From: Candidatus Hermodarchaeum yapensis
GTDB taxonomy: Archaea; Asgardarchaeota; Hermodarchaeia; Hermodarchaeales; Hermodarchaeaceae
NCBI GenBank assembly: GCA_016840405.1
Contig: JAEOSK010000009.1
Location: forward strand, 1 to 64,000
Reading direction: 5' to 3'
DNA: 64,000 nt
Part shown: piece by piece, positions 1 to 64,000 of the stretch
How positions within the stretch are numbered: position 1 is the stretch's first letter
Layout: the number at the start of each line of letters is the position of its first letter
Program-made: the position numbers and the translations under genes
The notes under the pieces: generated by a model
Told to the model about the DNA's origin: nothing
What the model saw: the letters and a program-made list of their open reading frames with translations, nothing else
Databases searched by the model: none

Positions 1-112
1 ACACCCTTTGACGCTTACCAAGTCTACATTTGACCGGATTCTATTATGCCAAAAGTCTGGTTAAGAATTGTTGCACTTTGGGACAGTAGAGTCGCCCGAA
101 GTGAAACAAACA

Positions 113-1120
113 ATGGAGGATTTACATTGTAGTGAATGCAAAGGACAGCCGATACTAACAAATGGCGAATATGTCTGCACTCATTGTGGTCTAGTCCTAG
201 CGCGCCAAGTGGTTAATTCGCCATACCAGATGTACAAAGAAGAAGGAAGTTCTTCCTCCCACGGTAAAAGCTATGTTGCTCTTGGACAAAGATCGGTCAT
301 GGTTGGTGGAATGGGAAGCTTCATAGATTACCAATCCAGCCGCTTTTTCTACGACAAAACGGGTAGACCATTAACTCCTCGAAGCCAGCGGTTATTTCGA
401 AGACTAAAGTTTGATTATAACCTCCGTCTTCGAATCGCCAAACGCGAGACAACTTATCGTGCCTTAAGATCCCTGGGTAGAGTGGCAGAATTGCTTTCTT
501 TACCGGACAGTATCAAGGATAAAGCCGCATACTACTATCAAAAGATAGACAGGAAACTTGAAAGCAAAGATATCACAAGTCATCTCACCCTCATGGCCTA
601 TGGATTAATGTTAGCAGTTCGTGAATCGAAAGAAAACGCACCTATCACTTTGCAGGAAATAGCAGATGCATTTCAGAAACTTGGTCACAGAGTGACTAGT
701 AGATCAATCATTCGCCAAGCACTTTCAGTAAAGAACAAGCTTCCACTTGCTCCTGCAAAGAGAATGAGCGAAGACTACCTTCAGCGAATAGTATCTCAGA
801 CCATTAACCACCCCACAATACAACTGAGATTGCGTCGCGCAGGACTTTCAGTTCAAGAGTATCAGGCGAAGCTGATTAAGCACTCCAATCAATTGTTCGG
901 AAGAATTGATGTTTCCGAGCGGGGCGGAAGAAATCCCTTCATATTTGCAGTTGCCGTTGTTTACAGTGCAGATTTTCTCATAGCAAAACTGGCGAAACGC
1001 CGACCGATTCTTACCCAGCGATTAATTTCGAAGGCAACAAACGCTGCTGAATACAGTGTACGAGATCACTATGCTAAGTTACTGAAAGGCCATCTTCTCA
1101 AGATGTTACGTCAAGCCTAA
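113..1120 (+). CDS. tfb: Transcription initiation factor IIB family protein
   Basis: N-terminal Zn ribbon (CSEC...CTHCG), two cyclin-like repeats, GRNP motif; ATG at 113 preferred over TTG at 68. Confidence 0.85.
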   Translation: MEDLHCSECKGQPILTNGEYVCTHCGLVLARQVVNSPYQMYKEEGSSSSHGKSYVALGQRSVMVGGMGSFIDYQSSRFFYDKTGRPLTPRSQRLFRRLKFDYNLRLRIAKRETTYRALRSLGRVAELLSLPDSIKDKAAYYYQKIDRKLESKDITSHLTLMAYGLMLAVRESKENAPITLQEIADAFQKLGHRVTSRSIIRQALSVKNKLPLAPAKRMSEDYLQRIVSQTINHPTIQLRLRRAGLSVQEYQAKLIKHSNQLFGRIDVSERGGRNPFIFAVAVVYSADFLIAKLAKRRPILTQRLISKATNAAEYSVRDHYAKLLKGHLLKMLRQA

Positions 1121-1348
1121 TTGCATCACATGAAGAGTGATTATTAAAATTGTGAAGAGCGAAAAAAGAAATACGGCTCGAAATACTACTGAGCCTATCA
1201 CCCAGGCAATCATAAGAACCAATGGTATTGATGTAATAATTGTTCCTGAAATTAGTATTATACTGATTGTATCATTAGTTATTGATTGGATTATGAGAAG
1301 CAGAATCCAAGAACAAAGTAGAATTTTCAACACCTGAAATAAAAGCAT
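1106..1348 (-). CDS. Small membrane protein (80 aa), probably pilus-associated
   Basis: Very hydrophobic ORF from ATG 1348, co-oriented just downstream of the pilin-like gene. Confidence 0.5.
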   Translation of the reverse strand: MLLFQVLKILLCSWILLLIIQSITNDTISIILISGTIITSIPLVLMIAWVIGSVVFRAVFLFSLFTILIITLHVMQLGLT

Positions 1349-1359
1349 GTATTCACTTC

Positions 1360-1755
1360 TTACACGGATTGGATTATTACTTGGATTACTGTGTCTGTTG
1401 CATTCACTGTTAAAATTTGGAGACCCCCTTTTACAGAACCAGATAGTCGAATGGTACACCGATATGTCCGCGTGAGGATATGCCAAGAATCTATGTAAAT
1501 TTTGAAAATGAGCTGATTATACTCTGTTTCAAGAGTTACGTTGCCCGGTGTGATTAACTGTCTTGTTTGAATAGTTCGGTTGTAATCGGCTACCAAAATT
1601 GTTTCATCTACAGCATTAACAAACTGCTGAAATGAAAGAGATTGTTCGGTTTCTGTAATTACTTGTGTAGTTGTGAGAAAAAGTGGAACACCTATTGTGA
1701 CAAGCAGCGTAAGATTCAAACCAATTATGATTATTTTCTCAAGACTTTGATTCAC
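1360..1755 (-). CDS. Pilin-like / minor pilin protein
   Basis: GTG start gives MNQSLE followed by a hydrophobic helix; divergent from the secretion ATPase. Confidence 0.55.
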   Translation of the reverse strand: MNQSLEKIIIIGLNLTLLVTIGVPLFLTTTQVITETEQSLSFQQFVNAVDETILVADYNRTIQTRQLITPGNVTLETEYNQLIFKIYIDSWHILTRTYRCTIRLSGSVKGGLQILTVNATDTVIQVIIQSV

Positions 1756-1847
1756 ATAAGTCCCAATAACTACTCTCAGTAAAGGGAATTTAAAGTCCAA
1801 GTTTTTCTTGCTTTAAATATGAATCTACGAAATGACAAACGATAAAG

Positions 1848-3920
1848 ATGGTGTGCCCATTTCAGTTGCATGACGCTTCACCAGATATGAAAACGATTCA
1901 ATTTAGCTGCGATCTATGTTCGTTCCAAGGACCAGCAAAAGGTGATATCACTCTCAACCCTTTTTGTCGCCAACAATTCCTTCAAGTAATTTCTTTTACA
2001 GATTCCTCTCTTCCTTGCTGTTTCAACACTAGAAATCAAGTAGTTTCACTACCAGCACTGTCTACAAAAATTCTCAAGGATTACATCACAACTGTTACAA
2101 AACATGAGAGAAGAATACAAGATATTTTCAGACAACATCCTGAGATTAAACAAAAGTTGTATTCTGATCCGGTAGCAGCTTATCAAACGATTATATCCAA
2201 TTATAATTCAACACCTAAACGAGGCATTCGAGAATTCATTAAAGATCTCGAAAAAACTAGCCTGATTTCACTTTTGAATTCCCAATTTGGTGATAATCAC
2301 TCTTCTGAAAAAAACGTCTTCTACGAGGTCCTATTAAAAATTAAAAGAACTCCAATTGGGTATGATGATTACAAAAGCCTGGAAGAAAATTGCCGTCTAC
2401 TTAGCTCTTATGATGTAGGCCCATTTAATATCAACGTATATGAGTACCTTCCCATTCCACTCGAAAAATACTATCGAGTGTCTGTCCGCTTGGATGAAAT
2501 ATTATCTCCAAGAATTCTCCAATATCTTTTTTCTCACCATAATTCGAATCACATAGAAGGAGTGCGCCTTCAGAATCTAGACGAACTATTGGATAGAAGG
2601 ATTTCTGAATTCCAAAACTATCTTCGTTCTAACTTTGTCGAATTAACTGATGAAGAACAAAAAAATCTAGCCATCTATGCAACTGCTCAATCAATTGGGT
2701 TAATAAAAACCATGCCATTATTGCTTGACGACGACGTTCAAGAAGTGTATCTCGATAAGCCTGGTCACGCATACTATTTGGACCATGCAGTTTGGGGACG
2801 CTGTAAGTCGAATCTAGTGCCTTCTGATTCAGAATTGTCACATATCATTACTCGACTTCGTCTAGAAAGCCGCAGACCGCTTGATGAGAAGACTCCTTCA
2901 CTCAAAACAGAACTACAGACTAGTCTTTTCCATGTTCGTGCTGCAGTTGACATTCCTCCTTTAGCACATGAAGGTCCACATCTAAATATTCGAAAAATCC
3001 GAATGCGGACACTAACACTTCCTGAACTTATCAGGAATGGGACTATCTCGCTTACTGCCGCAGCTTTTTTGATTTTATGCATGACATTACGAATCAACAT
3101 TACTATTGGAGGTGAGCCTGCCACTGGAAAAACAACTTTAGCCAATGCTATCAATCTTCTAGCTCCACCAAATTGGCGAAGAATTGCCATCGAAGATGCT
3201 CTAGAAAGCGTCACTGTTAATGAAAAGGGGAGGCACAAAGTTACATTTCGAGTTGACCCATTTGATTCACTAGAGAAAAGTGGCTCAACAAAATCAAAAG
3301 AGATAACTCGGTTGTTGCATCGATCACCTGATTGGGTGTTTTTAGGTGAAATTCAAACTGCTGAACATAGTGCTGCAATGTTTCACGCATTAAGTGCAGG
3401 TATCAGAGGAATTCAGACTTGTCATGCAAATTCGAATAATGAACTCTTATTACGCTGGAAAATTCACCACAACATTCCTGAAGTTTGTTTTGAAAGTCTT
3501 GGACTTCTTGTTCACATGGTGAAAGAGGTAATACAAGGGCGAATTATTCGTAGAGTGGCTCAAATTAGTGAAATAAAACCGGGGGAAACCTCCTCCTCCT
3601 CATTAGTAACTCTATATGACTGGAATAAGGCGTCAGGGCATCTTGAACAACAATCTGATGATATTATTACTTCATTAATTATTAGAGCGTGTCAATTCCA
3701 GAAGATTACTCAGCTCGATGTTCGTAAACGGTTTGAGACCTATAAAGAAACTTTAGCCACGCTTATTTCCAAGCAAGAAAATACCCCGAGCACGATCGTT
3801 TCGACCTTTGACAAAACACATGCGCGTATCTTTTCTGGTACAAAGAATCCACTAAAAACTCAAAGCAATAAGACAACAAAAGAGGGAGAGGTCATTGGAT
3901 TACATCAAATTACTGGCTAA
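1848..3920 (+). CDS. Type II/IV secretion ATPase (CpaF/TadA/VirB11 family)
   Basis: Walker A GEPATGKT, Asp box IED, Walker B LGEI, His box TCHA. Confidence 0.9.
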   Translation: MVCPFQLHDASPDMKTIQFSCDLCSFQGPAKGDITLNPFCRQQFLQVISFTDSSLPCCFNTRNQVVSLPALSTKILKDYITTVTKHERRIQDIFRQHPEIKQKLYSDPVAAYQTIISNYNSTPKRGIREFIKDLEKTSLISLLNSQFGDNHSSEKNVFYEVLLKIKRTPIGYDDYKSLEENCRLLSSYDVGPFNINVYEYLPIPLEKYYRVSVRLDEILSPRILQYLFSHHNSNHIEGVRLQNLDELLDRRISEFQNYLRSNFVELTDEEQKNLAIYATAQSIGLIKTMPLLLDDDVQEVYLDKPGHAYYLDHAVWGRCKSNLVPSDSELSHIITRLRLESRRPLDEKTPSLKTELQTSLFHVRAAVDIPPLAHEGPHLNIRKIRMRTLTLPELIRNGTISLTAAAFLILCMTLRINITIGGEPATGKTTLANAINLLAPPNWRRIAIEDALESVTVNEKGRHKVTFRVDPFDSLEKSGSTKSKEITRLLHRSPDWVFLGEIQTAEHSAAMFHALSAGIRGIQTCHANSNNELLLRWKIHHNIPEVCFESLGLLVHMVKEVIQGRIIRRVAQISEIKPGETSSSSLVTLYDWNKASGHLEQQSDDIITSLIIRACQFQKITQLDVRKRFETYKETLATLISKQENTPSTIVSTFDKTHARIFSGTKNPLKTQSNKTTKEGEVIGLHQITG

Positions 3921-4719
3921 ACTAGGGAAGAATGCGCCGGGAGTAGCCCAAATTAGTAACCGTATCATATCAAAACAGTTCATTAAAGCTGTGGAATACC
4001 TGTATCATGACTCATTATGTCCAGTCAGCATTTCAGGAGGTGTGGTATTAGTAAGCGGTGCCCTCTTTGGATTAACCACCCTCATTCTGAGTTTATTTGT
4101 TAATCCGATTAGCGCATTTGTTTTGGGTATCACAGTTGCTCTAATGAGTTGTTTCATTATTATGAATGGATTAATTTCTAGGTTCAATAGTCAATTAGTT
4201 CAAATCGAAAAAGTTGCCCCCTATGTTCTTGAAGAATTGGCAACGATTTATCTAACAACTGGGTCCGTATTTGAGGCTATTCAATATGTTTCAAAAGGAG
4301 CGTATTGCCTTGTTTCAGACGAATTCTATAAAATGATTATGCCCCTAAACCAAGGTGAAACACCGGAACAACTTCTGATGGATTTTGCAATTAATCAACC
4401 TTCATTTACCCTTCGTAGGGGCCTTCTTGCGTTTATTCAGTATATTGAATCTTCGTCAAGTAACCTTGACGCTGTTATTGTGGATGCCCATGAGAATATT
4501 CAGCGGAGATATGAAAAGTTAACAATCCAGTGGGAAAGTCGAATGATGGTTTATTCAGGCCTTCTCGTTTTTTTGCCAATTATTATCATATTAGGATTGG
4601 CAATTCGTGGTTTAGCAGATAACCCACTCATTCTACTCTTGCCTGTTTTTCAGTTTGGATTTTCTAAACTGTTACATTCATCCCTTTTTCCAAATGAGAA
4701 GATCTTGCTAGGAGAGTAG
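3895..4719 (+). CDS. TadB/TadC-like (T2SS F) membrane platform protein
   Basis: TM helices flanking an 'LEELATIYLTTGSVFEAI' T2SSF-type segment; follows the ATPase. Confidence 0.75.
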   Translation: MDYIKLLAKLGKNAPGVAQISNRIISKQFIKAVEYLYHDSLCPVSISGGVVLVSGALFGLTTLILSLFVNPISAFVLGITVALMSCFIIMNGLISRFNSQLVQIEKVAPYVLEELATIYLTTGSVFEAIQYVSKGAYCLVSDEFYKMIMPLNQGETPEQLLMDFAINQPSFTLRRGLLAFIQYIESSSSNLDAVIVDAHENIQRRYEKLTIQWESRMMVYSGLLVFLPIIIILGLAIRGLADNPLILLLPVFQFGFSKLLHSSLFPNEKILLGE

Positions 4720-4727
4720 AAGTTAAT

Positions 4728-5387
4728 TTGGAATCAGATAATGATTTTGACCAATTTGTCGATTTTATGACACACTTTTCCACTGAATTATCTTCAGGAA
4801 ATAGCCCAGAATATGCACTTCTTAGAACTTCGAATTACTTCGGGAGACAAACACCAATAGAGATTACCAGAATCGTAAAAGACATCACTGAAGGAACAAA
4901 ACCATTTCATGTTGCTTGGTCTGATTTGATCAAGGAATATGAGAATAATCGAAATTCTCGATTGGTAGAATTGTTAGGTCGGTTTATCGATAAGGGATCG
5001 ATAGTGGGAGGAGAAAGAATGCTTCTAGTTTTAAAGCAGGTTCGAAAAAACAGTGCTATAACAAAAAACCGGAAGAACCTAGTAAGTGGGCAGAGAGGGA
5101 AGGTGAAGGCCCTTTCTATTGTTTCATCAGTAGTAATTGGAATGATTGCAGCTCTTGCACCAAAATTAACTCTTGCTTTTGTCGAGGGTTTTCTTTCTAG
5201 CCCCGAAATCGGTTCTTCTAGTTCTTTTTCCTTCTCTATTCTTCTGGCATTATTCTTAACTGTCGTGATAACAGGACATCGGTTAAGTCAGACAGTAGGA
5301 GGAGTCCGTCAAACAGTGTTCCTGAGTATGTTTGCCTTTACCACAACTTACATTCTGATAAACCACCTTCTAATGGCTTTCTTGTAA
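4728..5387 (+). CDS. Second TadB/TadC-like platform protein
   Basis: 'ELSSGNSPEYAL' T2SSF-type segment, C-terminal TM helices, operon context. Confidence 0.7.
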   Translation: MESDNDFDQFVDFMTHFSTELSSGNSPEYALLRTSNYFGRQTPIEITRIVKDITEGTKPFHVAWSDLIKEYENNRNSRLVELLGRFIDKGSIVGGERMLLVLKQVRKNSAITKNRKNLVSGQRGKVKALSIVSSVVIGMIAALAPKLTLAFVEGFLSSPEIGSSSSFSFSILLALFLTVVITGHRLSQTVGGVRQTVFLSMFAFTTTYILINHLLMAFL

Positions 5388-5435
5388 TTGTGGAGCTTAA
5401 ATAACGTAATATGAACTGCCTATCGGGAAAACAGA

Positions 5436-5651
5436 ATGAATATACTGAAAGCAATTGTGGGATTTCTTCGTAATAAACGGGGATCACCATTAGTAGAAGA
5501 AGGGTTACTTCTAGGCCTAGCAATTTTAACCATTACTATTCTTATTACAGTAATTCTTGATGTACTGGGTTGGTCTCAAGGGCTTTTCCAATCAATCTTG
5601 GTCCAGCTAGATCAAGTAAGGCAGGCTTTTCTTGGTTGGATTGGTGGCTAG
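5436..5651 (+). CDS. Flp-like pilin with class III signal peptide
   Basis: NKRG|SPLVE (Glu at +5) followed by a hydrophobic helix; 71 aa. Confidence 0.8.
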   Translation: MNILKAIVGFLRNKRGSPLVEEGLLLGLAILTITILITVILDVLGWSQGLFQSILVQLDQVRQAFLGWIGG

Positions 5652-5677
5652 TCTTGCTCTTCTAATCTTGTATAAAA

Positions 5678-7018
5678 TTAAGAGCTTGCACTGGAGGCAG
5701 ATTCAATTTTCTTAAGTCCTAATCCTTGTAGAGGTTCATTTGTAAGGATTCCAGCATTAATCGAAATTGGTGGAATCTCCGTTTGAGGAAGGGGTCTGAT
5801 GATTTGTTCATTTGATTCATCGGATTCAACAACTTGAGGAGTAATAATCCGTTCGTTTCTAACTAGATGAGTACCATCCTGCGAAGAATCAGAGGATTGG
5901 GCCACAATACCTGCCTGAGAGTCTATTCGATATAATTGGAGGGCGTTCCAATCGACATCATCAAAGATTTCGATGTTACCACGAAAGCCGGGTAAAACAG
6001 CTGAGTTCCCTTCTAAACCAGTTACAATAAGCAAAACGCGCACATAGCCTGCGAAATCAGATATTATTCGAGCGCCCCAAATTATTCTAGCATCATGTCG
6101 CATTTGTCGTGTGACTACATCAGCAACACGCGTAGCTTCATCCAAGCTTAAATCTGGGCCTCCAATAACATGAATTAAGGCTCCTGTTGCACCTTTAACG
6201 CTTAGATCACCAAGTAAAGGAGAGTGGAGCGCGTTTTTGACAGCCTCTGATATTCGATCTTTATCTTTAGTTTCCGATTTGGTAGCTTCCCCCAATCCGA
6301 CTAAAGCCACTCCACCACCAGCAAGAACACTTCGTACATCTGCAAAATCAAGGTTAATCAGGCTAGGTAGACTGATTGTTTCGGTTACGCCCTTAACCAT
6401 GCTAGCGAGGATTTCATCTGCCACACTGAATGCCTCATCAATTGGTAGATCGCGTGCAATCTCAAGGAGTTTATTATTATCGATTACAATGACAGTGTCT
6501 GCGTATCTTCGCAATCGCTGAAGACCACGATGCGCCTTATCAATTCGTGCTCCTTCAATGGTAAAAGGTGTCGTTACGGTACAGACAACAATTGCACCAT
6601 TCTGTTTAGCAATTTCAGCAATTACTGGTGCAGCGCCCGTTCCCGTTCCTCCACCTAGACCGGCGGCAATGAACAGCAAATCAACACCACGAAGAAGATT
6701 TGTTAGATCTTGTCTGGATTCTTCAGCCGCAGCAGCACCTAGCTCAGGGAACCCACCTGTCCCTAATCCTCTAGTAATTGTTTTCCCAATTAGCATTTTC
6801 TTGTGAGAACGAACATGATCGAGGTGTTGTTGGTCAGTATTCACTGCTATGCATTCGGCCCCTTGTATGCCAATTTGTACTAGCCTGTTGATGGTATTAT
6901 TCCCACCGCCCCCAACGCCCGCTACCATGATTCGAGCGCCGGGTTTTGAATATCTTGGGGTATTCTTTGTTTGGCGTTGGGTTGCATCACGTACAAGCTT
7001 TGATAGTCCGCCGTCCAT
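5678..7018 (-). CDS. ftsZ: Cell division protein FtsZ
   Basis: [15 protein letters not shown] tubulin signature, INLDFAD T7 loop; long C-terminal tail. Confidence 0.97.
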
Positions 7019-7025
7019 TAGATAT

Positions 7026-7208
7026 TCACCTTGCTGTTATTTGTGGAGATTTTTGTGCCCAAAGTTCCCGTTTCAGTAGGTCTCTGACTGCAATTCTAAT
7101 TGCTTCACTTCTATTAGGATAGAGTTTTTCAAGAATTAGTTGTTCGATTCCGTTTACGTATGCCTCGGGGAGGTTGACTGTAATTAGCTTCATCTCAATC
7201 AGAGGCAT
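7026..7208 (-). CDS. cdrS: Ribbon-helix-helix regulator, CdrS-like
   Basis: MKLITVNLP...[19 protein letters not shown] pattern immediately upstream of ftsZ; the start may be 7193. Confidence 0.8.
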
Positions 7209-7214
7209 ACCTAG

Positions 7215-7253
7215 ATATTATCCTGAAAAGATGCTAGTATTATCAGGGTATTA
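7215..7253. promoter_or_regulatory. Helically phased RTATTA boxes upstream of cdrS-ftsZ (putative RHH operator)
   Basis: ATATTA at 7215, GTATTA at 7237 and 7248 (spacings 22 and 11 bp); another GTATTA at 7345. Confidence 0.4.
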
Positions 7254-7514
7254 CCGCCAATTGAAAGTGGATAACAAAGGATGTTGAACATGAGAAATCT
7301 TGTGTTCTTTGTGCCTTAAATCGAAAAAGAACGGCTTAATTACAGTATTACCCAAGAGTCGAGCGCAAAGAGGCGAGAATCATGGAATTTGAGCCATTTG
7401 ATGAACACTATTGTTTTAATATTCCCACTAATCTACCTGGGTTGACGAGTTGGCGCCAATAGAGTTAATAAAATTTAAAAAGTGAGGGGATGACGAGATG
7501 GATAAGCCTGCTTT

Positions 7515-7629
7515 GCGGGGGTACCCGAGCACGGTCTATGGAACTTGATAAGAAGTTCCGACTAAAGGGGCAGGACTGAGGCTCCTGTGGTGTAGACCTT
7601 CGTGGGTTCAAATCCCACCCCCCGCACCA
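7515..7629 (+). tRNA. tRNA-Leu(GAG) with a 27-nt D-arm intron (7539-7565, position 21/22)
   Basis: GCGGGGG/CCCCCGC acceptor, CAGGA-CTGAGGC-TCCTG anticodon arm, long variable arm, TTCAAAT loop, encoded CCA; BHB helix GGTC/GACT with TAT and AAA bulges. Confidence 0.93.
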
Positions 7630-7685
7630 TTCTCAGTCTACTCAATCTTTTGTTGGTTTTCATAGCGAAAACTGCTCCAATTTAT

Positions 7686-7906
7686 CAAAAAAGGAGAAGA
7701 TCCCATTCCTGCGGGGCGGAGACGAGTTGTGGAGTTTAAATCGTCCACTGAGAACCTCTCTACAAGGTCCTGGTTCTAGTGGCCGACATCCAAGGTCACT
7801 ATGACCGGACAACATCGCCGGAACGGCTAGCAGATCCTGTGGACCAGTCGACAATGATCGATGGGATGAAGCAGGAAGCCCAGCCCTTCAAGGCGAGGCA
7901 GTTCAC
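7686..7906 (+). mobile_element. Non-autonomous IS200/IS605-type mini-element with omega-RNA-like scaffold (copy 1)
   Basis: Follows TTTAT; ends GAAGCAGGAAGCC-hairpin-GTTCAC; homologous to 55685-55900; no tnpA or tnpB. Confidence 0.75.
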
Positions 7907-7920
7907 GGAGCTATCAAACC

Positions 7921-8847
7921 GTGTCCCGAAAAATGTTGGATCAGTTTGGTTTGCATTTGCAAAGTATCAAATCTGTTCCAGGAGTTGAAAACTCTGTATT
8001 AGTCCAGCGTGATGGCTACCCGATTTCCAGTAGTGGTGTGTGGTTATCAGAAAATGAAATTTTTGGATTGTCTTCTTCTGCTGCAGCGATTCTCTCAGTA
8101 GCCCAACGACTCCATGAAGATCTGTATTATGTCTTAATAGAAGGAGAACGCAGTAAATTTTTACTGGCTACATTACCCCGTGCCGTAAATTATTTTATTA
8201 CTGTAACTACACAGAGTAACAGCAATCTTGGTGCTTTATTGTTACAATTGGAACGGACAATTACTCATCTTGATGAAGCCCTTTGGAATGAGCATTTCAT
8301 TCCTCCTTTACGCACATTTGAACAGAATGAAAGAGCCAAGATATTTGATTCTTTTAATGTGCGAAAAGGCCCCCGAAGAACGTGGTCAACAGGAACATTG
8401 AATCTTACAATAACCGAAAATGCTGCTCAGCAAATTACTGATATTGTTTCTGACTTTCTGCACGCCTTACCTTCAGCTCAAACAGGAGAAGTTTGTCTTG
8501 AAGGGGGATACTTAATTCCTACACAAAGATACAACGAAGGCGTTCGTATTCGGAATTCAACTCTTACATATACGCTTTTTGACACTTCCAGAAAAGTTGC
8601 CCAATTAGTAAAACGAACTAGCATTCTACAAGTGCTATGCGATTGCGGTACAAGTCAGCATTTTATTTACAAACTTCAAGGAGGATTGTTTAGCACTTTC
8701 ATAAGAAAAGATTCGACGCGGCTAGGATTACTCCGTTTGATAATTCCCAATTTTATTGCAGAAATTGAATCCGTACTGCAAAAAGCACCAATAGCACAAC
8801 GACCTAACCTCGATGTGGACGGTTTTTTGGAGGCAATAGCTCGATGA
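7921..8847 (+). CDS. Tandem Roadblock/LC7 (MglB-like) domain protein
   Basis: 'VPGVENSVLVQRDGYPISS' Roadblock start and 'NLGALL'; degenerate second repeat ending 'RLGLLRL'. Confidence 0.8.
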   Translation: MSRKMLDQFGLHLQSIKSVPGVENSVLVQRDGYPISSSGVWLSENEIFGLSSSAAAILSVAQRLHEDLYYVLIEGERSKFLLATLPRAVNYFITVTTQSNSNLGALLLQLERTITHLDEALWNEHFIPPLRTFEQNERAKIFDSFNVRKGPRRTWSTGTLNLTITENAAQQITDIVSDFLHALPSAQTGEVCLEGGYLIPTQRYNEGVRIRNSTLTYTLFDTSRKVAQLVKRTSILQVLCDCGTSQHFIYKLQGGLFSTFIRKDSTRLGLLRLIIPNFIAEIESVLQKAPIAQRPNLDVDGFLEAIAR

Positions 8848-9728
8848 ACACCTTTCTTGATAATGTTTTGAATACCCTCGGTAGAAAACAACTTGCAATA
8901 GTTCTAAGGTCTGTTTTGGATAGGTATCCTGTAATCATTCACGGAGATTCACCAGAAGTTATCGATTCAATTGCTGAAACTCTTGTGAATTTAGTTCCTC
9001 ACCGTAAAGAAGTAGTTTTTGGCTCTGATTTCGTTTCCTATTCAGAACATGAGCGAATGATGAACCATGAAAGAAGCGATTACAATGGAGAACGAATAGT
9101 ATACCGTTCTCCGTCAACATCAACTGAGTTACTTCGTAGTCAGATTAACGACTTTCAAGGATGGATTATGGCCATTAATCAGAATGACATAGAGGAAGTA
9201 AAGAGCAAACTTGGTCAAGCTTCTCCAATTATTATGCGATTTGCAGAGGGAGTCCTAAAATTAGAATCGAATGGCACCCCAATGGCAATCACAAATACTC
9301 GCTTTGAGGAAAAGCTGTTAGAAAAAGTAACCTCGGAGACTGGTACAAAAATGGAGAGGATTACTAGGATTTTACGCCGAGCGGCCCAGGGAAAAGTAAG
9401 TGAAAGATTAGAAAAAAGTCTGATTGATCTGAAACAGGAAGAGGAAAGGGTCCGACAGAGCTTATACAGAGAACATATTCAGGGGTTTGTTGAAGCGGCG
9501 TGGAGGGTTATGATCATCTTAATGCGGCTTAGACTATTGCAGGGTGTTGGAGTAAAATCAGTAATCTCTGATAAGATGTTAAGGCAGGCAATAGATTATC
9601 AGGGATCTTCAATTGATCGCCTTATGGATTTTATAAAAGCCGAGTGGGGTGAAGATTTTCGAAGTTCTGTTCAAGATGGGGCAGGACATCAATTTGGCGA
9701 TAGACTGGAAGGGTTTTGGTCAATTTAA
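8844..9728 (+). CDS. Hypothetical protein, possibly DENN-like
   Basis: 'LAIVLRSVLDRYPVIIHGDS...IAETLVNLVP' resembles the cDENN core; lies between Roadblock and GTPase genes. Confidence 0.5.
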   Translation: MNTFLDNVLNTLGRKQLAIVLRSVLDRYPVIIHGDSPEVIDSIAETLVNLVPHRKEVVFGSDFVSYSEHERMMNHERSDYNGERIVYRSPSTSTELLRSQINDFQGWIMAINQNDIEEVKSKLGQASPIIMRFAEGVLKLESNGTPMAITNTRFEEKLLEKVTSETGTKMERITRILRRAAQGKVSERLEKSLIDLKQEEERVRQSLYREHIQGFVEAAWRVMIILMRLRLLQGVGVKSVISDKMLRQAIDYQGSSIDRLMDFIKAEWGEDFRSSVQDGAGHQFGDRLEGFWSI

Positions 9729-9748
9729 GGCCAAGAGGTGAATGACCG

Positions 9749-10339
9749 TTGTTAATAGATTGGAGTCAACATATTATTCAAACAAAGATTGTTTATTATG
9801 GACCAGCGATGAGTGGAAAAACCGAGAGCATACGTGCCCTCTTTAAGCATCTCAATATTTTATCTCGGCTTGAATCAATTGAGACAACATCAGGTCGTAC
9901 CCTCTTTTTTGATTACGGACCGATTGAACTTGTCCATGGTGATTGGATTATTCAGATTCATATTTGGTCTGCAACCGGACAGGACTACTATGCAGAAACC
10001 CGTTCTACTGTTTTAGCAGGAACAGATGGTATTGTATTTGTTGCCGATTCTAACCCGAGTTTGATACATGAAAATTTACGATGTTGGGAGGAACTGAAAG
10101 GGTTTTTTGGACCACAACTTTCAACAAATATTCCCGTAGTTTTCGCTTTGAATAAACGTGATTTGTGGCCGGCTATCAATCAGTTTGATTTTGTAAATGC
10201 CTTGGAGTTGAATGGGACCTCTCTAATCTTTGAAACAGTTGCTACACAAGGAACGTTCGTCATTGAAGTTTTACAAGAGATGTTACGAAACATTTTGCTG
10301 GGCTCGAATCTTGCACAACCCAAAAAGATAGGTACATAG
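9749..10339 (+). CDS. MglA-like small GTPase
   Basis: KIVYYGPAMSGKT, GRTLFFDY, ATGQ, NKRD. Confidence 0.88.
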   Translation: MLIDWSQHIIQTKIVYYGPAMSGKTESIRALFKHLNILSRLESIETTSGRTLFFDYGPIELVHGDWIIQIHIWSATGQDYYAETRSTVLAGTDGIVFVADSNPSLIHENLRCWEELKGFFGPQLSTNIPVVFALNKRDLWPAINQFDFVNALELNGTSLIFETVATQGTFVIEVLQEMLRNILLGSNLAQPKKIGT

Positions 10340-10378
10340 GTCAGCATTTCAAATTATCTCAAATAGGAGATTTTCGAA

Positions 10379-11257
10379 ATGCGCGCTTCTGAGCTAGAGG
10401 ATGTTTTTGTTACGTTATTACGCCTGGCTGTTACTGATTTACCTCAGGATGTAGTAAACAGTTTAGAACAAGCATTGAAGTTAGAAAGTAACTCCACGGC
10501 GCAGAGCCAACTTGAAGCGATAATTGAAAACATCAAACTTGCTCGTCAACGTTCAATTCCAATGTGCCAAGATACCGGAATCCAGATTTTCTATTTAACA
10601 GTCGGATCAAAATTTCCACTGATTAGTGAAATTCCTCAAATACTCGAAAATGCAGTCAGAAAAGGAACCCAAGAAATCCCATTGAGACCAAACACCGTAA
10701 ATCCGTTGTTTCACAAAAACCCTGGTGACAATACCGGTCGATATATTCCTTGGATTAATTGGAAGATTGTAAAAGGGAATGACCTGCAAATAACTGCCTT
10801 CCCTAAAGGTGGGGGGTCGGAAAATGTTTGTCAGTTGAGAATGCTCACCCCAGGTCAAGGTTTGAAGGGAATGAAACAGTTTGTGATTGACGCGGTTATT
10901 GAAACAGGAGCGAAAGCTTGCCCTCCCATAATAATTGGTATTGGAATTGGCGGAGGTGCGGATATTTGTATGAAGCTTGCAAAAGAACAGCTCCTGCGTC
11001 CTGTTGGGCAACGCCATCCTGACCAAAGGATTGCAGACATGGAAGAAGAGTTGTTGGAGGCTATTAATAAAACTGGAATCGGACCAATGGGCTTGGGTGG
11101 AGATACAACGAGTTTGGATGTGCATATTGATTTCGCTATGCGACATCCAGCTTCATTTCCAGTGGGTTTAGCTGTGCAATGTTGGGCTGCAAGGCGCGCA
11201 TCAGCAACGATTACTAGTGAGGGAAGAGTCGAATTTACTTCACACAGAGTTGAGTAA
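10379..11257 (+). CDS. Class I fumarate hydratase alpha subunit
   Basis: CQDTG, KGGGSEN, CPP and CWAAR motifs. Confidence 0.92.
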   Translation: MRASELEDVFVTLLRLAVTDLPQDVVNSLEQALKLESNSTAQSQLEAIIENIKLARQRSIPMCQDTGIQIFYLTVGSKFPLISEIPQILENAVRKGTQEIPLRPNTVNPLFHKNPGDNTGRYIPWINWKIVKGNDLQITAFPKGGGSENVCQLRMLTPGQGLKGMKQFVIDAVIETGAKACPPIIIGIGIGGGADICMKLAKEQLLRPVGQRHPDQRIADMEEELLEAINKTGIGPMGLGGDTTSLDVHIDFAMRHPASFPVGLAVQCWAARRASATITSEGRVEFTSHRVE

Positions 11258-11258
11258 G

Positions 11259-11858
11259 ATGCCAATATACGAACTAACCACACCGATTGCCGAAGATGAC
11301 GTTAGGAAACTCCGAGTCAATGATTTGATATACATTACAGGTACAATTTTTACAGCACGTGATGAAGCTCATGAACGGGCTTTGGAATGGTTCAAAGCAA
11401 ACAAGCCTTTGCCTATCGACCCAACTGGATTAGCGGTATTTCATTGTGGACCGATTGTGCGACAAATGAAAGAAGGATGGGAAATGATTGCAGCTGGACC
11501 TACTACTAGTACACGAATGGAGATGTTTGAGGATAAATTCATTGAAGCCTTTCAAGTTCGTGTAATTATTGGAAAAGGAGGCATGGGTTCCAAAACCGCA
11601 ACAGCAATGAAAAAAGTTGGAGCCGTTTATGGTGCGTTTACAGGAGGTGCAGCTGTTTTAGCCGCAAAAGCCGTTCGCCGCATCACAGATGTTGCTTGGC
11701 TCGATCTTGGAATGCCTGAAGCTCTTTGGATAATGGAAGTCGAGCGATTTGGCCCGTTAATTGTTGCAATTGACGCTACTGGTGAGAACCTTTTTGAACG
11801 TGTACAAACATCTGTCGAAAAAAACCGTGAAAAAGCTTACAAACTAGCTGGCATCTAA
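11259..11858 (+). CDS. Class I fumarate hydratase beta subunit
   Basis: TARDEAH, GPTTSTRM, GKGG and LGMPEA motifs. Confidence 0.92.
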   Translation: MPIYELTTPIAEDDVRKLRVNDLIYITGTIFTARDEAHERALEWFKANKPLPIDPTGLAVFHCGPIVRQMKEGWEMIAAGPTTSTRMEMFEDKFIEAFQVRVIIGKGGMGSKTATAMKKVGAVYGAFTGGAAVLAAKAVRRITDVAWLDLGMPEALWIMEVERFGPLIVAIDATGENLFERVQTSVEKNREKAYKLAGI

Positions 11859-11864
11859 ACCATA

Positions 11865-13433
11865 CTATTTCAAACTTTCACCACGATATGACGCCGCCAT
11901 GAGATCGGTAATATTCATCACTTTGATATCCGAACCTGCCTTCTTTACCGCATCTAATAGCTGGATGAAACAAAAAGAACAGCTAGTTGCTATCACATCT
12001 GGTTTTGCTGCACTAAGAATGTCAAATTTAATTCCCGCGATTTCTTCAGAAAGCTCTCTGCGACCTGCTCGCACTCCTCCACCAGCCCCACAACATCGAT
12101 CACTGTCTTCAACATCAATAAATTCAATACCAGGAATCATGCGAAGAAGCCTTCGAGGTTCCTCACTAATTCCTTGATGCCGGTTCAAATGACAAGGATC
12201 ATGATAAACCACCCTAATTGGCAGAGGTTTTAGATCCTTTTGGTTAATTTGTTCAAGCCCAACTTCTCTGACTAAATACTCAGTTATGTCGAAGGGTTCG
12301 AAGTCATAAGGGGGTTTATTTTTCTCGTGGAGAACAATCGGCCAATCCTGTTTAATAGTTGACATACATCCAGGACAAAGACCAATCACTTTTTTGACGC
12401 CCCTTTCTGCGAAGGATTTAGTATTTCGGAGAACCATATCATGAGCAACAGTTCGTGCTCCTGTTCGAAAAGCAACACTGCAGCAACAAACAAAATCCTT
12501 AGGAATGTGTACTCGTACATTGTTGCGTTTCAAGACTTCAACTACATTTAGTCCTACTTGTTGAATTCTCAAATTGATTAGACAACCTGGGAAAAAAAGT
12601 ACCTCATCAATTGGGTTATCAACTTCGATAACTTCAGATAGCAGGTCAGTAAGAGGAGGGGTCTTCACATCAACAGCGTATCCTGTGTCTTCAATTTGTG
12701 AAATAAAGCCTTCATGTCCTTCTAAAGGACCCAATTCACGCTCAACAGCAAGAGCCCGTAGGCCTTCTACTGCTTTTCGTCGAGTATCTATGTGTTTGGG
12801 GATGCAGACCTCCTTACATATTCCACAGCTGGTGCAATCATAAACCCCGCTACTAACTGCCATTTGAACTCGATCACCTTGATCACGAGGGTCAAATTCA
12901 AAGCTTGCCAGTTCACGCATTGCAATAGGACCAGGAAATTCTTGTTTTGCAGACTCGACAGCTGGGCAAGCGGCATAACAGGAGAAACATTCGATGCATG
13001 CTCGTAATTCCATTGCAGATGAAATTTCCTCGCGTGTTAGTATTTCTGGGCGACCAGGCGCAGAGGTTCGTTCAAGGTAAGGACGGAGTTTTTCAATGCG
13101 TCTAAAACCAGGTCCGAGATCTACAACAAGATCTCGGATTATTGGAAATTTAGGTAGTGGTTCTAGCACATAGTTATTGTTAGGATCGACCACTGTACGA
13201 CATGCAAGTCCTGGTACCCCATTGATGTTAATGGCACAAGATCCGCATTGTCCAGTTCTACAATTCCAACGGTAGGCTAGAGAGGAATCAAGATTTCGGA
13301 AGATATAATGTAGCGCATCTAAGACGCCCTGACGATCTGTATAAGGAACTTTATAGGTGACGAATTTCGGTTCATCATCTAAATCTGGATTATATCGTTG
13401 GATTCGAAATTTCACAACTTGGTTTTTTGGCAT
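11865..13433 (-). CDS. tfrB: Thiol:fumarate reductase subunit B (Fe-S domain fused to CCG domains)
   Basis: 2Fe-2S motif CRTGQCGSC, two 4Fe-4S motifs, HdrD-type CCG domains. Confidence 0.85.
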   Translation of the reverse strand: MPKNQVVKFRIQRYNPDLDDEPKFVTYKVPYTDRQGVLDALHYIFRNLDSSLAYRWNCRTGQCGSCAININGVPGLACRTVVDPNNNYVLEPLPKFPIIRDLVVDLGPGFRRIEKLRPYLERTSAPGRPEILTREEISSAMELRACIECFSCYAACPAVESAKQEFPGPIAMRELASFEFDPRDQGDRVQMAVSSGVYDCTSCGICKEVCIPKHIDTRRKAVEGLRALAVERELGPLEGHEGFISQIEDTGYAVDVKTPPLTDLLSEVIEVDNPIDEVLFFPGCLINLRIQQVGLNVVEVLKRNNVRVHIPKDFVCCCSVAFRTGARTVAHDMVLRNTKSFAERGVKKVIGLCPGCMSTIKQDWPIVLHEKNKPPYDFEPFDITEYLVREVGLEQINQKDLKPLPIRVVYHDPCHLNRHQGISEEPRRLLRMIPGIEFIDVEDSDRCCGAGGGVRAGRRELSEEIAGIKFDILSAAKPDVIATSCSFCFIQLLDAVKKAGSDIKVMNITDLMAASYRGESLK

Positions 13434-13453
13434 TAACTTTAGCCTCAAATTTC

Positions 13454-15160
13454 TTAATTCGTAACCCAAGGTGGCTGCCATTTTGTGACAATTATTTGTG
13501 TTTTTTTGAGTGCCATCAGACCCTTGCTTTGTGATATTATGATATTAGCAAACCATCTCTTATTATCTGGATTTGGATAATCAGTTCGATAATGTGCGCC
13601 TCTTGATTCCTTGCGGAGAAGCGCAGCTCGAACAATCATCTCTGCAACAAGTGTCATATCTTGTAGCTCTAGGGCACTGATCCACTCTGTATTATAGCGC
13701 GTGGTTTTATTACGAACAGAAAGTTTTGAAGCAATCTGTTCTTGTTGGTGTTTGATAAATTTGAGTGCTGCATTTAGGTCTTGTTCATTTCTGAATAACC
13801 CAGCTTTTTCCCACATTGTGCGTTGTAAACGCTCCGTTTCCTTAGAAGGAATTACGTCTTCCTCCCTTTCCAAGGGCGTCATAACGCGTGAATATTCTTC
13901 CTGAATGATTTTCCTATTAAGAACGGGAGTTGGTGCAGTTGCGGCATATTTTGAAGCGGAATCACCAGCAATTTTACCGAACACTTGACCAGCTGCTAAA
14001 GCATTACCACCTAGTCTGTTGCCACCGTGAACTCCTCCTGCTACTTCTCCTGCTGCGAAAAGACCTTGAAGGTTTGTGCCACAAGAACTATCGATTCTTA
14101 GTCCTCCCATTACATGGTGAGCAGTAGGAGTGACTTCCATTGGTTCTTTTCGAATATCAATACCGATATCAAGGAAGTCCTCTAACATTGTAGGAAGCCG
14201 TTCTTCAATTATTTTCGCAGGCAGAAATGAAACATCTAAATACACTGCTTGATTTTCCGTTCCTCGCCCTTCACGAATTTCAGTAGCTAATGATCTAGCA
14301 ACTTCATCACGTCCAGCAAGCTCCATTTGACGCGGGTTATATCGTTTCATAAACCGTTCGCCTTCTTTGTTCAGAAGAATGCCTCCCTCACCACGAACAC
14401 CTTCAGTCACTAATCGTCCACGAGCAGCCGGAGGAACAGCAGCTCCAGTTGGATGGAATTGAAATTGTTCCATATCAATTAACTCAACACCTGCTTTGTA
14501 AGCCATAGCATATCCACTACCAACATCTGCCTGAGCATTTGTAGTAACATCATAAATTCGTCCTGCACCGCCTGCAGCCATGACTATAGCGGGAGCCCTG
14601 AAAACTTGGAATTTTCCGGTTCGAATGTCTATAACTGAGACGCCAGCTATGCGCTTTTTATCGCGAAAAAGTGACGTGGCAAATACCTCGTCTATGATAT
14701 TAATATCACGTCTACGAAGTTCCTCGGTCAGAGTAGCTAAAACCTCATGCCCTGACCTATCTCCAGCGTAGCATGTTCGGCGAAAAGTTTGGTGCCCAAA
14801 AGGTCGTTGCATGATTAACCCATCAGGGGTTCGAGAAAAAATTGCCCCAAAATATTCAAGATCATATACACGTTGTGGCGCTTCATTCGCCAAGATTTCA
14901 GCAAGATTCTGATTGTTTAGGTAAGCTCCGGCCTTACAGGTATCATTTGCATGAATATCACATAAATCGTCAGGATCCAGATTAGCTAGCGCCGCGTTAA
15001 TTCCTCCTTCTGCCATTACCGTATGAGCTTTTCCAAGAATATCTTTGGTGATTATTGTGATTTCTTGATTAGAATCGGAGGCTGCAATGGCGGCACGACA
15101 TCCTGCGCCCCCCGCACCAATGACTAATACATCTGTTTCAATGATTTCGAAAGTCATCAT
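13454..15160 (-). CDS. tfrA: Fumarate reductase flavoprotein subunit
   Basis: GAGGAG, HTVMAEGG, QFHPT, HGGNRLGGN, ESRGAH. Confidence 0.88.
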   Translation of the reverse strand: MMTFEIIETDVLVIGAGGAGCRAAIAASDSNQEITIITKDILGKAHTVMAEGGINAALANLDPDDLCDIHANDTCKAGAYLNNQNLAEILANEAPQRVYDLEYFGAIFSRTPDGLIMQRPFGHQTFRRTCYAGDRSGHEVLATLTEELRRRDINIIDEVFATSLFRDKKRIAGVSVIDIRTGKFQVFRAPAIVMAAGGAGRIYDVTTNAQADVGSGYAMAYKAGVELIDMEQFQFHPTGAAVPPAARGRLVTEGVRGEGGILLNKEGERFMKRYNPRQMELAGRDEVARSLATEIREGRGTENQAVYLDVSFLPAKIIEERLPTMLEDFLDIGIDIRKEPMEVTPTAHHVMGGLRIDSSCGTNLQGLFAAGEVAGGVHGGNRLGGNALAAGQVFGKIAGDSASKYAATAPTPVLNRKIIQEEYSRVMTPLEREEDVIPSKETERLQRTMWEKAGLFRNEQDLNAALKFIKHQQEQIASKLSVRNKTTRYNTEWISALELQDMTLVAEMIVRAALLRKESRGAHYRTDYPNPDNKRWFANIIISQSKGLMALKKTQIIVTKWQPPWVTN

Positions 15161-15618
15161 GATTTCCTCAATTCATTAGCGATTTTACTGAGTTTTAGTG
15201 GAGAACTAATGATCTTCTCTTTGAAAGTAAATCTTGATTCTAAGGGTTGGATAAGCGTTTGCAACACCCAATCCGAAGCTTTGGTTTGTGCAACCGCATA
15301 ATCTTCAGCTTCAGTGTTTCGGTCTATACGCATGAAGAAATTGAAAGGTTCTTGTTTTGTACTTTCTTTCGAGATAGCCCAGAAGGATTTCCCGCCTTCA
15401 GGAACGTTAATTGCTCCTGTCAGTTCGTACCACTCTTCAATTCTAATTTTCCCTTGCTCCTCTCGATCAAGACGAGCTTTTGTCATCTGAACATTTCGTA
15501 GTTCCGATACGTTTTGTAAAAATTGGTATAACGTTTCACTTGACTTTTTTAAATCAAAATCAGAAGTAGTTAATTTTACATATAGATCTGTTCGAAATAA
15601 TGGCATTGAGTTGTACAC
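15157..15618 (-). CDS. Hypothetical protein
   Basis: 153-aa ORF overlapping the tfrA start by 4 nt. Confidence 0.7.
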   Translation of the reverse strand: MYNSMPLFRTDLYVKLTTSDFDLKKSSETLYQFLQNVSELRNVQMTKARLDREEQGKIRIEEWYELTGAINVPEGGKSFWAISKESTKQEPFNFFMRIDRNTEAEDYAVAQTKASDWVLQTLIQPLESRFTFKEKIISSPLKLSKIANELRKS

Positions 15619-15760
15619 CTTCTGTGGAGTCTCAGCAGCGGCAAAGTCTTAGAATGTATTAAACTTTACTCATTTTGTTGAATTGAAGCAGTGGATTGTA
15701 GATTAGAAATTTCGTTTTACGAGTTTTTATCACCTGATTTCTAAATTCCTTACGAGAACG

Positions 15761-17197
15761 ATGAGGATTCCTATAGCTAAGAAATATGAGCAGTCGATTT
15801 CAACAATATTTAGTTGCCTCAGTGTCAGCTTTTTCCTGCTTCTTATTCAACGATTTCTGTTTCTTGAGAACGCCATTAGAAACATACTCGTACTGCTAAT
15901 TATTTTCGTTTCATCAATTCTTGTTGTTAGAGTATTCTATTTTGAAAGAACGAACGAAGTCTTTGACCTAACTAACCCAACAATTTTTGAAACGGGTCTC
16001 CTAGTCTTTCAATCTCAACAAAATCGCTGTGCGGTCTTTTTTACATTTCACATATCGTCATGGAAACTGAAAAAAATACTAGCACAACGAACTCTAGCCA
16101 TACTACTCAAAATCTTGCCTGTTTCAACGATCGTAGCCCTTGAATGGACAACAAAAAGACAGTGTTTCATAAATTTCTACATCAAACTAGAGAAGTCTTC
16201 CTTCCTTACTCGAACCAGAGAGTTGGTTGATAACATAGACAGTAGTTTCAAAAAGATACTTGGAACTCCTTATGTTCACAAACTGAATGCCGAAGAATTG
16301 ATGAGGCATTTTTCTCTGGGAATTCCGGGGATTATTCGTCAAATTCAGGGGAAAGGGAAATATTTCATTAATGTACGAACAGATGTTACAGCAGAAAAAA
16401 GAGTGTTATCCCTAATTACTCCGGTGAACCGTGACACAATTAACCGGATTTTCACTGAATTTCCTTCTCAAATTACGAGGTTAATTTTACCAATACAACG
16501 CAAAGATAAGAATTTACAGATAGCTGAATCTTTTGTGATGATTTCAGATGAACCACCTAATAATAGGCGTTACAAACATTTTCAACAAAATGAAATTTCA
16601 CTGAATATACTTCATGCATCAAAATTACTGCGAACATTTGGTGATATATTATCCAGAAATATGATTCAAGATAATTACGAAATATCAGATTTCAAGAACG
16701 CCGTCGATTTCATTTTAAATATTGTCCCAAGAGCTCACCAACGTGAACTAGAGAAAAAACCACCAACTGAGCAAAAACCGCCCATAACTCCTCAGTATAT
16801 AAACCCTTCAACATGGAGGGAATTATTAATTCAATTCTGTACCGACCTAGAACTTTCCTGTGCAATCAATCCCCTTATTCATTTTGACAAAATCCCAATA
16901 AGATTTGATGCAAAAGTTTGTGAAAAAGCGTTTTTCATCGTGTCTCACACCAATGATCAGCAGCTAAGATGGCTAATCAACACATGGACGAAACTACATG
17001 AACCCAACGAGCAAAATGAAATTATTTTCTTAATCACTGAAGGCTCACAGAAGACTATAATAGAAGACATAGTCTCACCAACTTCGAAATCCCACCACCT
17101 CACTATTATTTCCACAGAGCAAGAGTTAAGAAAACAGTTAGAAAAACTTAAGAATCGAATTCTTACCGAAGGGGAAGCAGTAAACCAAGTTACTTAG
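15761..17197 (+). CDS. Hypothetical membrane-anchored protein
   Basis: Two N-terminal TM helices; 478-aa ORF. Confidence 0.7.
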   Translation: MRIPIAKKYEQSISTIFSCLSVSFFLLLIQRFLFLENAIRNILVLLIIFVSSILVVRVFYFERTNEVFDLTNPTIFETGLLVFQSQQNRCAVFFTFHISSWKLKKILAQRTLAILLKILPVSTIVALEWTTKRQCFINFYIKLEKSSFLTRTRELVDNIDSSFKKILGTPYVHKLNAEELMRHFSLGIPGIIRQIQGKGKYFINVRTDVTAEKRVLSLITPVNRDTINRIFTEFPSQITRLILPIQRKDKNLQIAESFVMISDEPPNNRRYKHFQQNEISLNILHASKLLRTFGDILSRNMIQDNYEISDFKNAVDFILNIVPRAHQRELEKKPPTEQKPPITPQYINPSTWRELLIQFCTDLELSCAINPLIHFDKIPIRFDAKVCEKAFFIVSHTNDQQLRWLINTWTKLHEPNEQNEIIFLITEGSQKTIIEDIVSPTSKSHHLTIISTEQELRKQLEKLKNRILTEGEAVNQVT

Positions 17198-17244
17198 AAA
17201 ATTCTTTATAGGCTTTCTGACTTCCTTCAGAGAAGGTATTTCAA

Positions 17245-17544
17245 ATGGTTAAGAAGAATAAACCCATTTCAAAGCAATCCTCCAAGGGCGAAAAAAAGAA
17301 AGAAGAGACAAAGAGCCGTCACGAAGCCGTAAGACGTGAACTCGTGATCAGTGAAGACCAAAAACAGGAAATGGAAAAAGAAATTCCTACAATGCGTGTG
17401 ATTACACCTAGTGCAATTGCCCAAAAATATGGAGTCCGCGTTAGCATTGCAAAGGCGGTATTAACAGAGTTAGAATCAAAGGGACTAATTCGTCAAGTGA
17501 TCTCTGAAGGAAAATTCAAGTTATATTCTAAAACATCAGCCTAG
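17245..17544 (+). CDS. rps25e: 30S ribosomal protein eS25
   Basis: Lys-rich N-terminus; 'VITPSAIAQKYGVRVSIAKAVLTELESKGLI' wHTH. Confidence 0.9.
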   Translation: MVKKNKPISKQSSKGEKKKEETKSRHEAVRRELVISEDQKQEMEKEIPTMRVITPSAIAQKYGVRVSIAKAVLTELESKGLIRQVISEGKFKLYSKTSA

Positions 17545-17559
17545 CAAAGAGGTATCTAC

Positions 17560-17949
17560 ATGAATGCCTCTACACTCACACCTAAAATCCCTTTAGAAAT
17601 CATAATCAATAATGATATCAAACTTGAGGGAGAGCTACAAAGCATCCTATCCCCTCGAACTATTGACCGGATAGTTCCAAAACTTCCTATCGCCAGCCGA
17701 ATACACCTTTGGAAAAAGGAACTGTACTTTGAAATAGGAATTCGTATGGGATCTGAAAAGTCTGTTTCCACCTGCAACGCAGGTGACATCGTATATTGGC
17801 CCCAAGGTGATGCGGTTTGTCTCTTTTTTGAAGAAATGACGCCATTTAACAAAGTCAATCCATTAGGTCAATTTGAAACGGTTAATTTTGAAAGTGTATT
17901 TAACAAAATTCAATCCGGAATGCCAGTAGTGCTTCGAAAACGGGTTTAA
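17560..17949 (+). CDS. Cyclophilin-like fold protein
   Basis: 'WKKELYF' and 'GDIVYWPQGDAVCLFF' motifs. Confidence 0.75.
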   Translation: MNASTLTPKIPLEIIINNDIKLEGELQSILSPRTIDRIVPKLPIASRIHLWKKELYFEIGIRMGSEKSVSTCNAGDIVYWPQGDAVCLFFEEMTPFNKVNPLGQFETVNFESVFNKIQSGMPVVLRKRV

Positions 17950-18044
17950 CCCATATAAAACTCTGTTTTGCTTCTGAACATTGCGTGTGATTGATTGTAG
18001 AATTTGAGGGGTTTTTAATTTCCCTTCTTAAGAAAGAAAATAGC

Positions 18045-19727
18045 ATGAAACACAAAACACCAGTAATTTCATTATTCATGATTCTACTATTATCCACTTC
18101 GATTTCATTTTGTAATTTGGTGCTAACTCAAGATTGTTTCACACAGATAGTCTCTCTTAGTATAAACAAACCATCACTGGAAATTGGTGAAGTCCTTCAA
18201 GTTCATATTGTATATGATTTGTATTATGATCCTTTAGATCCTCTTGGAATAGGCTCTGTGAGTATCACAATTGGTATCCAAGGCGAAATCGATTTTATTA
18301 CACAATATGAGTTTTCGGACGCAGGTTTCAACATAAACAAAGTGATCACAATGGATATTTCTCCCCCTCACTGGGCACCTAATGGAACTGGACAAATAGG
18401 AATCGTCAGAGTGGAGGCATGGGTACAAGATTCTTTTGGAGCAATGACTGACTCCGTTGAGCACCCATTTACAGTGTTGCGAAGCGCGCTCATCATTGAC
18501 CTTACACCTCTCCCACCAACAATATTCTACCATGAAATAATCAATCTTTCAGGTTCTCTTCATAATCCCAATAATGCTTCAATCCCCATTCCCAATCACA
18601 GAATTGATATTGTGATATTTCAAGAAACCCAAATTATCCAATCATATTTACAAAACACTACACTGCAATCAAGTTTCACTCAAAGTATTGACACTGAACT
18701 TATCGGTACTGGCAGATTCAATTGTAACATTACTGCACAGGCAAATGATGACTATGCACAAGAAAAGACTTCTTTTTCCTTCTTTGTGTCCAACGGTAAT
18801 CTCACACTGTCTATAACATCAAACGCGTCAGTAATACAAACTTACTACCCGTTAATGAATAATTGCTCAGTATTGGTGTCTGCAACTCTTAATTGCCAAT
18901 TAGTTAGCCACAGCGTCGATGATGCTAATGTAACCTGCAGTTTTGGTAATTCGACAAAACCAATGAGTTACCTTGGGCAAAACCAATTTTTTGCTGTTCT
19001 AACTGCACCTTACTATCCTGGTAATTATTCAATCACTGTTCTAGCTTCCCTTCCTAATCATAATCCCATTAACAACTCAATACTAATCCAAGTTGTACAA
19101 CGGAAAGCACTCATCCAGTTGAGATCAAACTGTTCATTGGCTGCATATGGTGATACTATTCAATTGACAATACATGCAATTGATGAGACTACACAGATTC
19201 CTCTCACCAACAAAATCTGCTCCGTTTTCTTTCTTAATCAATCAATTTGGAATTTACTGGCACAATTGATGTTAGATGAAAATGGAATTGCTGAATTATA
19301 TTGGCAAGCACAAAATGTAGGTGATCAAGATTTCATCTTCAAGACAACGCTCAATGGGGATCCTGAGTATGCAACTGAAGAAATTAAACACACTGTAATA
19401 AACACTCATGAATTTCGATTCTTTCTCAACACCTCAATCAATGCTGTTCGTCAAAGTATTACGAACTATTCAATTCAAATCACTACCTTGGATTTCCAAC
19501 CACTTTCAAATATCAATGTAAGCTTGATTGAAATCTTGACCAACATATCATGGTGCACTATCACTACAAATGCTTCAGGATCCGCAATTCTATCCTGGTA
19601 CATCGATAGTCAATATGACCTTGGAATTCATGAATTCCTATTAACCGCACAAGACGAGTCCGTTCCGATTGGTTCAATTCCAATCACGATGGTAATATTT
19701 GAACAAACAATTTTGGAAATAGTGTAA
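18045..19727 (+). CDS. Secreted beta-rich (Ig-like repeat) surface glycoprotein
   Basis: Signal peptide, many NxS/T sequons, 'TTNASG.A' Ig-like motifs. Confidence 0.7.
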   Translation: MKHKTPVISLFMILLLSTSISFCNLVLTQDCFTQIVSLSINKPSLEIGEVLQVHIVYDLYYDPLDPLGIGSVSITIGIQGEIDFITQYEFSDAGFNINKVITMDISPPHWAPNGTGQIGIVRVEAWVQDSFGAMTDSVEHPFTVLRSALIIDLTPLPPTIFYHEIINLSGSLHNPNNASIPIPNHRIDIVIFQETQIIQSYLQNTTLQSSFTQSIDTELIGTGRFNCNITAQANDDYAQEKTSFSFFVSNGNLTLSITSNASVIQTYYPLMNNCSVLVSATLNCQLVSHSVDDANVTCSFGNSTKPMSYLGQNQFFAVLTAPYYPGNYSITVLASLPNHNPINNSILIQVVQRKALIQLRSNCSLAAYGDTIQLTIHAIDETTQIPLTNKICSVFFLNQSIWNLLAQLMLDENGIAELYWQAQNVGDQDFIFKTTLNGDPEYATEEIKHTVINTHEFRFFLNTSINAVRQSITNYSIQITTLDFQPLSNINVSLIEILTNISWCTITTNASGSAILSWYIDSQYDLGIHEFLLTAQDESVPIGSIPITMVIFEQTILEIV

Positions 19728-19832
19728 TCTCTTGAAAAGGTTTAATCTGAGAGTAGCTACACTTGTAAGAGAACAGGAAGTAATCGTTACTTCAATATCT
19801 ACATGGTTAGCATAATCGGAGCGTAACAACCC

Positions 19833-21936
19833 TTGAAACGTGATCAACGTTTTAGAGAATTATTACAGCTAATGACTAATCCTGATAATATCCGGAATAT
19901 TGGGATAATTGCACACATAGATCATGGAAAAACCACACTTACTGACTCATTACTTGCTAATGCTGGACTGCTCTCATCAAGTCTTGTGGGTCAAGCACGG
20001 GCATTAGATTTCCTTGAAGAAGAGCAACGTCGAGGAAACGTAATTGCGAATTATCGCAGACGCCTCAATAACGATAAAATCTGCTAACATATCATTGCTC
20101 CATGATTATCAGGGAAAGCGCTATGTGGTCAATTTAGTTGATACTCCAGGACATATCGATTTTAGTGGGAAAGTAACCAGGGCCATGCGTGCCATTGATG
20201 GCGCTATTGTTGTCGTAGATGCAGTAGAGGGAGTAATGGCACAAACAGAAAGTGTAATTCGATCAGCAATCAAAGAACGAGTTCAACCAGTTCTATTCAT
20301 TAATAAAATTGATCGATTAATTCGGGAACTAAAGCTTTCAGCACACCAAATTCAGGAAAAACTAACGGAAATAATTCAAGAAACCAATAATGTTATCGAA
20401 GTAGCATTCGAATCAGAAAATGACTTTGATTGGACTGTGAGCACCCAAGCCAACACAGTTGCTTTTGGTTCTGCACTTCATAAATGGGCTTTCACAGTCG
20501 AGCAAATGAAAAAAGAAAGCCTTCATTTTAAGGATATCATAGAAAGTTATCAGAACAACGAATATGAAAAATTAATCGCTCTGCTCCCCATTCATCTACC
20601 AATCCTGAATATGATTTTAGATCACCTTCCGTCACCAATTAAAGCCCAATCATATCGTACCAAATATATTTGGAAAGGCGATCTTCAATCCCCAGCCGGA
20701 GTTGCATTGCGCAGCTGCAAACCGGAAAACCCTCTTTTTATTGGGATTACAAAAATCGTTACCAAATCAAAGCACGGTCCTGTGGGAGTTGGTCGTATTT
20801 TTTCAGGCACCATTAGAAAAGGGTCTCAAATACAGGTTTTCCCATCAGACCAACTACACAAAGCTCAACGGATAACTTTGTTCATGGGTGCTCGACAAGT
20901 CGTTATTCCTTCTTTGACTGCAGGTAACATATGTGGGATAATCGGTCTTGAAGATATTCAAGCGGGAGATACAATCACTGGGCAAAATATTCCTCAAGGT
21001 ATGGTTTCATTTGAAGAAATCACTTATGCTAGCGACCCCGTTGTGACCATCGCAATAGAGCCAAAACACCCTAGGGAACTACCACGATTGCTATCTCTTC
21101 TTGAAACAATTTCAAAAGGAGATCCTAATTTAATTTTTTCAGTAAATGAGCAAACGGGAGAGAATCTACTCTCAGGTTTAGGTCTATTACATTTAGAAAT
21201 CGCCCTAAAGGACATTGAGGAATTAGGAGTCCAAGTGGACGCTTCTGATCCAATTGTACTCTACCGTGAGACACCTAATACCAGCATCATAATGCCTGAA
21301 ATGCATCAAAGCCCAAATGAACAAAATGAAATAAAATTGGAAATCTCTCCCCACGACACCACTACTATTGAAGATGAGATAATGTATCAGGATAATCGGA
21401 ATAACTTGCTAACGGTTATTTCTTCAATATCAATTCCTGAATCAGATAGTACGTCGATAATCGCCGGTTTTAATTGGGCTATGGAAAGGGGTCCTCTCTG
21501 TTCAGAGCCTATGGGCCTTACACTCATCAAAATCACCGACATTAAACTCAGTGACAATTTAGCTGAAAGAGGAAGAGTAGAACTGATGTCCATGGTTAAG
21601 GAGGCAATTTTCAAAGCCTTTGAAGTAGGATCACCAACGCTTCTTGAACCAATATATACAATACAAGTAGTAGTCCCTAATGAATATTTGAAGAATATTA
21701 CAGGAGTTATTATTTCAAAACGTGGACAAGTTGAAAAAGTTGACCATAAAGAGATACTAGTGACAATAACAGGAGTACTACCTGTAAGTGAATCATTTGA
21801 TTTAGCTGATATTCTTCGATCAAAGTCCGCTGGGAAGGCAATTTGGCAAACGAAGTTTTCTCATTGGAAAGTTATACCAAGTCAGCGGGCTAAAACCATA
21901 ATATCAGAAATTAGGAAAAGAAGAGGTCTAAGTTGA
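19833..21936 (+). CDS. Elongation factor 2 family GTPase (probable EF-2 paralog), interrupted by an intron at 20038-20068; 690 aa after splicing
   Basis: [10 protein letters not shown]|ITIKS after splicing, [21 protein letters not shown]; split into two frames in the ORF track. Confidence 0.92.
20038..20068 (+). other. Bulge-helix-bulge-type intron in EF-2 mRNA (31 nt)
   Basis: GAGG/CCTC 4-bp helix with AAA and AAT bulges and an internal hairpin; cuts after the second bulge base restore GGA ATA ACG ATA AAA. Confidence 0.85.
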
Positions 21937-21949
21937 GGAGGGATACAAA

Positions 21950-22447
21950 ATCGTTCTTCGAGTTGCCGTGATTGGAAGTAGTGGGAAGATTTCACCTGAG
22001 CTAAGTCGTGTTGCTGAAAAAATAGGTAAAGAAATTGCTCGTAGAGGAGCAATCCTGATTTCTGGCGGGAGAGATGGGGTTATGGAGGCGGTTTCTAAAG
22101 GGGCAAAGGATGAGAATGGATTGGTAGTAGGTATTCTCCCAGAAGATACTGAGGTTAAAGCAAATCCGTATCTTGATATTGCCATTTTAACAGGAATTGG
22201 ATTAGCCCGCAATTATATCAATGTCGTTTCTAGTGATGCAATAATTAGCATTGCCGGGTCAGGAGGAACATTAAGTGAAATTGGATACGCGATTGCTTTA
22301 CAAAAACCATTGATTCTGTTAATGGGGACTGGAGGCGTTACTGACTTGATAGCTAGCCACCATTCGTTGTTTCCAAATGCAACTATTCATTTAGCAGAAA
22401 CACCCTCTGAAGCAGTTAATTTGGTATTTCGTAGTTATTCCAAATGA
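21950..22447 (+). CDS. LOG family / TIGR00725-like protein
   Basis: GGRDGVMEAVSKGA, GIGLARN, GTLSEI; start uncertain (ATC 21950 or GTG 21968). Confidence 0.85.
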   Translation: MVLRVAVIGSSGKISPELSRVAEKIGKEIARRGAILISGGRDGVMEAVSKGAKDENGLVVGILPEDTEVKANPYLDIAILTGIGLARNYINVVSSDAIISIAGSGGTLSEIGYAIALQKPLILLMGTGGVTDLIASHHSLFPNATIHLAETPSEAVNLVFRSYSK

Positions 22448-22467
22448 AAACGACTGCATTTAGAATG

Positions 22468-22761
22468 TTACCCAAAGATATACTGCCACGGTGGGTTAAA
22501 TACAAACCATTGTATTGCGATAAAAAGTATGATTCCCCCAAGAACCATTTTCTTCCCCTTTTTTGGATTAGACCCCGTGAACCAGTTAATGAGCCCTAAT
22601 GCGATGAGGAGTACTGCATTAAATATTCCGATTAAAAGTAGGAGGTTCCAACCTGTAAGTAGGTAATATTCAATTTGTTCGAGGAGTTGTTGAAAGGAAA
22701 GATTTGATTCTGGGATAGTGAACGTAGTTTTCACCCAACATTTTCTTATGAAGAGATACAA
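22468..22761 (-). CDS. Small two-TM membrane protein
   Basis: Two hydrophobic helices separated by 'NPKKGKK'; start uncertain. Confidence 0.6.
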   Translation of the reverse strand: MYLFIRKCWVKTTFTIPESNLSFQQLLEQIEYYLLTGWNLLLLIGIFNAVLLIALGLINWFTGSNPKKGKKMVLGGIILFIAIQWFVFNPPWQYIFG

Positions 22762-22825
22762 AAACTCCCAAAAAGGAAGGGAATTAATACAAACAGGTAA
22801 TTACAATCAAATTAGTGAAGAAAAT

Positions 22826-23929
22826 ATGTGGCGGTTAACAAGAGGTGATGCTGTCACTGTCTGGTCAAATGAGATAGTTGCTAAAAGATTTGCCAGGTAC
22901 CGATCGATAATTGATCTTCAACTTCCTGCGAGATACCTAATTGCTCGTAACATAGCTGTTGATTATTCTCCCTCAGATACCCTTACAAACCTTTGGAAGA
23001 GCCATAATAAAGCTCAAAGAGAATTCCAAAAGCAATTCTCCAAAATTAAGAATGAAACATTCGAGATGAGAGAGGAACCCATTTCTCCTTCTTTTATTGA
23101 TTTGAAAGCGACAATAGCGGATCGAATTCTCCATCAATGTCATTTTTGTGAACGGAAGTGTAACGTAGATAGGGCTGAAAAACTAGGTTTTTGCAATGTA
23201 GATCACACAAGTTACATCTCCTCTGCTTTTCTGCACACGGGGGAAGAGCCTCCCCTTGTTCCTTCAGGTACGATATTCTTCAGTGGGTGTAACTTTCGAT
23301 GTGCCCATTGTCAAAATTATGATATTTCGTGTAACCCTACCAACGGAAGCAAAGTTTCACAAACACAATTAGCAAAAATTGCAGATGAATTAGCATCACA
23401 GGGTGCCAAGAACATCAATTATGTCGGTGGTGATCCAACCCCTCATCTACACACAATTCTCTCATCTTTAAGATTGCAAAAATTCAACATCACCCAGCTT
23501 TGGAATTCTAATATGTATTTATCCATGGAATCAATGGACCTTCTTACCGACATTATCGATTTCTGGCTCCCTGATCTCAAATATTTCTCTGACCAATGTG
23601 CTGAGAGAATCTCCGATGCACAAGATTATCCAGCAATAGTCACCCGTAACATTAAGATTGCATATGAAAAGGGGACTAAGGAGATGATTATTCGCCTCTT
23701 GGTATTACCCAACCATCTACATTGCTGTGTAATTCCTATTCTAGATTGGATAGCTGAAAACACGCCTTTGGCCCTAGTCAATATAATGGCACAATATCGA
23801 CCTTTATGGAAAGTGTTAGAAAAACCTGAAATCTACAAAGACATCTCACGTCGCGTTAGTAGTGAGGAAATGCATCAAGCCTATGACCATGCAAAAGCAC
23901 TCGGTCTAGAATTTAGATCAGTGAGCTAG
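22826..23929 (+). CDS. Radical SAM protein, PflX-like
   Basis: CNFRCAHC, HTGEEP and CHFCERKC motifs. Confidence 0.88.
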   Translation: MWRLTRGDAVTVWSNEIVAKRFARYRSIIDLQLPARYLIARNIAVDYSPSDTLTNLWKSHNKAQREFQKQFSKIKNETFEMREEPISPSFIDLKATIADRILHQCHFCERKCNVDRAEKLGFCNVDHTSYISSAFLHTGEEPPLVPSGTIFFSGCNFRCAHCQNYDISCNPTNGSKVSQTQLAKIADELASQGAKNINYVGGDPTPHLHTILSSLRLQKFNITQLWNSNMYLSMESMDLLTDIIDFWLPDLKYFSDQCAERISDAQDYPAIVTRNIKIAYEKGTKEMIIRLLVLPNHLHCCVIPILDWIAENTPLALVNIMAQYRPLWKVLEKPEIYKDISRRVSSEEMHQAYDHAKALGLEFRSVS

Positions 23930-23995
23930 ATATTGTTTGATTCAATTTTTTGTGGGGTTTTTGAGCACCAGCCATCAACCTCCTGATGTAGGCAT

Positions 23996-25513
23996 ATGCG
24001 ATTAGATTTGGACTTTGTAGCTAAGCATCTGAAATGCAAGCCATGGCGGAAAATATCCAATCAGACCATATCATCAGCAAGCCAGATACTAGACCATTGG
24101 TTGCCTCCAATATTACCTAACCTAGTTAGAGAAGACTTTCTGGAATTCTTTACAAACAAATTATCGGGAAAACTGGGTTGGCTTCGCAGCTGCGTTGATT
24201 CATCCTTTACAAAATTCAAGGTTGAATTCGGGCTAGGCGGATACCGTGGTTTACCTGACTTTATTGACTGGGATAACAAATTAGATGGACAATTTCTTGA
24301 ACACATGCTTCCTTTACTTCAATCCATTGCTGAATGCACAGATACATCAATTACTACCGCACAATTCTTCATGCTCGCAACTGAGCTTTGTAAGTTCAGC
24401 AATTTTCCTTTAAGTTCCCTTGATGTCAGCATCATCAAAACCTTCAGCCAAATGCCAACAATAACAGTTCCAGCACTAGCCAGGTTACTAGGTAATTCTT
24501 ACAAGAAAGTACGGAAGCGATGGAAGCGTTTGCAGAGACTAGGTATATGTAAGATCCAAGCAAAGGTCAACTATCCCATTTTGGGATTAGTTCCAGTTAT
24601 TATCGAACTTCATGATTCGAAAAGCGCAATAAGAAGCCCTTATCTAGTTTCGCGGCTCGAACTTTCTGGGGATTTAAGATGCAGATTTTTCATGATGGCA
24701 GTCCCCGAAAAAGAGCTTGGCACACTTTCACACTTTCTTGATTCCCATTTTGGAGCAACTCACACATTGTATGTGGTTAAAGATTTGGGACAGATAGTAG
24801 AATTCACACATTATCAAATTAACAAAGAAAATTGGAATATCGATTGGAAAAAATTACTAATTGGCGTCCATTTATTACACAATGATTGGATTGATCAGGA
24901 TACCTCATATTATGACGAGGAGGAGCACCAAACCCTTCGCCTATATTTCCCTGATGACAAAGATAAGCGATTAATTCCTATTTTGATGTCTGATGCTCGT
25001 GTGAAACTAGAAAAACTTGCTCAAATTTCAGGAATGAGTATTGCCCAAGCTAGTCGCCGAAAATCCAAATTAGTTGAACTCGGTGTTTTGAGACTTGAAC
25101 CACTAATAAGACGTGTAGGATTAATCGAAGACATAGTCATTCGAATGAAAAAGGGAGATGCTCGAATACATGGCTTAGTTAAGGAACTACCTCAAGCGTG
25201 GATAAGACACCTTACTGAATTCCGCTCTGGTAACAAGGAAATCTTGGTATACGCGACTCTACCTGCAGGATCTTTTGCTTTAATGCGATACTATCTCAGC
25301 AGATATCTTCAAACAGAATCTGATATCTACATCAGTAGCCCAGCAAGTGGAGGATGGCCACTATCCTTCGAACCCTTTGATGTTAGAAATGGTCACTGGA
25401 TGTGGCAGGATCCTGTTATTGTTGAAGAACCGAAGATATCACAATTCGAAATTCTACCAGAAATCAATCAAAGGCCAAGTGAAGGATTAACCAGTGGTGA
25501 TTCCTTAAAGTGA
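23996..25513 (+). CDS. Multi-domain HTH + Lrp/AsnC-like regulator (distant paralog of the 48-52 kb pair)
   Basis: Two HTH segments; 'NYPILGLVP', 'W.IDW' and terminal 'FD..NGHW.W' motifs similar to 48043 and 50126. Confidence 0.7.
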   Translation: MRLDLDFVAKHLKCKPWRKISNQTISSASQILDHWLPPILPNLVREDFLEFFTNKLSGKLGWLRSCVDSSFTKFKVEFGLGGYRGLPDFIDWDNKLDGQFLEHMLPLLQSIAECTDTSITTAQFFMLATELCKFSNFPLSSLDVSIIKTFSQMPTITVPALARLLGNSYKKVRKRWKRLQRLGICKIQAKVNYPILGLVPVIIELHDSKSAIRSPYLVSRLELSGDLRCRFFMMAVPEKELGTLSHFLDSHFGATHTLYVVKDLGQIVEFTHYQINKENWNIDWKKLLIGVHLLHNDWIDQDTSYYDEEEHQTLRLYFPDDKDKRLIPILMSDARVKLEKLAQISGMSIAQASRRKSKLVELGVLRLEPLIRRVGLIEDIVIRMKKGDARIHGLVKELPQAWIRHLTEFRSGNKEILVYATLPAGSFALMRYYLSRYLQTESDIYISSPASGGWPLSFEPFDVRNGHWMWQDPVIVEEPKISQFEILPEINQRPSEGLTSGDSLK

Positions 25514-26634
25514 AAGTGTTGTTGATTCTCTTGCTGGTATCCACACTACTTGGTTCTCCTGTGCCTTTACCTGAGCCTTTGACACAAACTGGTGCGTTTA
25601 GAGGAAATCCGTTTACAATTGCAGTTCAACTAAAAGACCAGAATGCTAATCCCATAGATAATGCAACGGTCCTATTTTTCCATGAAACACATGATGAATA
25701 CTTAGGAAGTGGAATAACAAACCTAACAGGCTACACTCAATTTATCTGGGAAATTCCTCCAACACATGAACTTGGACCCATTCAACTAAATGCAACCTTC
25801 CGTGGTGACCCAGAAAGATTTCTCTTACCTAGTATGATTCTAGTTCCAGTTACCATATTTGCACAACTTCAAAATAGTGTAGATATTAAAGATTCAGAAG
25901 GAAATCCAATTGATTCCCCGTTAACAGTTGGACAACAATTGTTTTTTCATATAACTGTTCAAAATGATGAACTGTCTCCCATAGAAGGTATTCTGGTTCA
26001 ACTCATTCTCGAACCAGATCAAATAATCAAAGAAGATACTACTCTACAAAATGGATCGGTAATACTGAGCTGTTTGTTTAATCAAAGTTTAGAAAACACA
26101 GTGAGCTTTACTGTTCGAAGTATGAACTATGATTTTTTCAATGGAACCGAAAGCAGTTATATCTTTACAATCGGCAAAACGTTTACGAATTTCATTGGTC
26201 TTCCTGCATTTTTGAACTTACATGAGGAAACTTTCATCACTAGCCAATTATGTCAGATATCTGGTTCTGGCATTGAAGACGCTTCAATTGAATTATTTTC
26301 CGAAACTGAATCTTTGATTACCTCAACCTTGACAGAGTCTGATGGAAGCTTTCAATTTGATCTACAAGAAATCGTTGATACAATCGAGAATCATAGATTT
26401 CTAATTCTTCGATACAATGGAAGTGGAGGTCACACAAATGCTCAAGCTATTATCGGAATTATACAGGGATTTCATGGAAATCCCTTTTCCCATTTTTTGG
26501 ACATCGTTCCATCAGCAGGGGTTTCCCCCCTTTTACAACAGTTTAGTATCATTATTATCAGTTGTTTAACTATTGGAACTACTGTTCTTACAATACGAAT
26601 GAAACGTAGTACAGGACGAATTGTATCCCACTGA
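25510..26634 (+). CDS. Membrane-anchored Ig-like surface protein
   Basis: Signal peptide, Ig-like repeats, C-terminal TM helix and basic tail. Confidence 0.7.
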   Translation: MKVLLILLLVSTLLGSPVPLPEPLTQTGAFRGNPFTIAVQLKDQNANPIDNATVLFFHETHDEYLGSGITNLTGYTQFIWEIPPTHELGPIQLNATFRGDPERFLLPSMILVPVTIFAQLQNSVDIKDSEGNPIDSPLTVGQQLFFHITVQNDELSPIEGILVQLILEPDQIIKEDTTLQNGSVILSCLFNQSLENTVSFTVRSMNYDFFNGTESSYIFTIGKTFTNFIGLPAFLNLHEETFITSQLCQISGSGIEDASIELFSETESLITSTLTESDGSFQFDLQEIVDTIENHRFLILRYNGSGGHTNAQAIIGIIQGFHGNPFSHFLDIVPSAGVSPLLQQFSIIIISCLTIGTTVLTIRMKRSTGRIVSH

Positions 26635-26711
26635 ACCGAACGTTACCTTATTGTACTGTCGAAAACTTAATCGAATAGCACCCCATCAAATGACGCGAGG
26701 TAAACTGCATA

Positions 26712-29003
26712 ATGTCAGAGCATTGGATGTGGACAGAAAAATATCGCCCTATGAAACTTAACGAGATAATTGGACAAAAACCTATTACAGACCGCCTTAA
26801 GAAATTTTTAACAGAGCGAGATTTACCACACCTTCTATTTTCCGGACCCGCAGGAACCGGCAAAACTACAGCAATTCTTGCATTTTCACACGAACTCTTC
26901 GGAGAACAATTTTCAGGAAATTTCTTAGAACTAAACGCAAGCGTTGCTCCAGAGACACCAATTCTGATAAGGGAAAATGGAAAAACAGAGAGAATCAATT
27001 TTGAAATTCTTTCTAAAAGATACTTCAAAAAAGATGAAAAATATGCCAAACCCTCCACTCTTGAAATCCTCTCAATAGATGATAGCTACAAAGTAAAATT
27101 CATGCCAGTAAGTTTGATCTCAAGACATAAGGTGACTAAAATTGCTAGGATAAAATATGGGGGCGGGGAGGTCAAAACAAGTCTAAACCATTCTGTAATA
27201 ATTCTTGATAAAAAGGGAAACTTAACTCCAAGGGAGGTTTCAGATCTAGAAGAAGGGGATTTGTTAATTACTTTCTGTAAAGACATTGAAGGCCAAGAAA
27301 ACATACTCTTAGATTTCGAGGAATATGAACCACAAATATTCAACGAACTACAAAGTGGTCTCGTAAGGAATCCAAAAATTAAGAATATTCTAAAGAACTC
27401 AGAATTAGATGAAGAGCTAGCATGGCTCTTTGGTACATATCTGGCAGAGGGCTGTTTAAGTTTTTGTAGGAATACAAGTGGTGGTCTAGTTTTTGAATTC
27501 GGATATCCAGGCGAAATGGATCAAGTTGAAAGAGTTCAAACGATATTAGAAGAGAAGTTTAATCTTAAGAGTAAAACTAAGTTAGGTGGTTCAGGCTTCG
27601 ACAGGACCAGAATGAGCTCTATACAAATACGAGTGCATAATACCCAATTAGCACGATTTTTCAGAAATAATTTCTATAATGGCTCAGAGGAATTTACTGC
27701 GAAATTTAAGAGAGTGCCAAAATTCATTTACGACTCCCAATTTAAATGGGATTTTTTGAAGGGTTATGCTAATGATGCAATGGGACATTGGGGAGAATAT
27801 CTTAGGTATTCGTCAAAATCAGAAGAAAATCTAATTGATATTACTTGGTTAGGTCGAATCTCTGGTGTGGATACTTCTTGCTTTAAAGAAGAAACAAGAA
27901 TCATTTGGAAAAAACCTTCATTTTCGTACATCAAAACTGATCTCATGCCTGCAGAACCTATAATTAATCTTTGTAAAGAGAACGACGAGAATATTGATTT
28001 TAACTGGAGATATCTCCTAAGGCATCAACTATATTCAAAACAAAGTAAAAGGGTATCAAAGAAACTAGTGAAAGAACTTCTTGAAAGAATAAGAGATAAG
28101 ATAGGTAGGGAAAAGGTAGAGGGATTAATGAAACTAGTGGATTCCCCACTTTCAGTAGTTCTCATAAAGAAAATAGAAATTAATGAATATAATGGTTATC
28201 TTTACGACGTAGCTGTTCCTGGCTCAGAGATGTTCTGGGGCGGAACTGCACCTATTTTATTACACAATAGTGATGAACGGGGCATTGATGTGATTCGGAA
28301 TCGTGTCAAGAGTTTTGCTCGAACCCGCCCCTTGGGAGATGCTCCTTTTAAGATAATTTCATTGGATGAAGCTGATTCTCTAACTCGTGATGCACAACAT
28401 GCTCTCCGAAGAACAATGGAACGATACGTCAGTAGTTGCCGGTTTTGCTTAATTGTAAATTATTCAAGCCGAATTATTGATCCTATCCAATCTCGATGTG
28501 CAATTTTCCGGTTCCCCCGGCTAGACCAACAGCAGCTCAAAAAGAGAATTCACTATATTGCTAAACAGGAAGGAGTTGAACTTTCTGAAGATGGAATAGA
28601 CGCTATTCTTTATGTTTCCAGTGGTGACATGCGACGGGCAATTAATGTTCTTCAAGCAGCGGCAGTAACTAAGAAACTGGTTGATGCTGATGCAGTTTAT
28701 AGTACAACAGGCAAAGCCCGACCAGAAGAAGTAAGAGAGATGATTAATTCTTCCTTAAATGGCGATTTCTTAGAAGCACAGAACAAACTTCGAAATCTGT
28801 TGGTGTGGCAGGGATTATCCGGATCTGATATAGTCCGACAAATTCACAGTGAAGTTTTGAAGCTTGGTGTTGATGAAAAGATTAAGGTCCAACTTGTTGG
28901 ATTAGTGGGCGAAGCGGAATTTCGACTTACTGAAGGAGCTGACCCAGAAATTCAGTTGAGTTATGTTCTGGCAAACTTTGCGTTAATTGGGAATCCCAAG
29001 TGA
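26712..29003 (+). CDS. rfcS: Replication factor C small subunit (intein-containing)
   Basis: WTEKYRP, GPAGTGKT, ELNA|SDERG, LDEAD, SRC. Confidence 0.95.
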   Translation: MSEHWMWTEKYRPMKLNEIIGQKPITDRLKKFLTERDLPHLLFSGPAGTGKTTAILAFSHELFGEQFSGNFLELNASVAPETPILIRENGKTERINFEILSKRYFKKDEKYAKPSTLEILSIDDSYKVKFMPVSLISRHKVTKIARIKYGGGEVKTSLNHSVIILDKKGNLTPREVSDLEEGDLLITFCKDIEGQENILLDFEEYEPQIFNELQSGLVRNPKIKNILKNSELDEELAWLFGTYLAEGCLSFCRNTSGGLVFEFGYPGEMDQVERVQTILEEKFNLKSKTKLGGSGFDRTRMSSIQIRVHNTQLARFFRNNFYNGSEEFTAKFKRVPKFIYDSQFKWDFLKGYANDAMGHWGEYLRYSSKSEENLIDITWLGRISGVDTSCFKEETRIIWKKPSFSYIKTDLMPAEPIINLCKENDENIDFNWRYLLRHQLYSKQSKRVSKKLVKELLERIRDKIGREKVEGLMKLVDSPLSVVLIKKIEINEYNGYLYDVAVPGSEMFWGGTAPILLHNSDERGIDVIRNRVKSFARTRPLGDAPFKIISLDEADSLTRDAQHALRRTMERYVSSCRFCLIVNYSSRIIDPIQSRCAIFRFPRLDQQQLKKRIHYIAKQEGVELSEDGIDAILYVSSGDMRRAINVLQAAAVTKKLVDADAVYSTTGKARPEEVREMINSSLNGDFLEAQNKLRNLLVWQGLSGSDIVRQIHSEVLKLGVDEKIKVQLVGLVGEAEFRLTEGADPEIQLSYVLANFALIGNPK
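26940..28268 (+). mobile_element. Intein (443 aa) with LAGLIDADG homing endonuclease domain
   Basis: Starts SVAPETP, block B 'TSLNHS', 'LFGTYLAEG', ends LLHN before Ser; splits ELNA/SDERG. Confidence 0.93.
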
Positions 29004-30238
29004 TGATAATGATGATAGATCAGCCTTGGGTAGAAAAATATCGACCACAATCAAGCAAGGATCTTGTAGGTAATACCACTGCGATTTCAAAGATTAAGAA
29101 ATGGCTCAGTAACTGGCCCAAGAGTATTTCTCGAAATAAACGAGCCTTGATGCTCTTTGGTCCTTCAGGTGTAGGAAAAACATTAGTGGCTCATACAATT
29201 GGCTCAGAGCTAGGTTATGACATAACTGAAATTAACGCTACTGTGAAAAGAAGCAAAAAAAGTATGGATGAATTATTACAAACTTCAACGATGACAGGAA
29301 CACTTACCAGCACACGAGGGAGAGTATTATTGGTTGATGAGCTGGCTGGACTAAGTGGTAAATCCGATAGGGGTGCTGCTTCAGCTTTAAAAGAGCATAT
29401 TCAGAAGACGCGCGTGCCCATCATTTTAGTCACAAATGATATTTCTGAGCCCAAGATTCGACCGTTAAGAAAGATTACTACACTTATTGAATTCGAACCG
29501 GTTAAAGAGTCGGAAATAGTTGAGATGTTGAAACAAATATGCAATCAGGAGAAAATAAGATTTGAGGATTCAGCTTTAGATACGTTGGCTTCTCATTCTC
29601 GTGGTGATATAAGAGCTGCAATAAATGACTTGCAAAGCATTTCAAAATCTGTTAGTGTACTAAATAATAGAAATTTGCTCGAGTTCATACAATCAAGAGA
29701 TCAAAGAATTGACTTAAACGAGGCTCTTGACCGGATTTTTTATGCCGAGACATGGAATAAAGCCATCATCGCAGCTAATCAAATAGATGTATACCCTGAT
29801 GAACTAATCAGATGGATTAATGCGAACATACCGCTAGTTTTTCCTGAATTAAAACAACAAATCAAGGCTTTTGATTTCTTATCAAGGGCAAGCATATTTT
29901 CCCGTCGAATAAATCGAACTCAGAATTGGAGGCTCCTCCCTTATTCTAAGGAACTAATGTGCATAACAGGAACAATAACAGATGGAACACCAACACCGAA
30001 ACGTTCTGAATATCGTTTTCCAGATTGGATACAACAAATGGGATTTTCTCGGGGTGTACGACAAAAACGGGTTCTAGTTGGACACGCCCTATCGCCAATC
30101 GTTCATCTATCAGCCAAAAGAGCCTACGAAGAATACATCACCGTGCTCAAAGCTCTTCTCAAAGAAGCGAAACTTAAGGAAAGAGTCAAGAATGACCTAG
30201 ACTTGTCAGAGGATCTTGTTCACTTTATTCTCAAGTAA
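29000..30238 (+). CDS. rfcL: Replication factor C large subunit
   Basis: PWVEKYRP, GPSGVGKT, GDIRAAINDLQ. Confidence 0.92.
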   Translation: MMIMMIDQPWVEKYRPQSSKDLVGNTTAISKIKKWLSNWPKSISRNKRALMLFGPSGVGKTLVAHTIGSELGYDITEINATVKRSKKSMDELLQTSTMTGTLTSTRGRVLLVDELAGLSGKSDRGAASALKEHIQKTRVPIILVTNDISEPKIRPLRKITTLIEFEPVKESEIVEMLKQICNQEKIRFEDSALDTLASHSRGDIRAAINDLQSISKSVSVLNNRNLLEFIQSRDQRIDLNEALDRIFYAETWNKAIIAANQIDVYPDELIRWINANIPLVFPELKQQIKAFDFLSRASIFSRRINRTQNWRLLPYSKELMCITGTITDGTPTPKRSEYRFPDWIQQMGFSRGVRQKRVLVGHALSPIVHLSAKRAYEEYITVLKALLKEAKLKERVKNDLDLSEDLVHFILK

Positions 30239-30252
30239 TGTCATCCAAGTTC

Positions 30253-30573
30253 TCACTCAGATTTTTCCCAGAGTTCAATGAACCGTCGGAGAGCTAGAGC
30301 ACGCAGATTCTCGATTTTATATCGAAATATCCTTATTCGGCCGAACGTTTTTTCCTGAACGAGTTGCGCACGTTCTAAAAACCGAAGATGCCTCCTTGTA
30401 GTACTGTGATTCAGCTGAGCTCTCCGGGCGATTTCAGAGATATTTAGCTCACCACACTCAGCCAACAGACGAATTATCTTGATACGTCCGCGAGAGGAGA
30501 AAAGAAGTTCAACTGGAATTAGTCGATTATCGGGAACCTGCTCAAGAATAGCTGTCTCAGGTCTATCAATCAC
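30253..30573 (-). CDS. ArsR-like winged HTH protein
   Basis: 'LFSSRGRIKII...LNISEIARRAQLNHSTTRRHL'; overlaps the cdc6 stop. Confidence 0.8.
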   Translation of the reverse strand: MIDRPETAILEQVPDNRLIPVELLFSSRGRIKIIRLLAECGELNISEIARRAQLNHSTTRRHLRFLERAQLVQEKTFGRIRIFRYKIENLRALALRRFIELWEKSE

Positions 30574-31778
30574 CTACTGCCACCAACTTTCTTTTTTTCA
30601 ATCTGTAGTTCAAGTTCGCGTTCTAACACTACGGCTGGAATATCAGGAAGCCCAATTAGAGTGGTTTTTCCGCGTTGACCAATGCCAGAAAGTTTCGAAG
30701 ATAGAATTCCTAACCCGACAAGATCTTGAACATACGTCCATATTTGGGTATGAGCGCGTGGCGTTTGGCCATTCTCTTCACAGACAAGCCGATACCGCGC
30801 TTCTAGCTCACCAGTTTTCACGTAGGCATCTTCTGAAGGTTTTAACAATCTGCATACGGCGAGCAGCAGAAATTTCTGGTGAAGCGATAAATCCAAGAGA
30901 ACCTCCCGTCGTATTTCAGGCGTGGTAAAAGCTTTAGCACTTCTCACGAACTCGGGTAAGATGCGAAGTACACCCTTCTCGTCCGCAGCTTTCCCTGCGT
31001 GATACAGAAGTGATAGAGCGTACCGTGCATCTCCTGATGTTCCTGCGATATCAGTGATTAGATCAATTGTGCTTTCAGGAACTGCTCCGTCGAGAACGGC
31101 TTCTTTTACTCGATAGTTCAGGATATCTCGAAGCTGGAGGGAGTTATAACGATTGAATTGTATTAGGTTCTTCTGTAGTGTACTCCAAGTACTTGGATCA
31201 AGAATGTAGCCAAAAAGTGGACTACGGCTTATACCTATTAATGATACTCTTTGTTGCGCGTTTAATTGGTCATCCACAGTACGTGATAAAAGATAAAGAA
31301 GTTCTTCTCCACATCGTTTGAGAAATACACCGAGTTCATCTAGCGTAATGAGCAAATACAGGTTGTTTGTTTCAATAAACTCCAAAATTATTGAAAGTAG
31401 TTCTTGTGTTGAGAGCCCCCGGAGAGGAATACCTGTTTGAAGCGCCGAGAGTATTTTATTTAGAATCATATATTCGGTTCGTTCACGTCGCGCATTAACA
31501 TGAATATACACTAAGTTGAATCCATGACCCTGAGCAATCTCTGTCAGTAGTTTTCCAAATAGCTTTGTTACAGAAGTCTTTCCCGAACCTGTATCACCGA
31601 CGAGTAATACCTTTTGTGAAACATGACCAGGTGCCTCGATTACCCCGCGAAACAGCTGGGTTAGCTTACGGAGATGCTCTTCACGATGGGGGAGGGTGGG
31701 AGGAACATAATCAATGGAAAGCTTCGCTTCATTGATGAATACAGATGGGCGTTGCAATTCATGCCGAATGATCTCCAT
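30570..31778 (-). CDS. cdc6: Orc1/Cdc6 family protein (second paralog)
   Basis: YVPPTLPHRE, GDTGSGKT, LDE, GDAR, C-terminal wHTH. Confidence 0.92.
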   Translation of the reverse strand: MEIIRHELQRPSVFINEAKLSIDYVPPTLPHREEHLRKLTQLFRGVIEAPGHVSQKVLLVGDTGSGKTSVTKLFGKLLTEIAQGHGFNLVYIHVNARRERTEYMILNKILSALQTGIPLRGLSTQELLSIILEFIETNNLYLLITLDELGVFLKRCGEELLYLLSRTVDDQLNAQQRVSLIGISRSPLFGYILDPSTWSTLQKNLIQFNRYNSLQLRDILNYRVKEAVLDGAVPESTIDLITDIAGTSGDARYALSLLYHAGKAADEKGVLRILPEFVRSAKAFTTPEIRREVLLDLSLHQKFLLLAVCRLLKPSEDAYVKTGELEARYRLVCEENGQTPRAHTQIWTYVQDLVGLGILSSKLSGIGQRGKTTLIGLPDIPAVVLERELELQIEKKKVGGSR

Positions 31779-31886
31779 CCTGTGTTCTCCATTCGCGGTG
31801 TTCTGAACATACAGAAGGTGTAATAAAAGAGAAGACAGAGTTAGAGATAAGTGAACTCGAGTTTTTGGTAACTGTTGATGGTAGAT

Positions 31887-32426
31887 TCATTTTTCACGAA
31901 TCGGTTCGGAAAAGACTCGTGTTTGTAGATATTCTCCTAATACTGTTAGGGCATAGCTTGCTAGACGGGAATTATCGCAGTGATCGCGTCTATGCCTCCG
32001 AAGCTGTGCCGCGTTAAGAATACGGTTGAGAGTTGTAAACACCTCACGCGAATCGTTCATGAGAAGGGAGATTCGAGCTTCAGGGACATCAAGTTGTTCA
32101 TCTAGAGACACACGACCACCCCAGCCTTCATCGATGAAGAGAATAAGAAAGATAAGAGTTGCGATTCCAGTTACTAGGTAGCGAATCCCTAGTGATGTTG
32201 TAGGAAACGAAGAGCCGGTTACTTCGGCTATGAGGATAAGCAGTTCTGATCCCGCGAAGCTGATAGCCACGACGGCGAGACCAACTAGCGAAAATACAAG
32301 CCGAATACGTCTACGAGCATAGACATCTCTGATTATTGTATCAATAAAAAGGAAATCGCCAACAAGAGGATATAGAATGAAGAGTAAAGTAGCACGCATT
32401 CCCGATACGGTCTTGGATTGAGCCAT
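31887..32426 (-). CDS. Hypothetical membrane protein
   Basis: Three hydrophobic segments; 179 aa. Confidence 0.65.
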   Translation of the reverse strand: MAQSKTVSGMRATLLFILYPLVGDFLFIDTIIRDVYARRRIRLVFSLVGLAVVAISFAGSELLILIAEVTGSSFPTTSLGIRYLVTGIATLIFLILFIDEGWGGRVSLDEQLDVPEARISLLMNDSREVFTTLNRILNAAQLRRHRRDHCDNSRLASYALTVLGEYLQTRVFSEPIREK

Positions 32427-32535
32427 AGACTAGCCCCTTTCTCACCGATTTGCCAAACAAAGAGGATACGATGGGAAAGAATATATAGCGTTCGTATGGT
32501 CTAATTCACGCCCACGATAATTCTTTGGTGAGTCG

Positions 32536-32958
32536 ATGTCTGACCTTTGGTGGCCAAAATTCATCCGTAAACCCCGTCTAAAACTACGCGTGCCCCAGTT
32601 CCGAGGAGTGCACATGCCTTCAAAATGGATATTTTTCGCCATTGTACTAGGAATCTATTACTTCATAGTGAGTGGTAGTATTTTCAGTTTATCATATATT
32701 CCCCCACCTTTTGGCGGAACAGAAGAAGCGCTTAGGATCCTTTGGCCAGGACTTAGCCGTCAGTTCCTTCTCGAAGGAATCGTCGGAGGAATCATGTACC
32801 TAATCGGCTTCATTGGATTCTTCTTTATGTACCATAGTACAAGGCACATCTACCGACCACGCTACTCCCAAATGTTGCTAGCCATAGGCATTGTTCTAAT
32901 TCTCGTATCTTTCATTACTTCCCAATACATGGTTAATTACAAGATATTTGTAAGATAG
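32536..32958 (+). CDS. Oligosaccharyltransferase subunit, OSTC/DC2-like (OST3/OST6 family)
   Basis: P.LKL..P...HMPS, Y+..G.I, PP.FG and Q+.+EG pattern with 3 TMs, matching eukaryotic DC2 as I recall it. Confidence 0.75.
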   Translation: MSDLWWPKFIRKPRLKLRVPQFRGVHMPSKWIFFAIVLGIYYFIVSGSIFSLSYIPPPFGGTEEALRILWPGLSRQFLLEGIVGGIMYLIGFIGFFFMYHSTRHIYRPRYSQMLLAIGIVLILVSFITSQYMVNYKIFVR

Positions 32959-32973
32959 GCAGATATTGCCTAG

Positions 32974-33549
32974 TTACCAAGGGACCGTCTTCAACCGTAA
33001 AAGATAGCCTATGAAATTTGCTAATAAGTGGATAATCGGTGTTACAATTAACAGGAAAGCCACAAAAAGTAACGGCAAAGGGGTAATAAGCCACCCAAAA
33101 AGAATTGCCATAATAAGAAAATCCAATTGATCAAGTAAGGGTGCTGGGCGACCTCTTGAGATATTCATTCTTCGTTTAACAAATGAACCAATTAAATCTC
33201 CAATCAAGGCTCCTAAAGCTACCATCATCACAAGTGGAATAGGTAATAACACAATAGGAACAAATTCGGGTGGCAGAATTAAATATTGTACAATCAGAGC
33301 TTCCAAAAATGGTGCAGTAAATACTTGGAGAAGCCCCACGCACACTCCACTAATGAACCCAATAATAAAACCTTCCCAACTCTTCCCAGGACCGAGTATG
33401 AAACGCTCATCCTTGAGAACACGTCCTCCATCAATTGGATGGGGAGAAGCAAAAAATTTGGCAAACACCGCAAACCCATTCGCAACATACGCTGGGAGAA
33501 TATACCAAAAACCTAGAAGAAGCAGAATTGGATGAGACATTGTAATCAT
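32974..33549 (-). CDS. carS: CDP-archaeol synthase
   Basis: PAYVAN, PIDGG, GKSWEG, GDLIGSFVKRR, LDQLD. Confidence 0.93.
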   Translation of the reverse strand: MITMSHPILLLLGFWYILPAYVANGFAVFAKFFASPHPIDGGRVLKDERFILGPGKSWEGFIIGFISGVCVGLLQVFTAPFLEALIVQYLILPPEFVPIVLLPIPLVMMVALGALIGDLIGSFVKRRMNISRGRPAPLLDQLDFLIMAILFGWLITPLPLLFVAFLLIVTPIIHLLANFIGYLLRLKTVPW

Positions 33550-33559
33550 CTTGTTGGAG

Positions 33560-34240
33560 TTACCTAAAGCCTGATTCCTGTAATTGCAATACTAGAGTTA
33601 ATGGTTCCGAATCTTGTGACCTAAACAACTTAAATTCTCTGTAACCCTTCGATTCAGCTCTTGAGATTAGGAGAGAGTAGGTACTCCAATACGAAGTTAT
33701 TGAATCCGCAACCGGTCGGAAATTGTTTTCTCCTTCGATATTTCCACGGACCTGATTAATTAGAATTACAGCAACTGATTGAGATATCGCAAAGTTGGCA
33801 ATCATTCCCAACTGTTGATTCAGCTTTCGATTGAGGATGAGATTCTCTGAACTTTCACCAAGTTCCTTCCGGTAAAGAGAAACGATTGTATCAAAAATTA
33901 CCAACCGAGTGCCAGACGGGATTAATGACTCAAACTGTGAAACCATTAGTGCTTGATTATTGAAACTAGTTGGCGAAACTACATTAATCAAAGGAGTAAT
34001 CTTATTGAATTCAGATCCAGACAATTGATTCAACCGAATTATCGGAAATTTCCCCTCTGTGTTTACATAAAACACCTGAAATCCATTTTTTGCTGTGGCA
34101 ATAGCAAACTGCAGAGCCAAGGTTGTCTTTCCAACCCCACCTGGTCCATAAATCTGGAATATCTCAGTGGATCGTAGACCCCCACCCAAGGCCTTATCCA
34201 ACTCAGGAGCTCCAGAAGGGAAATATCTCATAATTGGCAT
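33560..34240 (-). CDS. radB: DNA repair protein RadB
   Basis: LDKALGGG, GPGGVGKT, NTEG, INQV; short RecA-fold protein. Confidence 0.85.
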   Translation of the reverse strand: MPIMRYFPSGAPELDKALGGGLRSTEIFQIYGPGGVGKTTLALQFAIATAKNGFQVFYVNTEGKFPIIRLNQLSGSEFNKITPLINVVSPTSFNNQALMVSQFESLIPSGTRLVIFDTIVSLYRKELGESSENLILNRKLNQQLGMIANFAISQSVAVILINQVRGNIEGENNFRPVADSITSYWSTYSLLISRAESKGYREFKLFRSQDSEPLTLVLQLQESGFR

Positions 34241-34312
34241 CTCGGTTAATATTACTTCAATGAATTCAATGAATTTGTTATTATTAATGATTACATAATA
34301 GGATTAGTATTA

Positions 34313-36268
34313 TCATACCTCTGAATAAAAAGATTTCAACTTGTCGAAGAGTACTCCATCGCTATCGTTGGAGCTTTTCAAATTTTCGATAATCCAACTG
34401 GGAAGCAAGCGACTACAAGATGGTGTTGCATAACGATCATCAAGAAACACTATTGCCCCACGATCATCAAGTCGACGAACAGAGCGCCCAGCTGCTTGCG
34501 AAGCACTCCTCAGTGCTGGCAGCTGATAACCGTAAAGTCGCCCTTTACCTGGAAATTGTTGTTCGAAATAATCAATACGGGTGGCTTCTATTGGGTTCGG
34601 TCTGGGATAAGGAACCCCTACAACGATTACTGTTTGCATTTCCCTTCCTGGATAATCTTCACCCTCACTGTTTCTCCCACTCAACACACCCAAGAGCGCT
34701 GCTCCTGCATCAGCCCTGGCTTTATAGGCTTGAATCATGGCATCATTTTCGTTTGATGAACTGCCTGGTTTCTCTACAAAGAGCTCTCGATTGATTTGTG
34801 AGGCAAGACCCGAATTAAGTAATGATTGTAAAACTGAATATGAGGGAACAAAGATTCCAACATTGTGAGTGGTAGCCTGGCATACCTCAACGATACGACG
34901 GGTTATCTTTGTAAACATTCTTGGTGTTCTGTATTTCATTGCTGTTGTTACACCAAGACTAATTACAGGAAAGATCTGATTAGGACTAAAAGGAGACGGC
35001 AAATTCAACACCTGTGTTCCCTTAGGTAATCCCACTAAGTCAATATGAGCACTTATTGGTTGCAATGTCCCTGAAAGGTGAACTGACGAATGACAAGCTT
35101 CAAAAACGGTAACCGTTGCACACCGTGGGTCTAGCGCAATTAGCTCTAGACGAGCAGAGTTTCTCTTGGATTCATTTCTTACAATGAAATACGCGGAATC
35201 AGAACGGTGGAGAGAATTACTCCATTTGACAAAGAATCTGCCTAGTGAATAAATATAGCTTATTGGAGCCAAGCTTTCAGTCAAGAGCTTCTTTATCAGT
35301 TTGTCTCCAAGTTGTAACAACTTTGTAGAAAAAGTCTCTAAATCGTTAGACTTTATCGATTTTGAAATTTGAGTATTGAAAACTTTTGGATCTAATTTTA
35401 TTTCTTGCTCGGAGTGTGTTTCAAGTAGTTTCTGGATAACATGATCTAGTTTGTTACAGAATGTTACGACTGAGTGTAAGTCGTAGCGTTTTGCTTCCCT
35501 CCTTGCTTGACGAATGGAGTTAAGAGAAAGTTTAGCTGATGCCAATTCGACAGCTATCCGGGGGAGGTTATGGGCTTCATCTATGATGAGTATTGTATTT
35601 GAAAATGGTCGGGCGAAGGCCTCTAAAAATGATTGATGGATTTGGGGATCAAAAATCTGAAAATAGGTAGTTGCAACGACGGTAACAAAGGGTAATATCC
35701 GCTTTGTAAGTTCATAGGGACAAACCCGTTCTTTGAGGCATTTTTGACGTAGTTCCGACCCAGTTAGAGGTACCTTATAAAATTGAGTGTAATAATTCCG
35801 ATTTCTTTTTGTCTTCTTTAAGAGATTTTGATAAAATTCACATCGCCCTGCGAGTCTTAATTGAAAACAAATGAACATGGCCTGTTGGGCATTAGATGCA
35901 TATCTTTGAATCAAGGGATTCAAACAGGAAACAGCTCTCCCCCGTAGCACAACTCCGTTCAATCCTGTTGATTCTGAGATAAGCCGTAGTTCATGCATAA
36001 CCCGATCCAGTTGTTTGTGAGTACGGGCGATGTAGACAATGCCATAATTATTCGTTTTAAGGAGAGGAAGCACTCCTGACAATGCAGCGATTGTTTTACC
36101 AAACCCATTCGCGGCTTCGACACACAAGTGCGTTCCGACTGCTGCATATTCTTGAATGGCTCTGATAAGGGTTAGTTGACCTGGCCGAGGAGTCGAATAC
36201 GGAAAATAGGATGAAGCTGCATTAGCACACATTTGCCAAGTCCTCACAGATGAATATGTATCTACCAT
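34313..36268 (-). CDS. xpd: XPD/Rad3-like Fe-S DNA helicase
   Basis: R.GQ Q-motif, GFGKT, four Fe-S Cys, DEAH, SGTL, QAAGR. Confidence 0.9.
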   Translation of the reverse strand: MVDTYSSVRTWQMCANAASSYFPYSTPRPGQLTLIRAIQEYAAVGTHLCVEAANGFGKTIAALSGVLPLLKTNNYGIVYIARTHKQLDRVMHELRLISESTGLNGVVLRGRAVSCLNPLIQRYASNAQQAMFICFQLRLAGRCEFYQNLLKKTKRNRNYYTQFYKVPLTGSELRQKCLKERVCPYELTKRILPFVTVVATTYFQIFDPQIHQSFLEAFARPFSNTILIIDEAHNLPRIAVELASAKLSLNSIRQARREAKRYDLHSVVTFCNKLDHVIQKLLETHSEQEIKLDPKVFNTQISKSIKSNDLETFSTKLLQLGDKLIKKLLTESLAPISYIYSLGRFFVKWSNSLHRSDSAYFIVRNESKRNSARLELIALDPRCATVTVFEACHSSVHLSGTLQPISAHIDLVGLPKGTQVLNLPSPFSPNQIFPVISLGVTTAMKYRTPRMFTKITRRIVEVCQATTHNVGIFVPSYSVLQSLLNSGLASQINRELFVEKPGSSSNENDAMIQAYKARADAGAALLGVLSGRNSEGEDYPGREMQTVIVVGVPYPRPNPIEATRIDYFEQQFPGKGRLYGYQLPALRSASQAAGRSVRRLDDRGAIVFLDDRYATPSCSRLLPSWIIENLKSSNDSDGVLFDKLKSFYSEV

Positions 36269-36432
36269 AAAAACCTCATCACCTGTTCAGTTGTAATTTT
36301 TGATTCATTATACTTATTGAAATTATTGAAATCAATAATTTAGAAATTGGTGATAGCCGGGTGTTAACACCGACGCATTTTTGAGGTGCCATTTCAATTC
36401 GTATACAAAATTGTATCCATGGAGATAGCCAG

Positions 36433-36945
36433 TTGACCCAAAAAAACGAAGTAGAGGAGACGCGCTCTTGGTCTCGCAGAATGCAAGAAGACCCAGTTAC
36501 CCAATTGCTAGCAGAAAATAGCCACCTAACAAATGTGCAACTTGAAACACTCATCATAGACTATTTGCTGGATGGTTTTGGAGAGAAACGTATTGACTAT
36601 AAAACTAAAGCCACCTTACGAGATCCAAGACCTAGAACAAAGAAGCCTAAGGGGATTAGTCGGGGATCGTTCAACCGATCACTCGCCCAAGCCCGAAAGA
36701 ACGTATCAAAGTCGATTTTTACATTAGTTCTCCTAGGTTATTTAGGAATTCTGGAAACTCCATCACTCATGCAATATCAAGACCTCTCCGAAACTATTCG
36801 AAGTTATGCACGAGAATATGACAAGGTAGCCACAACTAAGGAAACTCCAACACCAACTCACCTCAGCTCCCTTAAGCAAACACAACACCGCATCATTGCC
36901 CTAATCGAAGCACTTGCCAAACCGCTTGCCCTGAAACCCGAATAA
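36433..36945 (+). CDS. Hypothetical protein with HTH-like segment
   Basis: 'ISRGSFNRSLAQARKNV' helix pattern; 170 aa. Confidence 0.65.
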   Translation: MTQKNEVEETRSWSRRMQEDPVTQLLAENSHLTNVQLETLIIDYLLDGFGEKRIDYKTKATLRDPRPRTKKPKGISRGSFNRSLAQARKNVSKSIFTLVLLGYLGILETPSLMQYQDLSETIRSYAREYDKVATTKETPTPTHLSSLKQTQHRIIALIEALAKPLALKPE

Positions 36946-36973
36946 GGAACTTTATTGAAAGCCAAAAAAATAG

Positions 36974-37573
36974 TTAGATTTCTGAAAATTTCATTTTTTC
37001 AGCCAAGATTGTTGCGACTGTTTCTCCAGTATCAGTACACTGAATGACATCCTGATTCTGAAGCACAAGGCCACTCTTTTCTAAATTGGTTATCGCTTGA
37101 TTGATATAGTCAGCATCGAAACCGAAGTTAAGAAGTTCATCGACTTGAATAACTCCTCCGAACCTTTTCAACATAAATAGGACTGAAAGATAACCCAATC
37201 TAGAAATGAGTTTACTAGCCATCAAAAGGTTGTCATCCTCAGCAACCGTCCAAATCGCTGAGGGCACCCAACCAATGAAGTTGTAATAATCGACTTCATC
37301 GAATTTGTGAAGCAATTCAAGTATAGGACCTTCTGTACCAGGTTGAACTCCTAATACGCTTTTTCCCAATTTAACAAACGGTAATTGATCCATAATGCCT
37401 GAATAATGATAAGTACGGGTAACTTCTTTGCCACCTTTTAGCAGCTGTTTAACTTGTTGGGTGTATCCATATAATTCTCGGAAAAAACGGGTCTTTCTAG
37501 ACTGGTTAGAGCCTTTAGGTTGCTTGAAATCAAATGAGACGATCCATAATCTCTTCGTGCCGCTTACTTGCAT
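36974..37573 (-). CDS. Cas2/VapD-like ferredoxin-fold domain fused to a wHTH (hypothetical)
   Basis: 'WIVSFDF...FFRELYG...KLGKSV' followed by a C-terminal wHTH; SD GGAGG before ATG 37573. Confidence 0.55.
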   Translation of the reverse strand: MQVSGTKRLWIVSFDFKQPKGSNQSRKTRFFRELYGYTQQVKQLLKGGKEVTRTYHYSGIMDQLPFVKLGKSVLGVQPGTEGPILELLHKFDEVDYYNFIGWVPSAIWTVAEDDNLLMASKLISRLGYLSVLFMLKRFGGVIQVDELLNFGFDADYINQAITNLEKSGLVLQNQDVIQCTDTGETVATILAEKMKFSEI

Positions 37574-37711
37574 CTTGCTTCCTCCGGAATTTGCCCAACA
37601 ATTAAACATAAGGTAGTGGATTCCCTAAAAGTTAAACTAAAGAAAATTAACTGAAAGGAATGACTTCAATAATTTCATTAATTTTATTGAAGTTATTTCT
37701 TTTTATGCTAT

Positions 37712-38080
37712 TTACGATTTGCGTTGAAGCTTTTCGAAGACCTCAGGAAAATCTGATTTTATCTTCGCCTCGAGTGCCTCTGCAATAAACCGCGATTTAC
37801 CACCAAACCCACCATATTTACCTTCTCCTGATTTTGTGGCAGCAATTGCCACATAATCCAAGGCGGCTTTGATCCACGCTGGAATGCTCGCACTTATAGT
37901 TCTGCGTCCTTCGTATTCACTTTCAATGCGTAAGCGTTTAAGACTTGAATCACCGACTCTTGATGATAATTCTTCTAACTCGATATCAGATGTTTTTTCT
38001 GCTGGTTTTTTTGATTCTTTTTTGGGTTTGGTTTCTTTTTCCTTCTTCAATCGTTCTCTTATCAGATCCGTAGCCGACAT
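37712..38080 (-). CDS. SegB-like ribbon-helix-helix DNA-binding protein
   Basis: Charged, flexible N-terminus (MSATDLI...) and C-terminal 'KSRFIAEALEAKIKSDFPEVF', resembling Sulfolobus SegB as recalled. Confidence 0.65.
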   Translation of the reverse strand: MSATDLIRERLKKEKETKPKKESKKPAEKTSDIELEELSSRVGDSSLKRLRIESEYEGRRTISASIPAWIKAALDYVAIAATKSGEGKYGGFGGKSRFIAEALEAKIKSDFPEVFEKLQRKS

Positions 38081-38092
38081 GATTTATTCACC

Positions 38093-39406
38093 TCACACAA
38101 ATGTGGAACCCTTGGTCCATAGTTCAGTAGCCTGAATACGTCCCGCTTCAGGACTGTAGATAAGGCCTTGTTTTTCAAATAGATCGAAATCCTCCAATAC
38201 GTTTTCCCAAGAGCTATCATGAATTTGTAGCCAGTCTTCAATTTCATCAAGTGATCTTGCAACAGAAAGGAAACTCAGAAGCTCAGTTTGAAATGAAGAA
38301 AATTCTGCTCTTGCCCGTTTTACCTCTTTTTGTACAAACCGTTGAACGTAGTTGAAGTCTATTTGATATGCTGATAGAATATGATCTAGCGTGTAACCAT
38401 CGTTTACAAGAACTTCAGCACCACGAACTGCATCCTGAAGACAGCGTAATAATAGCTCAAGCATAATCCCGGGATTACCCCCAGAATAACTGAAAATACC
38501 CTCTAGTGCTTCAACTGTATAGGGATACAGTAACTCTTTCACTGTATCAGACTCATAATCTACACTATCCTCCGAATTCGATTGCAGTTTGTCCATTGCA
38601 CCTTTGAGGTAGGCTATTCTCCAGAGCATGACTTTCATTGCACTTGATTTATTCATTCGACGCATATCGTAGATTTCAACGAACCGTCTTCGAATAGCAG
38701 ACTTGGTTCCATGACCTAAGGTTTCTCCAACTGATGAGAGTATTTCAAGAGTCTTAATAGCACTCTCGCCAACACGGGTAATTACTGCCAAGGCTAGGAC
38801 AACGTATCGACGTCCATCTCTGGTTTTGTCGTTTACCATTCGTAATAGCGTATCTACAATACGTACACGATTATCAGGTCTTTGGCGTTCTAATTGTCGA
38901 AATTCATCAATTAAGAAAACATATGAGGTTCCATTTTCTTCTGCATCCGTTCTTAATGCCAATAGTAAACGAGAAAGCCGTTTAGCAACTGAACCACTGC
39001 GTACGACACGAACACCAACTCTGTCAATTAGGAAATCACGCACAGTTTGTTCTCCAATGTTTGCATGAACCAGGTCATCAATTAAAGCATCAGCCGAACT
39101 AACACCTTCAAGTCTTATGGCCCGAATATTTGGTAGACGATTTAATGATTGCTGGATCATTTCTAAAAATGTGGTTTTTCCCGCGCCCAATGGACCAGAT
39201 ACGACCACACTAGCTGTTTGATTACGCAGATAGTTAACGGCTCTCTTTATTGCTAGGGCTTCCCCTTCTGGAACTACATACAGCTCGTCAGAATCAATGC
39301 CAAATAGCTCAATTCTCTCTGTTTTGAATCCCCATTTTGAAAGCATTTGTTGATCGAATTTTTGTGTTCGTTCGACTAATCGATCCAGCTCACTCAGTTT
39401 CATCAC
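38093..39406 (-). CDS. AAA+ ATPase with C-terminal wHTH
   Basis: GPLGAGKT, FLIDE, 'RRRF', 'YSGGNP'; 12 nt upstream of the SegB-like gene. Confidence 0.8.
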   Translation of the reverse strand: MMKLSELDRLVERTQKFDQQMLSKWGFKTERIELFGIDSDELYVVPEGEALAIKRAVNYLRNQTASVVVSGPLGAGKTTFLEMIQQSLNRLPNIRAIRLEGVSSADALIDDLVHANIGEQTVRDFLIDRVGVRVVRSGSVAKRLSRLLLALRTDAEENGTSYVFLIDEFRQLERQRPDNRVRIVDTLLRMVNDKTRDGRRYVVLALAVITRVGESAIKTLEILSSVGETLGHGTKSAIRRRFVEIYDMRRMNKSSAMKVMLWRIAYLKGAMDKLQSNSEDSVDYESDTVKELLYPYTVEALEGIFSYSGGNPGIMLELLLRCLQDAVRGAEVLVNDGYTLDHILSAYQIDFNYVQRFVQKEVKRARAEFSSFQTELLSFLSVARSLDEIEDWLQIHDSSWENVLEDFDLFEKQGLIYSPEAGRIQATELWTKGSTFV

Positions 39407-39521
39407 GCCTCAGTTATTTTGGAGAAATGTGGGTTCTGTATTATAAGGATTATTGATAGTATTAAAAACATAAAACTAGATAAATTTATTGAATTCATTG
39501 AAATTATTACAAAATCATGTG

Positions 39522-40121
39522 CTAAATTCGTGTAAATGCTATAATATCAATCTTAGTGACGATTCCCACAGGACGTCCTTGATCCTCTATTAATAATGCC
39601 TCAACGCCTGATGCGATTTTGGAGAATGCAAGTTCTACACTCTCGTTAATATCAATTGATGGAAAAGGCTCTTCCATTATTTCATTGACTGATAATGAGA
39701 AGACTCTCTGTGAGTCCATGACCATCAATTTTCGAAGTATAGTACCTTCACTAATACACCCAACAGATTTGTTCTTTTTAATGACAGGAAGTTGTGATAT
39801 GCCATGACGCCTCATCAGTATTACTGCACTTCGTACTTTGTCATTGGGGCTGACCCCGATTAATTGTTGCATCTTTGTAGTTTGGCCTTTCCATTTTAAC
39901 AGCTTTCGTAGACTTGGAGAAACCTGTTCTTGATCTTCGATTGCACTAAGAATTCGTTTAAGCGTAATAATGCTCGGATTCACTTGGCCGTTTTCTATTC
40001 GTGCAACTAAAGACTGACTAATCCCAACTCGAGTAGCAAGTTCTTCTTGCGTGAGCCCAACTTTCTTTCGGAGTTCTTGCAGTTCCTTTGGCGTTGGGAC
40101 ACGAAATTCACTCATCATCAA
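39522..40121 (-). CDS. XRE-HTH + CBS domain regulator
   Basis: LTQEELA...ISQSLVARIE.G; paired CBS domains (ISQLPV, GIVTKIDI). Confidence 0.9.
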   Translation of the reverse strand: MMMSEFRVPTPKELQELRKKVGLTQEELATRVGISQSLVARIENGQVNPSIITLKRILSAIEDQEQVSPSLRKLLKWKGQTTKMQQLIGVSPNDKVRSAVILMRRHGISQLPVIKKNKSVGCISEGTILRKLMVMDSQRVFSLSVNEIMEEPFPSIDINESVELAFSKIASGVEALLIEDQGRPVGIVTKIDIIAFTRI

Positions 40122-40207
40122 ACACTAACCGAAAGCATATACTACTTGATGATAACTCCAAAAGAATTAATACTTCGCTTTCGTCGGTTCAAAGGGAGTT
40201 GACGCCG

Positions 40208-42532
40208 ATGACTAATATTCAACAAGCAGAAATTCGTGTTGTCGGCGTTGTACAGGGAATTGGCTTCCGTCCATTTATCTATGCCCAAGCCACACAACGT
40301 AATTTGTTAGGATACGTTTTGAATACTGGAAATTCTGCTGTTTTGATAGTTGTAGAAGGCGATAAAAAGAAAATTATTGAATTCATTGAATCCATTGAAA
40401 AAGATAAACCATATCTTGCCGTAATTGACAGCATCCGCACAATATGGGGAACCCCAACCGGGAAATATACAAACTTTCAGATTCGAATTTCGAAGGACGA
40501 ACAAAAGGCGGGCGGTTCAGTAATTCCCGCTGATATTGCCGTTTGCGAAGATTGTATTAGAGACATGGCTAGTCCGAAGTCGAGACATTATCAATATCCA
40601 ATGACTTGTTGTGCTATTTGTGGTCCACGCTACACAACAATTACCAACACACCCTATGACCGAGAACGAACAACTATGAACGAGTTCCCCCTCTGCAAAG
40701 ATTGCGCAACAGAGTTCGACAATCCATTAGACCGCCGATACAACGCCCAAACCATTTGTTGCCCAATCTGTGGTCCCAAATTTTCACTATTAGAATCTGG
40801 TGGAGTATCCGTTATTGTCGATGACGTTTTCAAAGAAACGGTGAAGCTTCTGAACGAAGGAGCCATTATTGCCGTAAAAGGCTTAGGGGGTATACATCTT
40901 GCAGTTAGAGCTAATCTTGAAGAACCAACTCAACGACTTCGACAATTACGGAAAAAACCCAATAAACCCCTGGCCATAATGTCAACAAATCTCAAAGATA
41001 TTCGACAGTATGCAAAAGTAAATCAAGATGAAGAAAAGCTCTTGACCTCTTGGCGTCGACCGATAGTAGTCTTGGATCAAAAATCTCCTTTCCCACTATC
41101 CCCAGCACTAGCACCTGGATTGAATACAATTGGCGTAATGCTTCCTTATTCAGGAATCTATTTGCGATTATTTGAAGGCCTTGATGATCTCGCATTAGTG
41201 ATGACAAGCGCAAATCCTGTGGGATTACCGACCCTCATCCATGCAACCACCTTCCAAGAACAATTCATGAAAATGGCTGACTACTTCCTCACTCATGATC
41301 GTACTATATACCAACGATGTGATGACTCGGTTGTCATTCCAATTTATGACCAAGCACTTATTGTCCGTCGTTCAAGAGGCTATACTCCTGAACCTATTGA
41401 TACTGCCGATATTGGACCTCCAATTCTCGCTCTTGGAGCAATGGAAAAAAACACAGGAGCAATTTACCACAATAAACGAATCTATCTTACACAGCACATT
41501 GGCGATATTGATACAGTAGAGACAATGCAGTTCCTTCAAGAAAGCCTCACACATCTCCAACAACTTCTTCGAGTAAATACCTTTGATGCTATTGCCTGCG
41601 ATTTACATCCTGATTTTCTCACAACTCAATATGGCGAAAAGATATCTGATGAACACCAAGTTCCCCTTATCCGGGTACAACACCACCACGCACACCTTGC
41701 GGCACTATTAGCTGATCACCAACTCAAAGCGGATGAAGAAATCGTCGCTATCTGTTGCGATGGCGCAGGGTACGGTCCTGATGATACAATTTGGGGAGGC
41801 GAAATCCTCGTAGGTAACGCACAAAAGTACAAACGTGTAGGTCATCTGGAACAACAGCTCATGCCCGGTGGAGATCTTGCTGCTCGTTACCCGCTCCGTA
41901 TGCTCATCGGTATTCTGTCAAGGCATTATTCACAGGATCAATTATATGATCATTTCAAAGAAATTGCCACAAACACCTTACCACAAGGCACATCAGAATT
42001 GAGAATAGCACTCAAACAAGCGTACCAGAAAATCAATGCTCCGTTGACATCAAGTACAGGAAGAGTACTAGATTCACTTGCTGCACTCTTCCAAGTATGC
42101 TATACACGTTCATACGAAGGTGAGCCTGCCATCCGATTCGAGTCTTTTGCAAATTCGGGCTCAGCCAACTCCAAAATTAAATTACAGATTCCCAAGAACA
42201 GACAAGGTAACTTAACAATCTTAGATACTAGCAGCTTCATTAAGCAAATTATGGACTTGCAATCCGACTTTAAGACTCCGGATCTGGCATATGCTGCACA
42301 TCGCGCGCTTGGGTATGCATTGGCTGACACTGCTATTCAAGCAGCACAAAAACAAGGAATATCGAAAATCGGGTTTTCCGGAGGAGTTGCATACAACAAG
42401 ATTCTCACAAGAACTATACGAACAAATATTGAAGACCAAGGTCTTACGTTCCTAATGCACAACAAAGTTCCACCTGGTGACGCAGGAACATCTGTGGGTC
42501 AGGCTCTTGTAGCACGATCCATGATACAATAA
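40208..42532 (+). CDS. hypF: Carbamoyltransferase HypF
   Basis: GVVQGIGFRPF, CxxC zinc fingers, CDLHP, QHHHAH, PPGDAG. Confidence 0.95.
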   Translation: MTNIQQAEIRVVGVVQGIGFRPFIYAQATQRNLLGYVLNTGNSAVLIVVEGDKKKIIEFIESIEKDKPYLAVIDSIRTIWGTPTGKYTNFQIRISKDEQKAGGSVIPADIAVCEDCIRDMASPKSRHYQYPMTCCAICGPRYTTITNTPYDRERTTMNEFPLCKDCATEFDNPLDRRYNAQTICCPICGPKFSLLESGGVSVIVDDVFKETVKLLNEGAIIAVKGLGGIHLAVRANLEEPTQRLRQLRKKPNKPLAIMSTNLKDIRQYAKVNQDEEKLLTSWRRPIVVLDQKSPFPLSPALAPGLNTIGVMLPYSGIYLRLFEGLDDLALVMTSANPVGLPTLIHATTFQEQFMKMADYFLTHDRTIYQRCDDSVVIPIYDQALIVRRSRGYTPEPIDTADIGPPILALGAMEKNTGAIYHNKRIYLTQHIGDIDTVETMQFLQESLTHLQQLLRVNTFDAIACDLHPDFLTTQYGEKISDEHQVPLIRVQHHHAHLAALLADHQLKADEEIVAICCDGAGYGPDDTIWGGEILVGNAQKYKRVGHLEQQLMPGGDLAARYPLRMLIGILSRHYSQDQLYDHFKEIATNTLPQGTSELRIALKQAYQKINAPLTSSTGRVLDSLAALFQVCYTRSYEGEPAIRFESFANSGSANSKIKLQIPKNRQGNLTILDTSSFIKQIMDLQSDFKTPDLAYAAHRALGYALADTAIQAAQKQGISKIGFSGGVAYNKILTRTIRTNIEDQGLTFLMHNKVPPGDAGTSVGQALVARSMIQ

Positions 42533-42668
42533 GCATATTCAACAGTAGTTCGCTATTTTTCCACATTCTGAAACTCATTTATTTCATTGAATTCATTAAG
42601 TTCCAGTGGAAATTATCCACAACTAATATAAATAACCGTAAATTATCTAGACGTAGAGTTGTGGTATT

Positions 42669-42962
42669 ATGGCTGCTACCCGAACCACCCAACGAACACC
42701 CCACAGTACTCAAAAAACGAAACAACGTACCCGAACAACTACCCGTCCACCTGAGCCAGGCGACGTCAAAAGTCATATTACTAGCCTACTCCGAGATCAA
42801 GGTGCCTTAACGCGGGGAGAGATTACCGTCAGGACAGGGATCCCAAGAACAACTGTCTATGATACTCTAATGAATTTACTGATTTCCGGAACTGTTGAGA
42901 AGTATGTTGAACGAAACGGTAAGCGTGGTAGGCCCTCTGTATACTATCAACTGGTAGCTTAG
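42669..42962 (+). CDS. TrmB-like winged HTH protein
   Basis: 'TGIPRTTVYDTL' and 'RGRP' wing. Confidence 0.75.
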   Translation: MAATRTTQRTPHSTQKTKQRTRTTTRPPEPGDVKSHITSLLRDQGALTRGEITVRTGIPRTTVYDTLMNLLISGTVEKYVERNGKRGRPSVYYQLVA

Positions 42963-43335
42963 GAGACTAGGTATACCCCTTAATTTCCACTGGAACTGCT
43001 TTTTAGTCGGATTTTTTGTTACCCTTTCAAATAAGTGGAAAATGCGCAAAAACAACTTCTATACTATTAAAGAAAACGTGTTAGAGAAGGTAAACTATTA
43101 ATATAACAATAGTAGAAAACTACTGGGGAAGATTCTTCGAATTATATAAAAACAAGACCAAACTTTCTTTGTTCTTCGACTTCCAGTGGAAACAAAGGGG
43201 AGTGACAATTGATTCTATTTTTCCATTGATCTCTGAGGCCTTGTTACTTTGCCAATAGTAGATTAATTTTTTAAAGTTTATAACTATAGTTCATAATTTT
43301 TTTCCTATGAAATAAAAAGTTTGAAAGAAACTGTT

Positions 43336-43806
43336 TTAGACTTTTGTGGCCAGGATAGCTGCAATCTCTTCTGTTAAATCTTCGATTTTAACTCGATACT
43401 CGCGTTGGGCAGCTGATCCACGACGTGTAAGAGTGCCATTGTCATGCATTCTTTTAAGGTATTGTGAGGCGGTGGCTAGTCGTAGGGGTGGGTGAAAGGT
43501 TCTTTCATAGAGTTCTTGGATATCTTTGGAAGTGAACCATCCGTGACGACAGTGGCGAAGAGTGATATAGCGGACTTTTTGAAACACGGTCCAGGAATCC
43601 ACATCAGCTAGGGGTTGTATCTCAGTTGTGGGTTCGTGGGCTGGAACCTCGGTGCCGGATTGACTGAGGGCTGTGACCAGAGATTCGGTGATGGAAGAGG
43701 GTAATCCGTCTGTAAAAGTGATAGTTACGTCACAGGTTTTTCCTTCGATGGTAAGTCCTTCGATGGTAATCTTTTGTTTACGTTTTTTCATGGGAGGCTC
43801 ACCCAC
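43336..43806 (-). CDS. Winged HTH protein
   Basis: 'WFTSKDIQELY...LATASQYLKRM...G.L.R.G...REY'. Confidence 0.75.
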   Translation of the reverse strand: MGEPPMKKRKQKITIEGLTIEGKTCDVTITFTDGLPSSITESLVTALSQSGTEVPAHEPTTEIQPLADVDSWTVFQKVRYITLRHCRHGWFTSKDIQELYERTFHPPLRLATASQYLKRMHDNGTLTRRGSAAQREYRVKIEDLTEEIAAILATKV

Positions 43807-44362
43807 TGGTGACTAGCTGGCTCTCCATGTCCCCACTAGAGAGGCGTGTTCACAGTGATAAAAGTGTGACGGTGTGAAGAGTGGTTGTATTGTAGCACTG
43901 ATTATTTGCATGGTGCTGCTTACTTCTGTTGTATAATAAGCTAAAGCGTTCTTCTGCTTGTTCTGGTGTGTTATGAAAAATAAGGTGTCTCCGGTGTTCT
44001 TTTTACCTTTCAAGGATTTTCTCCATAGCCCGAGTGTGTTCACAGATTCTTCACGTGTTGATAATAATTTCTAAGAATCTAAGGCTTTATTGGATAGTTC
44101 CAGTGGAAACAAAGGGGTGAGTCTTTGTTGATTTGAAAATATACTAAATTTGGCTGTTTTTAAAAGAAAAAAGTGTTCTAAATCAGTTTATGATATTGAG
44201 AGTTCACAATTAACGCGCCAATTGTGAACAAATTAAACCTTGTTTATTGAAGAAGATAGTTAATAAGAGTTATTTCTGCGAAACCCTAATATTGGAGGTG
44301 CGTGCACTTCCAAAAGAAACGCTAGTATTTCCTATGGGAGCATTCTGGAGGAAATCTATTAA

Positions 44363-45598
44363 ATGGACGACCCACGGCCTTTGGACAGGATTTTTGAACG
44401 TTTTAGTACTGGCCCAACTCTTATTCGTGATCGTAAAGTTCTTTGGCATTCATATGTTCCAGATGACCTTCCACATCGTGAGGAACAGATTACACAAATC
44501 GGAAGCATATTAGCGACGGGGTTGAAAGGGAGTCGTCCATCAAACGTTTTTGTTTATGGTAAACCGGGAACTGGAAAAACAGCAGTGACTCGGTATGTTC
44601 TTCGGGAACTAACTACTAAGTTTGGTGAACTACAGTTACCCTTCAAAGCTGTGTATTTGAATTGCCGGAATGTGGATACAGATTATCGTGTATTGGCGCG
44701 CATCTGTGCGGAGTTGGGTCAGAAAGTTCCGTTTACAGGGCTGCCAACTGATGAAGTTCATTCACGCTTGGTCGAGTTGCTAGAAAGCCAAGATCTCTTA
44801 ACCATTATTGTACTCGATGAAATCGACCGTTTAGTTTTGAAGAGCGGAGATGACACGCTCTATAAGTTGACTCGAATTAATTATGATCTTACGAGTGCTC
44901 GTGTCAGTTTGATTGGAATATCCAACGATCTTCGCTTCCCTGAGTATCTTGACCCTCGGGTGTTGAGTAGCTTAAGTGAGGAGAAGGTCATTTTTCATCC
45001 TTACACCGCATTACAGCTACAAGATATTCTTCGGCGTCGAAGTTCTCATGGACTGAAAAATGGTATTTTAGAAGAACCAGGAGTAATCAACCTATGTGCT
45101 GCTTTGGCTGCACGTGAAGAAGGTGACGCACGACGGGCTCTTGATCTCTTTCGTGTAGCAGTAGAAATTGCTGAACGTGAGGGAAGTAAAGAGGTAAAAG
45201 TTGACCATGTTGAAAAGGCACGTTTAAGCATTGAACGTGATACTGTTCTTGAAGTACTAAGGACATTACCCGTGCAACAGAAACTTGTTCTTTATGCGGT
45301 GTATGTATTAGAACGTCATAAACATCCACATCCAGTTACAGGAGAGGTGCAAGATGTGTACGGTGAATTTTGTTCGCAGTTGGGTATGGATCCTTTAACC
45401 CAGCGTCGGGTTAGCGATCTCATCAATGATCTTGATGCCATTGGAGTAGTTAATGCTAAGGTTGTAAGTAAAGGACGATATGGACGAACCAAAATTATCC
45501 GGTTGAGTGTCCCGAAAACAATGATTGCAGATGTATTAGAACGAGATAGTCGAATTAAGGCGCTATCAAGTTATGTTCCAGCAACCCCGGGTAAATAG
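44363..45598 (+). CDS. cdc6: Orc1/Cdc6 replication initiator (origin-associated)
   Basis: YVPDDLPHRE, GKPGTGKT, LDEID, GDARRA, SKGRYGRT. Confidence 0.96.
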   Translation: MDDPRPLDRIFERFSTGPTLIRDRKVLWHSYVPDDLPHREEQITQIGSILATGLKGSRPSNVFVYGKPGTGKTAVTRYVLRELTTKFGELQLPFKAVYLNCRNVDTDYRVLARICAELGQKVPFTGLPTDEVHSRLVELLESQDLLTIIVLDEIDRLVLKSGDDTLYKLTRINYDLTSARVSLIGISNDLRFPEYLDPRVLSSLSEEKVIFHPYTALQLQDILRRRSSHGLKNGILEEPGVINLCAALAAREEGDARRALDLFRVAVEIAEREGSKEVKVDHVEKARLSIERDTVLEVLRTLPVQQKLVLYAVYVLERHKHPHPVTGEVQDVYGEFCSQLGMDPLTQRRVSDLINDLDAIGVVNAKVVSKGRYGRTKIIRLSVPKTMIADVLERDSRIKALSSYVPATPGK

Positions 45599-45620
45599 AA
45601 CCGCGTTAAAGGTTGTCAGT

Positions 45621-46199
45621 ATGTTTAGTGTACCACGTAATCCAGTTGGCCTTGTGGATTATGCACTTCGTGCTCTCGGTAAAGATCATGTACCAATTCA
45701 ACAGCTAGTATTCTTTCTTTCCTTTGATATCCGGCAGATGGCTCCTTCGCAGGCACTTAAACTTATTAAACGCCTTCAATCTGAAGGGCAGATAAGTATC
45801 GAAAACGGTTTGGTAAAAGTGTCTCATGAAATGGTGGTTGATACCGAAATCCCCACTCAGACAGCTTCAACAAATTTGGGTGAGCATCTACGATTATTTG
45901 TTAGCTCATCCCGTTTATCTCGTGCAGTGGGAATGAACAATCAAGCCATTGAATTCATCCGCGTGTCTCAAAATCCATTGAAAGTGGAGGCCACGGTTCA
46001 TGGATCTCAAGATTATATTCTCATCCTTGATGAAGCTAGCCGACGGATAGCTCATAATTGCCCTGACTGGCGAAAAGTCAGTTTGCTTCATCGATTCTGC
46101 AAACACGTGGCGAAATTATTCTTGATTTTAGAAAAGGAAGAATCTATTCGACTTCTCCAGTCGTTGCAGGTGGAATCGTGGGAATTCGAACAACTCTAA
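45621..46199 (+). CDS. SWIM zinc-finger protein
   Basis: HNCPDW...FCKH. Confidence 0.75.
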   Translation: MFSVPRNPVGLVDYALRALGKDHVPIQQLVFFLSFDIRQMAPSQALKLIKRLQSEGQISIENGLVKVSHEMVVDTEIPTQTASTNLGEHLRLFVSSSRLSRAVGMNNQAIEFIRVSQNPLKVEATVHGSQDYILILDEASRRIAHNCPDWRKVSLLHRFCKHVAKLFLILEKEESIRLLQSLQVESWEFEQL

Positions 46200-47746
46200 G
46201 TAAAATTCAGTGTTTTCACATTGAGGGTTTGTAGGTTTACAAGAGGGACGATTCCCGGTGTAGGTTCTACACCTATCAATCGTTGATAATCTGTTTGGCT
46301 TTGAAAGGTTCCCGAATTAAGAATTAGGGTTTTTCGGTAACTGCCCACGCTAGTTACATGGACATGACCACAATGAAGAATATCTGGTACTTCATCAATG
46401 ACGAGCCAATCTCGCGGCTCAGCTACAATGGTTGTACTCTTCCCATATATGGGAGCAAGATGTCTCCCACGGAGCATCTCTCTCATTGCAGCAAAACTTG
46501 CTTCTAACTCGGGTCTCGAAAGTGCAGCCATTATGTCGACAAGGCTGTCCCCATGGTAAATCAATAAATTCACATCATGAAGGCTCACTTGCGAAGGACA
46601 ACCAAGAGACGTTATTTGTAATCCCGTATCTTTCAACGAAGCGAGAAAGCGATCTTCTATTGCTGGTCTTGGAATAGCCAACCGAACCCCATCATGATTC
46701 CCCGGGGCAATGAGGAGATGCATGTGAGAAGGAATTTGTTGGAGAAGTTTGTTAAGACCGTCAAATTGACTATCAAGATCGAAAAGTGTAATTTCTGCAA
46801 TTTGATTTGGGTACACTCCGATTCCGTCTACAAGGTCACCATTAATGACAATATATTTTACCGTGCTAGCCAACTCGACGTGTTCTTCATCGCCTTCATT
46901 TCCTTGAAGCCAATCTAGTACCCGTTGAAAAATCTTGTCGAGAAAATTCCGGCTCCCAAAATGAATATCAGACAGCAGCAGGGCACTTACAGGTTCATTT
47001 GCTCGATTATTTTTTCGATTCGAGGGAATATCTGGTAAAAAGAGATCCTTAGCAATCATCATCTCCGAACTCACTAAGGCTCCCTCAACACACAGTGCCT
47101 GATCGAGTAGCACAAGACGTGCCTTTGAAAATAAGTTCGGATCACGTTGTTGGACAATTACAGAGATGCGTCCTGTGGGGTCTTCTAATTCCAACGCAAT
47201 ATTTCCACTCTTTGTTGTATTTTTACTGGTGATTAATCCTACAATCTTTACAGTCGCTACTTTCCCCTTTTCTTGGATATTATTTCCCTCTGCTACGTCA
47301 TTGATATCTATGACACCTTTTCCATCCACCCGTTGTGAGATGATGTCTCGTAAACGATAATACCGATCTCGGAAATTTGAAACGAAATCTTCTACTGTCC
47401 CCTTACTCTGCAATTGGGGTGTTGGGTCTTTTCTGATTTTTATTCTTGTTTTTACTCCCTCTGCTTGGAATCTAGGGTGTGTAAGTTGAGGGGTTTGGGA
47501 ATCTTGCAGAAGTTCTTCTTGTGTTGGTTCTTGTGGTTTCTCTTTGGGTAGGTCAAAATGAATTGGTTCGAGAACGGGTGTGTCATTAGGGTGTACTATG
47601 TCAGAGGCTAGAAACTTATCGACAATCTGTTGGGGGTTGGATGCGGTTTGGAGCATTTGTAATGTCGCTGGGCTGACTTGAAAGCCCGCTCTAAGCAGTT
47701 TTGTAATAGCGGTTTGAACATCAGAGTCTTCTACTGACAAACTCAT
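46196..47746 (-). CDS. polB: DNA polymerase D small (exonuclease) subunit DP1
   Basis: OB fold; SDIH, GDLVDG, PGNHD, HG, GHVH and NSGTFQ phosphoesterase motifs. Confidence 0.95.
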   Translation of the reverse strand: MSLSVEDSDVQTAITKLLRAGFQVSPATLQMLQTASNPQQIVDKFLASDIVHPNDTPVLEPIHFDLPKEKPQEPTQEELLQDSQTPQLTHPRFQAEGVKTRIKIRKDPTPQLQSKGTVEDFVSNFRDRYYRLRDIISQRVDGKGVIDINDVAEGNNIQEKGKVATVKIVGLITSKNTTKSGNIALELEDPTGRISVIVQQRDPNLFSKARLVLLDQALCVEGALVSSEMMIAKDLFLPDIPSNRKNNRANEPVSALLLSDIHFGSRNFLDKIFQRVLDWLQGNEGDEEHVELASTVKYIVINGDLVDGIGVYPNQIAEITLFDLDSQFDGLNKLLQQIPSHMHLLIAPGNHDGVRLAIPRPAIEDRFLASLKDTGLQITSLGCPSQVSLHDVNLLIYHGDSLVDIMAALSRPELEASFAAMREMLRGRHLAPIYGKSTTIVAEPRDWLVIDEVPDILHCGHVHVTSVGSYRKTLILNSGTFQSQTDYQRLIGVEPTPGIVPLVNLQTLNVKTLNFT

Positions 47747-47961
47747 TCGCCAAACAAGCCTATGTCACTATTGCTTTTCTAAAATTCGGTTGTAAATCTG
47801 GCTATAAATGCAAATGTGTACCCATTTCAGTGCTAATTCTTAATAAAAAATAAACAAAGAGTAGCTAAAATTAAACCATTTTTTGCATGTCATTTTTTTG
47901 GTTTAAAGGGGGTTCTGAAATTGACTCATTAAATCACACAAATTTTGGAGGTATTCAATTA

Positions 47962-48000
47962 ATGAGTTACCCACGAATTCGTCCTTTACCAGGTAATTAA
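47962..48000 (+). CDS. 12-aa peptide MSYPRIRPLPGN (not in ORF track)
   Basis: SD GGAGGT 47947-47952 with 9-nt spacer; TTTAAA upstream; terminator downstream; homologous to the 49939-49977 peptide. Confidence 0.75.
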   Translation: MSYPRIRPLPGN

Positions 48001-48002
48001 AT

Positions 48003-48032
48003 TGAAGGCATTAATGCCTTCACCCTCTTTTT
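48003..48032 (+). terminator. Hairpin plus T-tract after peptide gene 1
   Basis: TGAAGGCAT-TA-ATGCCTTCA followed by CCCTCTTTTT. Confidence 0.65.
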
Positions 48033-48042
48033 GATGGGGAAA

Positions 48043-49773
48043 TTACGGTAAAGTGTGAGGTCCCCATTTCCATTTACCATTTATAAAATCATAATTCGAA
48101 GAATTTAGTGGCGGCTCAAAATCCGTTAATGTCTGCCATGCTGGATTAATACTAATGTGTGCGTTTAGCCCCATTTCTATTATTGTCTCTCTCATCGTCG
48201 AAAGTGTATCAACAGCGCTTTGATTTGGAACACAGATGTGAACATGTCCATTTCCGTTTTCGACGATTCTTCCACTAATCAATGGGAATAGTTGTAATGC
48301 TCTCATTATTGACTCGGTTGTTTCCTTAGGTTCAAAGATTAGAAGATGAATCGTTGTATTGAGATCGATGTGCTGTAACCAGAAATTTCCAGGGATGCCG
48401 ATCTGTTGTTTTTCGAGTTTTTGTACACGTCTTCGATAACGCATGTGACTTGTTTCTAAGAGACCTGCTTTACGAACTTCTTGAGATGGTCGAGGTGTTA
48501 CCCGTTCGGTTGTTCGGAACATTTCAGACGAGCGCCCAAAATATGTAAAGTCCTCTTGACGTAGCTTAATTGGGAATGTTTGATGTTGTTTAAGTAGATC
48601 ATAAGAATAGCTGTGGCTTTTCAGTGGTGGTAACGAGAAGCCGTGGTTTCCAAGTATTAATGATTGAAATTGATTAAGTTGAATTGAAAAATCGGTGGGC
48701 CATCCTTGTTCCGGAATATATGTTCTGAAATTCCAAGTAAAAGATTGATGTATAACTTTGTATACCCCAATTGGAGCTAGATTTTCTTTAGCTCTTATTG
48801 CATAAATCCAGCTCTTAAATTCGTCCACCCGATTATATGGTATGACGAATCTGGATATCAAGAATTGTTTGGTATCGATGATGAAGTCAATATAAGGGGT
48901 TTTTGATAGTAATGTCATGATTCTTCTTTTTTGCTTCATGTCAGAAACTTGAAGTTTAATCTCTAAAGGAATTAGTCCCAGCAAAGGAAGATTAATGAAT
49001 GAAAAAATTCTGAGCAATTGTCTTTGGGATAATCTATTGAGGGCTTGACTAATTGCAGAATCGCTAAGATTCAATATCTTGGCTAATTGACTCTGAGAGA
49101 AGTGATCAATTGTACAAAGTGCGTTGAGAATACGTAATTCGGTTTTATTTAGAGGGTTATGGGTTTCCTGCATCCATCTCTCCAAGGCAGCGGTATAGGT
49201 GGATGAAGAGAGCGGCTGGAAGCTGCTTGGGCGAATCGAGTTCAGCCAAAACAGGACGCGGTGAAGAAATAAATCACTAACAACTTGGTCAAAGATTGGA
49301 AACCCGAAAGGCGCATCATAGTTGTAATATAAATGGTATTGTGTTGGGGACACACGAGCCCACAATTCAAATATTTGTTTCTTTTCTTCGGTGTTATATT
49401 CACCAAATTTTAAACCTGCATAAAGACCCAAGTCCGCAGCTTCGTGAATTTGGCGTATATTAGGAACAAGGTAGCTGAGAAATGCCTCCCGCCACAAAAC
49501 CCATGACAAAACGTGGGGAGACGCGACTTTGAGATCTTCTGAAAGAGTTACAGTCCAACCACCTCGAGATCCTTCTTCGGAGGGTATTTCAGTAGTACCA
49601 AATCGAGGTCCTACAAATTTCAATGATTTTGGTACAAATTGTAATTGAGTAATTCGATCTCGAACTCGGGGTAAAGGTTTGATATTAACTAAAGTTGCAA
49701 GTCGCTTCTGTAACACCCGAAACTGGGACCAAATTGAATTGGTATTAACCCGAGAAATGGTCAACCCATCCAC
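48043..49773 (-). CDS. Multi-domain regulator (novel N-domain + HTH + Lrp/AsnC-like), paralog A
   Basis: GPRFG, LWREAF, ALERW; HTH 'SQSQLAKILNLSDSAISQAL'; ends NYDFINGKWKW. Confidence 0.8.
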   Translation of the reverse strand: MDGLTISRVNTNSIWSQFRVLQKRLATLVNIKPLPRVRDRITQLQFVPKSLKFVGPRFGTTEIPSEEGSRGGWTVTLSEDLKVASPHVLSWVLWREAFLSYLVPNIRQIHEAADLGLYAGLKFGEYNTEEKKQIFELWARVSPTQYHLYYNYDAPFGFPIFDQVVSDLFLHRVLFWLNSIRPSSFQPLSSSTYTAALERWMQETHNPLNKTELRILNALCTIDHFSQSQLAKILNLSDSAISQALNRLSQRQLLRIFSFINLPLLGLIPLEIKLQVSDMKQKRRIMTLLSKTPYIDFIIDTKQFLISRFVIPYNRVDEFKSWIYAIRAKENLAPIGVYKVIHQSFTWNFRTYIPEQGWPTDFSIQLNQFQSLILGNHGFSLPPLKSHSYSYDLLKQHQTFPIKLRQEDFTYFGRSSEMFRTTERVTPRPSQEVRKAGLLETSHMRYRRRVQKLEKQQIGIPGNFWLQHIDLNTTIHLLIFEPKETTESIMRALQLFPLISGRIVENGNGHVHICVPNQSAVDTLSTMRETIIEMGLNAHISINPAWQTLTDFEPPLNSSNYDFINGKWKWGPHTLP

Positions 49774-49835
49774 AGACAGTTTAGAATATCATAGGATAGC
49801 ACCTAATTCTACCTTCCGATATCCATGCAACAACA

Positions 49836-49875
49836 ATGAAAAAGAAAAAAGGAAGGAACCCAAAACCCGGGTTCC
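49836..49875 (-). terminator. Hairpin plus T-tract downstream of peptide gene 2
   Basis: Minus strand GGAACCC-GGGTTTT-GGGTTCC followed by TTCCTTTTTTCTTTTT. Confidence 0.6.
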
Positions 49876-49938
49876 AGGGCATCTAATTTCGGGGGCAAGG
49901 AACCTTGTGCCAGTTAATTCAGGTGATAATTAAACATT

Positions 49939-49977
49939 TTACGGATCCGGATAAGGTCGAATAGGGGGCCATTGCAT
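49939..49977 (-). CDS. 12-aa peptide MQWPPIRPYPDP (not in ORF track)
   Basis: SD GGAGGT (49987-49992) with 9-nt spacer; 6 of 12 residues identical to the 47962 peptide, same length. Confidence 0.75.
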   Translation of the reverse strand: MQWPPIRPYPDP

Positions 49978-50125
49978 GAGGGATTTACCTCCATAAACCT
50001 CTGAGACTATTGGCAGAGAAATTCCATAAAAATCCCTAAAGGAAAATACAAAAATTTGAATGAAAGAGAATCAAAAATGGCTTTTTCTTACATCCTGGAT
50101 TGTCACTTTTAGTGATTACTTATCA

Positions 50126-51865
50126 TCAATCATCAGATGATAGTGTTGGTAAAGTGTCTTTTGTCCAAATCCACTTTCCCTTATCAAAATGATAATTGCT
50201 TGGAATAATGGGGTTCCCAGTTACCCAACCAAATGATTTCCATGCTGGTTTAATAGCCGTCCTAGTATGATATTCTAATTCTTCGAAAATATTTCGTAGA
50301 GCTGTTTGCACAGTGACTGCTGTTCCACTAGGTAATAGAATCATCATTGTTCCTGAGCCATTATCGAAAATCTTACCACTTACAGACGGAAGTAATTGAA
50401 AGGCAGAAATTATATCTTTAGTCCTATCATAAGGCGTTTCAATAAAAACGTTCACAGCCTCATTTAATCCGATATGCATTAAACCTAATCCCATTGGTTG
50501 ACTCATAATGTTTTGTAGGTTTAGAAAATCGACACGACGTCTATAGGTCATGTGCTCGGTTTCCCGATAACCTGCTTTCCGTGCTTCATGTGACTCATAA
50601 AATCGGGCTTGACTTGTTACCAAAAAGGCATCTGTTGCCCTTTGCATGTAAACAAAATCCTGAGGTTGAAGCGTTATTGATTTCGTTAATCTTGAGGGTG
50701 AAAACTTGAAGACATTTAGTTGAGGAATGTGAGAAGCCCACTCTTCCTTGATTATTCTGAAACAATTATCCAAGATTTGTTCATATTCTTCAGGCCAACC
50801 GCCTTGTTCGGGGTTGTAAAGATCAAAGTTCATCGAGTTTACTCTTTCTGTAGTAATGAAAATTTTAGGTGGAAATAGGTCATACCTCGCCGATATTTGT
50901 CTTATCCACTGCCGTAATCGCGATGTCCTTTCTTTTGGAATAACGAATGAGGCGAGAAAACTGTCAGTAAATTCTTGAATGCTTTGCGTGTACCGAATTT
51001 TTGCGACCAGGCTTTTGAGTGAATTAATAACTGTTTGATTGCTGCTAGAAAATAGTACTGTTATGGGTTGAAGACCTAGCACTGGATAGTTTTCATAAAC
51101 GAAAAATCGAAGAAGGTGTTTAGTAGCAAGTGATTTAATAACTCGACTGATTGTTGGCTGGCGAAGATCAGTGTTTTTTGCAAGTTGTTTTTGTGTGCAA
51201 TGCAGACAAGCATTTAGACCCCTAAGGATTTTCAACTCAATAGTTTGAAGGATGATATGGTGGTTGAAGATCCAACGTTCAAGATTGGCTGTGAACATTT
51301 GAGAGGACATCTGGGTTGATGATTCTTTGAATGGTTCGAACCATTTCAAGACCATTTGAAGGAATGTACCATTAACGCTCCTATCAAAAATTGAAAATCC
51401 TGCAGTTGGGTAGTAATAATAGGACTTGTATCCTTGTGGAGGGGAAACACTCTCCCATAATTGTTGAAATTTTTGACGTTGTTTTGAAGTCCTTAGACCA
51501 TATCGATAATAACAATAGAACCCAAGATCTGACGATTCAGGAACCTTTCGGATAATACGGGGTAAATGAAGTAGGAATGCTTCACGCCAAAGGACTGGTT
51601 CTAAAAATTCATTCCGATTTGAAAGTAGTTCTTCGGAGAGTTCCAGTATTGATTGATCATCTTTATTAGTATAAGCAATTGCTCCAAACCGAGGTCCTTT
51701 AAGCATAAATGGTGAGGGTTCCCAATGGATAGCAATATAGTGATCCAACGGCTCAGCTGCTAAACGATTACTAATTGTTTGGACTATGTGAGAAAATCGT
51801 TTAGTAGTCTCATCTTTTTGATGATCAGAATTGGTATCTTGCGGATTTGACTTTTTTAAACTCAT
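50126..51865 (-). CDS. Multi-domain regulator (novel N-domain + HTH + Lrp/AsnC-like), paralog B
   Basis: GPRFG, LWREAF, NLERW; HTH 'TQKQLAKNTDLRQPTISRVI'; ends NYHFDKGKWIW. Confidence 0.8.
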   Translation of the reverse strand: MSLKKSNPQDTNSDHQKDETTKRFSHIVQTISNRLAAEPLDHYIAIHWEPSPFMLKGPRFGAIAYTNKDDQSILELSEELLSNRNEFLEPVLWREAFLLHLPRIIRKVPESSDLGFYCYYRYGLRTSKQRQKFQQLWESVSPPQGYKSYYYYPTAGFSIFDRSVNGTFLQMVLKWFEPFKESSTQMSSQMFTANLERWIFNHHIILQTIELKILRGLNACLHCTQKQLAKNTDLRQPTISRVIKSLATKHLLRFFVYENYPVLGLQPITVLFSSSNQTVINSLKSLVAKIRYTQSIQEFTDSFLASFVIPKERTSRLRQWIRQISARYDLFPPKIFITTERVNSMNFDLYNPEQGGWPEEYEQILDNCFRIIKEEWASHIPQLNVFKFSPSRLTKSITLQPQDFVYMQRATDAFLVTSQARFYESHEARKAGYRETEHMTYRRRVDFLNLQNIMSQPMGLGLMHIGLNEAVNVFIETPYDRTKDIISAFQLLPSVSGKIFDNGSGTMMILLPSGTAVTVQTALRNIFEELEYHTRTAIKPAWKSFGWVTGNPIIPSNYHFDKGKWIWTKDTLPTLSSDD

Positions 51866-52045
51866 TTAGGGTTTTCCTGCTGTTGTGTAGCTCTAGGACC
51901 GTGCTAAAGTAGGACAAGCCGTCTTAAGAGTATTCGGCATTTGGACCTTGTATGAGTGAGGGTTTTACTGCCCTTTAGCATGAATAACACTAAAGCAACT
52001 TTTCACAGTTTCATAGAGTTGATGTCTGTTAATGAGAAAAAGGAA

Positions 52046-52123
52046 TGGTAGCGGGGGATTGATTTGAACAACCGATCTCGGGGTTATGAGCCCCGCGGGA
52101 TATCCTGGCTACCCCACCCCGCT
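52046..52123 (-). tRNA. Initiator tRNA-Met(CAT)
   Basis: A1-U72 pair, GGG/CCC in anticodon stem, CAT anticodon, encoded CCA. Confidence 0.95.
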
Positions 52124-52363
52124 GCGGACTTGGATGAGAACGGTACAGAAGAGCTGTGGTGGTCGATAAAAGCTTTGTGCCTTAATGTAGGCGGAGCTCT
52201 GTTTGGTTTTGTTTCGATACTATAGTGCGAAACTCTTGTGGTGTTTAAGTAATCAAATCCGGATTCATTGTTGGTGAAAATTATGTATCCAATACCAGGA
52301 ACTGAAATCGGTCCATTGATGGCAATCTTTTGGGTTTTCTTTACTGTGCTGTTCTACGTCCTG

Positions 52364-53404
52364 TCACGTTTGGCGTAGGAGCCGCATGAGGGCACGAGGT
52401 ATCTCCGTGTATGAGTTGACTTTGATATAGCGTCCCCTACCAAGCTGGGCAATCTGCTGGCAGGTTTCTTCACCTTGCGGATGTGTACCTGGTGTTTGTA
52501 ATACATGGAGATTGTGATACTTCCGTGCGTGGGGCTCTGGTGGTCCACCACGGTTGGCGATGCCATCGGTGATGAGGATAGCCCAAGATTCTTGTCGGTG
52601 AACACGTTGGTATTGAGTAAATGCAGTTTTTAGGGCATCGGCAATGTTGGTGTAGCCCGCAGGTTCTGTATCAAGGATTGTATCAACGATAGTATCTATT
52701 GTAGTGGGTTGATCGATGGTTTTGATAATGCTAGCAACGGTGTTGAAAGCAACAAGGGCATACTTGTCATGACGTAGGTGATATGCCGCAACAGCGGCTG
52801 CTGTAGCGGCTGTAAGAAGTTTTGTCCCGGCCATGGATCCGGAGGTATCTAAAATGATTGTGCCAATTTTTTTCCGTGCTACTCGTTCAACACCGACGAT
52901 TTCATTATAATTCACATAGTCGGGTTCTAGGAGTGTTTCTTCCAATGTTGCATCAAGGTCAAATTCGTCAAGACCTGGGTAAAAAGGGACGGTTTTGATA
53001 GTTTCAGGGCGCAGTCCACGTCCACTGATTCTTAGAGCTGAATGAATTATGGTAGCACGGGCCAGCTCACGAAATTTCTGGCGGTATTGTCCACGAATTT
53101 GATGTCGGAGTTGAAAGAAGAGTAGTGGTGCAGCAACATTCCCTTCATGGGCAGACTTTGCAATCAGGTGAACACCGTCTTGACTTGAAATGGCTTCACT
53201 TGTAGCAATAGGTTGGAGCTGAGCGAGGGCTTGTAATGCAGTGACATTTCTTTGTTCTATGGCAAGTTCAGCCATTTCTTTTGCTTTGGGGTAATCAAAA
53301 GTACGACCTAAACGGAGGTAGTATTGGAAATCACGTCCATTGGCTCTGATTTCCGATTCGAAGAGTTTCTCATCTGAGATGGTTCCGGAGAGAACGATGG
53401 GCAC
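52364..53404 (-). CDS. von Willebrand factor A domain protein (possibly made as a MoxR fusion)
   Basis: MIDAS DTSGSM, 'DLDATLE', GYTN, LITDG. Confidence 0.88.
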   Translation of the reverse strand: MPIVLSGTISDEKLFESEIRANGRDFQYYLRLGRTFDYPKAKEMAELAIEQRNVTALQALAQLQPIATSEAISSQDGVHLIAKSAHEGNVAAPLLFFQLRHQIRGQYRQKFRELARATIIHSALRISGRGLRPETIKTVPFYPGLDEFDLDATLEETLLEPDYVNYNEIVGVERVARKKIGTIILDTSGSMAGTKLLTAATAAAVAAYHLRHDKYALVAFNTVASIIKTIDQPTTIDTIVDTILDTEPAGYTNIADALKTAFTQYQRVHRQESWAILITDGIANRGGPPEPHARKYHNLHVLQTPGTHPQGEETCQQIAQLGRGRYIKVNSYTEIPRALMRLLRQT

Positions 53405-53410
53405 GTCATC

Positions 53411-53443
53411 GGAGGCAGGGGCCTCCTCAGCGATTAAAAATTT
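53411..53443 (-). promoter_or_regulatory. Candidate -1 programmed frameshift signal
   Basis: A_AAT_TTT immediately before the MoxR stop; GGAGGC/GCCTCC hairpin downstream; -1 frame is open into the vWA ORF. Confidence 0.65.
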
Positions 53444-54282
53444 GCTAACACAGCTTTAACGAGTGTTTTGATGACCTCGATTGCAGATTTCTGCGCGTCA
53501 TCGTGTAGTTCAATTTTCGGGACAAGTGACATGATGGCTGCTTGTTCCCACACATCGTAACCTTCACCAGGTAGTTGTGTGTAGAGACTTGTAATATCGA
53601 TTGCGCCCCGAACGCTAGCCCCGCGACGAATGTCTGTATAATCACGTGTTGCTCGGGTGATAGCCACGGCCAATTCTACGATTTCCTTGTCTTCAACTCC
53701 AGTATTGATATGAACGATTTCTTTTTCTTCAGCTTCGGTATGATAGTCGAGATAAAGCCAGACGTAGCGATCCCGTAGAGCTTCTCCGAGTGGTGTTACA
53801 CCTACGCTGGCCTCAGGATTTTGGGTAGCGATTATTCGGAATCCATTTTTTGCTTTTATAGTGCCTAGCTTTGGTACATGTAACGTTCCCTCGTCCATGA
53901 CTGGGAGAAGTGTATTCTGTGTTGCTTCTGGCATACGGTTAATTTCATTAATGAAAAGCACTCCACCTGTTTCCATCGTTTCTACAAGAGGACCGGGAAC
54001 GAAGGTGTCGCGGGTATATCCGTTTTTGAGTACAACCGGGGGATCGAACCATCCCACTAGCTTCGCTGAGGTATAGCGTTCATCTCCATCCACACGGAAA
54101 AATGAACGTCCTAAGAAATTAGTAATGGCAGAGGCGATTGTGGTTTTCCCGACACCAACTGGGCCTTCGATGAGCATGTGTTTATCTGCCTTATCGGATG
54201 CTAGACATTGCGTAATAAGGTCTTGGCGACCAATGATTTTATATTCCCGTTGAATTGTTTTGATGTCTTTGGAGAGGACCAT
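53434..54282 (-). CDS. MoxR family AAA+ ATPase
   Basis: EGPVGVGKT, INEINR, ATQNP, ALRDR, GASVRG. Confidence 0.92.
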   Translation of the reverse strand: MVLSKDIKTIQREYKIIGRQDLITQCLASDKADKHMLIEGPVGVGKTTIASAITNFLGRSFFRVDGDERYTSAKLVGWFDPPVVLKNGYTRDTFVPGPLVETMETGGVLFINEINRMPEATQNTLLPVMDEGTLHVPKLGTIKAKNGFRIIATQNPEASVGVTPLGEALRDRYVWLYLDYHTEAEEKEIVHINTGVEDKEIVELAVAITRATRDYTDIRRGASVRGAIDITSLYTQLPGEGYDVWEQAAIMSLVPKIELHDDAQKSAIEVIKTLVKAVLANF

Positions 54283-54402
54283 TAAAGTTCACCCTGATGC
54301 GTTTTGGGAGCCGTCCCTCTAAGTAAAGTGTTTGGGTAGAACAGCAATCGAATAGAAGAGAAAAAAATGTTTATTGGTAAGGAAAATCATAATTAAAGGC
54401 TA

Positions 54403-54499
54403 GCGGAGTTGGCGGAGCGGTAACGCGCTGGACTCGAGATGACCGAGTCATCCAGTGACCTTCGTGGTCGCAAGGGTTCAAATCCCTTACTCCGCGCCA
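54403..54499 (+). tRNA. tRNA-Ser(CGA) with an 11-nt intron (54439-54449, position 37/38)
   Basis: GCGGAGT/ACTCCGC acceptor, G73, long variable arm, CTGGA/TCCAG stem, CTCG/CGAG splice helix. Confidence 0.9.
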
Positions 54500-54512
54500 C
54501 TTTCCTTTTCTG

Positions 54513-55469
54513 CTATATCACAAGGTCGGCTATGTCAATACTCGATTCAAAAATTCGTTCCACATTATGGATTACCCGATCGAACACTGGTAAAACAGAC
54601 AAATCCTGTCTCGCTAGCACTTCAGTAAGTTCGAAAACCAGTTTAGAAATCGATTGTTTCTGGGCAATTACCTTTCGAGCTCGAACACTATTTTGTTGGA
54701 GGACAGCTGTAATTGCTTCTCGATGCGCGCGTAAAACTTGATCACTGAGTTTTGTTAATACTTGTGAAAACGGCCGCGGAGGAAAAATATACCCTTCTGT
54801 GACTACTTGTTCTGCTATACTCGCACACCCATCTGCAATTGCTTCTACTTCCTTTGCGACCAGCCGATAATCCAAGAGGTTGAGTGGAGAAAGCAGTAAA
54901 TCACCACTTGGTGAGGCAATTGCTTTCCGAAGTTGTCGGACGACCAAGAAATACAACCGATCTACTTCCCGATCTCGGGCAATAACATCTTGTGCCAGCT
55001 CTTGGTCATTACGAATAAACGCATGAATCGCGTCTTCGTGCATCTTTGCTGCAATCCCATAGGTTCGCCGTAAATAGGTCCGTAAATCGATACTCCTGGG
55101 AATCATACACTGCAAAGTCATGCTAGAGGCTTCTTCTTCCATAATTTCAACTCCGACAAGGAACTCAGCCATTCCTTTCACTTCGCGCTTCAAGGTGGGC
55201 GTCATCGCTTCTCCGAGATTAACTTCAATCACATCGTTGCCAGCCAAATAACAAGCAAGTATGTTTCGAGAAACATTGGATGGATCCGAGATAACACTAC
55301 GGAGTCGAAGTGGTTCCTCTTCAAGTCTAGGATTGATGATAAGCATTCCATCTGCCCGTTCATGAACCAAAATCATTGAACCTTTCTTTAGTCCCTGTTC
55401 CTCCACCCACTGCTTTGGAACCGAAAGAAGAAATGAAGCTCCCACACGTTGTAGTTTCCGGGCTTCCAT
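54513..55469 (-). CDS. AbrB-PhoU phosphate uptake regulator
   Basis: 'RKLQRVG.S.LLSVPK.W' AbrB domain; PhoU repeats 'DREVDRLYF'. Confidence 0.88.
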   Translation of the reverse strand: MEARKLQRVGASFLLSVPKQWVEEQGLKKGSMILVHERADGMLIINPRLEEEPLRLRSVISDPSNVSRNILACYLAGNDVIEVNLGEAMTPTLKREVKGMAEFLVGVEIMEEEASSMTLQCMIPRSIDLRTYLRRTYGIAAKMHEDAIHAFIRNDQELAQDVIARDREVDRLYFLVVRQLRKAIASPSGDLLLSPLNLLDYRLVAKEVEAIADGCASIAEQVVTEGYIFPPRPFSQVLTKLSDQVLRAHREAITAVLQQNSVRARKVIAQKQSISKLVFELTEVLARQDLSVLPVFDRVIHNVERIFESSIDIADLVI

Positions 55470-55567
55470 ATTATTCACCACATATGAATTCTCTTTTCCC
55501 TTCACCATAATAGCTTATCATGTGTTCGATGAAGGTGTGCTATTAATCAATCCCGAAAAACGTAAAA

Positions 55568-55644
55568 TGGTGGGCCGGACGGGCTTCGAACCCGCGACCT
55601 CTCGGTTATCAGCCGAGTGCCCTACCAAGCTAGGCCACCGGCCC
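55568..55644 (-). tRNA. tRNA-Ile(GAT)
   Basis: Complete cloverleaf, CTCGG-CTGATAA-CCGAG, CCA. Confidence 0.96.
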
Positions 55645-55684
55645 ACATGAAGTACGTGGATGCGCGTAGACTCTTTTCGTTTAT

Positions 55685-55900
55685 CAAAAGCTTTGAGACG
55701 ACTTTTTCTTTAGGTCGGGGATGAATCATGGAGGTTAAATACGTTTCTGCAATTCATTTAGTGAGGTCCTAGTCGGGGTCCGAGAACCAAGGAACCTGAC
55801 TGGGCAACATCGCCGGAACGGCGAGTAGAGCCTGTGGACCAGTTGACAGTGGTCGATGGTATGAAGCAGGAAGCTCCATCCTTCGGATGGGGTAGTTCAC
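55685..55900 (+). mobile_element. Non-autonomous IS200/IS605-type mini-element with omega-RNA-like scaffold (copy 2)
   Basis: Follows TTTAT; shares CAACATCGCCGGAACGGC, CCTGTGGACCAGT, ATGAAGCAGGAAGC and the GTTCAC end with copy 1. Confidence 0.75.
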
Positions 55901-55928
55901 ATGGATTTTGCCGAAGCATATTGGGTGT

Positions 55929-56003
55929 TGGTGGAGTGGCCGGGATTTGAACCCGGGGCCTCGTGTGTGCGAGACACGCGATCTACCACTGATCTACCAC
56001 CCC
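55929..56003 (-). tRNA. tRNA-Ala(CGC)
   Basis: G3:U70 pair, CGTGT-CTCGCAC-ACACG, CCA. Confidence 0.94.
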
Positions 56004-56016
56004 TTTGGTTTCGGGG

Positions 56017-58413
56017 TTATTTTGGTGGGGGTATTTTTGTGTTGCCCTTTGTGGTGAATTTGATGGTTTTTATGTTATGCATCCGTTTAAGATCCTCGGC
56101 GTAGGGTTTGAGAGTCTTCGTTGTTGAAACTGTTGAGATAGGCGCACGGAGACTCATTTTGTGGTCTTTTTTGTGTTTCCAGAGGTCAGCGTTGAATTGG
56201 ATCAAGGTATCGGTGGGGTGGTCTTTTTCAATTCCATCAATAGGTTCAGGGAAGTATAATTTGTGAATAGATGTGTCCGTGTCATAGAGGGTACGGTGAA
56301 TTTTCTCGGTGATGAAAGGGCAAATCGGTGCCAAGAGTTTGAGGATGGCATGCAGGATCGTATGAAGAGTGAACCAGGCAGCGTTACGTCCTAGTTCATC
56401 CTCTTTGGAATAGGCACGTCCTTTGACGAGTTCAAGATAATGACTCGCAAAGAGGTCCCAAGTGAAGGTGCGAAGTTCACGGGCAGGAATGATGAAATCG
56501 AGTTTGCTATAACCGGCTCTGGCGCGATGGATTAAATCGTTTAGTTCAGAGAGAATCCAGTGATCAGCAGGTTGGAGTTCAATGTCATCGCCTTTGATTT
56601 GTGGGAATCCAGAGATGAATCTGGAAATATTCCAAAGTTTAGTAAGAAACCGATATGCCCCTGCAAGCCGACCTTCACTGAATCGGAAATCAGAACCTAA
56701 AGAGGCTTCAAGAGCACCCCAAAGACGTAATGCGTCTGTGCCATATTGGTCGAACAATGGGTTAGGATCAATACTATTTCCACGGGATTTACTCATTCTT
56801 TCTCCATGCTCATCAAGACCCATCCCACTGATCCAGATGTATTCGAAGGCGGGAGCCTTGAAAAGCTGGTAAACACGTAAAATTGAATAGAAAAGCCAAG
56901 TGCGAACTATATCCTTCCCCTGGGGACGAATGCTAGCTGGAAAAAGACGTTGAAAGAGTTCATTGTCTTTAGTGTAGAAAGTGACAATAAGGGAGCTGAT
57001 GGATGAGTCCATCCAAGTGTCCATAGTCCGAGTTTCCCCTTCGAAACTTTCCGAAGCCCCGCATTTTGGGCAATTCTTAATTGGTGGAGGAGTCTTCCAC
57101 GGTTGATAATATGGACCAACTGGTGGAACAATTGTCTCGTCACATTGTGTACAATACCAAAGGGGGATTTCGGTACCATAAAACCGACGACGGCTAATAG
57201 GCCAGTCCCGATTGACGCTATTTATCCAATCGATGAGAATCTGCTTGTTTGCGGTGGGAAAGAAAGTCATTTTATCGATGACGTTGCGAAGTTCATCAAG
57301 GTATGGTGTTTGTTTCAGGTAGTATTCTGGCATGGCAATGAATTCAATGGGGTTTCGACTCCGCCAACAGGTAGGTGTTCGATGAGAAATTGTCTCTTGT
57401 TTGATAACGAGGTCCTTCTTGTGGAGGTCGTCGAGGATTGCTTTTCGTGCTTCCTTAATAGTCATGTCTTTGTAAGGGCCTGCAGCTTCTGTCATTTTCC
57501 CATCGGCATCTAGGGCGTTGATTGGTTGGAGCTGTAGTTCTCTAAATAGTCTAACATCTGTATAATCGCCATAACTACAAACCATAACGACGCCGGTACC
57601 GAATTCAATTCGAGCTTCGTGGTGCGGAATGATAGGAACTCGTTTATTGTATAACGGTGTGAGCGCGGTTTTATTTTGAAGATGTTGGTATCGTTCATCA
57701 TCGGGGTTAACGAGGACAGCTGCGCATGCTGATAGGAGTTCAGGTCGTGTAGTAGCAATGAGTAATTCTTCACCTGAATCCTCAATAGTGAATTTCAGGG
57801 TTGTAAGGGTGGTTTGAATGTCTTTATATTCAACTTCAGCATCTGCGATGGTAGTTCCGCATTCGGAACACCAGTTATTGGGACGATCATCGATATAGAC
57901 GAGTCCTTGATTGTATAGTTCAATGAACGTTCGTTGTGTAACTGCACGATAATCTGGATGATCAGTACGATACATCTCGTCGTGTTTGAAGGAGTTACAA
58001 CTCAAACCCAAACGTTGAGCCATTGCAACAATGAGTCTTTCATTTTGGTCCAGAAATTCAGCACACTTATTCAGAAACTCTTGACGAGGAATATCGTGCA
58101 TACTTATGTTGTAAGCTTTTTCCACTTGAACCTCGATGGGTAGTCCATTACGGTCTAGCCCCATAGGGAAAATGACCTCATAACCTTCCATGCGTTTTGT
58201 TCTGGCAATCGTATCAATTTGAGCATAATGAATAGCACCGCCAATATGCCAAGGTCCGCTTAGGTAAGGAGGAGGTATGTCTATGGAATAGATGGGGCTC
58301 TGGGTTTCCCGGTGGAATGTGTAAAGCTGATCTTTGGTCCAAAGCTCAAGGATTTCTAATTCGATTTCTGGTTGCCAGCGTTTTTCCTTTAATTGTGTAT
58401 TTTGCCCCATCAT
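56017..58413 (-). CDS. valS: Valine--tRNA ligase
   Basis: HIGG, WPISRRR, DTWMDSS, QGKDI, RMSKS. Confidence 0.93.
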   Translation of the reverse strand: MMGQNTQLKEKRWQPEIELEILELWTKDQLYTFHRETQSPIYSIDIPPPYLSGPWHIGGAIHYAQIDTIARTKRMEGYEVIFPMGLDRNGLPIEVQVEKAYNISMHDIPRQEFLNKCAEFLDQNERLIVAMAQRLGLSCNSFKHDEMYRTDHPDYRAVTQRTFIELYNQGLVYIDDRPNNWCSECGTTIADAEVEYKDIQTTLTTLKFTIEDSGEELLIATTRPELLSACAAVLVNPDDERYQHLQNKTALTPLYNKRVPIIPHHEARIEFGTGVVMVCSYGDYTDVRLFRELQLQPINALDADGKMTEAAGPYKDMTIKEARKAILDDLHKKDLVIKQETISHRTPTCWRSRNPIEFIAMPEYYLKQTPYLDELRNVIDKMTFFPTANKQILIDWINSVNRDWPISRRRFYGTEIPLWYCTQCDETIVPPVGPYYQPWKTPPPIKNCPKCGASESFEGETRTMDTWMDSSISSLIVTFYTKDNELFQRLFPASIRPQGKDIVRTWLFYSILRVYQLFKAPAFEYIWISGMGLDEHGERMSKSRGNSIDPNPLFDQYGTDALRLWGALEASLGSDFRFSEGRLAGAYRFLTKLWNISRFISGFPQIKGDDIELQPADHWILSELNDLIHRARAGYSKLDFIIPARELRTFTWDLFASHYLELVKGRAYSKEDELGRNAAWFTLHTILHAILKLLAPICPFITEKIHRTLYDTDTSIHKLYFPEPIDGIEKDHPTDTLIQFNADLWKHKKDHKMSLRAPISTVSTTKTLKPYAEDLKRMHNIKTIKFTTKGNTKIPPPK

Positions 58414-58534
58414 TAGAAACCTCTAATTCAATAGTTGAGGTGGTGGTAAACGGGTTTTAATTGATTATTTTTTATTTGACCAGTGGACGGCATTCTTTCG
58501 CATGTTAAAAAGGCTTTCTCCAAGATTTTTTAAC

Positions 58535-59794
58535 CTAAGCCTGATCAGCCCAACGAAGGAGGGCACCAATACCTCGAAATGCGATGAGGAGTTGTTTCCC
58601 TTCTTCAGTTTCAGGTGATATGATTTCGATTTTCGCTCCTGTTTCGTTCGATAATTCCCCTAACTCTTCAATTAGATCTTGCGTTTCAGTAATTTGCAAA
58701 GTCTGGTTCTGACACTTTGTACACTGTTGGTTGGCTAGATCATTCTCAAATCGTGTTATCACATCGGGTGTCAGCGTTCTCTCAGTAGTGTGACCGCAAG
58801 AGCTACAATTAATTGTGACTCTTGATAATTCGATACCCTCGGAGACTAAGATGATTTCAACTGCACCTCGGTCGAGTGCTTCTCGGACCTGTCTTTCACC
58901 GTATGTAGCCCGACCAGTATCGCGAGCCAATTCACCCAGGAAGCGTTGGACGAGACGTTTTTCTTTCATTAAGCGTTGGTTTCGAAGAATCTCTCCTGAT
59001 TTTTCCACTAAGGCTCGGATGCCCTCTTCTCCAGAGTAGGCTGTGTCAAGAACTGCTAATACCTTGTCCTTCAACGGAGAAGTCAGGTAGCCCTTCTCTG
59101 AAAAGACTTCTTTGGTGAAACCTGGACCCCCTATGATTATTCCCCTTAAATCCGGAATATCTTCGAATAGTTCTCTTGTTAATTCGCTGGATCGAGTGAG
59201 AAATTCATGGGCTGCCTGTTCTATGAGACGTTCGAACCGTCGCTGACTCTGCCCACCTGCTCGGTGTTTGCCCATAATCCCTGATTTAACCGTTTTTACA
59301 ACCTGTAAGTTGGTTCCGCGTAATAGGGCCCAAGCAGCGGCACTTCGGTCAATTGAGATTAAACCATAGCTATCCTTTGGGGTTAACATTTCGTGCAGAG
59401 GATTGAGCCAGAATTCTGCAGCACACCGGTAGATGTATACATTCACTGGCTCAGGCGGTTCAATCAGATATATTTCCATTTTTTCGCTACCAGGTGCTCC
59501 ATGAGGAATGGCCCCTGCGAACACGGCTAATCCGTTAGGTGGAGGTTTAGGAATGATTTTCAAACGTTGGATTACCGTTTGGATTGCATCCATCACATTC
59601 TTTCTTGTTGATTTAGATTTGATGTTGGTTGCAGTTCCATATTCCGTTCGTAGTGTTGAGAGTACATCGCTCATTTGACGTTCGGGTGGAATGTAAAGGG
59701 TTATTAACTCCGTATGAAGTCCTTTTTTCTCTGCGAGAGTGTCCACTACCTTCTTGAGCCTGAACCGCCGATATGATTCGCTAGTAGTGGACAT
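58535..59794 (-). CDS. prf1: Peptide chain release factor aRF1
   Basis: NIKS, YRC, GGQS; C-terminal Zn ribbon. Confidence 0.96.
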   Translation of the reverse strand: MSTTSESYRRFRLKKVVDTLAEKKGLHTELITLYIPPERQMSDVLSTLRTEYGTATNIKSKSTRKNVMDAIQTVIQRLKIIPKPPPNGLAVFAGAIPHGAPGSEKMEIYLIEPPEPVNVYIYRCAAEFWLNPLHEMLTPKDSYGLISIDRSAAAWALLRGTNLQVVKTVKSGIMGKHRAGGQSQRRFERLIEQAAHEFLTRSSELTRELFEDIPDLRGIIIGGPGFTKEVFSEKGYLTSPLKDKVLAVLDTAYSGEEGIRALVEKSGEILRNQRLMKEKRLVQRFLGELARDTGRATYGERQVREALDRGAVEIILVSEGIELSRVTINCSSCGHTTERTLTPDVITRFENDLANQQCTKCQNQTLQITETQDLIEELGELSNETGAKIEIISPETEEGKQLLIAFRGIGALLRWADQA

Positions 59795-59904
59795 AGATAG
59801 CAACTCCTTGCTCGCATAAAGCAAAAAGGCATGTATGCGATATTAAGTGCGAGCAGCAACCGTTAAAGGTATCCAAAAACTTTTCGAACTACAGAGGCGT
59901 TCCG

Positions 59905-60600
59905 ATGAAACTCGTAATAAAAATTGGTGGTTCCCTTCTATTTGATGAGGATGAACAGTTCGATATTGCCCGATATCAGGGATTTGCCAACGCAATTCAA
60001 CAAATTAAGGAACTTGGGCATAACATCGTATTGGTAATCGGAGGAGGCGTTCTTGCGAAATCCTTGGTGAAAAATGGAAAATTATTAGGTGCAAACCGTG
60101 ACATACTGGACCAGCTGGGTATCGCAGCAACTTGGGTTTGTGCCCAACTGATGATTACAGCATTGCGAGATGTAGCCTATCCAACTCCAATAATGAGTGA
60201 AGAACAACTAGCTAACCTTCAAAATGATGAACGTCTTCTTATTCTCGGTGGTCTTCGTCCTGGTCAATCGACCAATGCTGTCGCTGCCCAAGTTGCTGAA
60301 TTAACGAATTCAAAAATTCTGCTTAACGTCACTGATGTCGAAGGCGTCTATGACAGCGATCCTAAAGAGTTCACTCAAGCAAAGCTTCTGTCAGAAATCA
60401 CCATTGATCAATTACGAAAAATTATCGCCCCCCTAGAAAGCCAACCTGGAACTTACCCTCTCTTTGATAAACCCGCCCTAGATATAATCCAACGGGCCCA
60501 AATCGAAGTCTGGTTTGTCAATGGAACAACCCCCGAAAACATTGTCCAAGCCTTAGAAAAGGGAAAAATTGGTACTAGAATCGTGCCATCAGAGGTTTAG
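59905..60600 (+). CDS. pyrH: UMP kinase
   Basis: VIKIGGS, GGG, PGQSTNAVA, DVEGVYDSDP. Confidence 0.92.
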   Translation: MKLVIKIGGSLLFDEDEQFDIARYQGFANAIQQIKELGHNIVLVIGGGVLAKSLVKNGKLLGANRDILDQLGIAATWVCAQLMITALRDVAYPTPIMSEEQLANLQNDERLLILGGLRPGQSTNAVAAQVAELTNSKILLNVTDVEGVYDSDPKEFTQAKLLSEITIDQLRKIIAPLESQPGTYPLFDKPALDIIQRAQIEVWFVNGTTPENIVQALEKGKIGTRIVPSEV

Positions 60601-60677
60601 ACTATGTTGATGGCTTTCGCGGCAAACCTTTTTTGTAAGAGCTTCCCATTATTGACATTAGGTTCATTTCCAGAGCG

Positions 60678-60983
60678 GTGAGTTGGCTACATCCAATGGG
60701 TCGATTAAAAGAGTTGTTCGGTGACACTCCACAGATTCGGCTTCTCGAAGTGCTCATTCAACAGAAGGATACAACGATGCATCTTTCCATGCTTGCCCGA
60801 CGCGCGAAGGTTTCAGTATCATCCGTTGAAAGGTGTCTTCTTCCTCTGATAAAAGCGGGAATTGTTTCGGATATTCGATTTTTTCGACGTAGACGAATCC
60901 TCCATTTAAACCCAAAACATCCTGTCGCACAATTACTTGTTAGCTTTGCTCAAGAAATTGATAATGACTGGGGTTCTAAGTAA
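60678..60983 (+). CDS. Winged HTH protein
   Basis: 'LFGDTPQIRLL...LARRAKVSVSSV'. Confidence 0.7.
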   Translation: MSWLHPMGRLKELFGDTPQIRLLEVLIQQKDTTMHLSMLARRAKVSVSSVERCLLPLIKAGIVSDIRFFRRRRILHLNPKHPVAQLLVSFAQEIDNDWGSK

Positions 60984-60998
60984 GGGAATTTAATCTGT

Positions 60999-62138
60999 TT
61001 ACATATTTGCCTGTTTCTTGATTTGGGTGAGCAGTTTCTTCGGGTGATAGATTTCAGCCCACCGTTTCTTCTTTCCTATCTCAATATGCACAAGGGTTTC
61101 TGATATCCGGAAGGCCCGGTTCACATACCCTAAGGCTACGCCTTTTCGGAGAAGCGGAGAAATGGATCCACTTGTGACTTCTCCAATCACTTCACCTTTT
61201 GCGTAAATTGGGTTACCCGTTCTTGGTATTCCCTTCTCCAACATAATGAGCCCCACCCGAAGTCGTTGGGGTTTTTCCGCCTTCTCGGTAACCAGCGCCT
61301 CTTTACCTATGAATTTTTCTTTTTTCAAATGGACAATAAATCCAATCCGTGCTTGATATGGGCTAGTATTCTCGTTGATATCGTTTCCGTAAAGAGCCAT
61401 TCCCGCCTCAAGACGAAGAGTATCCCGTGCAGCTAAACCGACTGGGACGAGTCCTTCTCCCTTCCCGTGCTGAAGAATATCTTCCCACAATTGAACTGCC
61501 AACTTTTTTTTATCAAGATTTACATTGAGCTGAGCAATCTCAAATCCATCCTCTCCTGTATACCCACTACGGGTGGCGATGACATCAAATCCGTTTAGCT
61601 TCGTTTTCACCGAGTGAAAACGGGGGACTGAATTCAAATCACTTGATGTGAGTTTCTGTAAGATCTTTACCGCTGCAGGTCCCTGAAGAGCAAACATCGG
61701 AGTGCTATCAGAAATATTCGAAATCTTGACATTAAATTCCTTAGTGTGTTTTTTCATCCAACCAAAGTCTTTCTTTCGGTTCGCTCCATTGACTACCATA
61801 TAGTATTCATTATCTGCTAAGCGGAACAGAAAGAGGTCATCAACGATACCGCCATTTTTGGTGCAGAAAGCACTGTATGTTCCCCCACCGTTTTCCAAAC
61901 GGTGAATCCGTGTAGGTAAGAGGTTGTCAAGATATTGAGTGGCTTCAGAACCGGTGATCATCGCTCTACCCATGTGGGTTACATCAAAAATCCCCGCAGC
62001 TTTCCGAGTAGTAATATGCTCTGTAGTGATGGCTTGGTACCATAAGGGCATATGAAACCCTGCGAATGACACCATTTTAGCTCCATGATCCTCATGCCAA
62101 TCGTGTAAATGTGTTGTAAGTAATTTTGATTTAGTCAA
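60999..62138 (-). CDS. gcvT: Glycine cleavage system T protein
   Basis: FDVTHMG, RSGYTGEDGFE, ARDTLRLEAG. Confidence 0.95.
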   Translation of the reverse strand: MTKSKLLTTHLHDWHEDHGAKMVSFAGFHMPLWYQAITTEHITTRKAAGIFDVTHMGRAMITGSEATQYLDNLLPTRIHRLENGGGTYSAFCTKNGGIVDDLFLFRLADNEYYMVVNGANRKKDFGWMKKHTKEFNVKISNISDSTPMFALQGPAAVKILQKLTSSDLNSVPRFHSVKTKLNGFDVIATRSGYTGEDGFEIAQLNVNLDKKKLAVQLWEDILQHGKGEGLVPVGLAARDTLRLEAGMALYGNDINENTSPYQARIGFIVHLKKEKFIGKEALVTEKAEKPQRLRVGLIMLEKGIPRTGNPIYAKGEVIGEVTSGSISPLLRKGVALGYVNRAFRISETLVHIEIGKKKRWAEIYHPKKLLTQIKKQANM

Positions 62139-62207
62139 AGCAATAACCTCTGTGGAACGGTCGATTTCTTATTTGGGCAAGTGGCATTAAGTTTTCGGTG
62201 ACCACTA

Positions 62208-63041
62208 ATGAGTTCTTCTCAAGCACAGCTTGGTTCAGTAAGTGTAGGTGACAATCAGCCAGTAGCCATAATGGGAATTATCAATCTGGATCCCCACTCT
62301 TTCTATCAGAACTCCTACCATGCCTCTTCCAAGGAAGTTCTATCAGCCGTTGAGAGAATGGTAGATGAGAATGTTGATATGATTGACGTTGGTGGTGTAT
62401 CAACCGCACCTGGTTCTCCTATACCGCCAGTTGAGATAGAAAAAAAGCGCGTAGTCAAGATTATTCAATCAATTGTAAAAAACTGGGACGTACCAGTATC
62501 AATCGATACATACCGGGCATCAGTTGCACAGGTTGCCCTAGTAAAAGGTGCAACTATTGTCAATGATGTATCTGGGTTGAAATTTGATCCCAATATGGCT
62601 AAAATCATCCAAGATTTTGGCGCAAGTTGCGTGCTAATGGCTACAAAAAACCGACCTGGTGACCGGACTACTAGTACTCAGGTAGTATCCGCATTGAGAA
62701 GGAGTCTCCATATTGCTCATACTGCAGAAATTCCCTCAAACTTTATTGTTGTAGATCCAGGTCTTGGATTTGGCAAACCGTTCCAAAATGACTTGGAACT
62801 TATTCGGAACTTAAGGAAAATCCGGATTCTGAAAAAACCAATTTTACTGGGCGTGTCTAGAAAAAGTTTCATCGGCAAGGTTTTGGGCTATCCTTCTCCC
62901 CAAGACCGTCTATTTGGGACACTTGCAGCTGTGACAATTGCCATACTGGAAGGTGCTCATGTTATTCGGGCTCATGATGTTCGCGCAACGAGTGACTGCG
63001 CAAAAATGGTCACTGCGTTTTCTAGTAACTTAAGAATGTGA
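62208..63041 (+). CDS. folP: Dihydropteroate synthase
   Basis: MGIIN..P.SF, SIDT, NDVSG, DPGLGFGK, SRKSF, RAHDV. Confidence 0.93.
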   Translation: MSSSQAQLGSVSVGDNQPVAIMGIINLDPHSFYQNSYHASSKEVLSAVERMVDENVDMIDVGGVSTAPGSPIPPVEIEKKRVVKIIQSIVKNWDVPVSIDTYRASVAQVALVKGATIVNDVSGLKFDPNMAKIIQDFGASCVLMATKNRPGDRTTSTQVVSALRRSLHIAHTAEIPSNFIVVDPGLGFGKPFQNDLELIRNLRKIRILKKPILLGVSRKSFIGKVLGYPSPQDRLFGTLAAVTIAILEGAHVIRAHDVRATSDCAKMVTAFSSNLRM

Positions 63042-63047
63042 AGAAAA

Positions 63048-63827
63048 ATGGAGCTAATAGGTATTAGGACTCCAATTATCCAGCCTGGAGATGACTTAAT
63101 TGAACATCTGGTTTCTGCCATTACTGAACAAGGGCTAACAGTAGAATCTCAGGACATCATCGTTGTGGCTGAAACGGTTGTTGCAACAGCGCAAAACCGG
63201 CTTCGTAAATTGTCGACGGTTTCGGTTTCCCCTCAAGCTCAGGAATTAGCTGAGCGTTATGAAATGGATGTGCATTTGGTTCAAATCATCTTGGAAGAGG
63301 CGGATGAAATACTCGGGGGTGTACCTCATGTACTCCTGACCATTAAGGATAACACCTTGATGGCCAATGCTGGAATAGATCGGTCGAATGCACCATCAGG
63401 TCATGTGGTACTTCTCCCATCCAAAACTACAGAGACCGCTTGGCAAATTAAAAACGAGTTAGAAAAGAAAACTGGTCATGAGCTGGGTATTGTGATTGCA
63501 GACAGTCGGACACAGCCCTTACGACTCGGTACCGTCGGGCTCGCGGTAGCTGTTGCCGGAATTGAACCAATCAAAGACTATCGTGGGCAATCAGACCTCT
63601 TTTCATATCCTCTTCGTATCACCCGATCTGCCATCGCAGATAATCTCGCTTCAGCAGCACAACTCATCATGGGAGAAGCTGATGAACAAATTCCAGCGGT
63701 CATAATTCGGGGAGCACCTGTTACTTTCACGAAAAGACGAGTTTCACCCAACGAGCTGACAATCTCTCGGCAAGAATGTTTGTATATGGCAATTTTTGAA
63801 CAATACAGAAATTCAGCTACGATATAA
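63048..63827 (+). CDS. cofE: CofE-like gamma-glutamyl ligase
   Basis: ANAGIDRSN, IADSR..PLR.G, AIADNLA, MGEADE. Confidence 0.85.
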   Translation: MELIGIRTPIIQPGDDLIEHLVSAITEQGLTVESQDIIVVAETVVATAQNRLRKLSTVSVSPQAQELAERYEMDVHLVQIILEEADEILGGVPHVLLTIKDNTLMANAGIDRSNAPSGHVVLLPSKTTETAWQIKNELEKKTGHELGIVIADSRTQPLRLGTVGLAVAVAGIEPIKDYRGQSDLFSYPLRITRSAIADNLASAAQLIMGEADEQIPAVIIRGAPVTFTKRRVSPNELTISRQECLYMAIFEQYRNSATI

Positions 63828-63842
63828 TTTTTGTAAAAAGGC

Positions 63843-63926
63843 GGAGAGCGGCTCAGTACTCAAGATCCCTGTCATTCCTATAGAGTTCTATAGGTCGTAA
63901 GGGTCAGGTCTTCACAGCCATTCTCC
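63843..63926 (-). ncRNA. Box C/D guide sRNA
   Basis: Terminal stem GGAGAATGGC/GCCGCTCTCC; C box GTGAAGA, D' ACGA, C' ATGACA, D CTGA; D guide is antisense to ACTCAAGATCCC. Confidence 0.8.
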
Positions 63927-63976
63927 AGCTAAAATCAGGTTTTCTTGCCTTTTATGCCTTGAGCATCAAAAAAGAA

Positions 63977-64000
63977 TGGTGCGGCTTCCGGGAATTTCGG
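63977..64000 (-). tRNA. 3' end of a tRNA (Gly-like acceptor), truncated by the window edge
   Basis: Minus strand ...TCCCGG AAGCCGC A CCA followed by a T-rich tract. Confidence 0.65.

What the first reader, a model, noticed from the sequence alone, without database searches (positions are those of the whole stretch)
7686..7926. ORF-less IS200/IS605 mini-element that looks like a self-contained omega-RNA gene (copy 1)
The 221-bp element follows TTTAT and has a left-end segment, a TATA-like TTTAAAT about 25 nt before a conserved ~130-nt block (from AGGTCCT), and a TnpB-type right end (GAAGC-hairpin-TTCAC). Compared with copy 2, stems are kept while sequence diverges (e.g. TCGACAATGATCGA vs TTGACAGTGGTCGA), implying selection on RNA structure. 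Inference: a trans-acting guide RNA for a TnpB encoded elsewhere, with guide GGAGCTATCAAACCGTGTCC and predicted TAM TTTAT. The guide reads into the start of the Roadblock operon, so the element may also supply its promoter.
Basis: partly seen in the sequence, partly recalled or inferred. Interest (0 to 1): 0.7.

Follow-up and report, generated by a model that had tools for sequence, protein, structure and literature searches.

The report
Gene-less transposon carrying TnpB guide RNA
This 221-base insertion in an Asgard archaeon is a protein-less miniature of an IS200/IS605 jumping element; it keeps the element's promoter and the guide-RNA scaffold of the RNA-guided nuclease TnpB, which is a well-supported new example of an already described kind of element.

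Summary
Window 7686-7906 (+) is a discrete 221-bp mobile element. A congeneric genome with 95-96% identical flanks has the exact empty site, TTTAT directly followed by GGAGCTATC, with no target duplication. Copy 2 (55685-55900) has clean empty sites in two relatives.

The genome holds 14 such ORF-less copies. Twenty more were read in six congeneric MAGs and four on metagenome contigs.

Each copy has:
- a left end shared with full-length tnpB elements;
- a conserved TATA box (TTTAAAT), with the 21-23 bases after it (21 in most copies) ending at GAGGTCC, where full-length elements have the tnpB ATG;
- a ~143-nt RNA with strong covariation (23 of 36 pairs compensatory);
- an end at GTTCAC.

Eight tnpB genes in the genome embed a homologous RNA in their 3' ends and use the same T-T/C-T/G-A-T target. 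At least one (401 aa) looks intact.

The best reading is a PATE-type, non-autonomous IS200/IS605 element that is a self-contained omega-RNA gene served in trans by TnpB. This kind is known (Dyall-Smith 2011; Altae-Tran 2021/2023; Meers 2023), and this scan has met it before in other Asgard genomes.

Open points:
- no matching TnpA transposase was found;
- mini and tnpB-embedded scaffolds are only ~54% identical;
- transcription is untested.

The parts
7681..7685 (+). Target pentanucleotide TTTAT (TnpA target, predicted TnpB TAM). This is flank, not element.
   Evidence: The empty site in G002 reads ...CCAATTTAT|GGAGCTATC.... The same T-T/C-T/G-A-T motif lies left of most minis and of the full-length tnpB elements.
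7686..7906 (+). Copy 1 of the 221-bp ORF-less IS200/IS605 mini-element (PATE type).
   Evidence: It is precisely absent from G002 and from the other congeners compared, with no target duplication. It scores 137.9 bits with model R1. The only mechanical ORFs (45-69 aa) run out into unrelated flanks.
7686..7734 (+). Left end: variable leader, a GAGAAGA motif and an imperfect subterminal palindrome (about 7701-7722).
   Evidence: It aligns with the left ends of 7 full-length tnpB elements and of all minis. The palindrome is kept with quite different sequences in other copies. In copy 1 itself it is weak (-2.7 kcal/mol, z = 0.68).
7735..7741 (+). Archaeal TATA box TTTAAAT, inherited from the tnpB promoter.
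   Evidence: It is conserved in 12 of 14 own copies and 18 of 20 copies in relatives. Full-length elements have TTCAAATA at the same place, 21-23 bases before the tnpB ATG.
7764..7906 (+). Omega-RNA scaffold (~143 nt) ending at the right-end boundary.
   Evidence: On 37 sequences 94.1% of cells are paired and 23 of 36 pairs show compensatory changes, reached by 0 of 500 shuffles. The single-sequence MFE is -57.3 kcal/mol, z = -3.6. It is homologous to the RNA embedded in the 3' ends of tnpB genes.
7878..7906 (+). Right-end hairpin (arms 7878-7885 and 7892-7899) plus terminal AGTTCAC.
   Evidence: This is helix 6, in which 6 of 8 pairs have compensatory changes. All copies end at GTTCAC, after which homology stops.
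7907..7926 (+). Predicted guide, which is flanking host DNA.
   Evidence: It directly follows TTTAT in the G002 empty site, with 1 mismatch in 20. The genome has no second TAM-flanked match at up to 2 mismatches in 16.
7657..7665 (+). Native TATA box of the downstream operon (TTTTCATAG here, TTTTTATAG in 7 congeners).
   Evidence: It is conserved about 48-56 bases upstream of the ATG in 7 congeners that lack the element. The insertion point falls near the predicted transcription start.
7933..8847 (+). Roadblock/LC7-domain gene, first gene of the operon into which the element reads.
   Evidence: Pfam PF03259, E = 2.2e-06. A small GTPase gene lies at 9749-10339.
55685..55900 (+). Copy 2 of the mini-element (216 bp): TATA-like GTTAAATA at 55734-55741, RNA from about 55763, guide from 55901.
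   Evidence: It scores 152 bits with R1. The empty sites in G005 and G002 read ...CGTTTAT|ATGGATTTTGCC.... It lies between tRNA-Ile and tRNA-Ala.

Best explanation
Copy 1 is a non-autonomous, protein-less IS200/IS605-type transposon (a PATE).

Origin: it descends from a tnpB-only (IS1341-type) element by an internal deletion. The deletion removed the tnpB reading frame and left the left end, the tnpB TATA box, the omega-RNA scaffold and the right end. The TATA box now sits so that transcription should begin at the first base of the scaffold, where full-length elements have the leaderless tnpB ATG. The element is therefore a compact, self-promoted guide-RNA gene.

How it works: its RNA runs across the right-end boundary, so the flanking 16-20 bases become the guide. 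A TnpB protein made by one of the full-length elements in the same genome would load this RNA. It would cut any copy of the locus from which the element has been excised (TTTAT followed by the guide), and repair from an occupied sister copy would restore the element. This is the retention and homing mechanism shown for TnpB by Meers et al.

New insertions, 3' of TTTAT and without duplication, require a Y1 TnpA transposase supplied in trans.

Shown here: the boundaries, mobility, family size, homology to tnpB elements, RNA covariation and promoter conservation.

Inferred: transcription, loading by TnpB, cleavage, and the source of the transposase.

A side effect at this locus is that the Roadblock/GTPase operon must now be transcribed through at least the 3' part of the element.
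For: 1. Precise empty sites without target duplication, 3' of TTTAT, for copy 1 (G002) and copy 2 (G005 and G002).
2. There are 14 ORF-less copies in the genome. Twenty more were read in six congeneric MAGs and four on metagenome contigs, all with the same left end, TATA box and RNA and with no ORF between them. Some copies are orthologous between species and others are lineage-specific.
3. Full-length elements share the left-end motifs and have their TATA box 21-23 bases before the tnpB ATG. In the minis the same spacing leads to GAGGTCC.
4. Eight tnpB genes carry an R1 match (94-109 bits) over their 3' ends. The stop codon lies inside G-TAG-TTCAC, 5 bases from the right end, in the five copies whose frame runs to the end.
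5. Compensatory differences between the mini and tnpB-embedded versions keep the same helices. The unpaired motifs (GGAAC loop, AGAGCCTGTGGA, GAAGCAGGAA, GTAGTTCAC) are shared.
6. Covariation: 94.1% of cells paired and 23 of 36 pairs compensatory, against 13.2 +/- 2.1 in shuffles and 7-17 in slid controls.
7. The C59 tnpB (401 aa) has all three Pfam TnpB domains. By eye it also has the RuvC D/E/D residues and the CxxC zinc-finger motifs.
8. Minis and tnpB elements have the same TAM-like left flank.
9. The guides match only their own flanks, as expected for a homing or retention guide.
10. Published work describes this kind of element: PMC10055086, PMC10691335, PMC3119063.
Against: - No Y1 TnpA was found in this MAG, which is 86% complete. 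Only 1 of 19 MAGs of the family has one, and it sits in an IS605 element with no R1 match.
- The mini scaffold is only ~54% identical to the tnpB-embedded scaffolds over the last 150 nt and is ~18 nt longer at the 5' side. Compatibility with the resident TnpB is therefore unproven.
- No tnpB with a mini-type scaffold was found in any collection searched.
- There are no expression data.
- Copy 1's own left-end palindrome folds weakly.
- LE and RE hairpins do not covary within elements (p ~0.25).
- Orthologous copies are only slightly better conserved in the RNA (92-95%) than in the flanks (82-91%), from two pairs.
Confidence: 0.85

Rival explanations
1. The copies are inert deletion remnants of tnpB elements. 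They are carried along, or passively moved by a transposase, with no RNA function. The conserved stems reflect only the single-stranded DNA hairpins the transposase needs, plus recent common ancestry.
For: Core deletions of IS605-type elements are common in archaea and can yield mobile remnants (PMC3119063). Helix 6 is also the right-end DNA hairpin. Orthologous pairs show only a small excess of conservation in the RNA part. There are no expression data.
Against: Helices 1, 3 and 5, which are not transposon ends, show compensatory changes in 16 of 21 pairs. Copies are only 75% identical on average, so the pattern is not simply recent ancestry. The TATA box and its spacing to the RNA start are kept in about 30 of 34 copies, although transposition has no need for them. 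The junction is the same in all copies, which points to one long-lived lineage rather than repeated decay.
Confidence: 0.07
2. The element has been taken over by the host as a regulatory module. Its promoter, or TnpB-dependent processing of the scaffold, now controls the Roadblock/GTPase operon. More generally, the family acts as portable promoters.
For: Only 26 bases separate the right end from the ATG, which is too short to hold a promoter, so the operon's transcripts must start in or upstream of the element. The native TATA box carries a T-to-C change seen only in this genome. Copy C73:34373 also has an ATG starting 27 bases after its right end, and several other copies lie 40-90 bases upstream of same-strand ORFs.
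Against: The insertion is specific to this lineage and absent from a 95-96% identical relative, so there has been no long-term retention at this locus. Many copies face convergent genes or tRNA 3' ends, including copy 2. The native TATA box is still present upstream. Conservation is on the RNA scaffold, not on features specific to the downstream gene.
Confidence: 0.05
3. The RNA guides something other than the resident tnpB subfamily. Candidates are a different TnpB clade among the ~17 other tnpB genes, or a catalytically inactive TnpB-like regulator. In that case the similarity to the eight tnpB 3' ends is ancestral only.
For: Identity between the mini and embedded scaffolds is ~54%, with a different and longer 5' helix. 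No tnpB with a mini-type scaffold was found.
Against: The other tnpB subfamilies match the model far worse, at 20-26 bits. The shared unpaired motifs and the shared TAM point to the 8-member subfamily. In the genus, all seven genomes with minis also have hits of the tnpB-embedded type; this was judged by score and 130-156-nt length and not checked ORF by ORF.
Confidence: 0.03

Closest known systems
PATEs (palindrome-associated transposable elements) of IS200/IS605, defined in Haloquadratum walsbyi (Dyall-Smith et al. 2011, PMC3119063) and seen in Geobacillus stearothermophilus (Meers et al. 2023, PMC10055086)
   Same: Both are too short to encode a protein. They have no terminal inverted repeats and no target duplication, and they have subterminal palindromes like those of IS605-type elements. 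They arise by core deletion of tnpB elements. Strain-specific insertions occur even where tnpA is missing or broken. Meers et al. state that PATEs often encode omega RNAs that need TnpB in trans.
   Different: This lineage lives in Asgard (Hermodarchaeota-type) archaea. Its deletion junction places the tnpB TATA box at promoter distance from the first base of the scaffold. It forms its own clade, ~54% identical to the tnpB-embedded RNAs.
Stand-alone omega RNAs of OMEGA systems (Altae-Tran et al. 2021, as summarised in Altae-Tran et al. 2023, PMC10691335)
   Same: Both are mobilised guide-RNA loci without an effector or transposase, found in genomes that also hold effector-bearing loci. [quoted passage not shown]
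   Different: That work was experimental and, from my memory, on bacterial systems. Here trans use is inferred, and the promoter is of the archaeal TATA type.
ISDra2 / IS1341-type TnpB-omega RNA elements (TAM TTGAT)
   Same: The scaffold is embedded in the tnpB 3' end and ends at the right end, with the guide taken from the flank. A pentanucleotide TAM lies 5' of the left end; TTTAT here, with TTGAT in one full-length copy.
   Different: The element in the finding has lost tnpB entirely. The comparison with ISDra2 rests on my own knowledge and was not tested here.
RAGATH-18-derived reRNAs of IS607 TnpB (Rfam RF03064; PMC11061315)
   Same: There is a weak local resemblance at 7836-7877 (28 bits, E = 0.004). 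Both are TnpB guide scaffolds.
   Different: The score is below the gathering threshold of 44.9 bits. No serine recombinase is present. The insertion signature is of the Y1 IS200/IS605 type.

Membership tests
IS200/IS605 non-autonomous element (PATE) | Precise insertion without target-site duplication | tested here: met
   Empty sites in G002 for copy 1, and in G005 and G002 for copy 2, join the flanks exactly.
IS200/IS605 non-autonomous element (PATE) | Insertion 3' of a conserved 4-5-nt target sequence | tested here: met
   TTTAT lies left of both window copies. A T-T/C-T/G-A-T motif lies left of most of the 14 minis, the 20 copies in relatives and the 7 full-length elements.
IS200/IS605 non-autonomous element (PATE) | Subterminal imperfect palindrome at the right end and no terminal inverted repeats | tested here: met
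   In helix 6, 6 of 8 pairs are compensatory. The ends (CAAAA... and ...GTTCAC) are not inverted repeats.
IS200/IS605 non-autonomous element (PATE) | Subterminal imperfect palindrome at the left end | tested here: inconclusive
   A palindrome is visible in most copies, with different sequences such as CCCGTCC/GGGCGGG, TTCAAT/ATTGAA and ACATAATT/AGTTTTGT. However, RNAalifold gives no consensus and copy 1's own version folds weakly.
IS200/IS605 non-autonomous element (PATE) | Too short to encode a protein, with no conserved ORF | tested here: met
   The element is 221 bp. The only ORFs (45, 64 and 69 aa) cross into flanks that are unrelated between copies.
IS200/IS605 non-autonomous element (PATE) | A Y1 (HUH) TnpA with matching ends available in trans | tested here: not met
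   PF01797 has no match in this 86%-complete MAG. One match occurs among 19 family MAGs, in an element without an R1 match. Absence from incomplete MAGs is not proof of absence.
TnpB omega RNA (OMEGA guide RNA) | Scaffold ends at the right-end boundary and the guide is the adjacent flank | tested here: met
   All copies lose homology right after GTTCAC. The flank equals the sequence next to the TAM in the empty sites.
TnpB omega RNA (OMEGA guide RNA) | Homology to the RNA encoded over the 3' end of tnpB genes | tested here: met
   R1 hits of 94-109 bits lie over the 3' ends of 8 tnpB ORFs. The helices are kept by compensatory changes.
TnpB omega RNA (OMEGA guide RNA) | Conserved secondary structure supported by covariation | tested here: met
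   One search gives 15 of 36 pairs compensatory on 15 sequences. One search gives 23 of 36 on 37 sequences, reached by 0 of 500 shuffles. The second alignment was fitted to the model, which favours the structure.
TnpB omega RNA (OMEGA guide RNA) | Transcribed and bound by TnpB, and directs TAM-dependent DNA cleavage | not testable with these tools
   No transcriptome or biochemistry is available. Only promoter conservation and an intact-looking TnpB bear on it.
RAGATH-18 / IS607 reRNA (RF03064) | Score at or above Rfam's gathering threshold | tested here: not met
   The score is 28 bits against a threshold of 44.9, over 42 nt only. There was no hit in the gathering-threshold search.

The most novel reading that the evidence does not exclude
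The mini elements may be an independent, long-lived lineage of guide-RNA genes. No tnpB anywhere searched carries their scaffold. They keep inserting in a genus where a Y1 transposase is visible in only 1 of 15 MAGs. This would imply either an unrecognised route of mobilisation (for example a virus-borne or otherwise hidden transposase) or a host-level role. Because the TAM resembles an archaeal TATA core and copy 1 landed at the transcription start of a Roadblock/GTPase operon, such elements could routinely rewire 5' leaders and put host operons under TnpB-dependent RNA processing.
Probability: 0.1. Interest if true: 0.7.

Novelty: new member of a known kind. Interest (0 to 1): 0.36.

Why it matters
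This is a clean, fully delimited natural example of a stand-alone TnpB guide-RNA gene in Asgard archaea. It comes with exact empty sites, a defined TAM (TTTAT), a defined guide, a predicted primary 5' end and a candidate partner nuclease. That makes it a ready test case for trans-loading of TnpB and for a minimal, promoter-to-scaffold omega-RNA design. It also repeats an old puzzle from haloarchaea: IS605-type elements and PATEs that move although no working tnpA is visible. It does not change current concepts.

Tried and rejected
1. Rfam at gathering thresholds gave no hit on the element. At permissive thresholds there was only a sub-threshold RAGATH-18 match, so membership was rejected.
2. 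A second, TAM-flanked target for any of 23 guides was sought in the genome. None was found at up to 2 mismatches in 16, so a regulator aimed at a distant locus is not supported.
3. Within-element co-variation of left and right hairpins was not significant (self 6.46 vs non-self 6.25, p ~0.25).
4. RNAalifold on the left-end region gave no consensus structure.
5. A serine recombinase (IS607-type) as alternative transposase was not found.
6. The one TnpA in the family (G013:C208) lies next to a 379-aa ORF, and the locus has no match to the RNA model.
7. A tnpB with a mini-type scaffold was sought by exact core pattern in 185,579 species genomes and in JGI metagenomes. Only ORF-less copies were returned.
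8. The idea that TTTAT is itself the operon's TATA box was rejected. The conserved TATA box lies about 21 bases further upstream.
9. The sigma-70 promoter/terminator scanner was not used, because the host is an archaeon.

Full report
**What is in the sequence**

The window comes from an archaeal MAG: 2.7 Mb, 77 contigs, 86% complete. Its congeners carry submitter labels of Asgard archaea, mostly Candidatus Hermodarchaeota.

At 7681-7685 lies TTTAT, and the repeat unit runs from 7686 to 7906. In order, the unit contains:
- a short A-rich leader;
- a GAGAAGA motif;
- an imperfect palindrome (about 7701-7722);
- GTGGAG-TTTAAAT (TATA-like, 7735-7741);
- 23 non-conserved bases;
- a block from 7764/7765 to 7906 that ends in GAAGC, a hairpin and AGTTCAC.

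Copy 2 lies at 55685-55900, between tRNA-Ile and tRNA-Ala. It also follows TTTAT and ends in GTTCAC. The two copies are 85-88% identical in the 3' block and much less so elsewhere. Probes from the block are expected 0.00 times by chance.

**Family size and anatomy**

BLAST found 15 related places in the genome. A covariance model (R1), built from these, found 23 matches at 84 bits or more.
- Fourteen matches (122-162 bits) are ORF-less units of about 205-225 bp with the same layout.
- Eight matches (94-109 bits) lie over the 3' ends of tnpB reading frames.
- One (C73:58850-58989, 83.7 bits) is a shorter derivative without the palindrome and TATA box.

In every copy homology stops exactly after GTTCAC.

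Twenty further high-scoring matches were fetched from six congeneric MAGs, and four came from metagenome contigs. All are again left end, TATA box and RNA with no ORF in between.

**Mobility and boundaries**

A congener, G002, has flanks 95-96% identical to the window. It lacks the 221 bp and reads ...CCAATTTAT|GGAGCTATCAAACCGTGTCA....

The other congeners compared at this locus are also empty. For copy 2, G005 and G002 read ...CGTTTAT|ATGGATTTTGCC....

There is no target duplication and the ends are not inverted repeats. Insertion is 3' of a pentanucleotide. This is the signature of Y1-transposase (IS200/IS605) peel-and-paste transposition, as I know it from the literature and as summarised in PMC10055086.

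Some copies are orthologous between species: C60:13823 with a G002 copy, and C14:111772 with a G005 copy. Both window copies are lineage-specific. The family is therefore old and has also been active recently.

**Relation to tnpB elements**

Full-length elements of the 8-member tnpB subfamily share several features with the minis:
- the same left flank motif (TTTAT, with variants TTGAT, CTTAT and TTTGT);
- the same GAGAAGA motif;
- an equivalent imperfect palindrome;
- GATGAATC-nCGGAC-TTCAAATA;
- the tnpB ATG 21-23 bases further on, a spacing typical of a leaderless archaeal mRNA.

In the minis the same spacing leads from TTTAAAT(A) to GAGGTCC, the first base of the RNA block. The minis are thus one lineage derived by a deletion running from the tnpB start to the 5' edge of the omega-RNA scaffold. 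The tnpB promoter should now start transcription directly at the scaffold.

In the five tnpB copies whose frame runs to the end, the stop codon is the TAG inside G-TAG-TTCAC, 5 bases from the right end. The scaffold there is therefore coding sequence, spanning the RuvC-III DRDxNAAxNI motif and the C-terminal tail.

The state of individual tnpB copies varies:
- The C59 copy is a 401-aa ORF with the HTH_OrfB_IS605, OrfB_IS605 and Cas12f1-like TNB domains. By eye it also has intact D/E/D and CxxC motifs.
- C67 has ATA in place of the start ATG.
- C36 has TGA at codon 3.
- Several other copies are truncated.

**RNA structure**

RNAalifold on 15 sequences gives six helices, and 15 of 36 pairs have compensatory changes.

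On 37 sequences from seven genomes:
- 94.1% of cells are paired;
- 23 of 36 pairs have changes on both sides, against 13.2 +/- 2.1 in shuffles (0 of 500 reach the observed value) and 7-17 when partners are slid;
- helices 1, 3 and 5, which are not transposon ends, contribute 16 of these pairs.

This alignment was fitted to the model, which favours the structure. The earlier MAFFT-based result points the same way.

Copy 1 alone folds to -57.3 kcal/mol (z = -3.6).

Minis are on average 75% identical to each other, tnpB-embedded scaffolds 82%, and minis versus embedded only 53.5%. Even so, the helices are kept by compensatory differences; examples are CCGAGG/CCTCGG versus TCGCCG/CGGCGA, and GCT...AGC versus CCA...TGG. 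The unpaired motifs are shared.

The minis are more G+C-rich (56.6% against 51.8%, genome 44.7%). This fits release from coding constraint.

**Function**

The most economical reading is the one in the literature for such elements. The RNA is loaded by a TnpB made elsewhere in the genome. It directs cleavage of TTTAT-plus-guide, which is the excised (empty) allele, so that repair restores the element (PMC10055086; PMC10691335).

Several findings here are consistent with this:
- None of 23 guides has a second TAM-flanked match in the genome.
- Minis and tnpB elements share the TAM.
- In the genus, all seven genomes with minis also have matches of the tnpB-embedded type, and the genomes with no embedded-type match have no minis. 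This classification rests on score and match length and was not checked ORF by ORF. Related genomes are also not independent samples.

Transcription, loading and cleavage are inferred.

**The transposase**

No Y1 TnpA (PF01797) and no serine recombinase (PF00239) were found in this MAG. Only one TnpA occurs among 19 MAGs of the family, and it sits in an IS605 element that does not match the RNA model.

MAGs are incomplete and insertion sequences often fail to assemble, so this is a gap rather than a contradiction. The same discrepancy was noted for Haloquadratum PATEs (PMC3119063).

**The Roadblock operon**

The downstream gene (7933-8847) has a Roadblock/LC7 domain, and a small GTPase gene follows at 9749-10339.

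In 7 congeners without the element, a conserved TTTTTATAG lies about 48-56 bases upstream of the ATG. This predicts a transcription start close to the TTTAT|GGAGC junction. The junction itself sits in the loop of a small conserved inverted repeat, GCTCC-AATTTAT-GGAGC.

The element has therefore landed at about the start of the transcription unit. Only 26 bases separate the right end from the ATG. In this genome the operon mRNA must begin at the native TATA box (7657-7665, here TTTTCATAG, with a T-to-C change not seen in the relatives) or at the element's own TATA box. Either way it carries scaffold and guide sequence in its leader.

It is not general for the family, since copy 2 and several other copies face convergent genes.

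**Comparison with what is known, and verdict**

The element meets the tested defining features of a PATE-type IS200/IS605 derivative and of a TnpB omega RNA. It lacks an identifiable transposase partner. It fails the Rfam threshold for RAGATH-18.

ORF-less IS200/IS605 elements are described in archaea (PMC3119063). Omega-RNA-bearing PATEs and stand-alone omega RNAs acting in trans are also described (PMC10055086, PMC10691335).

Earlier notes of this scan report similar gene-less omega-RNA elements in other Asgard genomes. I did not test those notes; two of them led me to the papers I then read.

Three specific points are new here: the promoter-to-scaffold junction, the separate mini clade, and the insertion at an operon start. 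I rate this a new member of a known kind, well documented and of modest interest.

Noticed in passing
window 7515-7629 (+): An intron-containing tRNA-Leu with encoded CCA. Default ARAGORN and Rfam at gathering threshold both miss it. ARAGORN with introns allowed finds it with a 16-nt intron. The anticodon call (AAG, against GAG by eye) is uncertain.
   Followed up: partly
window 7672-7685 + 7907-7911, and relatives L018-L028: The insertion target TTTAT sits in the loop of a small inverted repeat, GCTCC-AATTTAT-GGAGC. The repeat is kept, with varying sequence, in congeners between the operon's TATA box and its ATG. It may be a 5'-leader hairpin of the Roadblock operon and perhaps a preferred single-stranded target.
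   Followed up: partly
window 7657-7665: The conserved TATA box of the Roadblock operon reads TTTTTATAG in 7 congeners and TTTTCATAG only in this genome, the one carrying the insertion.
   Followed up: no
G000:C73:58850-58989 (L038:951-1090): A shorter derivative. TTTAT and about 11 bases of left end are fused directly to the RNA scaffold, with no palindrome or TATA box and with a deletion in helix 5. It is probably a decayed or further-deleted copy.
   Followed up: partly
G000:C14:139699-144548: Three tnpB genes lie within 5 kb on one strand, two of them with the homologous omega RNA. The genome has about 25-30 tnpB matches in all and no tnpA.
   Followed up: no
L046 (G013:C208:1-2307): This is the only Y1 tnpA found in 19 MAGs of the family. 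It lies divergent to a 379-aa ORF, probably a tnpB of another subfamily, and the locus has no match to RNA model R1.
   Followed up: partly
window 55568-56003: Copy 2 is wedged between tRNA-Ile and tRNA-Ala, both on the minus strand. In the empty alleles the target reads TTTATAT, a TATA-like sequence about 36-42 bases upstream of tRNA-Ile on the other strand, so the insertion may have altered that tRNA's promoter.
   Followed up: no
L039 (G000:C40:32700-35800): A full-length tnpB element of the same subfamily is also inserted directly beside a tRNA gene, so elements of this family recur next to tRNA genes.
   Followed up: no

What the first reader, a model, noticed from the sequence alone, without database searches (positions are those of the whole stretch)
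20028..20073. Bulge-helix-bulge intron inside a protein-coding gene (EF-2 switch I)
EF-2 is split into two frames by a 31-nt insert in the invariant RGITIKS motif. The RNA folds as GAGG(20032-35)/CCTC(20063-66), 3-nt bulges AAA and AAT, inner stems CGT/ACG and TGCGA/TCGCA, and an outer CGT/ACG after one mismatch. Cutting after the second base of each bulge (the EndA rule) removes 20038-20068 and gives CGA GGA A|TA ACG ATA AAA = RGITIK in frame. Unspliced mRNA encodes only an 84-aa fragment. The archaeal mRNA intron I know as established is cbf5; one in a translation GTPase of a probable Asgard archaeon would tie translation-factor supply to tRNA splicing activity.
Basis: partly seen in the sequence, partly recalled or inferred. 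Interest (0 to 1): 0.92.

Follow-up and report, generated by a model that had tools for sequence, protein, structure and literature searches.

The report
tRNA-type mini-intron in Asgard EF-2 paralogue
A 31-base hairpin shaped like the introns that archaea cut out of tRNAs splits an elongation-factor-2-like gene of an Asgard archaeon and is conserved with compensating base changes across its whole class, so the mRNA almost certainly has to be cut and re-joined before translation, which published work shows for only one archaeal coding sequence (cbf5).

Summary
Window 20038-20068 is a 31-nt insert that splits an EF-2-family GTPase gene between RRG and ITIK (switch I/G2).

- **Conservation:** The same insert sits at the same codon in all 12 species of this Asgard class with the junction assembled. 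It is also in two metagenome contigs at 52-53% aa identity. It is 31 nt everywhere except one species, where it is 30 nt, in frame, with a TGA.
- **Structure:** The central helix pairs in 14/14 sequences and the inner helix in 93% of cells. Seven pairs show compensatory changes.
- **Selection:** Both exons are under strong purifying selection (dN/dS 0.04 and 0.10, dS near saturation). Six of 12 orthologues have no start codon for exon 2.
[quoted passage not shown] I also verified BHB mini-introns in its cbf5 and dnaG.

Two corrections. The gene is the aEF-2 paralogue (aEF-2p, no diphthamide histidine), not the translocase, which lies uninterrupted elsewhere. The outer helix is not conserved, so the motif is a relaxed HBh'.

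There are no RNA data. This scan has already reported the same intron on other genomes. I found no publication of it.

The parts
19833..20037 (+). Exon 1 of the aEF-2p gene: 68 codons plus the first base of the Ile codon. It holds the P-loop AHIDHGKTT and ends ...EEEQRRG + A.
   Evidence: ORF. Pfam GTP_EFTU positions 2-57. NCBIfam aEF-2 positions 2-67. dN/dS 0.04 across the class.
20038..20068 (+). 31-nt BHB (HBh') intron. It runs from the third base of the 5' bulge to the second base of the 3' bulge.
   Evidence: The same site and length occur in 13 of 14 sequences, with 30 nt in the other. Single copy in the genome.
20069..21936 (+). Exon 2: TA completes the Ile codon, followed by 621 codons and the stop. 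It covers the rest of the G domain, domains II-V, and a degenerate diphthamide loop.
   Evidence: dN/dS 0.10.
20032..20035 (+). Central helix H, 5' strand (GAGG, exon 1 codons Arg and Gly).
   Evidence: Pairs with 20063-20066 in 14/14 sequences. A-U changes to G-C with a change on both sides in 6 sequences.
20063..20066 (+). Central helix H, 3' strand (CCTC, last paired bases of the intron).
20036..20038 (+). 5' bulge AAA. The predicted cut lies between 20037 and 20038.
   Evidence: Invariant in 14/14 sequences. The cut position is inferred from the canonical rule and from the restored Ile codon.
20067..20069 (+). 3' bulge AAT. The predicted cut lies between 20068 and 20069.
   Evidence: AAT in 12 sequences and AGT in 2. 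With AGT, the canonical cut gives Ile, whereas the two cuts moved one base upstream together give Val.
20039..20041 (+). Inner helix h', 5' strand (CGT).
   Evidence: Pairs with 20060-20062. 100% of cells pair in 12 sequences. With RNAalifold's fourth pair, the helix is 92.9% paired in 14 sequences and three of its pairs change on both sides.
20060..20062 (+). Inner helix h', 3' strand (ACG).
20045..20058 (+). Distal hairpin of the intron (TGCGA, loop ATTA, TCGCA).
   Evidence: 3-4 pairs show compensatory changes.
20028..20030 (+). Outer helix h, 5' strand (CGT, pairs with 20071-20073). It is present here but not conserved.
   Evidence: 55.6% of cells paired across 12 species.
20071..20073 (+). 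Outer helix h, 3' strand (ACG, the Thr codon of exon 2).

Best explanation
The 31 nt at 20038-20068 are an archaeal bulge-helix-bulge intron of the relaxed HBh' type. It lies inside the coding sequence of the aEF-2 paralogue (aEF-2p) of an Asgard archaeon.

**Proposed mechanism.**
1. In the pre-mRNA, the last exon-1 bases GAGG pair with CCUC at the 3' end of the intron. This forms the 4-bp central helix.
2. The 5' bulge AAA is closed by the inner helix CGU/ACG and a distal hairpin.
3. [quoted passage not shown]
4. RtcB joins GGA-A to UA-ACG. This recreates the Ile codon of the invariant switch-I/G2 motif RGITIK and the reading frame of a 690-aa GTPase. The intron is probably released as a 31-nt circle.

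**Shown here:** the structure, its conservation and covariation, exact restoration of the protein, purifying selection on both exons, and the presence of the enzymes.

**Inferred:** cleavage, ligation, and whether splicing is constitutive.

The intron was already present in the common ancestor of this class.
For: 1. **Frame and motif restoration.**. Pfam and NCBIfam profile coordinates abut at the junction.
2. **Same site across the class.** The insert is at the same codon in all 12 species with the junction assembled, covering both genera of the only family of the class. It is also in two metagenome contigs at 52-53% aa identity with conserved gene neighbours.
3. **No intron-less form.** Every homologue of 52% identity or more in the 5.8-billion-protein collection that is not an evident fragment is an exon-2-only call of 583-666 aa. 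The one 904-aa entry carries intein domains. None is about 690 aa.
4. **Covariation.** H is 100% paired and h' is 93-100% paired. Seven pairs carry changes on both sides. 95.2% of cells pair, against 32-46% when partners are slid, and 0/500 shuffles reach the observed score. RNAalifold finds the same fold on its own. A synonymous third-codon position of exon 1 (CGA, CGG or AGG) covaries with the intron base opposite it.
5. **The 30-nt variant.** In G014 the insert is 30 nt, in frame, with a TGA. It gives the same RGITIK after canonical cuts. The two AGT bulges give Ile under the canonical cut, whereas cutting both sites one base upstream gives Val.
6. **Selection.** dN/dS is 0.04 for exon 1 and 0.10 for exon 2, with dS near or at saturation.
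7. **No independent start.** Six of 12 orthologues have no ATG, GTG or TTG from which exon 2 could start.
8. **Enzymes.**
   - The EndA alpha subunit has the Tyr/His/Lys catalytic residues. It also has the lysine equivalent to K44 of the Crenarchaea-specific loop, and its best PDB match is the A. pernix alpha subunit (K44 per PMC5829648).
   - A beta-like subunit is present.
   - RtcB is present.
9. **Same architecture elsewhere in the genome.** tRNA genes carry such introns: 12 of 20 ARAGORN tRNAs have introns. So do cbf5 (42 nt) and dnaG (28 nt), where canonical cuts restore GIINLD|KPPGPTSHEV and FGQTEGL-L-GEDLDLRELQ.
Against: - No RNA evidence of any kind.
- The outer helix is not conserved. 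The 3' cut site lies in a single-stranded tail rather than a closed bulge. That requires a broad-specificity enzyme, which is inferred from sequence only.
- The fold of the single sequence is only marginally better than shuffles, and a longer context prefers other pairings.
- One metagenome sequence (L087) has a weakened inner helix.
Confidence: 0.87

Rival explanations
1. Recoding at the ribosome. The insert is read through or skipped by a programmed +1 frameshift or by translational bypass (hopping), and the hairpin acts as the stimulator.
For: 31 = 3n+1. In the window the exon-1 frame stays open to 20085 and the exon-2 frame opens at 20044. A frameshift within that overlap is therefore formally possible. 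A stable hairpin is present.
Against: - In G014 the insert is 30 nt, in frame, with a TGA. That would need a different recoding event for the same gene.
- A frameshift would leave about 10 foreign residues inside the invariant switch I motif.
- There are no matching take-off and landing codons: GGA before the insert, TCA or CAA before ATA.
- The conserved features are exactly the BHB geometry: a 4-bp helix, a 3-nt bulge and cut sites that restore Ile. They are not a slippery site.
Confidence: 0.03
2. A truly split gene. Exon 1 and exon 2 are translated as two polypeptides that assemble, and the hairpin is an intercistronic element.
For: Gene callers annotate two ORFs everywhere. In the window a TTG at 20044 could start exon 2.
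Against: - Six of 12 orthologues have no start codon between the last upstream stop and exon 2.
- The break falls inside the G2/switch I loop, between Gly and Ile-Thr.
- The phase and the split Ile codon are conserved.
- Covariation links exon-1 bases to the insert. A spacer between cistrons does not need that.
Confidence: 0.03
3. Cleavage without productive ligation. EndA cuts the BHB to destroy or down-regulate the mRNA, as in tRNA-endonuclease-initiated decay, or the gene is a decaying pseudogene or an assembly artefact.
For: No spliced RNA has been seen. aEF-2p has no proven function.
Against: - Both exons are under strong purifying selection while dS is saturated.
- The exact restoration of the frame and of Ile is conserved in 14 independent assemblies. 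This has no value unless the exons are joined.
- Independent MAGs from different samples rule out an artefact.
Confidence: 0.03

Closest known systems
BHB intron of the cbf5 pre-mRNA in Crenarchaeota (Desulfurococcales, Sulfolobales; Watanabe 2002; Yokobori 2009, PMC2738675)
   Same: - A short intron (16-44 bp there, 30-31 nt here) inside a coding sequence.
- A relaxed BHB motif.
- A host with a heterotetrameric (alpha-beta)2 EndA.
- The intron interrupts a functionally essential motif, so it must be removed.
- Some length variants are in frame.
   Different: - A different gene (translational GTPase paralogue), a different site and a different phylum (Asgard).
- Splicing of cbf5 was shown by RT-PCR and in vitro cleavage. 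Here it is inferred.
- This genome also has its own cbf5 intron.
Non-canonical BHB introns of archaeal tRNA and rRNA genes cut by (alpha-beta)2 or epsilon2 EndA (PMC5829648; Asgard tRNA census, bioRxiv 10.64898/2026.10.13.758758)
   Same: - The same motif: a 4-bp helix, 3-nt bulges and a cut after the second bulge base.
- The same size range.
- The same enzyme set. Asgard EndA carries the L1/CSL loop.
- The tRNA genes of this genome are heavily interrupted.
   Different: The substrate is an mRNA. The exon half of the motif is constrained by codons, and removal must precede or outpace translation.
HVO_1309 mRNA of Haloferax volcanii (Schwarz 2020, PMC7714728, as summarised in PMC10485636)
   Same: An mRNA cut at a BHB by the splicing endonuclease, with the spliced form seen in RNA-seq.
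   Different: By my recollection that BHB lies in the 5' untranslated region. The passages I read do not say where it lies. The host enzyme there is the alpha2 type.
HAC1/XBP1 unconventional mRNA splicing in eukaryotes (IRE1 cleavage; tRNA ligase or RtcB joining)
   Same: A spliceosome-independent, short (26 nt in XBP1) frame-changing intron. It is bounded by stem-loops and the exons are joined by the tRNA ligase. It works in a similar way, and RtcB is shared with the metazoan pathway. This comparison rests on established knowledge.
   Different: The endonuclease is IRE1, not EndA/TSEN. That splicing is a regulated stress switch, and no evidence of regulation exists here.
aEF-2p, the archaeal EF-2 paralogue of dph-lacking Asgard and Korarchaeota (Narrowe 2018, PMC6143161)
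   Same: - The host gene fits: G motifs are kept while the diphthamide histidine and the SPHKHN loop are lost.
- It co-occurs with an aEF-2 that carries His-Thr in the diphthamide loop.
- No Dph2 was found.
   Different: That paper does not mention any intron or split in these genes.

Membership tests
Archaeal BHB intron (EndA substrate) | 4-bp central helix H between the two cut sites | tested here: met
   GAGG/CCTC pairs in 14/14 sequences, with a compensatory A-U to G-C change in 6 sequences.
Archaeal BHB intron (EndA substrate) | Two 3-nt bulges on opposite strands, each 3' of its strand of H, with the cut after the second base | tested here: met
   The 5' bulge AAA is invariant and closed by H and h'. 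The 3' AAU or AGU follows H. Canonical cuts give Ile in 14/14 sequences. The cut positions themselves are inferred.
Archaeal BHB intron (EndA substrate) | Inner helix h' (intron side) | tested here: met
   3-4 bp, 93-100% of cells paired, 2-3 pairs with changes on both sides.
Strict hBHBh' motif | Outer helix h formed by the two exons | tested here: not met
   Only 55.6% of cells pair and two of three pairs are mostly broken. The motif is therefore filed as relaxed HBh', not strict.
Archaeal BHB intron (EndA substrate) | Host encodes an endonuclease able to cut relaxed motifs, plus a 3'-phosphate RNA ligase | tested here: met
   The alpha subunit has Tyr/His/Lys and the CSL lysine. A beta-like subunit is present. 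RtcB is present. Activity was not tested.
Archaeal BHB intron (EndA substrate) | Excision seen in RNA (spliced junction, circular intron) | not testable with these tools
The spliced-junction pattern in JGI metagenome contigs matched only two intron-less distant homologues.
Canonical aEF-2 translocase (TIGR00490) | Score above the curated cut-off (738 bits) | tested here: not met
   582 bits for exon 2 and 78 bits for exon 1.
Canonical aEF-2 translocase (TIGR00490) | Diphthamide loop HxDxxH(R/T)G and SPHKHN loop in domain IV | tested here: not met
   The loops read [10 protein letters not shown] and QSPNEQN. The other copy in the class has HEDPAHT.
aEF-2p (Narrowe 2018) | G1-G5 motifs kept, domain IV loops degenerate, a second bona fide aEF-2 present, dph genes absent | tested here: met
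   No tree was built, so orthology to the published aEF-2p clades is by features only. The genome is 86% complete, so the absence of Dph2 is provisional.
Programmed translational bypass (T4 gene 60 type) | Matching take-off and landing codons flanking the gap | tested here: not met
   GGA precedes the insert and no GGA lies at its 3' end. The 30-nt in-frame variant carries a TGA.

The most novel reading that the evidence does not exclude
The intron may be a kept control point rather than a passive passenger, since the unspliced mRNA yields only an 84-aa fragment.

On this reading, output of the ribosome-binding GTPase aEF-2p would be gated by EndA/RtcB activity or by the time between transcription and translation, as in HAC1/XBP1. 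It would be one of a set of mRNA mini-introns in this Asgard class. cbf5 and dnaG were seen in this genome, and earlier notes report more in kin.

That would mean the closest relatives of eukaryotes routinely splice messages and must partly uncouple translation from transcription.
Probability: 0.15. Interest if true: 0.92.

Novelty: new member of a known kind. Interest (0 to 1): 0.72.

Why it matters
- **Rarity.** By the papers I could search, published work documents endonuclease-dependent splicing of an archaeal coding sequence only for crenarchaeal cbf5. One further spliced mRNA is known in Haloferax. A 2023 review says more are likely to exist.
- **What is new.** This is a second kind of gene, in Asgard archaea, with unusually clean comparative proof. 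At least two more interrupted genes lie in the same genome.
- **Biological consequence.** In these relatives of eukaryotes, some messages cannot be translated as transcribed. That bears on how intron-bearing genes and uncoupled transcription and translation could arise.
- **Practical consequence.** Public annotations of this gene are N-terminally truncated. They appear as 'GTP-binding protein' or 'elongation factor 2' of 583-666 aa. Gene callers, completeness estimates and EF-2 phylogenies for Asgard MAGs should take such introns into account.

Tried and rejected
- **Spliced junction in JGI metagenome contigs.** A degenerate junction pattern found two contigs. Both are intron-less homologues at 40-46% identity from other lineages, not cDNA of this clade.
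- **Spliced or intron-less forms in the protein collection.** No full-length protein of about 690 aa was found among close homologues.
- **Strict genome-wide scan.** I searched for the BHB motif combined with ORF joining and got 5917 raw candidates. Apart from aEF-2p, the top candidates I inspected were neighbouring genes or chance frames, not introns. Examples are the fumarate hydratase alpha and beta genes at window about 11174, the start of UvrA on C41, and an activase pair on C65.
- **Relaxed scan.** This recovered cbf5, dnaG and aEF-2p near the top. A further hit on C71 gives low-complexity pseudo-peptides and is probably not protein-coding. I did not survey the rest.
- **Repeat or mobile element.** The intron has no other copy in the genome.
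- **Literature.** Six full-text searches found no report of an EF-2 or aEF-2p intron. Narrowe 2018 mentions none.
- **Not done.** I built no tree placing the gene among the published aEF-2p clades.

Full report
**Observation.** The window holds two same-strand ORFs in different frames, 19833-20087 (84 aa) and 20044-21936 (630 aa).
- Both match the EF-Tu-type GTP-binding domain. The first covers Pfam profile positions 2-57 and the second covers 54-187, followed by domains II, III, IV and C of EF-G/EF-2.
- Against NCBIfam aEF-2 (TIGR00490), exon 1 covers positions 2-67 and exon 2 starts at 69. Exactly one residue is missing at the break.
- Removing 20038-20068 gives ...[18 protein letters not shown]... 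and a 690-aa protein.
- The local MFE fold of 54 nt is the proposed structure, but it is only marginally better than shuffles (z = -1.73). A 121-nt context prefers other pairings, so the single sequence proves little.
- The strict motif at a fixed register occurs at 6.9e-4 of positions in this genome.

**Comparative evidence.** The genome is a 2.7-Mb, 86%-complete MAG.
- Its class holds 19 species genomes in one family and two genera.
- The closest public records are named Promethearchaeota, Hermod-, Hod-, Thor- or Odinarchaeota MAGs. It is therefore an Asgard archaeon.
- In all 12 species where the junction is assembled, from both genera, an insert sits between the Gly codon of RRG and the Ile codon of ITIK. 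It is 31 nt in 11 species. In G014 it is 30 nt, in frame, and contains TGA.
- Two metagenome contigs whose exon 2 is only 52-53% identical have the same 31-nt insert and the same downstream neighbours.
- In the 5.8-billion-protein collection, every homologue of 52% identity or more that is not an evident fragment is an exon-2-only call of 583-666 aa. One 904-aa entry carries intein domains. The first full-length proteins appear at 46% identity or less and belong to other lineages.
- Other Asgard families have RGITIK uninterrupted.

**Structure.** I counted pairs on the 12- and 14-sequence alignments.
- The central helix is paired in every sequence.
- The inner helix is paired in 100% of cells (three pairs, 12 sequences) and 92.9% (four pairs, 14 sequences).
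- Seven pairs carry changes on both sides.
- 95.2% of cells pair, against 32-46% when the 3' partners are slid by 1-3 columns. No shuffle out of 500 reaches the observed covariation score.
- RNAalifold predicts the same helices without guidance.
- One covarying pair joins a synonymous third-codon position of the second Arg codon in exon 1 to the intron base opposite it.
The conserved motif is the relaxed HBh' form.
- The 5' bulge AAA is invariant. The 3' bulge is AAT, or AGT in two species. With AGT the canonical cut after the second bulge base gives Ile, whereas moving both cuts one base upstream gives Val.

**Selection and alternatives.**
- Median pairwise dN/dS is 0.04 for the last 56 codons of exon 1 and 0.10 for exon 2. 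dS is near or beyond saturation. Both halves have therefore been kept as coding sequence for a long time. This rules out a pseudogene, and 14 independent assemblies rule out an artefact.
- Six of 12 orthologues have no ATG, GTG or TTG between the last upstream stop and exon 2. This argues against two separate polypeptides.
- A +1 frameshift cannot explain the 30-nt in-frame, TGA-containing variant. Readthrough cannot explain the 31-nt forms. There are no matching take-off and landing codons for a bypass.
- Only removal at the RNA level gives one product in all species.

**Machinery and genomic context.**
- The genome has two EndA homologues.
- One, of 186 aa, aligns end to end with the catalytic alpha subunit of Aeropyrum pernix EndA (PDB 3p1z_B). 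It keeps the Tyr, His and Lys of the active site. It also keeps the lysine aligned with K44 of the Crenarchaea-specific loop, which confers broad substrate specificity and which Asgard EndAs are reported to carry (PMC5829648).
- The other, of 198 aa, appears to lack the catalytic histidine and also matches the beta subunits of A. pernix and Nanoarchaeum.
- RtcB is present, split over two contig ends.
- ARAGORN finds only 20 tRNA genes, 12 of them with introns. Several of these show the same helix-bulge layout. This fits a recent preprint on heavily interrupted Asgard tRNA genes.
- A relaxed scan of the genome for BHB motifs that join two open frames placed three protein genes near the top:
  - aEF-2p.
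  - cbf5, with a 42-nt intron (H is CTGG/CCAG). Splicing gives GIINLD|KPPGPTSHEV.
  - dnaG, with a 28-nt intron (H is GCCT/GGGT). Splicing gives FGQTEGL-L-GEDLDLRELQ.
- The other top candidates I inspected were neighbouring genes or non-coding.

**What the gene is.**
- The domain IV loop that carries diphthamide in EF-2 (HxDxxHRG) reads [10 protein letters not shown] here. The second loop (SPHKHN) reads QSPNEQN.
- A second EF-2-family gene lies on contigs C23 and C75. It is an 802-aa open frame in kin and its switch I reads EEQERGITIF without interruption. In kin the gene reads HEDPAHT in the diphthamide loop.
- That pattern is the one Narrowe et al. describe for the bona fide aEF-2 of Asgard archaea that lack dph genes. 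They describe the histidine-less copy as the paralogue aEF-2p, probably a ribosome-binding GTPase but not a translocase (PMC6143161).
- No Dph2 was found in this 86%-complete genome.
- The interrupted gene is therefore aEF-2p.

**Comparison with what is known.**
- The closest case is the cbf5 pre-mRNA intron of Crenarchaeota. It is 16-44 bp with a relaxed motif, sits in hosts with an (alpha-beta)2 EndA, and disrupts a catalytic codon (PMC2738675).
- A 2023 review lists cbf5 and the Haloferax HVO_1309 mRNA as the two archaeal mRNAs known to be spliced this way, and expects more (PMC10485636).
- Six full-text searches found no report of an intron in EF-2 or aEF-2p, or in any Asgard protein-coding gene. 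The library is incomplete, so this is not proof of absence.
- Earlier notes of this scan describe the same switch-I intron in aEF-2p of other genomes of this group, and P-loop introns in EF-2 genes of other Asgard lineages. Within the scan this is a repeat finding on new DNA. I re-derived it independently here.

**Verdict.** This is a real, conserved, structured insert. It is best explained as an EndA/RtcB-spliced mRNA intron, with confidence of about 0.87. It is a new member of a known kind.

Noticed in passing
L026:1368-1398 (G036, another Asgard family): The aEF-2p-like gene of this genome has a different 31-nt BHB intron, located inside the P-loop.
- H is ATGG/CCAT, the bulges are AAA and ATA, and the inner helix is 7 bp.
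- Canonical cuts give [11 protein letters not shown].

The same gene family has therefore gained mini-introns at more than one site.
   Followed up: partly
G000:C30:49918-49959 (minus strand): A 42-nt BHB intron in cbf5 of this genome.
- H is CTGG/CCAG and the bulges are ATA and AAA.
- Splicing gives GIINLD|KPPGPTSHEV.
- The exon-2 open frame is 830 codons, far longer than I recall for a typical Cbf5. I did not examine this.
   Followed up: partly
L089:1075-1102 (G000:C11:6934-6961, + strand): A 28-nt BHB intron in archaeal dnaG.
- H is GCCT/GGGT with two G-U pairs, the bulges are ACA and AAT, and the hairpin has 9 bp.
- Splicing gives FGQTEGL-L-GEDLDLRELQ.
   Followed up: partly
whole genome G000: ARAGORN finds only 20 tRNA genes in a 2.7-Mb genome, and 12 of them have introns. 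One has an 812-nt intron call (tRNA-Arg on C54). Many tRNA genes are probably too interrupted to be detected.
   Followed up: no
L017, L019 (G020, G031); protein P0011: Some aEF-2p homologues are 904-924 aa. In L017 and L019 the match breaks at the P-loop and the frame continues ...HVDHGKCVSGDS, which looks like an intein start. P0011 carries precomputed intein and LAGLIDADG domains. The same gene region thus appears to host inteins in some lineages and BHB introns in others.
   Followed up: no
public protein records (P0006, P0007, P0015, P0019 and others): Public annotations call this gene 'GTP-binding protein' or 'elongation factor 2' and give 583-666 aa, which is exon 2 only. Exon 1 appears as a separate 67-86-aa ORF.
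   Followed up: yes
window 21968-22447 and 22718-23929: The neighbours downstream of aEF-2p are conserved even in the 52-53%-identity contigs. They are a 159-aa ORF (its counterparts hit Pfam LDcluster4) and a radical-SAM protein.
   Followed up: no
G000:C71:~640-680 (minus strand): A strong 32-nt BHB-like hairpin (GGGG AAT ... CCCT AGC) sits in a stretch whose 'exons' translate to low-complexity peptides. It is probably an intron in a non-coding RNA gene rather than in a protein gene.
   Followed up: no

Follow-up and report, generated by a model that had tools for sequence, protein, structure and literature searches.

The origin region of Candidatus Hermodarchaeum yapensis carries two adjacent genes, encoding an AAA+ ATPase and a small tailed protein, that lie among arrays of a short palindromic repeat. 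Judged from sequence, this locus is probably a partition or origin-organising system whose motor belongs to an undescribed class. A more specific proposal, for which we consider the chances about even, is that it represents a partition system native to several Asgard classes, in which an ExeA/TnsC/Orc-like AAA+ ATPase would act with a SegB/ParG-like ribbon-helix-helix (RHH) adaptor on an origin-side centromere of phased repeats, and which would be interchangeable with ParA-ParB. A first-pass annotation of the window (the whole 64,000-nucleotide stretch of DNA that was analysed) had named the locus a candidate segregation system, and the triad of ATPase, tailed adaptor and cis-site on which that idea depends is well supported by the conserved gene pair and its arrays. 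Segregation itself is what we infer from this triad and from the ParA and ParB genes that occupy the same slot in another Asgard family. The two genes are as follows.

38093 to 39406, minus strand: AAA+ ATPase with an ExeA/TnsC/Orc1-like core and a C-terminal winged helix, assigned from motifs, a structure model and profiles
37712 to 38080, minus strand: 122-amino-acid tailed protein, a probable RHH DNA binder or adaptor, with an N-terminal helix motif, a charged linker and a C-terminal part of 65 amino acids

Both open reading frames lie as first annotated, with a 12-nucleotide spacer from the ATPase gene to the small gene that follows it, and a Shine-Dalgarno-like GAGGTGA overlaps the ATPase stop codon. 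The ATPase frame encodes 437 amino acids when read from a GTG and 436 when read from the ATG at 39403. A bacterial promoter scan gave results at chance level. In the RNA libraries of three studies, contigs carry short fragments related to both genes, from which level, strand and co-transcription are not readable.

The setting of the gene pair is given by three further features.

42601 to 44117, no strand: oriC region, with ORBs at 42601 (plus), 42984 (minus), 43181 (plus) and 44098 (plus)
44363 to 45598, plus strand: origin-linked Orc1/Cdc6 initiator
36433 to 36945, plus strand: uncharacterised, origin-linked gene for 170 amino acids that often adjoins the ATPase module and is also found where ParA-ParB replaces the module

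Only four exact ORB cores are present in the 2.7-Mb assembly (77 contigs, 86% complete), all of them at 42601-44109 and upstream of cdc6, and this cluster coincides with the minimum of cumulative GC skew in the window. The region from 42601 to 44117 is therefore very likely a replication origin. The ATPase gene starts 3.2 kb from the first ORB, in agreement with the initial estimate of about 3 kb. Neighbouring genes in the window encode two ordinary Orc1/Cdc6 proteins, RFC, the PolD small subunit and XPD. The second Cdc6 paralogue (30253-31778, minus strand) is approximately 31% identical to the origin-linked Cdc6, lies 12 kb from the origin and is overlapped by an ArsR-like HTH gene. Two small winged-helix-type genes are located between the ORBs (43336-43806, minus strand, and 42669-42962, plus strand), and the member of this pair that encodes 156 amino acids is a neighbour of cdc6 in almost every Asgard locus read. 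A genus-conserved membrane protein of 140 amino acids (32536-32958, plus strand) resembles, by eye, accessory subunits of oligosaccharyltransferase.

The gene for the 170-amino-acid protein has matches in 60 of 151 Asgard genomes. Most loci fetched by it are origin regions, in which its neighbours are either the ATPase module or ParA-ParB, and it is a possible third component of the module. A gene for 211 amino acids (36974-37609, minus strand) lies downstream of the module and encodes a protein with a C-terminal winged helix and an N-terminus that appears, by eye, to be ferredoxin- or Cas2-like. Its identity within the genus is 47-55%, and since neither the Ranarchaeia nor the Asgardarchaeia loci contain it, it is not a core part of the module.

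The ATPase motifs initially reported (the classical Walker A sequence GPLGAGKT, Walker B with LIDE, RRRF and GGNP) are present and are conserved among 29 homologues with identities as low as 53%. The Walker A lysine and Walker B acids are retained, and R240, which is invariant across the wider family, is likely to be the arginine finger of the ATPase. The position of the sensor-II arginine is occupied by glycine (GNPG) in this subfamily, and by arginine in all other Asgard homologues aligned. Across the genus, identity of the ATPase is 82-98%, exceeding the conservation of hypF and XPD. The N-terminus of the protein (39406-39370, minus strand) reads SELD followed by hydrophobic residues; this stretch is conserved in the subfamily and is similar to the start of SegB, where the first residues bind SegA, a likeness that may be due to chance.

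A structure model of the ATPase (pLDDT 81.5) contains an AAA+ core, a helical lid and the C-terminal winged helix that had been annotated, formed by three helices and a hairpin. The best matches of this model among solved structures are Orc1/Cdc6 proteins (Z up to 18.3, at 14-15% identity), with the top matches, to Orc1, Cdc6 and ORC subunits, at Z 16-18, archaeal ATPases at Z 16-17 and TnsC/MuB at Z 14-15.6. The nearest shapes in the Atlas are a Thorarchaeota cluster of 324 amino acids and ExeA/MshM-type proteins. The description of the protein as an ExeA/Orc-like AAA+ ATPase thus stands with a refinement: its structure matches Orc1/Cdc6, whereas its sequence is closer to the ExeA type than to Orc1. 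Profile comparison for the wider ATPase family gives a best E value of 1.3e-22 with ExeA-type proteins versus 2.2e-9 with orc1/cdc6, and an ExeA-type profile is the top family for 12 of 19 homologues. This particular ATPase scores 14.2 bits against the ExeA-type (TIGR03015-like) profile, for which the cut-off is 324.5, and 13.4 bits against the Orc1/Cdc6 profile TIGR02928, for which it is 181; profiles of the Cdc6 lid and of WHD_Cdc6 yield no match.

The structural likeness raises the prospect of a role in origin control, by which the small protein, bound to the arrays, would bring in an Orc-like ATPase that licenses, blocks or times the neighbouring origin or loads a ring protein there. Besides the structure matches, this explanation draws on the Orc1-like combination of AAA+ core and winged helix in this subfamily, on the linkage to cdc6 across classes and on an array that lies directly against an ORB in the majority of genus members. 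It is the main rival to partition, and we nevertheless consider it unlikely, given that the sequence of the family is nearer to the ExeA type, that the winged helix is absent from most Asgard homologues, that two ordinary Cdc6 genes are already present, that the arrays extend 8 kb from the origin on one side and that a partition cassette occupies the slot in family f12. Bacterial ParA/Soj also regulates initiation.

The likeness to TnsC/MuB bears on a different alternative, namely that the locus is the relic of a mobile element, a defence module or a toxin-antitoxin unit with the 211-amino-acid protein as toxin. Faint PADLOC matches, confined to the P-loop or to a short stretch, and a patchy distribution point in the same direction. 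However, the ATPase gene is single-copy, more conserved within the genus than most of its neighbours and fixed among core replication genes. No transposase, integrase or element ends are linked to it, and core replication and housekeeping genes flank all loci read. The putative toxin, moreover, is missing from two of the lineages that carry the locus, and we judge this explanation very improbable.

The small protein has the features attributed to it on first reading, including the MSATDL start, the charged linker and the quoted C-terminal ending, except that the gap between EALE and the proline is seven residues instead of six. In its homologues the N-terminal helix motif, which is short, and the final 65 residues are conserved, and the linker varies. 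The strand reads TISASIP, which is invariant in these homologues, and the predicted order of elements is helix-strand-helix-helix-helix. The protein is a probable RHH DNA binder and adaptor. Its monomer model has a pLDDT of only 57, with low confidence in the linker, and fold searches with this low-confidence model gave nothing above Z 4.4, which speaks neither for nor against the fold. Sequence searches against PDB, Pfam, NCBIfam and PHROGs found no significant family, and a profile search of 1.8 billion representatives recovered only three clusters, all from its own subfamily. An Atlas feature search (0.91-0.92) returned unnamed bacterial proteins of 100 amino acids, a centromere-binding ParB-C family (45% of members) and an RHH antitoxin family, which we treat as a lead only. 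Predicted as a complex with two copies of the small protein, the ATPase scores 0.14, compared with a mark of 0.32, a result that bears neither way on binding.

The small protein had also been called SegB-like. For comparison, true SegB genes were fetched from metagenomes by the published C-terminal signature, and one of these matches PDB 7DUV at 4e-56. (Another metagenomic SegB, at L089:88-1005, is fused to repeated C2H2-like zinc-finger motifs.) HHalign of the small protein with true SegB gives a probability of 78% (P 1.8e-5) and a score of 29.3, compared with no more than 21.6 when the columns were shuffled 200 times, although the match is weak and spans only the last two helices (27-37 columns). 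The matched stretch includes a Ser-Arg pair, and in SegB the Ser-Arg pair contacts the DNA backbone (PMC8682754). The signature by which the SegB family is defined (D/N-P-K/R-I-G/T-V/L-W-S-Y/P) is absent from the small protein, the SegB profile gives an E value of 1.7 and BLASTP against true SegB finds no match. The 13-bp SegB motif occurs once in the window with two mismatches, versus 1.2 expected, and the adjacent gene encodes an AAA+ protein in place of the ParA-like neighbour (SegA) that accompanies SegB. What survives of the SegB assignment is therefore the architecture and a profile match above shuffle level. Taking this weak match together with the differing strand, the absent signature and the unenriched site, we conclude that the small protein is not a member of the SegB family, of which it may be a remote relative, and that it probably functions in a SegB-like way.

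It has been considered whether an ordinary SegAB system operates with a SegA encoded elsewhere, as the order of elements, the weak profile match and the 86% completeness of the assembly would allow. This seems scarcely credible, since no SegA/Soj, SegB or ParB was found in the assembly and its deviant-Walker proteins look MinD-like, CooC-like, Mrp, ArsA/GET3 or ferredoxin-linked, and a small RHH-like gene follows none of them. A search of 301 Asgard genomes with the SegB profile also yielded no match, and the SegB site is no more frequent than chance predicts.

The repeats consist of tandem 9-bp palindromes, and six arrays are located on one side of the origin.

34256 to 34282, no strand: tandem array of a 9-bp palindrome with unit consensus TTCAWTGAA, between XPD and a radB-like gene
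36313 to 36339, no strand: array between XPD and the gene for 170 amino acids
37665 to 37691, no strand: array just downstream of the small gene
39485 to 39511, no strand: array upstream of the ATPase gene, with a weaker pair at 39449-39466
40373 to 40399, no strand: array inside the hypF coding sequence, under constraint at the DNA level
42574 to 42600, no strand: array that abuts the first ORB

Phased repeats had been reported to bracket the operon, and the arrays at 37665-37691 and 39485-39511 do so, within a field that is wider than originally noted. With a matrix trained only on flanks from other genomes, seven strong tandem arrays are found in the whole assembly, six of which fall within 34256-42600 (8.3 kb) at spacings of 0.9-2.2 kb. 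No array appears in 20 locally shuffled genomes, and the window holds 11 matches to the phased repeat versus 0.45 expected. Exact two-unit matches number 2-8 in each of 15 genus genomes, mostly at the locus, whereas a control pattern yields 0-1. Among 283 nine-codon windows compared over nine genomes, synonymous variation is lowest at the array within hypF (0.09-0.14 versus a median of 0.59), and selection therefore acts on the DNA itself at this site. Repeated centromere-like cis-sites, as looked for in partition systems generally, are therefore present at the locus. The seventh array (G000 C63:11339) lies on another contig, where an acetyltransferase-like gene diverges from an operon that encodes a 274-amino-acid protein together with a small GTPase; it lies between the two and is kept in at least seven relatives (L090-L093 and L095-L097).

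Five of the six arrays at the locus are intergenic and 16-100 nucleotides from start codons, and such positions would also suit a transcriptional regulon, in which the small protein represses its own operon and neighbouring DNA-metabolism genes and the ATPase modulates this repression. The distant array between two divergent genes fits this idea, as does the persistence of arrays near the small gene after loss of the ATPase. Against it, the selected array of hypF is 165 nucleotides inside the gene, some arrays of relatives lie between convergent gene ends, and arrays stay with the locus rather than with particular genes when gene order changes. We regard this explanation as improbable, somewhat more so than origin control; autoregulation is expected in partition cassettes too.

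The candidate partition locus is conserved beyond this genome, and the expectation that pair and origin proximity would recur in relatives was borne out: the gene pair is present in all 14 genus genomes and in Ranarchaeia. In Ranarchaeia and related loci the ATPase is 53-56% identical and has other neighbours, and five to seven arrays, some in coding sequence, surround the pair (two sites per locus belonged to the training set of the matrix). An NTPase gene beside a small gene, whose product would bind DNA, is thus a conserved arrangement. One genus genome contains a second, Thorarchaeia-type ATPase copy at a contig edge (G008 C249:2-958), probably through bin contamination. The ATPase is unmatched in sister genus g2, where this absence is uninformative, since three of four genomes also lack a cdc6 match and the fourth breaks at either side of the locus.

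The ATPase is missing from three Asgardarchaeia-type loci in which the small gene is still found beside the origin. One of these loci comes from a 93%-complete genome that contains no match to the ATPase at all. One to four arrays remain at these loci. The N-terminal motif of the small protein is kept in every ATPase-adjacent partner and is lost or degenerate in all three ATPase-less loci, representing one or two events. Because arrays are retained and the motif is lost, it appears that the arrays are linked to the small protein, and that the tail is linked to the ATPase. In two of these lineages a basic gene for 111 amino acids lies on the opposite strand in place of the lost ATPase (L030:9306-9641, L065:10655-10963 and L068:2273-2668).

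A narrow ATPase profile searched against 400 genomes recovers only the own genus, and the wider family was recovered only by direct reading of origin loci. Homologous ATPases of 285-377 amino acids, without the winged helix, are encoded in 17 of 20 origin-region loci from other families (HHalign 98.3%, E 1.2e-14), each followed by a tailed protein of 92-160 amino acids with a different strand sequence. In every locus read, the distant homologues lie by the origin with a tailed partner and often with another repeat. In family f6 (Thorarchaeia by inference) the field at the loci is built from another phased 9-bp palindrome, and one other lineage has a third motif; a simple search found no phased repeat in several smaller Asgard lineages. 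A joint profile detects the ATPase, almost always once per genome, in 110 of 301 Asgard genomes from eight families (one outside the alignment). Common ancestry of all partners is not established, given that HHalign comparisons among partner subfamilies are mostly near shuffle level.

In all three genomes of family f12 (two of them single-contig) the ATPase is absent genome-wide, and genes for ParA and ParB adjoin cdc6 and the 170-amino-acid gene. This occupation of the same slot supports a role in partition. Points that weigh against this reading are that the swap is a single evolutionary event, that no parS-like repeat was found beside the ParA-ParB genes and that both the small gene and some arrays persist in a 93%-complete genome without the ATPase. 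A ParB-HTH gene is absent in five carriers of the ATPase and also in four non-carriers, and neither this ATPase nor an f12-type ParB occurs in most of the Asgard families searched (191 of 301 genomes). Regulation of genes or of the origin also fits, given the five intergenic arrays, the array abutting an ORB and the best structure matches to Orc1/Cdc6, and both kinds of regulation could coexist with partition.

We propose that the three-part system marks and handles origin-proximal DNA for segregation or organisation, with every biochemical step put forward by analogy. Dimers of the small protein would bind the tandem palindromes via the RHH strand (TISAS), with two to three dimers per array, and the six arrays would form a centromere-like patch over 8 kb. 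The ATP-bound ATPase might, like TnsC and MuB, form oligomers on DNA irrespective of its sequence. Contact with the N-terminal helix of the small protein would then stimulate hydrolysis and release; this helix perhaps lends an arginine, as the ATPase subfamily lacks that of sensor II. Clearing or pulling of the ATPase near arrays could move or compact sister origin regions in the manner of a ParA-like ratchet. There is precedent in MuB, an AAA+ ATPase that is removed from DNA by its site-bound partner in a diffusion ratchet (PMC7350765).

A system of two proteins and a defined site is amenable to study in vitro and on a plasmid. Natural controls are provided by lineages with other site sequences, lineages without the ATPase and one with ParA-ParB. 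If the locus serves origin control rather than segregation, it would still represent a regulator of archaeal replication that is directed to specific sites and has not been described before.

Partition systems are classed by motor as ParA, actin-like or tubulin-like, and we know of none with an AAA+ ATPase of this class. A literature search, covering mainly openly available papers, found no description of the ATPase-RHH module. The closest system in layout is SegAB-segS of Sulfolobales (PMC8682754, PMC12284271, bioRxiv 10.1101/2025.04.15.649018), in which an ATPase gene is likewise followed by one for a protein of approximately 110-120 amino acids, and palindromic sites, some intragenic, lie round the operon and near the origin. 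SegB shares with the small protein a short conserved N-terminus, a variable charged linker and a C-terminal part that is predicted, in the small protein, to have the same helix-strand-three-helix order. SegB sites gather round segAB near oriC1 (PMC12284271), and SegA is stimulated by the SegB N-terminus (PMC8682754). In contrast to SegA, which is a ParA, the ATPase described here is an AAA+ protein with a classical Walker A motif, an arginine finger and a winged helix, and the site is a tandem 9-bp palindrome rather than the 13-bp SegB motif.

Type Ib plasmid cassettes (ParF-ParG of TP228 and delta-omega of pSM19035) and HpaAB of Haloferax (PMC13722703) similarly combine an ATPase, a small tailed protein, of RHH type there and probably here, and short phased-repeat arrays flanking the genes. 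These systems use a deviant-Walker ParA and reside on plasmids or secondary chromosomes, whereas the present locus is chromosomal and origin-linked, and its AAA+ ATPase lacks the deviant Walker A motif (KGGxGKT) of type I partition. TnsC/MuB and ExeA-family ATPases share the AAA+ fold class, and the ATPase has an ExeA-like N-terminal segment, but here the vicinity contains neither a transposase or transposon ends nor secretion genes, the partner is probably of RHH type and the locus occupies a fixed, single-copy position by the origin. Archaeal Orc1/Cdc6 proteins have in common with the ATPase the AAA+ core, lid, winged helix and origin linkage. They differ from it in that the ATPase falls below all profile cut-offs, is missing the sensor-II arginine, has a fixed small partner gene and has homologues in other Asgard classes without a winged helix. 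The locus is thus not a member of SegAB, ParA systems, Orc1/Cdc6 or transposon ATPases: the motor is not a known one, and the layout is.

Follow-up and report, generated by a model that had tools for sequence, protein, structure and literature searches.

A MoxR-type ATPase and its vWA partner as a candidate -1 frameshifted gene in Asgard archaea

In the genome of Candidatus Hermodarchaeum yapensis, an AAA_5/MoxR ORF and the vWA ORF that follows it probably constitute one recoded gene, which would give both an ATPase alone and, by programmed -1 frameshifting, an ATPase-vWA fusion. This assessment, held with good confidence from sequence comparison, draws on a slip site and its phase, -1 coding right after the site, a covarying hairpin and a fused protein in other archaea. 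The window analyzed here is the whole stretch of 64,000 nucleotides (positions 1 to 64,000 of contig JAEOSK010000009.1, assembly GCA_016840405.1), and coordinates are positions within it. What a first-pass annotation of this DNA had observed at the junction is confirmed, and its interpretation as a frameshift is supported by the comparisons described below.

Reading frames and slip site

Both ORFs are carried by the minus strand. The frame-0 ORF (53434..54282, minus strand) encodes a MoxR-type AAA+ ATPase of 282 aa, the predicted short product of an unshifted ribosome, with an AAA_5 domain at about 53767-54180 (Pfam AAA_5 4.6e-24, AAA_3 1.1e-16). It ends GCA AAT TTT TAA, in which the slippery heptamer A_AAU_UUU (53437..53443, minus strand; P-site codon AAU, A-site codon UUU) is immediately followed by the frame-0 stop TAA (53434..53436, minus strand). 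The junction on the minus strand is GTG TTA GCA AAT TTT TAA TCG CTG A GGAGGC CCCT GCCTCC GAT GAC GTG CCC. The vWA frame is the -1 frame of MoxR; it is open from stop to stop over 52364..53455 (minus strand, 363 aa), a reading that begins SCVSKFLIAEEAPASDDVPIVLSG, and overlaps frame 0 by 22 nt at this locus. Past the shift, the -1 frame covers 52364..53437 (minus strand, 357 codons plus stop) and contains an acidic linker (LIAEEAPASDD...), then a middle part that is helical, and lastly a vWA/MIDAS domain at about 52400-52858 (minus strand; Pfam VWA_2 4.4e-11, VWA 4.6e-08, VWA_CoxE 1.8e-05); appended to the 282 aa of frame 0, this reading gives a predicted fusion of 639 aa. The first canonical start of the vWA frame, a possible independent start that is not conserved, is a GTG at 53402-53404 (minus strand), 17 nt past AGGAGG, and the SD-like GGAGG of this tract is one arm of a hairpin at 53411..53426. 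The terminal A_AAT_TTT directly before the stop, the GC-rich hairpin after it, the stop-free -1 frame into the vWA ORF and the GTG 17 nt from an SD-like tract inside the hairpin had all been described in the first-pass annotation, and each is read directly on the minus strand.

Chance occurrence in this genome was gauged on 2208 crude ORFs with a length of 150 aa or more: 40 of them carry a perfect X_XXY_YYZ heptamer within the final three codons, and in only 2 does the -1 frame also stay open for 200 codons or more, this locus being one of the two. Chance heptamers are therefore non-negligible in a single genome, and the case rests on conservation.

Among the relatives' loci that hold both genes, the vWA frame lies at -1 in 29/29, spanning all 10 GTDB families sampled, and across all Asgard loci with both genes the -1 phase is found in 83/95, equal to 62 unique junctions, although the loci are mutually related and these counts overstate their independence. 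Orthologs thus do not show the random phase that had been named as evidence against frameshifting. On the MoxR tree the -1 state occupies all deep Asgard branches, and 5 state changes explain all 79 rows. The two frames overlap by 10-118 nt in the 83 -1 loci, and in several of these just 13 nt separate the opening of the -1 frame from the end of the frame-0 ORF, which confines the shift window to the motif.

The slippery site, whose conservation had likewise been proposed as a check, is retained: NAT-TTY stands 0-2 codons before the stop in 61/62 unique -1 junctions. A perfect X_XXY_YYZ heptamer is present in 48/62, the other 14 having U_UUU only, and the slip-site core that is invariant across relatives is the tetramer U_UUY. 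The third position of the P-site codon is T in 61/61 and is never replaced, whereas elsewhere in these ORFs 72% of the Asn/Asp codons end in T; the A-site codon is TTC in 4/61 (L013, L014, L015 and L019). The stop follows TTY after 0 codons in 22 junctions, 1 codon in 37 and 2 codons in 2, and its identity varies among junctions (TAG 26, TAA 21, TGA 15).

Hairpin and flanking elements downstream of the stop

The candidate frameshift stimulator is the 6-bp hairpin GGAGGC-CCCU-GCCUCC (53411..53426, minus strand), whose 5' arm contains the SD-like GGAGG and which begins 10 nt past the heptamer, equal to 7 nt past the stop codon. By itself the hairpin has a folding energy of -9.7 kcal/mol, and the 81-nt junction region folds modestly better than its shuffles (z -1.81; 11/200 shuffles equal it). 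Conservation of the hairpin in orthologs, another check named in the first-pass annotation, was assessed by RNAalifold and a shuffle test on 27 of 61 sequences, picked for a visible hairpin and a GATGA anchor; in this set the hairpin covaries: 4 of the 5 pairs found show compensatory changes, and the covariation score is 0.363, compared with 0.196 +/- 0.020 for shuffles (0/500 reach it) and 0.04-0.20 for slid controls. In a Heimdall subgroup with GAT-TTT-TTC (16 sequences), no convincing conserved structure was found, RNAalifold returning a weak consensus of -3.96 kcal/mol. Rfam gave no match at E<=1 across 53200-53650. A role of the hairpin as transcription terminator was rejected, there being no T-run after it and no minus-strand terminator listed in 52200-54600. 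The 10-nt spacer exceeds the 5-9 nt that the relevant passage of PMC8211752 gives as usual between heptamer and structure; it is 7 nt with the stop codon in the A site, and 6 nt if the GA flank described below is counted within the structure.

Under the proposed frameshift, the majority of ribosomes would stop at TAA and release the free 282-aa ATPase, and a fraction would move back one base on A_AAU_UUU. Two routes are conceivable, which would lead to an identical protein: both tRNAs, tRNA-Asn and tRNA-Phe, could shift onto AAA_UUU, or only a tRNA-Phe in the P site could re-pair, on U_UUU, while the A site contains the stop codon. The shifted reading, UUA AUC GCU GAG GAG..., would then continue through the acidic linker into the vWA/MIDAS domain to give the 639-aa ATPase-linker-vWA fusion, and the hairpin 7-10 nt downstream would most likely pause the ribosome over the slip site. 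We infer the slippage itself, whatever its efficiency, from the sequence comparisons. By analogy with ChlI/ChlD, the ATPase-only and ATPase-vWA forms may co-assemble, in a ratio that would be set by the frameshift.

The flanks of the hairpin resemble a kink-turn (53406..53428, minus strand), with GA at 53427-53428 before the stem and GAUGA at 53406-53410 after it; the sequence pattern is that of a stem followed by a bulge of three nucleotides (GAU) and by G.A pairs in tandem. In alignment A2, the columns that show no variation are those of GA and GAUGA. GA-stem-NNN-GA occurs in 36/62 junctions, compared with 2.3% in shuffled sequences and 2.5% in other segments of the same loci, a comparison in which the motif is confounded with the -1-frame codons for E...S-D-D (Glu, Asp-Asp). 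Visual inspection shows no conservation of the non-canonical stem on the far side of the G.A pairs. A gene for L7Ae, the K-turn protein of archaea and a ribosomal and snoRNP protein, is present in the genome, and the putative kink-turn (5'-GA, stem-loop, GAU bulge, GA-3') may be likened to the internal box D'/C' motif; L7Ae bound there would act as a roadblock in trans that sets the balance between the free ATPase and the ATPase-vWA fusion. We treat the kink-turn-like flank as a hypothesis and a lead, not a result, and the combined proposal, in which the stimulator is a kink-turn bound by L7Ae and the junction has shifted among -1, +1 and in-frame states across Asgard evolution, strikes us as rather doubtful. 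In the portions of the literature that our search returned, no description of a natural frameshift stimulated by a K-turn or L7Ae was found.

Fused homologs, protein family and alternative explanations

Natural in-frame fusions, which the first-pass annotation had suggested looking for, do exist. In TACK archaea both parts are encoded as a single in-frame protein of about 616 aa. At E<=1e-20, 373 longer proteins match, and the best 120 of the 373 are 51-56% identical and mostly 582-635 aa long (504 and 711 aa in two exceptions), 118 of these 120 carrying AAA_5 plus a vWA-type Pfam domain. Where the source names the organism, the hosts are Bathyarchaeota, Nitrososphaeria or Methanomethylicia. 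One such protein (P0002) aligns to the MoxR ORF over its full length, the final residue included, and continues along the vWA ORF, and both ORFs are collinear with their single-chain homologs. A few Asgard loci are likewise fused in frame, L031 among them.

The family is that of a MoxR/AAA_5 ATPase with a vWA/MIDAS partner, and not ChlD. The closest solved relatives of the ATPase in PDB are NorQ, CbbQ and AAA domains of midasin, and in alignment A1 the D-x-S-G-S motif is invariant (D203, S205, G206 and S207 in all 15 sequences). Assignment to ChlD was rejected on TIGR02031 BchD-ChlD (25.3 bits against a cut-off of 499.55) and on TIGR02442 (30.9 and 36.4 bits against a cut-off of 779.45); the best Pfam match is AAA_5 at 85.4 bits, with Mg_chelatase at 21.2 bits and no stretch passing alone. 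The CobN/ChlH large subunit (PF02514) was not found in this genome, which is 86% complete, by a search that was positive in 5/14 control genomes. A special kinship with eukaryotic midasin was also dropped: the best PDB match reaches 1.9e-39, yet this E-value sums three AAA stretches, and the profile of the vWA part has no match to the midasin MIDAS domain.

Substitutions across the junction peak at frame-0 third positions in the upstream window from -36 to -6 (366/605) and at -1-frame third positions in the downstream window from +30 to +60 (669/914), so that at the slip site their periodicity passes from that of frame 0 to that of frame -1. In the 30 sequences without a start in the first 57 nt, substitutions at codon positions 1, 2 and 3 number 21, 22 and 69, and coding-type third-position substitutions of the -1 frame lie ahead of every candidate start. 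This pattern speaks against one alternative, namely that these are two ordinary genes with the -1 phase of a usual operon overlap, the vWA protein starting by itself through termination-coupled reinitiation or from the GTG at 53404 (TTG or ATG in relatives), which we regard as unlikely. In its favor are a GGAGG-like tract past the stop in most clades and several candidate starts: a GTG that most of the genus has 32 nt downstream of the stop, a TTG overlapping the stop in 13 of the 15/62 junctions that end in TGA, a conserved ATG at +59 to +68 nt, with GAGG ahead of it, in many Heimdall loci, and an ATG 10-13 nt past the stop in 5/7 loci with +1 phase. None of these starts is conserved throughout, however: 32/62 junctions have no ATG, GTG or TTG between the point where the vWA frame opens and +45 nt, and the sister species L013, L014 and L015 lack the GTG and have their first start 161-164 nt past the stop. 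The GGAGG is 17 nt from the GTG and part of the hairpin stem, and TAA, TAG and TGA are all used as the stop, so that the overlapping TTG is a by-product. Two separate genes would also leave the invariant T of NAT and the fixed distance from slip motif to hairpin unexplained. An independent vWA N-terminus, which had been named as contrary evidence, is therefore at odds both with the junctions that lack a start to +45 nt and with the coding signal upstream of any start. Some independent vWA initiation is possible in addition, given the GTG of the genus, the TGA/TTG overlaps and the Heimdall ATG.

The frameshifted arrangement has variants. Seven loci have the vWA frame in +1 phase. This is the state of one Heimdall subclade, in which +1 slippage on UUU_UUU_CGN is a possible reading. 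The junction appears to have moved in Asgard evolution between -1 slippage, possible +1 slippage and plain in-frame fusion.

Stuttering of RNA polymerase on the T-run of the slip motif (T5 here, T6-T8 in many relatives), which would add one U in some transcripts and make the fusion from an edited mRNA, seems to us very improbable: the A_AAT_TTC junctions of L013, L014, L015 and L019 (4/61) have a run of only three T's, and a conserved hairpin at a fixed distance is predicted by ribosomal frameshifting and not by polymerase slippage. A pseudogene (broken gene) or an assembly error, to which a single-base frame break splitting what other archaea encode as one gene might point, has next to no probability, since 62 distinct junctions phylum-wide share a break that is identical in position and phase, the ATPase and vWA halves are both under purifying selection, and zero indels appear at the junction in the contigs that span it from four further metagenome runs.

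Comparison with known systems

The proposed programmed -1 frameshifting between these two ORFs has partial counterparts in several systems. In CbbQ-CbbO, NorQ-NorD and RavA-ViaA, a MoxR-class AAA+ ATPase is encoded beside a vWA/MIDAS adaptor, as in the Asgard pair, yet the two are made as separate proteins and not as the predicted frameshift fusion; we know of no frameshift reported for MoxR-vWA pairs. In E. coli, dnaX gives tau and gamma, long and short AAA+ forms that arise by -1 slippage at a heptamer followed by a hairpin and that are both part of one complex. The Asgard pair shares with dnaX a heptamer followed by a hairpin, in its case a candidate stimulator, and, on the proposed reading, a single gene for a long and a short AAA+ subunit, but the shifted product is the short one in dnaX and the (predicted) long one in the Asgard pair, and the SD-like element lies upstream and contributes in dnaX, whereas it lies downstream inside the hairpin in the Asgard pair.

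A literature search on MoxR/AAA+/vWA and on Asgard or archaeal frameshifting returned no paper describing this gene pair; in the matching sections of PMC7911831 both topics occur, unrelated to each other. Very few archaeal cellular frameshifts are known according to the pertinent passages of PMC8211752 (2021), which name fucA1 and halovirus genes and in which Asgard archaea go unmentioned. The fucA1 gene of Saccharolobus solfataricus consists of two ORFs in -1 phase with the heptamer A_AAA_AAT and a putative stem-loop, and is, as described there, frameshifted in only two strains, with full-length genes in close relatives (PMC8211752). It thus resembles the Asgard pair as an archaeal cellular gene split in -1 phase with heptamer and putative stem-loop, and differs from it in range, the Asgard arrangement being phylum-wide and that of fucA1 reported for two strains.

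If the frameshift is real, it would be a recoding event of ancient standing that is conserved throughout a phylum, in the archaea most closely related to eukaryotes, and the annotation of many Asgard genomes would be corrected from two genes to one gene with two products. The closest counterpart is the frameshifted chlD (fs-chlD) of Mg/Co chelatases, to which the first-pass annotation had drawn its analogy and for which, in the relevant parts of PMC3711429 and PMC9227772, frameshifting is documented: a -1 frameshift occurs near the end of the AAA+ ORF, termination giving an AAA+-only small subunit and the shift an AAA+-linker-vWA medium subunit. As these sources describe fs-chlD, it and the Asgard pair are alike in having in-frame fused homologs in other taxa and in being annotated as two adjacent genes. 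They differ in the AAA+ domain (MoxR/AAA_5 in the Asgard pair, ChlI/BchI in fs-chlD), in the slip site (U_UUY-based, whereas runs of poly-A have been reported in the chelatase cluster) and in the hosts, which here are Asgard archaea, with no CobN/ChlH found in the 86% complete genome. The logic of chlD, in which one mRNA gives an AAA+ ring subunit and a vWA-bearing version of it, would then reach the MoxR chaperone ATPases, which would suggest that it is a general means of fixing the stoichiometry of adaptor to motor; the -1 phase, +1 phase and in-frame loci would offer natural variants for testing this idea. On the sequence comparisons presented here, the predicted frameshifted MoxR-vWA gene is of the same kind as frameshifted chlD and, its family being MoxR/AAA_5 and not ChlD, would be a new addition to that kind in another AAA+ family.

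The MoxR-vWA junction

The ORF of the MoxR-type AAA+ ATPase lies at 53434..54282 on the minus strand (282 aa; Pfam AAA_5 4.6e-24, AAA_3 1.1e-16), and on the same strand the -1 frame relative to it is open from 53455 to 52364 (363 codons stop-to-stop), its peptide SCVSKFLIAEEAPASDDVPIVLSG... running into a vWA domain (Pfam VWA_2 4.4e-11) with an intact MIDAS motif, D-x-S-G-S, that is invariant in 15 relatives. The ATPase ORF ends GCA AAT TTT TAA and contains the heptamer A_AAT_TTT (53437-53443, minus). The hairpin GGAGGC-CCCT-GCCTCC (53411-53426, minus; -9.7 kcal/mol) lies 10 nt past the heptamer, and the first ATG, GTG or TTG of the vWA frame is a GTG at 53404 (minus), 17 nt past AGGAGG. This layout of heptamer, stop, hairpin, GTG spacing and open -1 frame had been described in the first-pass annotation and is correct in every detail on the sequence. 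Among solved structures, the neighbours of the ATPase were midasin AAA domains first, then NorQ and CbbQ (eukaryotic midasin 1.9e-39, a match spread over three AAA stretches; NorQ 7.5e-13), and its top NCBIfam match was GvpN, under the GvpN cut-off. A specific kinship with midasin was considered and not seen, a profile of the vWA part having no match to midasin's MIDAS domain.

Programmed -1 ribosomal frameshifting is the best reading of this arrangement, and the evidence that argues for it is comparative. The majority of ribosomes would terminate and yield the 282-aa ATPase, and some would slip on A_AAU_UUU and continue into a 639-aa ATPase-linker-vWA protein (282 + 357 aa). Slippage on U_UUU while the A site holds the stop codon would give the same protein, with the hairpin then 7 nt away.

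Judged from the genome of the window alone, the locus stands out weakly beyond chance. A perfect X_XXY_YYZ heptamer in the last three codons was found in 40 of 2208 crude ORFs (at least 150 aa), and 2 of 2208, the MoxR-vWA locus among them, paired it with a -1 frame that stays open for 200 codons or more. The 81-nt junction region had a folding z of -1.81, with 11/200 shuffles folding equally well. The other such ORF lies outside the window (contig C39:73762-74236, plus strand; heptamer G_GGG_GGA, -1 frame open for 384 codons), and its open -1 frame may just reflect a neighbouring gene that overlaps it.

Phase, slip site and coding constraint in relatives

We searched the vWA-frame protein against 61 related genomes, with matches in 49 and 30 loci returned; both genes were present in 29/30 (10 GTDB family codes), and the vWA frame was -1 in 29/29. 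A second sample came from scanning species-representative genomes for a peptide pattern that lies in the vWA domain, so that no selection was placed on the junction. This gave 64 further loci from Hermod-, Heimdall-, Hod-, Hel-, Borr-, Sif- and Thorarchaeota, 'Promethearchaeota' and one record labelled Thermoproteota, the closest being of Hermodarchaeota type (84-98% identity). Both genes were present in 95 loci in total, four additional loci that end at a contig edge without the ATPase being kept outside this set. The phase, which could have been random among orthologs, was -1 in 83, representing 62 distinct junctions; 7 loci were +1 and 5 were in-frame, the in-frame ones having been fetched deliberately for their long frames. 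In a quick tree of the ATPase part, with TACK fusions as the root and many forks without support, the -1 state occupies every deep Asgard branch, and 5 state changes cover 79 rows.

The slippery site, whose conservation the first-pass annotation had named as a check, was also conserved. The codon pair NAT-TTY (P-site and A-site codons; GAT 35, AAT 25, CAT 1; TTT 57, TTC 4) precedes the stop in 61/62 distinct -1 junctions, at a distance of 0 codons in 22, 1 in 37 and 2 in 2; the sole exception is a Helarchaeota locus with A_AAC_CCT. Perfect heptamers (A_AAT_TTY, T_TTT_TTN or A_AAC_CCT) occur in 48/62, and the remaining 14 read [G/A]_GAT_TTT with the tetramer U_UUU retained. Re-pairing would need T at the end of the P-site codon, and T was found there in 61/61, vs 72% (1205/1676) of the other Asn/Asp codons of the same ATPase ORFs. 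Stop identity is free (TAG 26, TAA 21, TGA 15). The -1 frame of several loci opens just 13 nt ahead of the frame-0 ORF end, so that in those loci a shift is possible only within the motif.

Independent or coupled initiation of the vWA protein, for which some clades offer candidate starts, is an improbable alternative: no candidate start is conserved, and coding constraint begins ahead of the candidates. In 32/62 junctions the vWA frame has no canonical start between its opening and the position 45 nt past the stop, and the sister species L013-L015 reach their first one only 161-164 nt downstream, past a conserved SDD-x-PI-x-LSG-xx-SDEKL. Across sequence pairs that are non-independent, substitutions from -36 to -6 nt fall at frame-0 third positions in 366/605, are mixed from 0 to +30 nt (353/267/166 over three phases), and fall at -1-frame third positions in 669/914 from +30 to +60 nt, a clear indication from these alignments that the reading frame switches at the slip site. 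The 30 sequences without a start in the first 57 nt had 21/22/69 substitutions at codon positions 1/2/3.

Several features of individual clades were recorded at the junction. Heimdall loci L020, L025, L030 and L059-L083 share an in-frame ATG (RG[K/R]-M-DK...) 59-68 nt past the ATPase stop with AGAGGA ahead of it, which could give a separate vWA protein beside the fusion; upstream of this ATG the -1 frame still has coding-type substitutions. By eye, almost every clade, including a Heimdall subgroup without the hairpin, has a purine-rich GGAGG-like tract 7-12 nt past the slip site (53422-53428, minus, in the window), which could reflect Glu codons, serve as a reinitiation SD or belong to the stimulator. 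All 7 loci in +1 phase (L053, L055, L056, L057, L058 and L087 of a Heimdall subclade, and L099) keep AAG TTT TTT CGN in frame 0, with the junction about 12-15 nt ahead of the ATPase stop and the +1 frame open over this motif (peptide SFFGP[S/N]E...). An ATG follows 10-13 nt past the stop in 5/7 and is absent in L087 and L099; the +1 phase could stem from a separate start or from a +1 slip (UUU to UUC before the CGN codon).

Natural in-frame fusions, sought as a further check, were found among TACK proteins and in Asgard locus L031. A search with the ATPase for longer proteins gave 373 matches (E ≤ 1e-20); the best 120 of these aligned at 51-56% identity over 92-100% of the query, were mostly 582-635 aa (outliers 504 and 711 aa), and carried AAA_5 in 120 and also a vWA-type Pfam domain in 118. 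Named sources among the matches listed were Bathyarchaeota, Nitrososphaeria/Nitrososphaerales, Methanomethylicia and Methylarchaceae. One fused protein (P0002, 617 aa) aligns to the entire ATPase ORF including its last residue (...VLANF vs ...VLKEY; 55% identity) and onward to vWA-frame residues 65-361 (34%), and L031 encodes a 712-aa in-frame fusion (ATPase part 51% identical, vWA part 34%); with the matched long proteins, these indicate that the fused protein is a normal gene product elsewhere. The linker motif EE...SDD was absent from the five TACK fusions examined, and for this reason its conservation in Asgard archaea suggests an RNA-level constraint. Separately, L032-L035 (genomes G041, G056, G047 and G037, respectively) encode in-frame AAA_5-vWA proteins (about 644-659 aa) that are divergent (ATPase part 35-42% identity, vWA part 27-32%) and whose branch in the tree is very long, and genomes of family code f15 each have several more matches with open frames of about 640-680 aa; these look like a paralogous fused family beside the frameshifted one.

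The downstream structure

Conservation of the hairpin was assessed on 27 of 61 anchored junctions, picked for a visible local hairpin and a following GATGA. In these 27 selected rows RNAalifold found five pairs, four with compensatory double changes, a 9-pair helix was paired in 79.6% of cells, and the covariation score was 0.363 vs 0.196 +/- 0.020 in shuffles (reached by 0/500), falling to 0.04-0.20 when the 3' partner was slid by 1-3 columns. One base pair links two synonymous third positions (GAG/GAA with TCC/TCT) and is G-C in 20 rows, A-U in 5, U-G in 1 and a non-pair in 1 shifted row. NAT-TTY and the stem are separated by 10 nt in 25/27 rows, and the remaining two are shifted in the alignment. 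No T-run lies behind the hairpin, and an Rfam search at the junction region matched no family. A 16-sequence Heimdall subgroup (GAT TTT TTC TAG AAGAGG...) had no convincing common structure (-3.96 kcal/mol), so the stimulator is either non-universal or different there.

Transcriptional slippage on the T-run is a very unlikely explanation, because A_AAT_TTC junctions have a run of only three T's and slippage of this kind does not predict a downstream hairpin at fixed distance. A pseudogene or assembly error is excluded for practical purposes by the conservation and by contigs of four other metagenome runs that cover the junction with no indel.

For the preferred frameshift, the flanks of the stem-loop offer a lead on the stimulator. 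The window reads 5'-CUGA [stem-loop] GAU GA-3', and the invariant columns of the 27-row alignment are GA and GAUGA. The pattern GA-stem-NNN-GA occurs in 36/62 junctions, compared with 2.3% in shuffles and 2.5% in windows taken elsewhere in these loci; requiring at least 5 stem pairs gives 33/62 vs 1.1%. We regard this as a kink-turn-shaped candidate, recognized by sequence pattern. The genome has a gene for L7Ae, and a structure including the GA flank would start 6 nt past the heptamer, a normal spacing. The pattern coincides with Glu and Asp-Asp codons, and conservation of the non-canonical stem is not visible.

Comparison with frameshifted chelatase genes

Our literature search turned up no description of a frameshift between MoxR and vWA genes, and a 2021 review of archaeal recoding (PMC8211752) discusses fucA1 and halovirus genes, with 0 occurrences of Asgard. 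PMC3711429 describes a 'magnesium chelatase' cluster of 23 frameshifted chlD genes with -1 shifts on poly-A runs (Pseudomonas, Burkholderia, Delftia, Herpetosiphon, Methanocaldococcus, Methanococcus), shifting that reached 63% when measured with reporters in E. coli, and fused homologs in other organisms. Membership of the present locus in this group was rejected (BchD-ChlD model 25 bits vs a cut-off of about 500), and CobN/ChlH were not found in its genome (86% complete). By analogy with ChlI/ChlD we would infer both the frameshift efficiency and a role of the shift in fixing how many subunits carry vWA relative to plain ones. The analogy with chlD frameshifting, already drawn in the first-pass annotation, holds against that source: the AAA+/vWA frameshift logic documented for chlD would operate here as well, but the ATPase here is AAA_5 and not ChlI-type. 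The comparisons support a frameshift-linked AAA+/vWA gene like those of chlD, but with a different ATPase family, in Asgard archaea.
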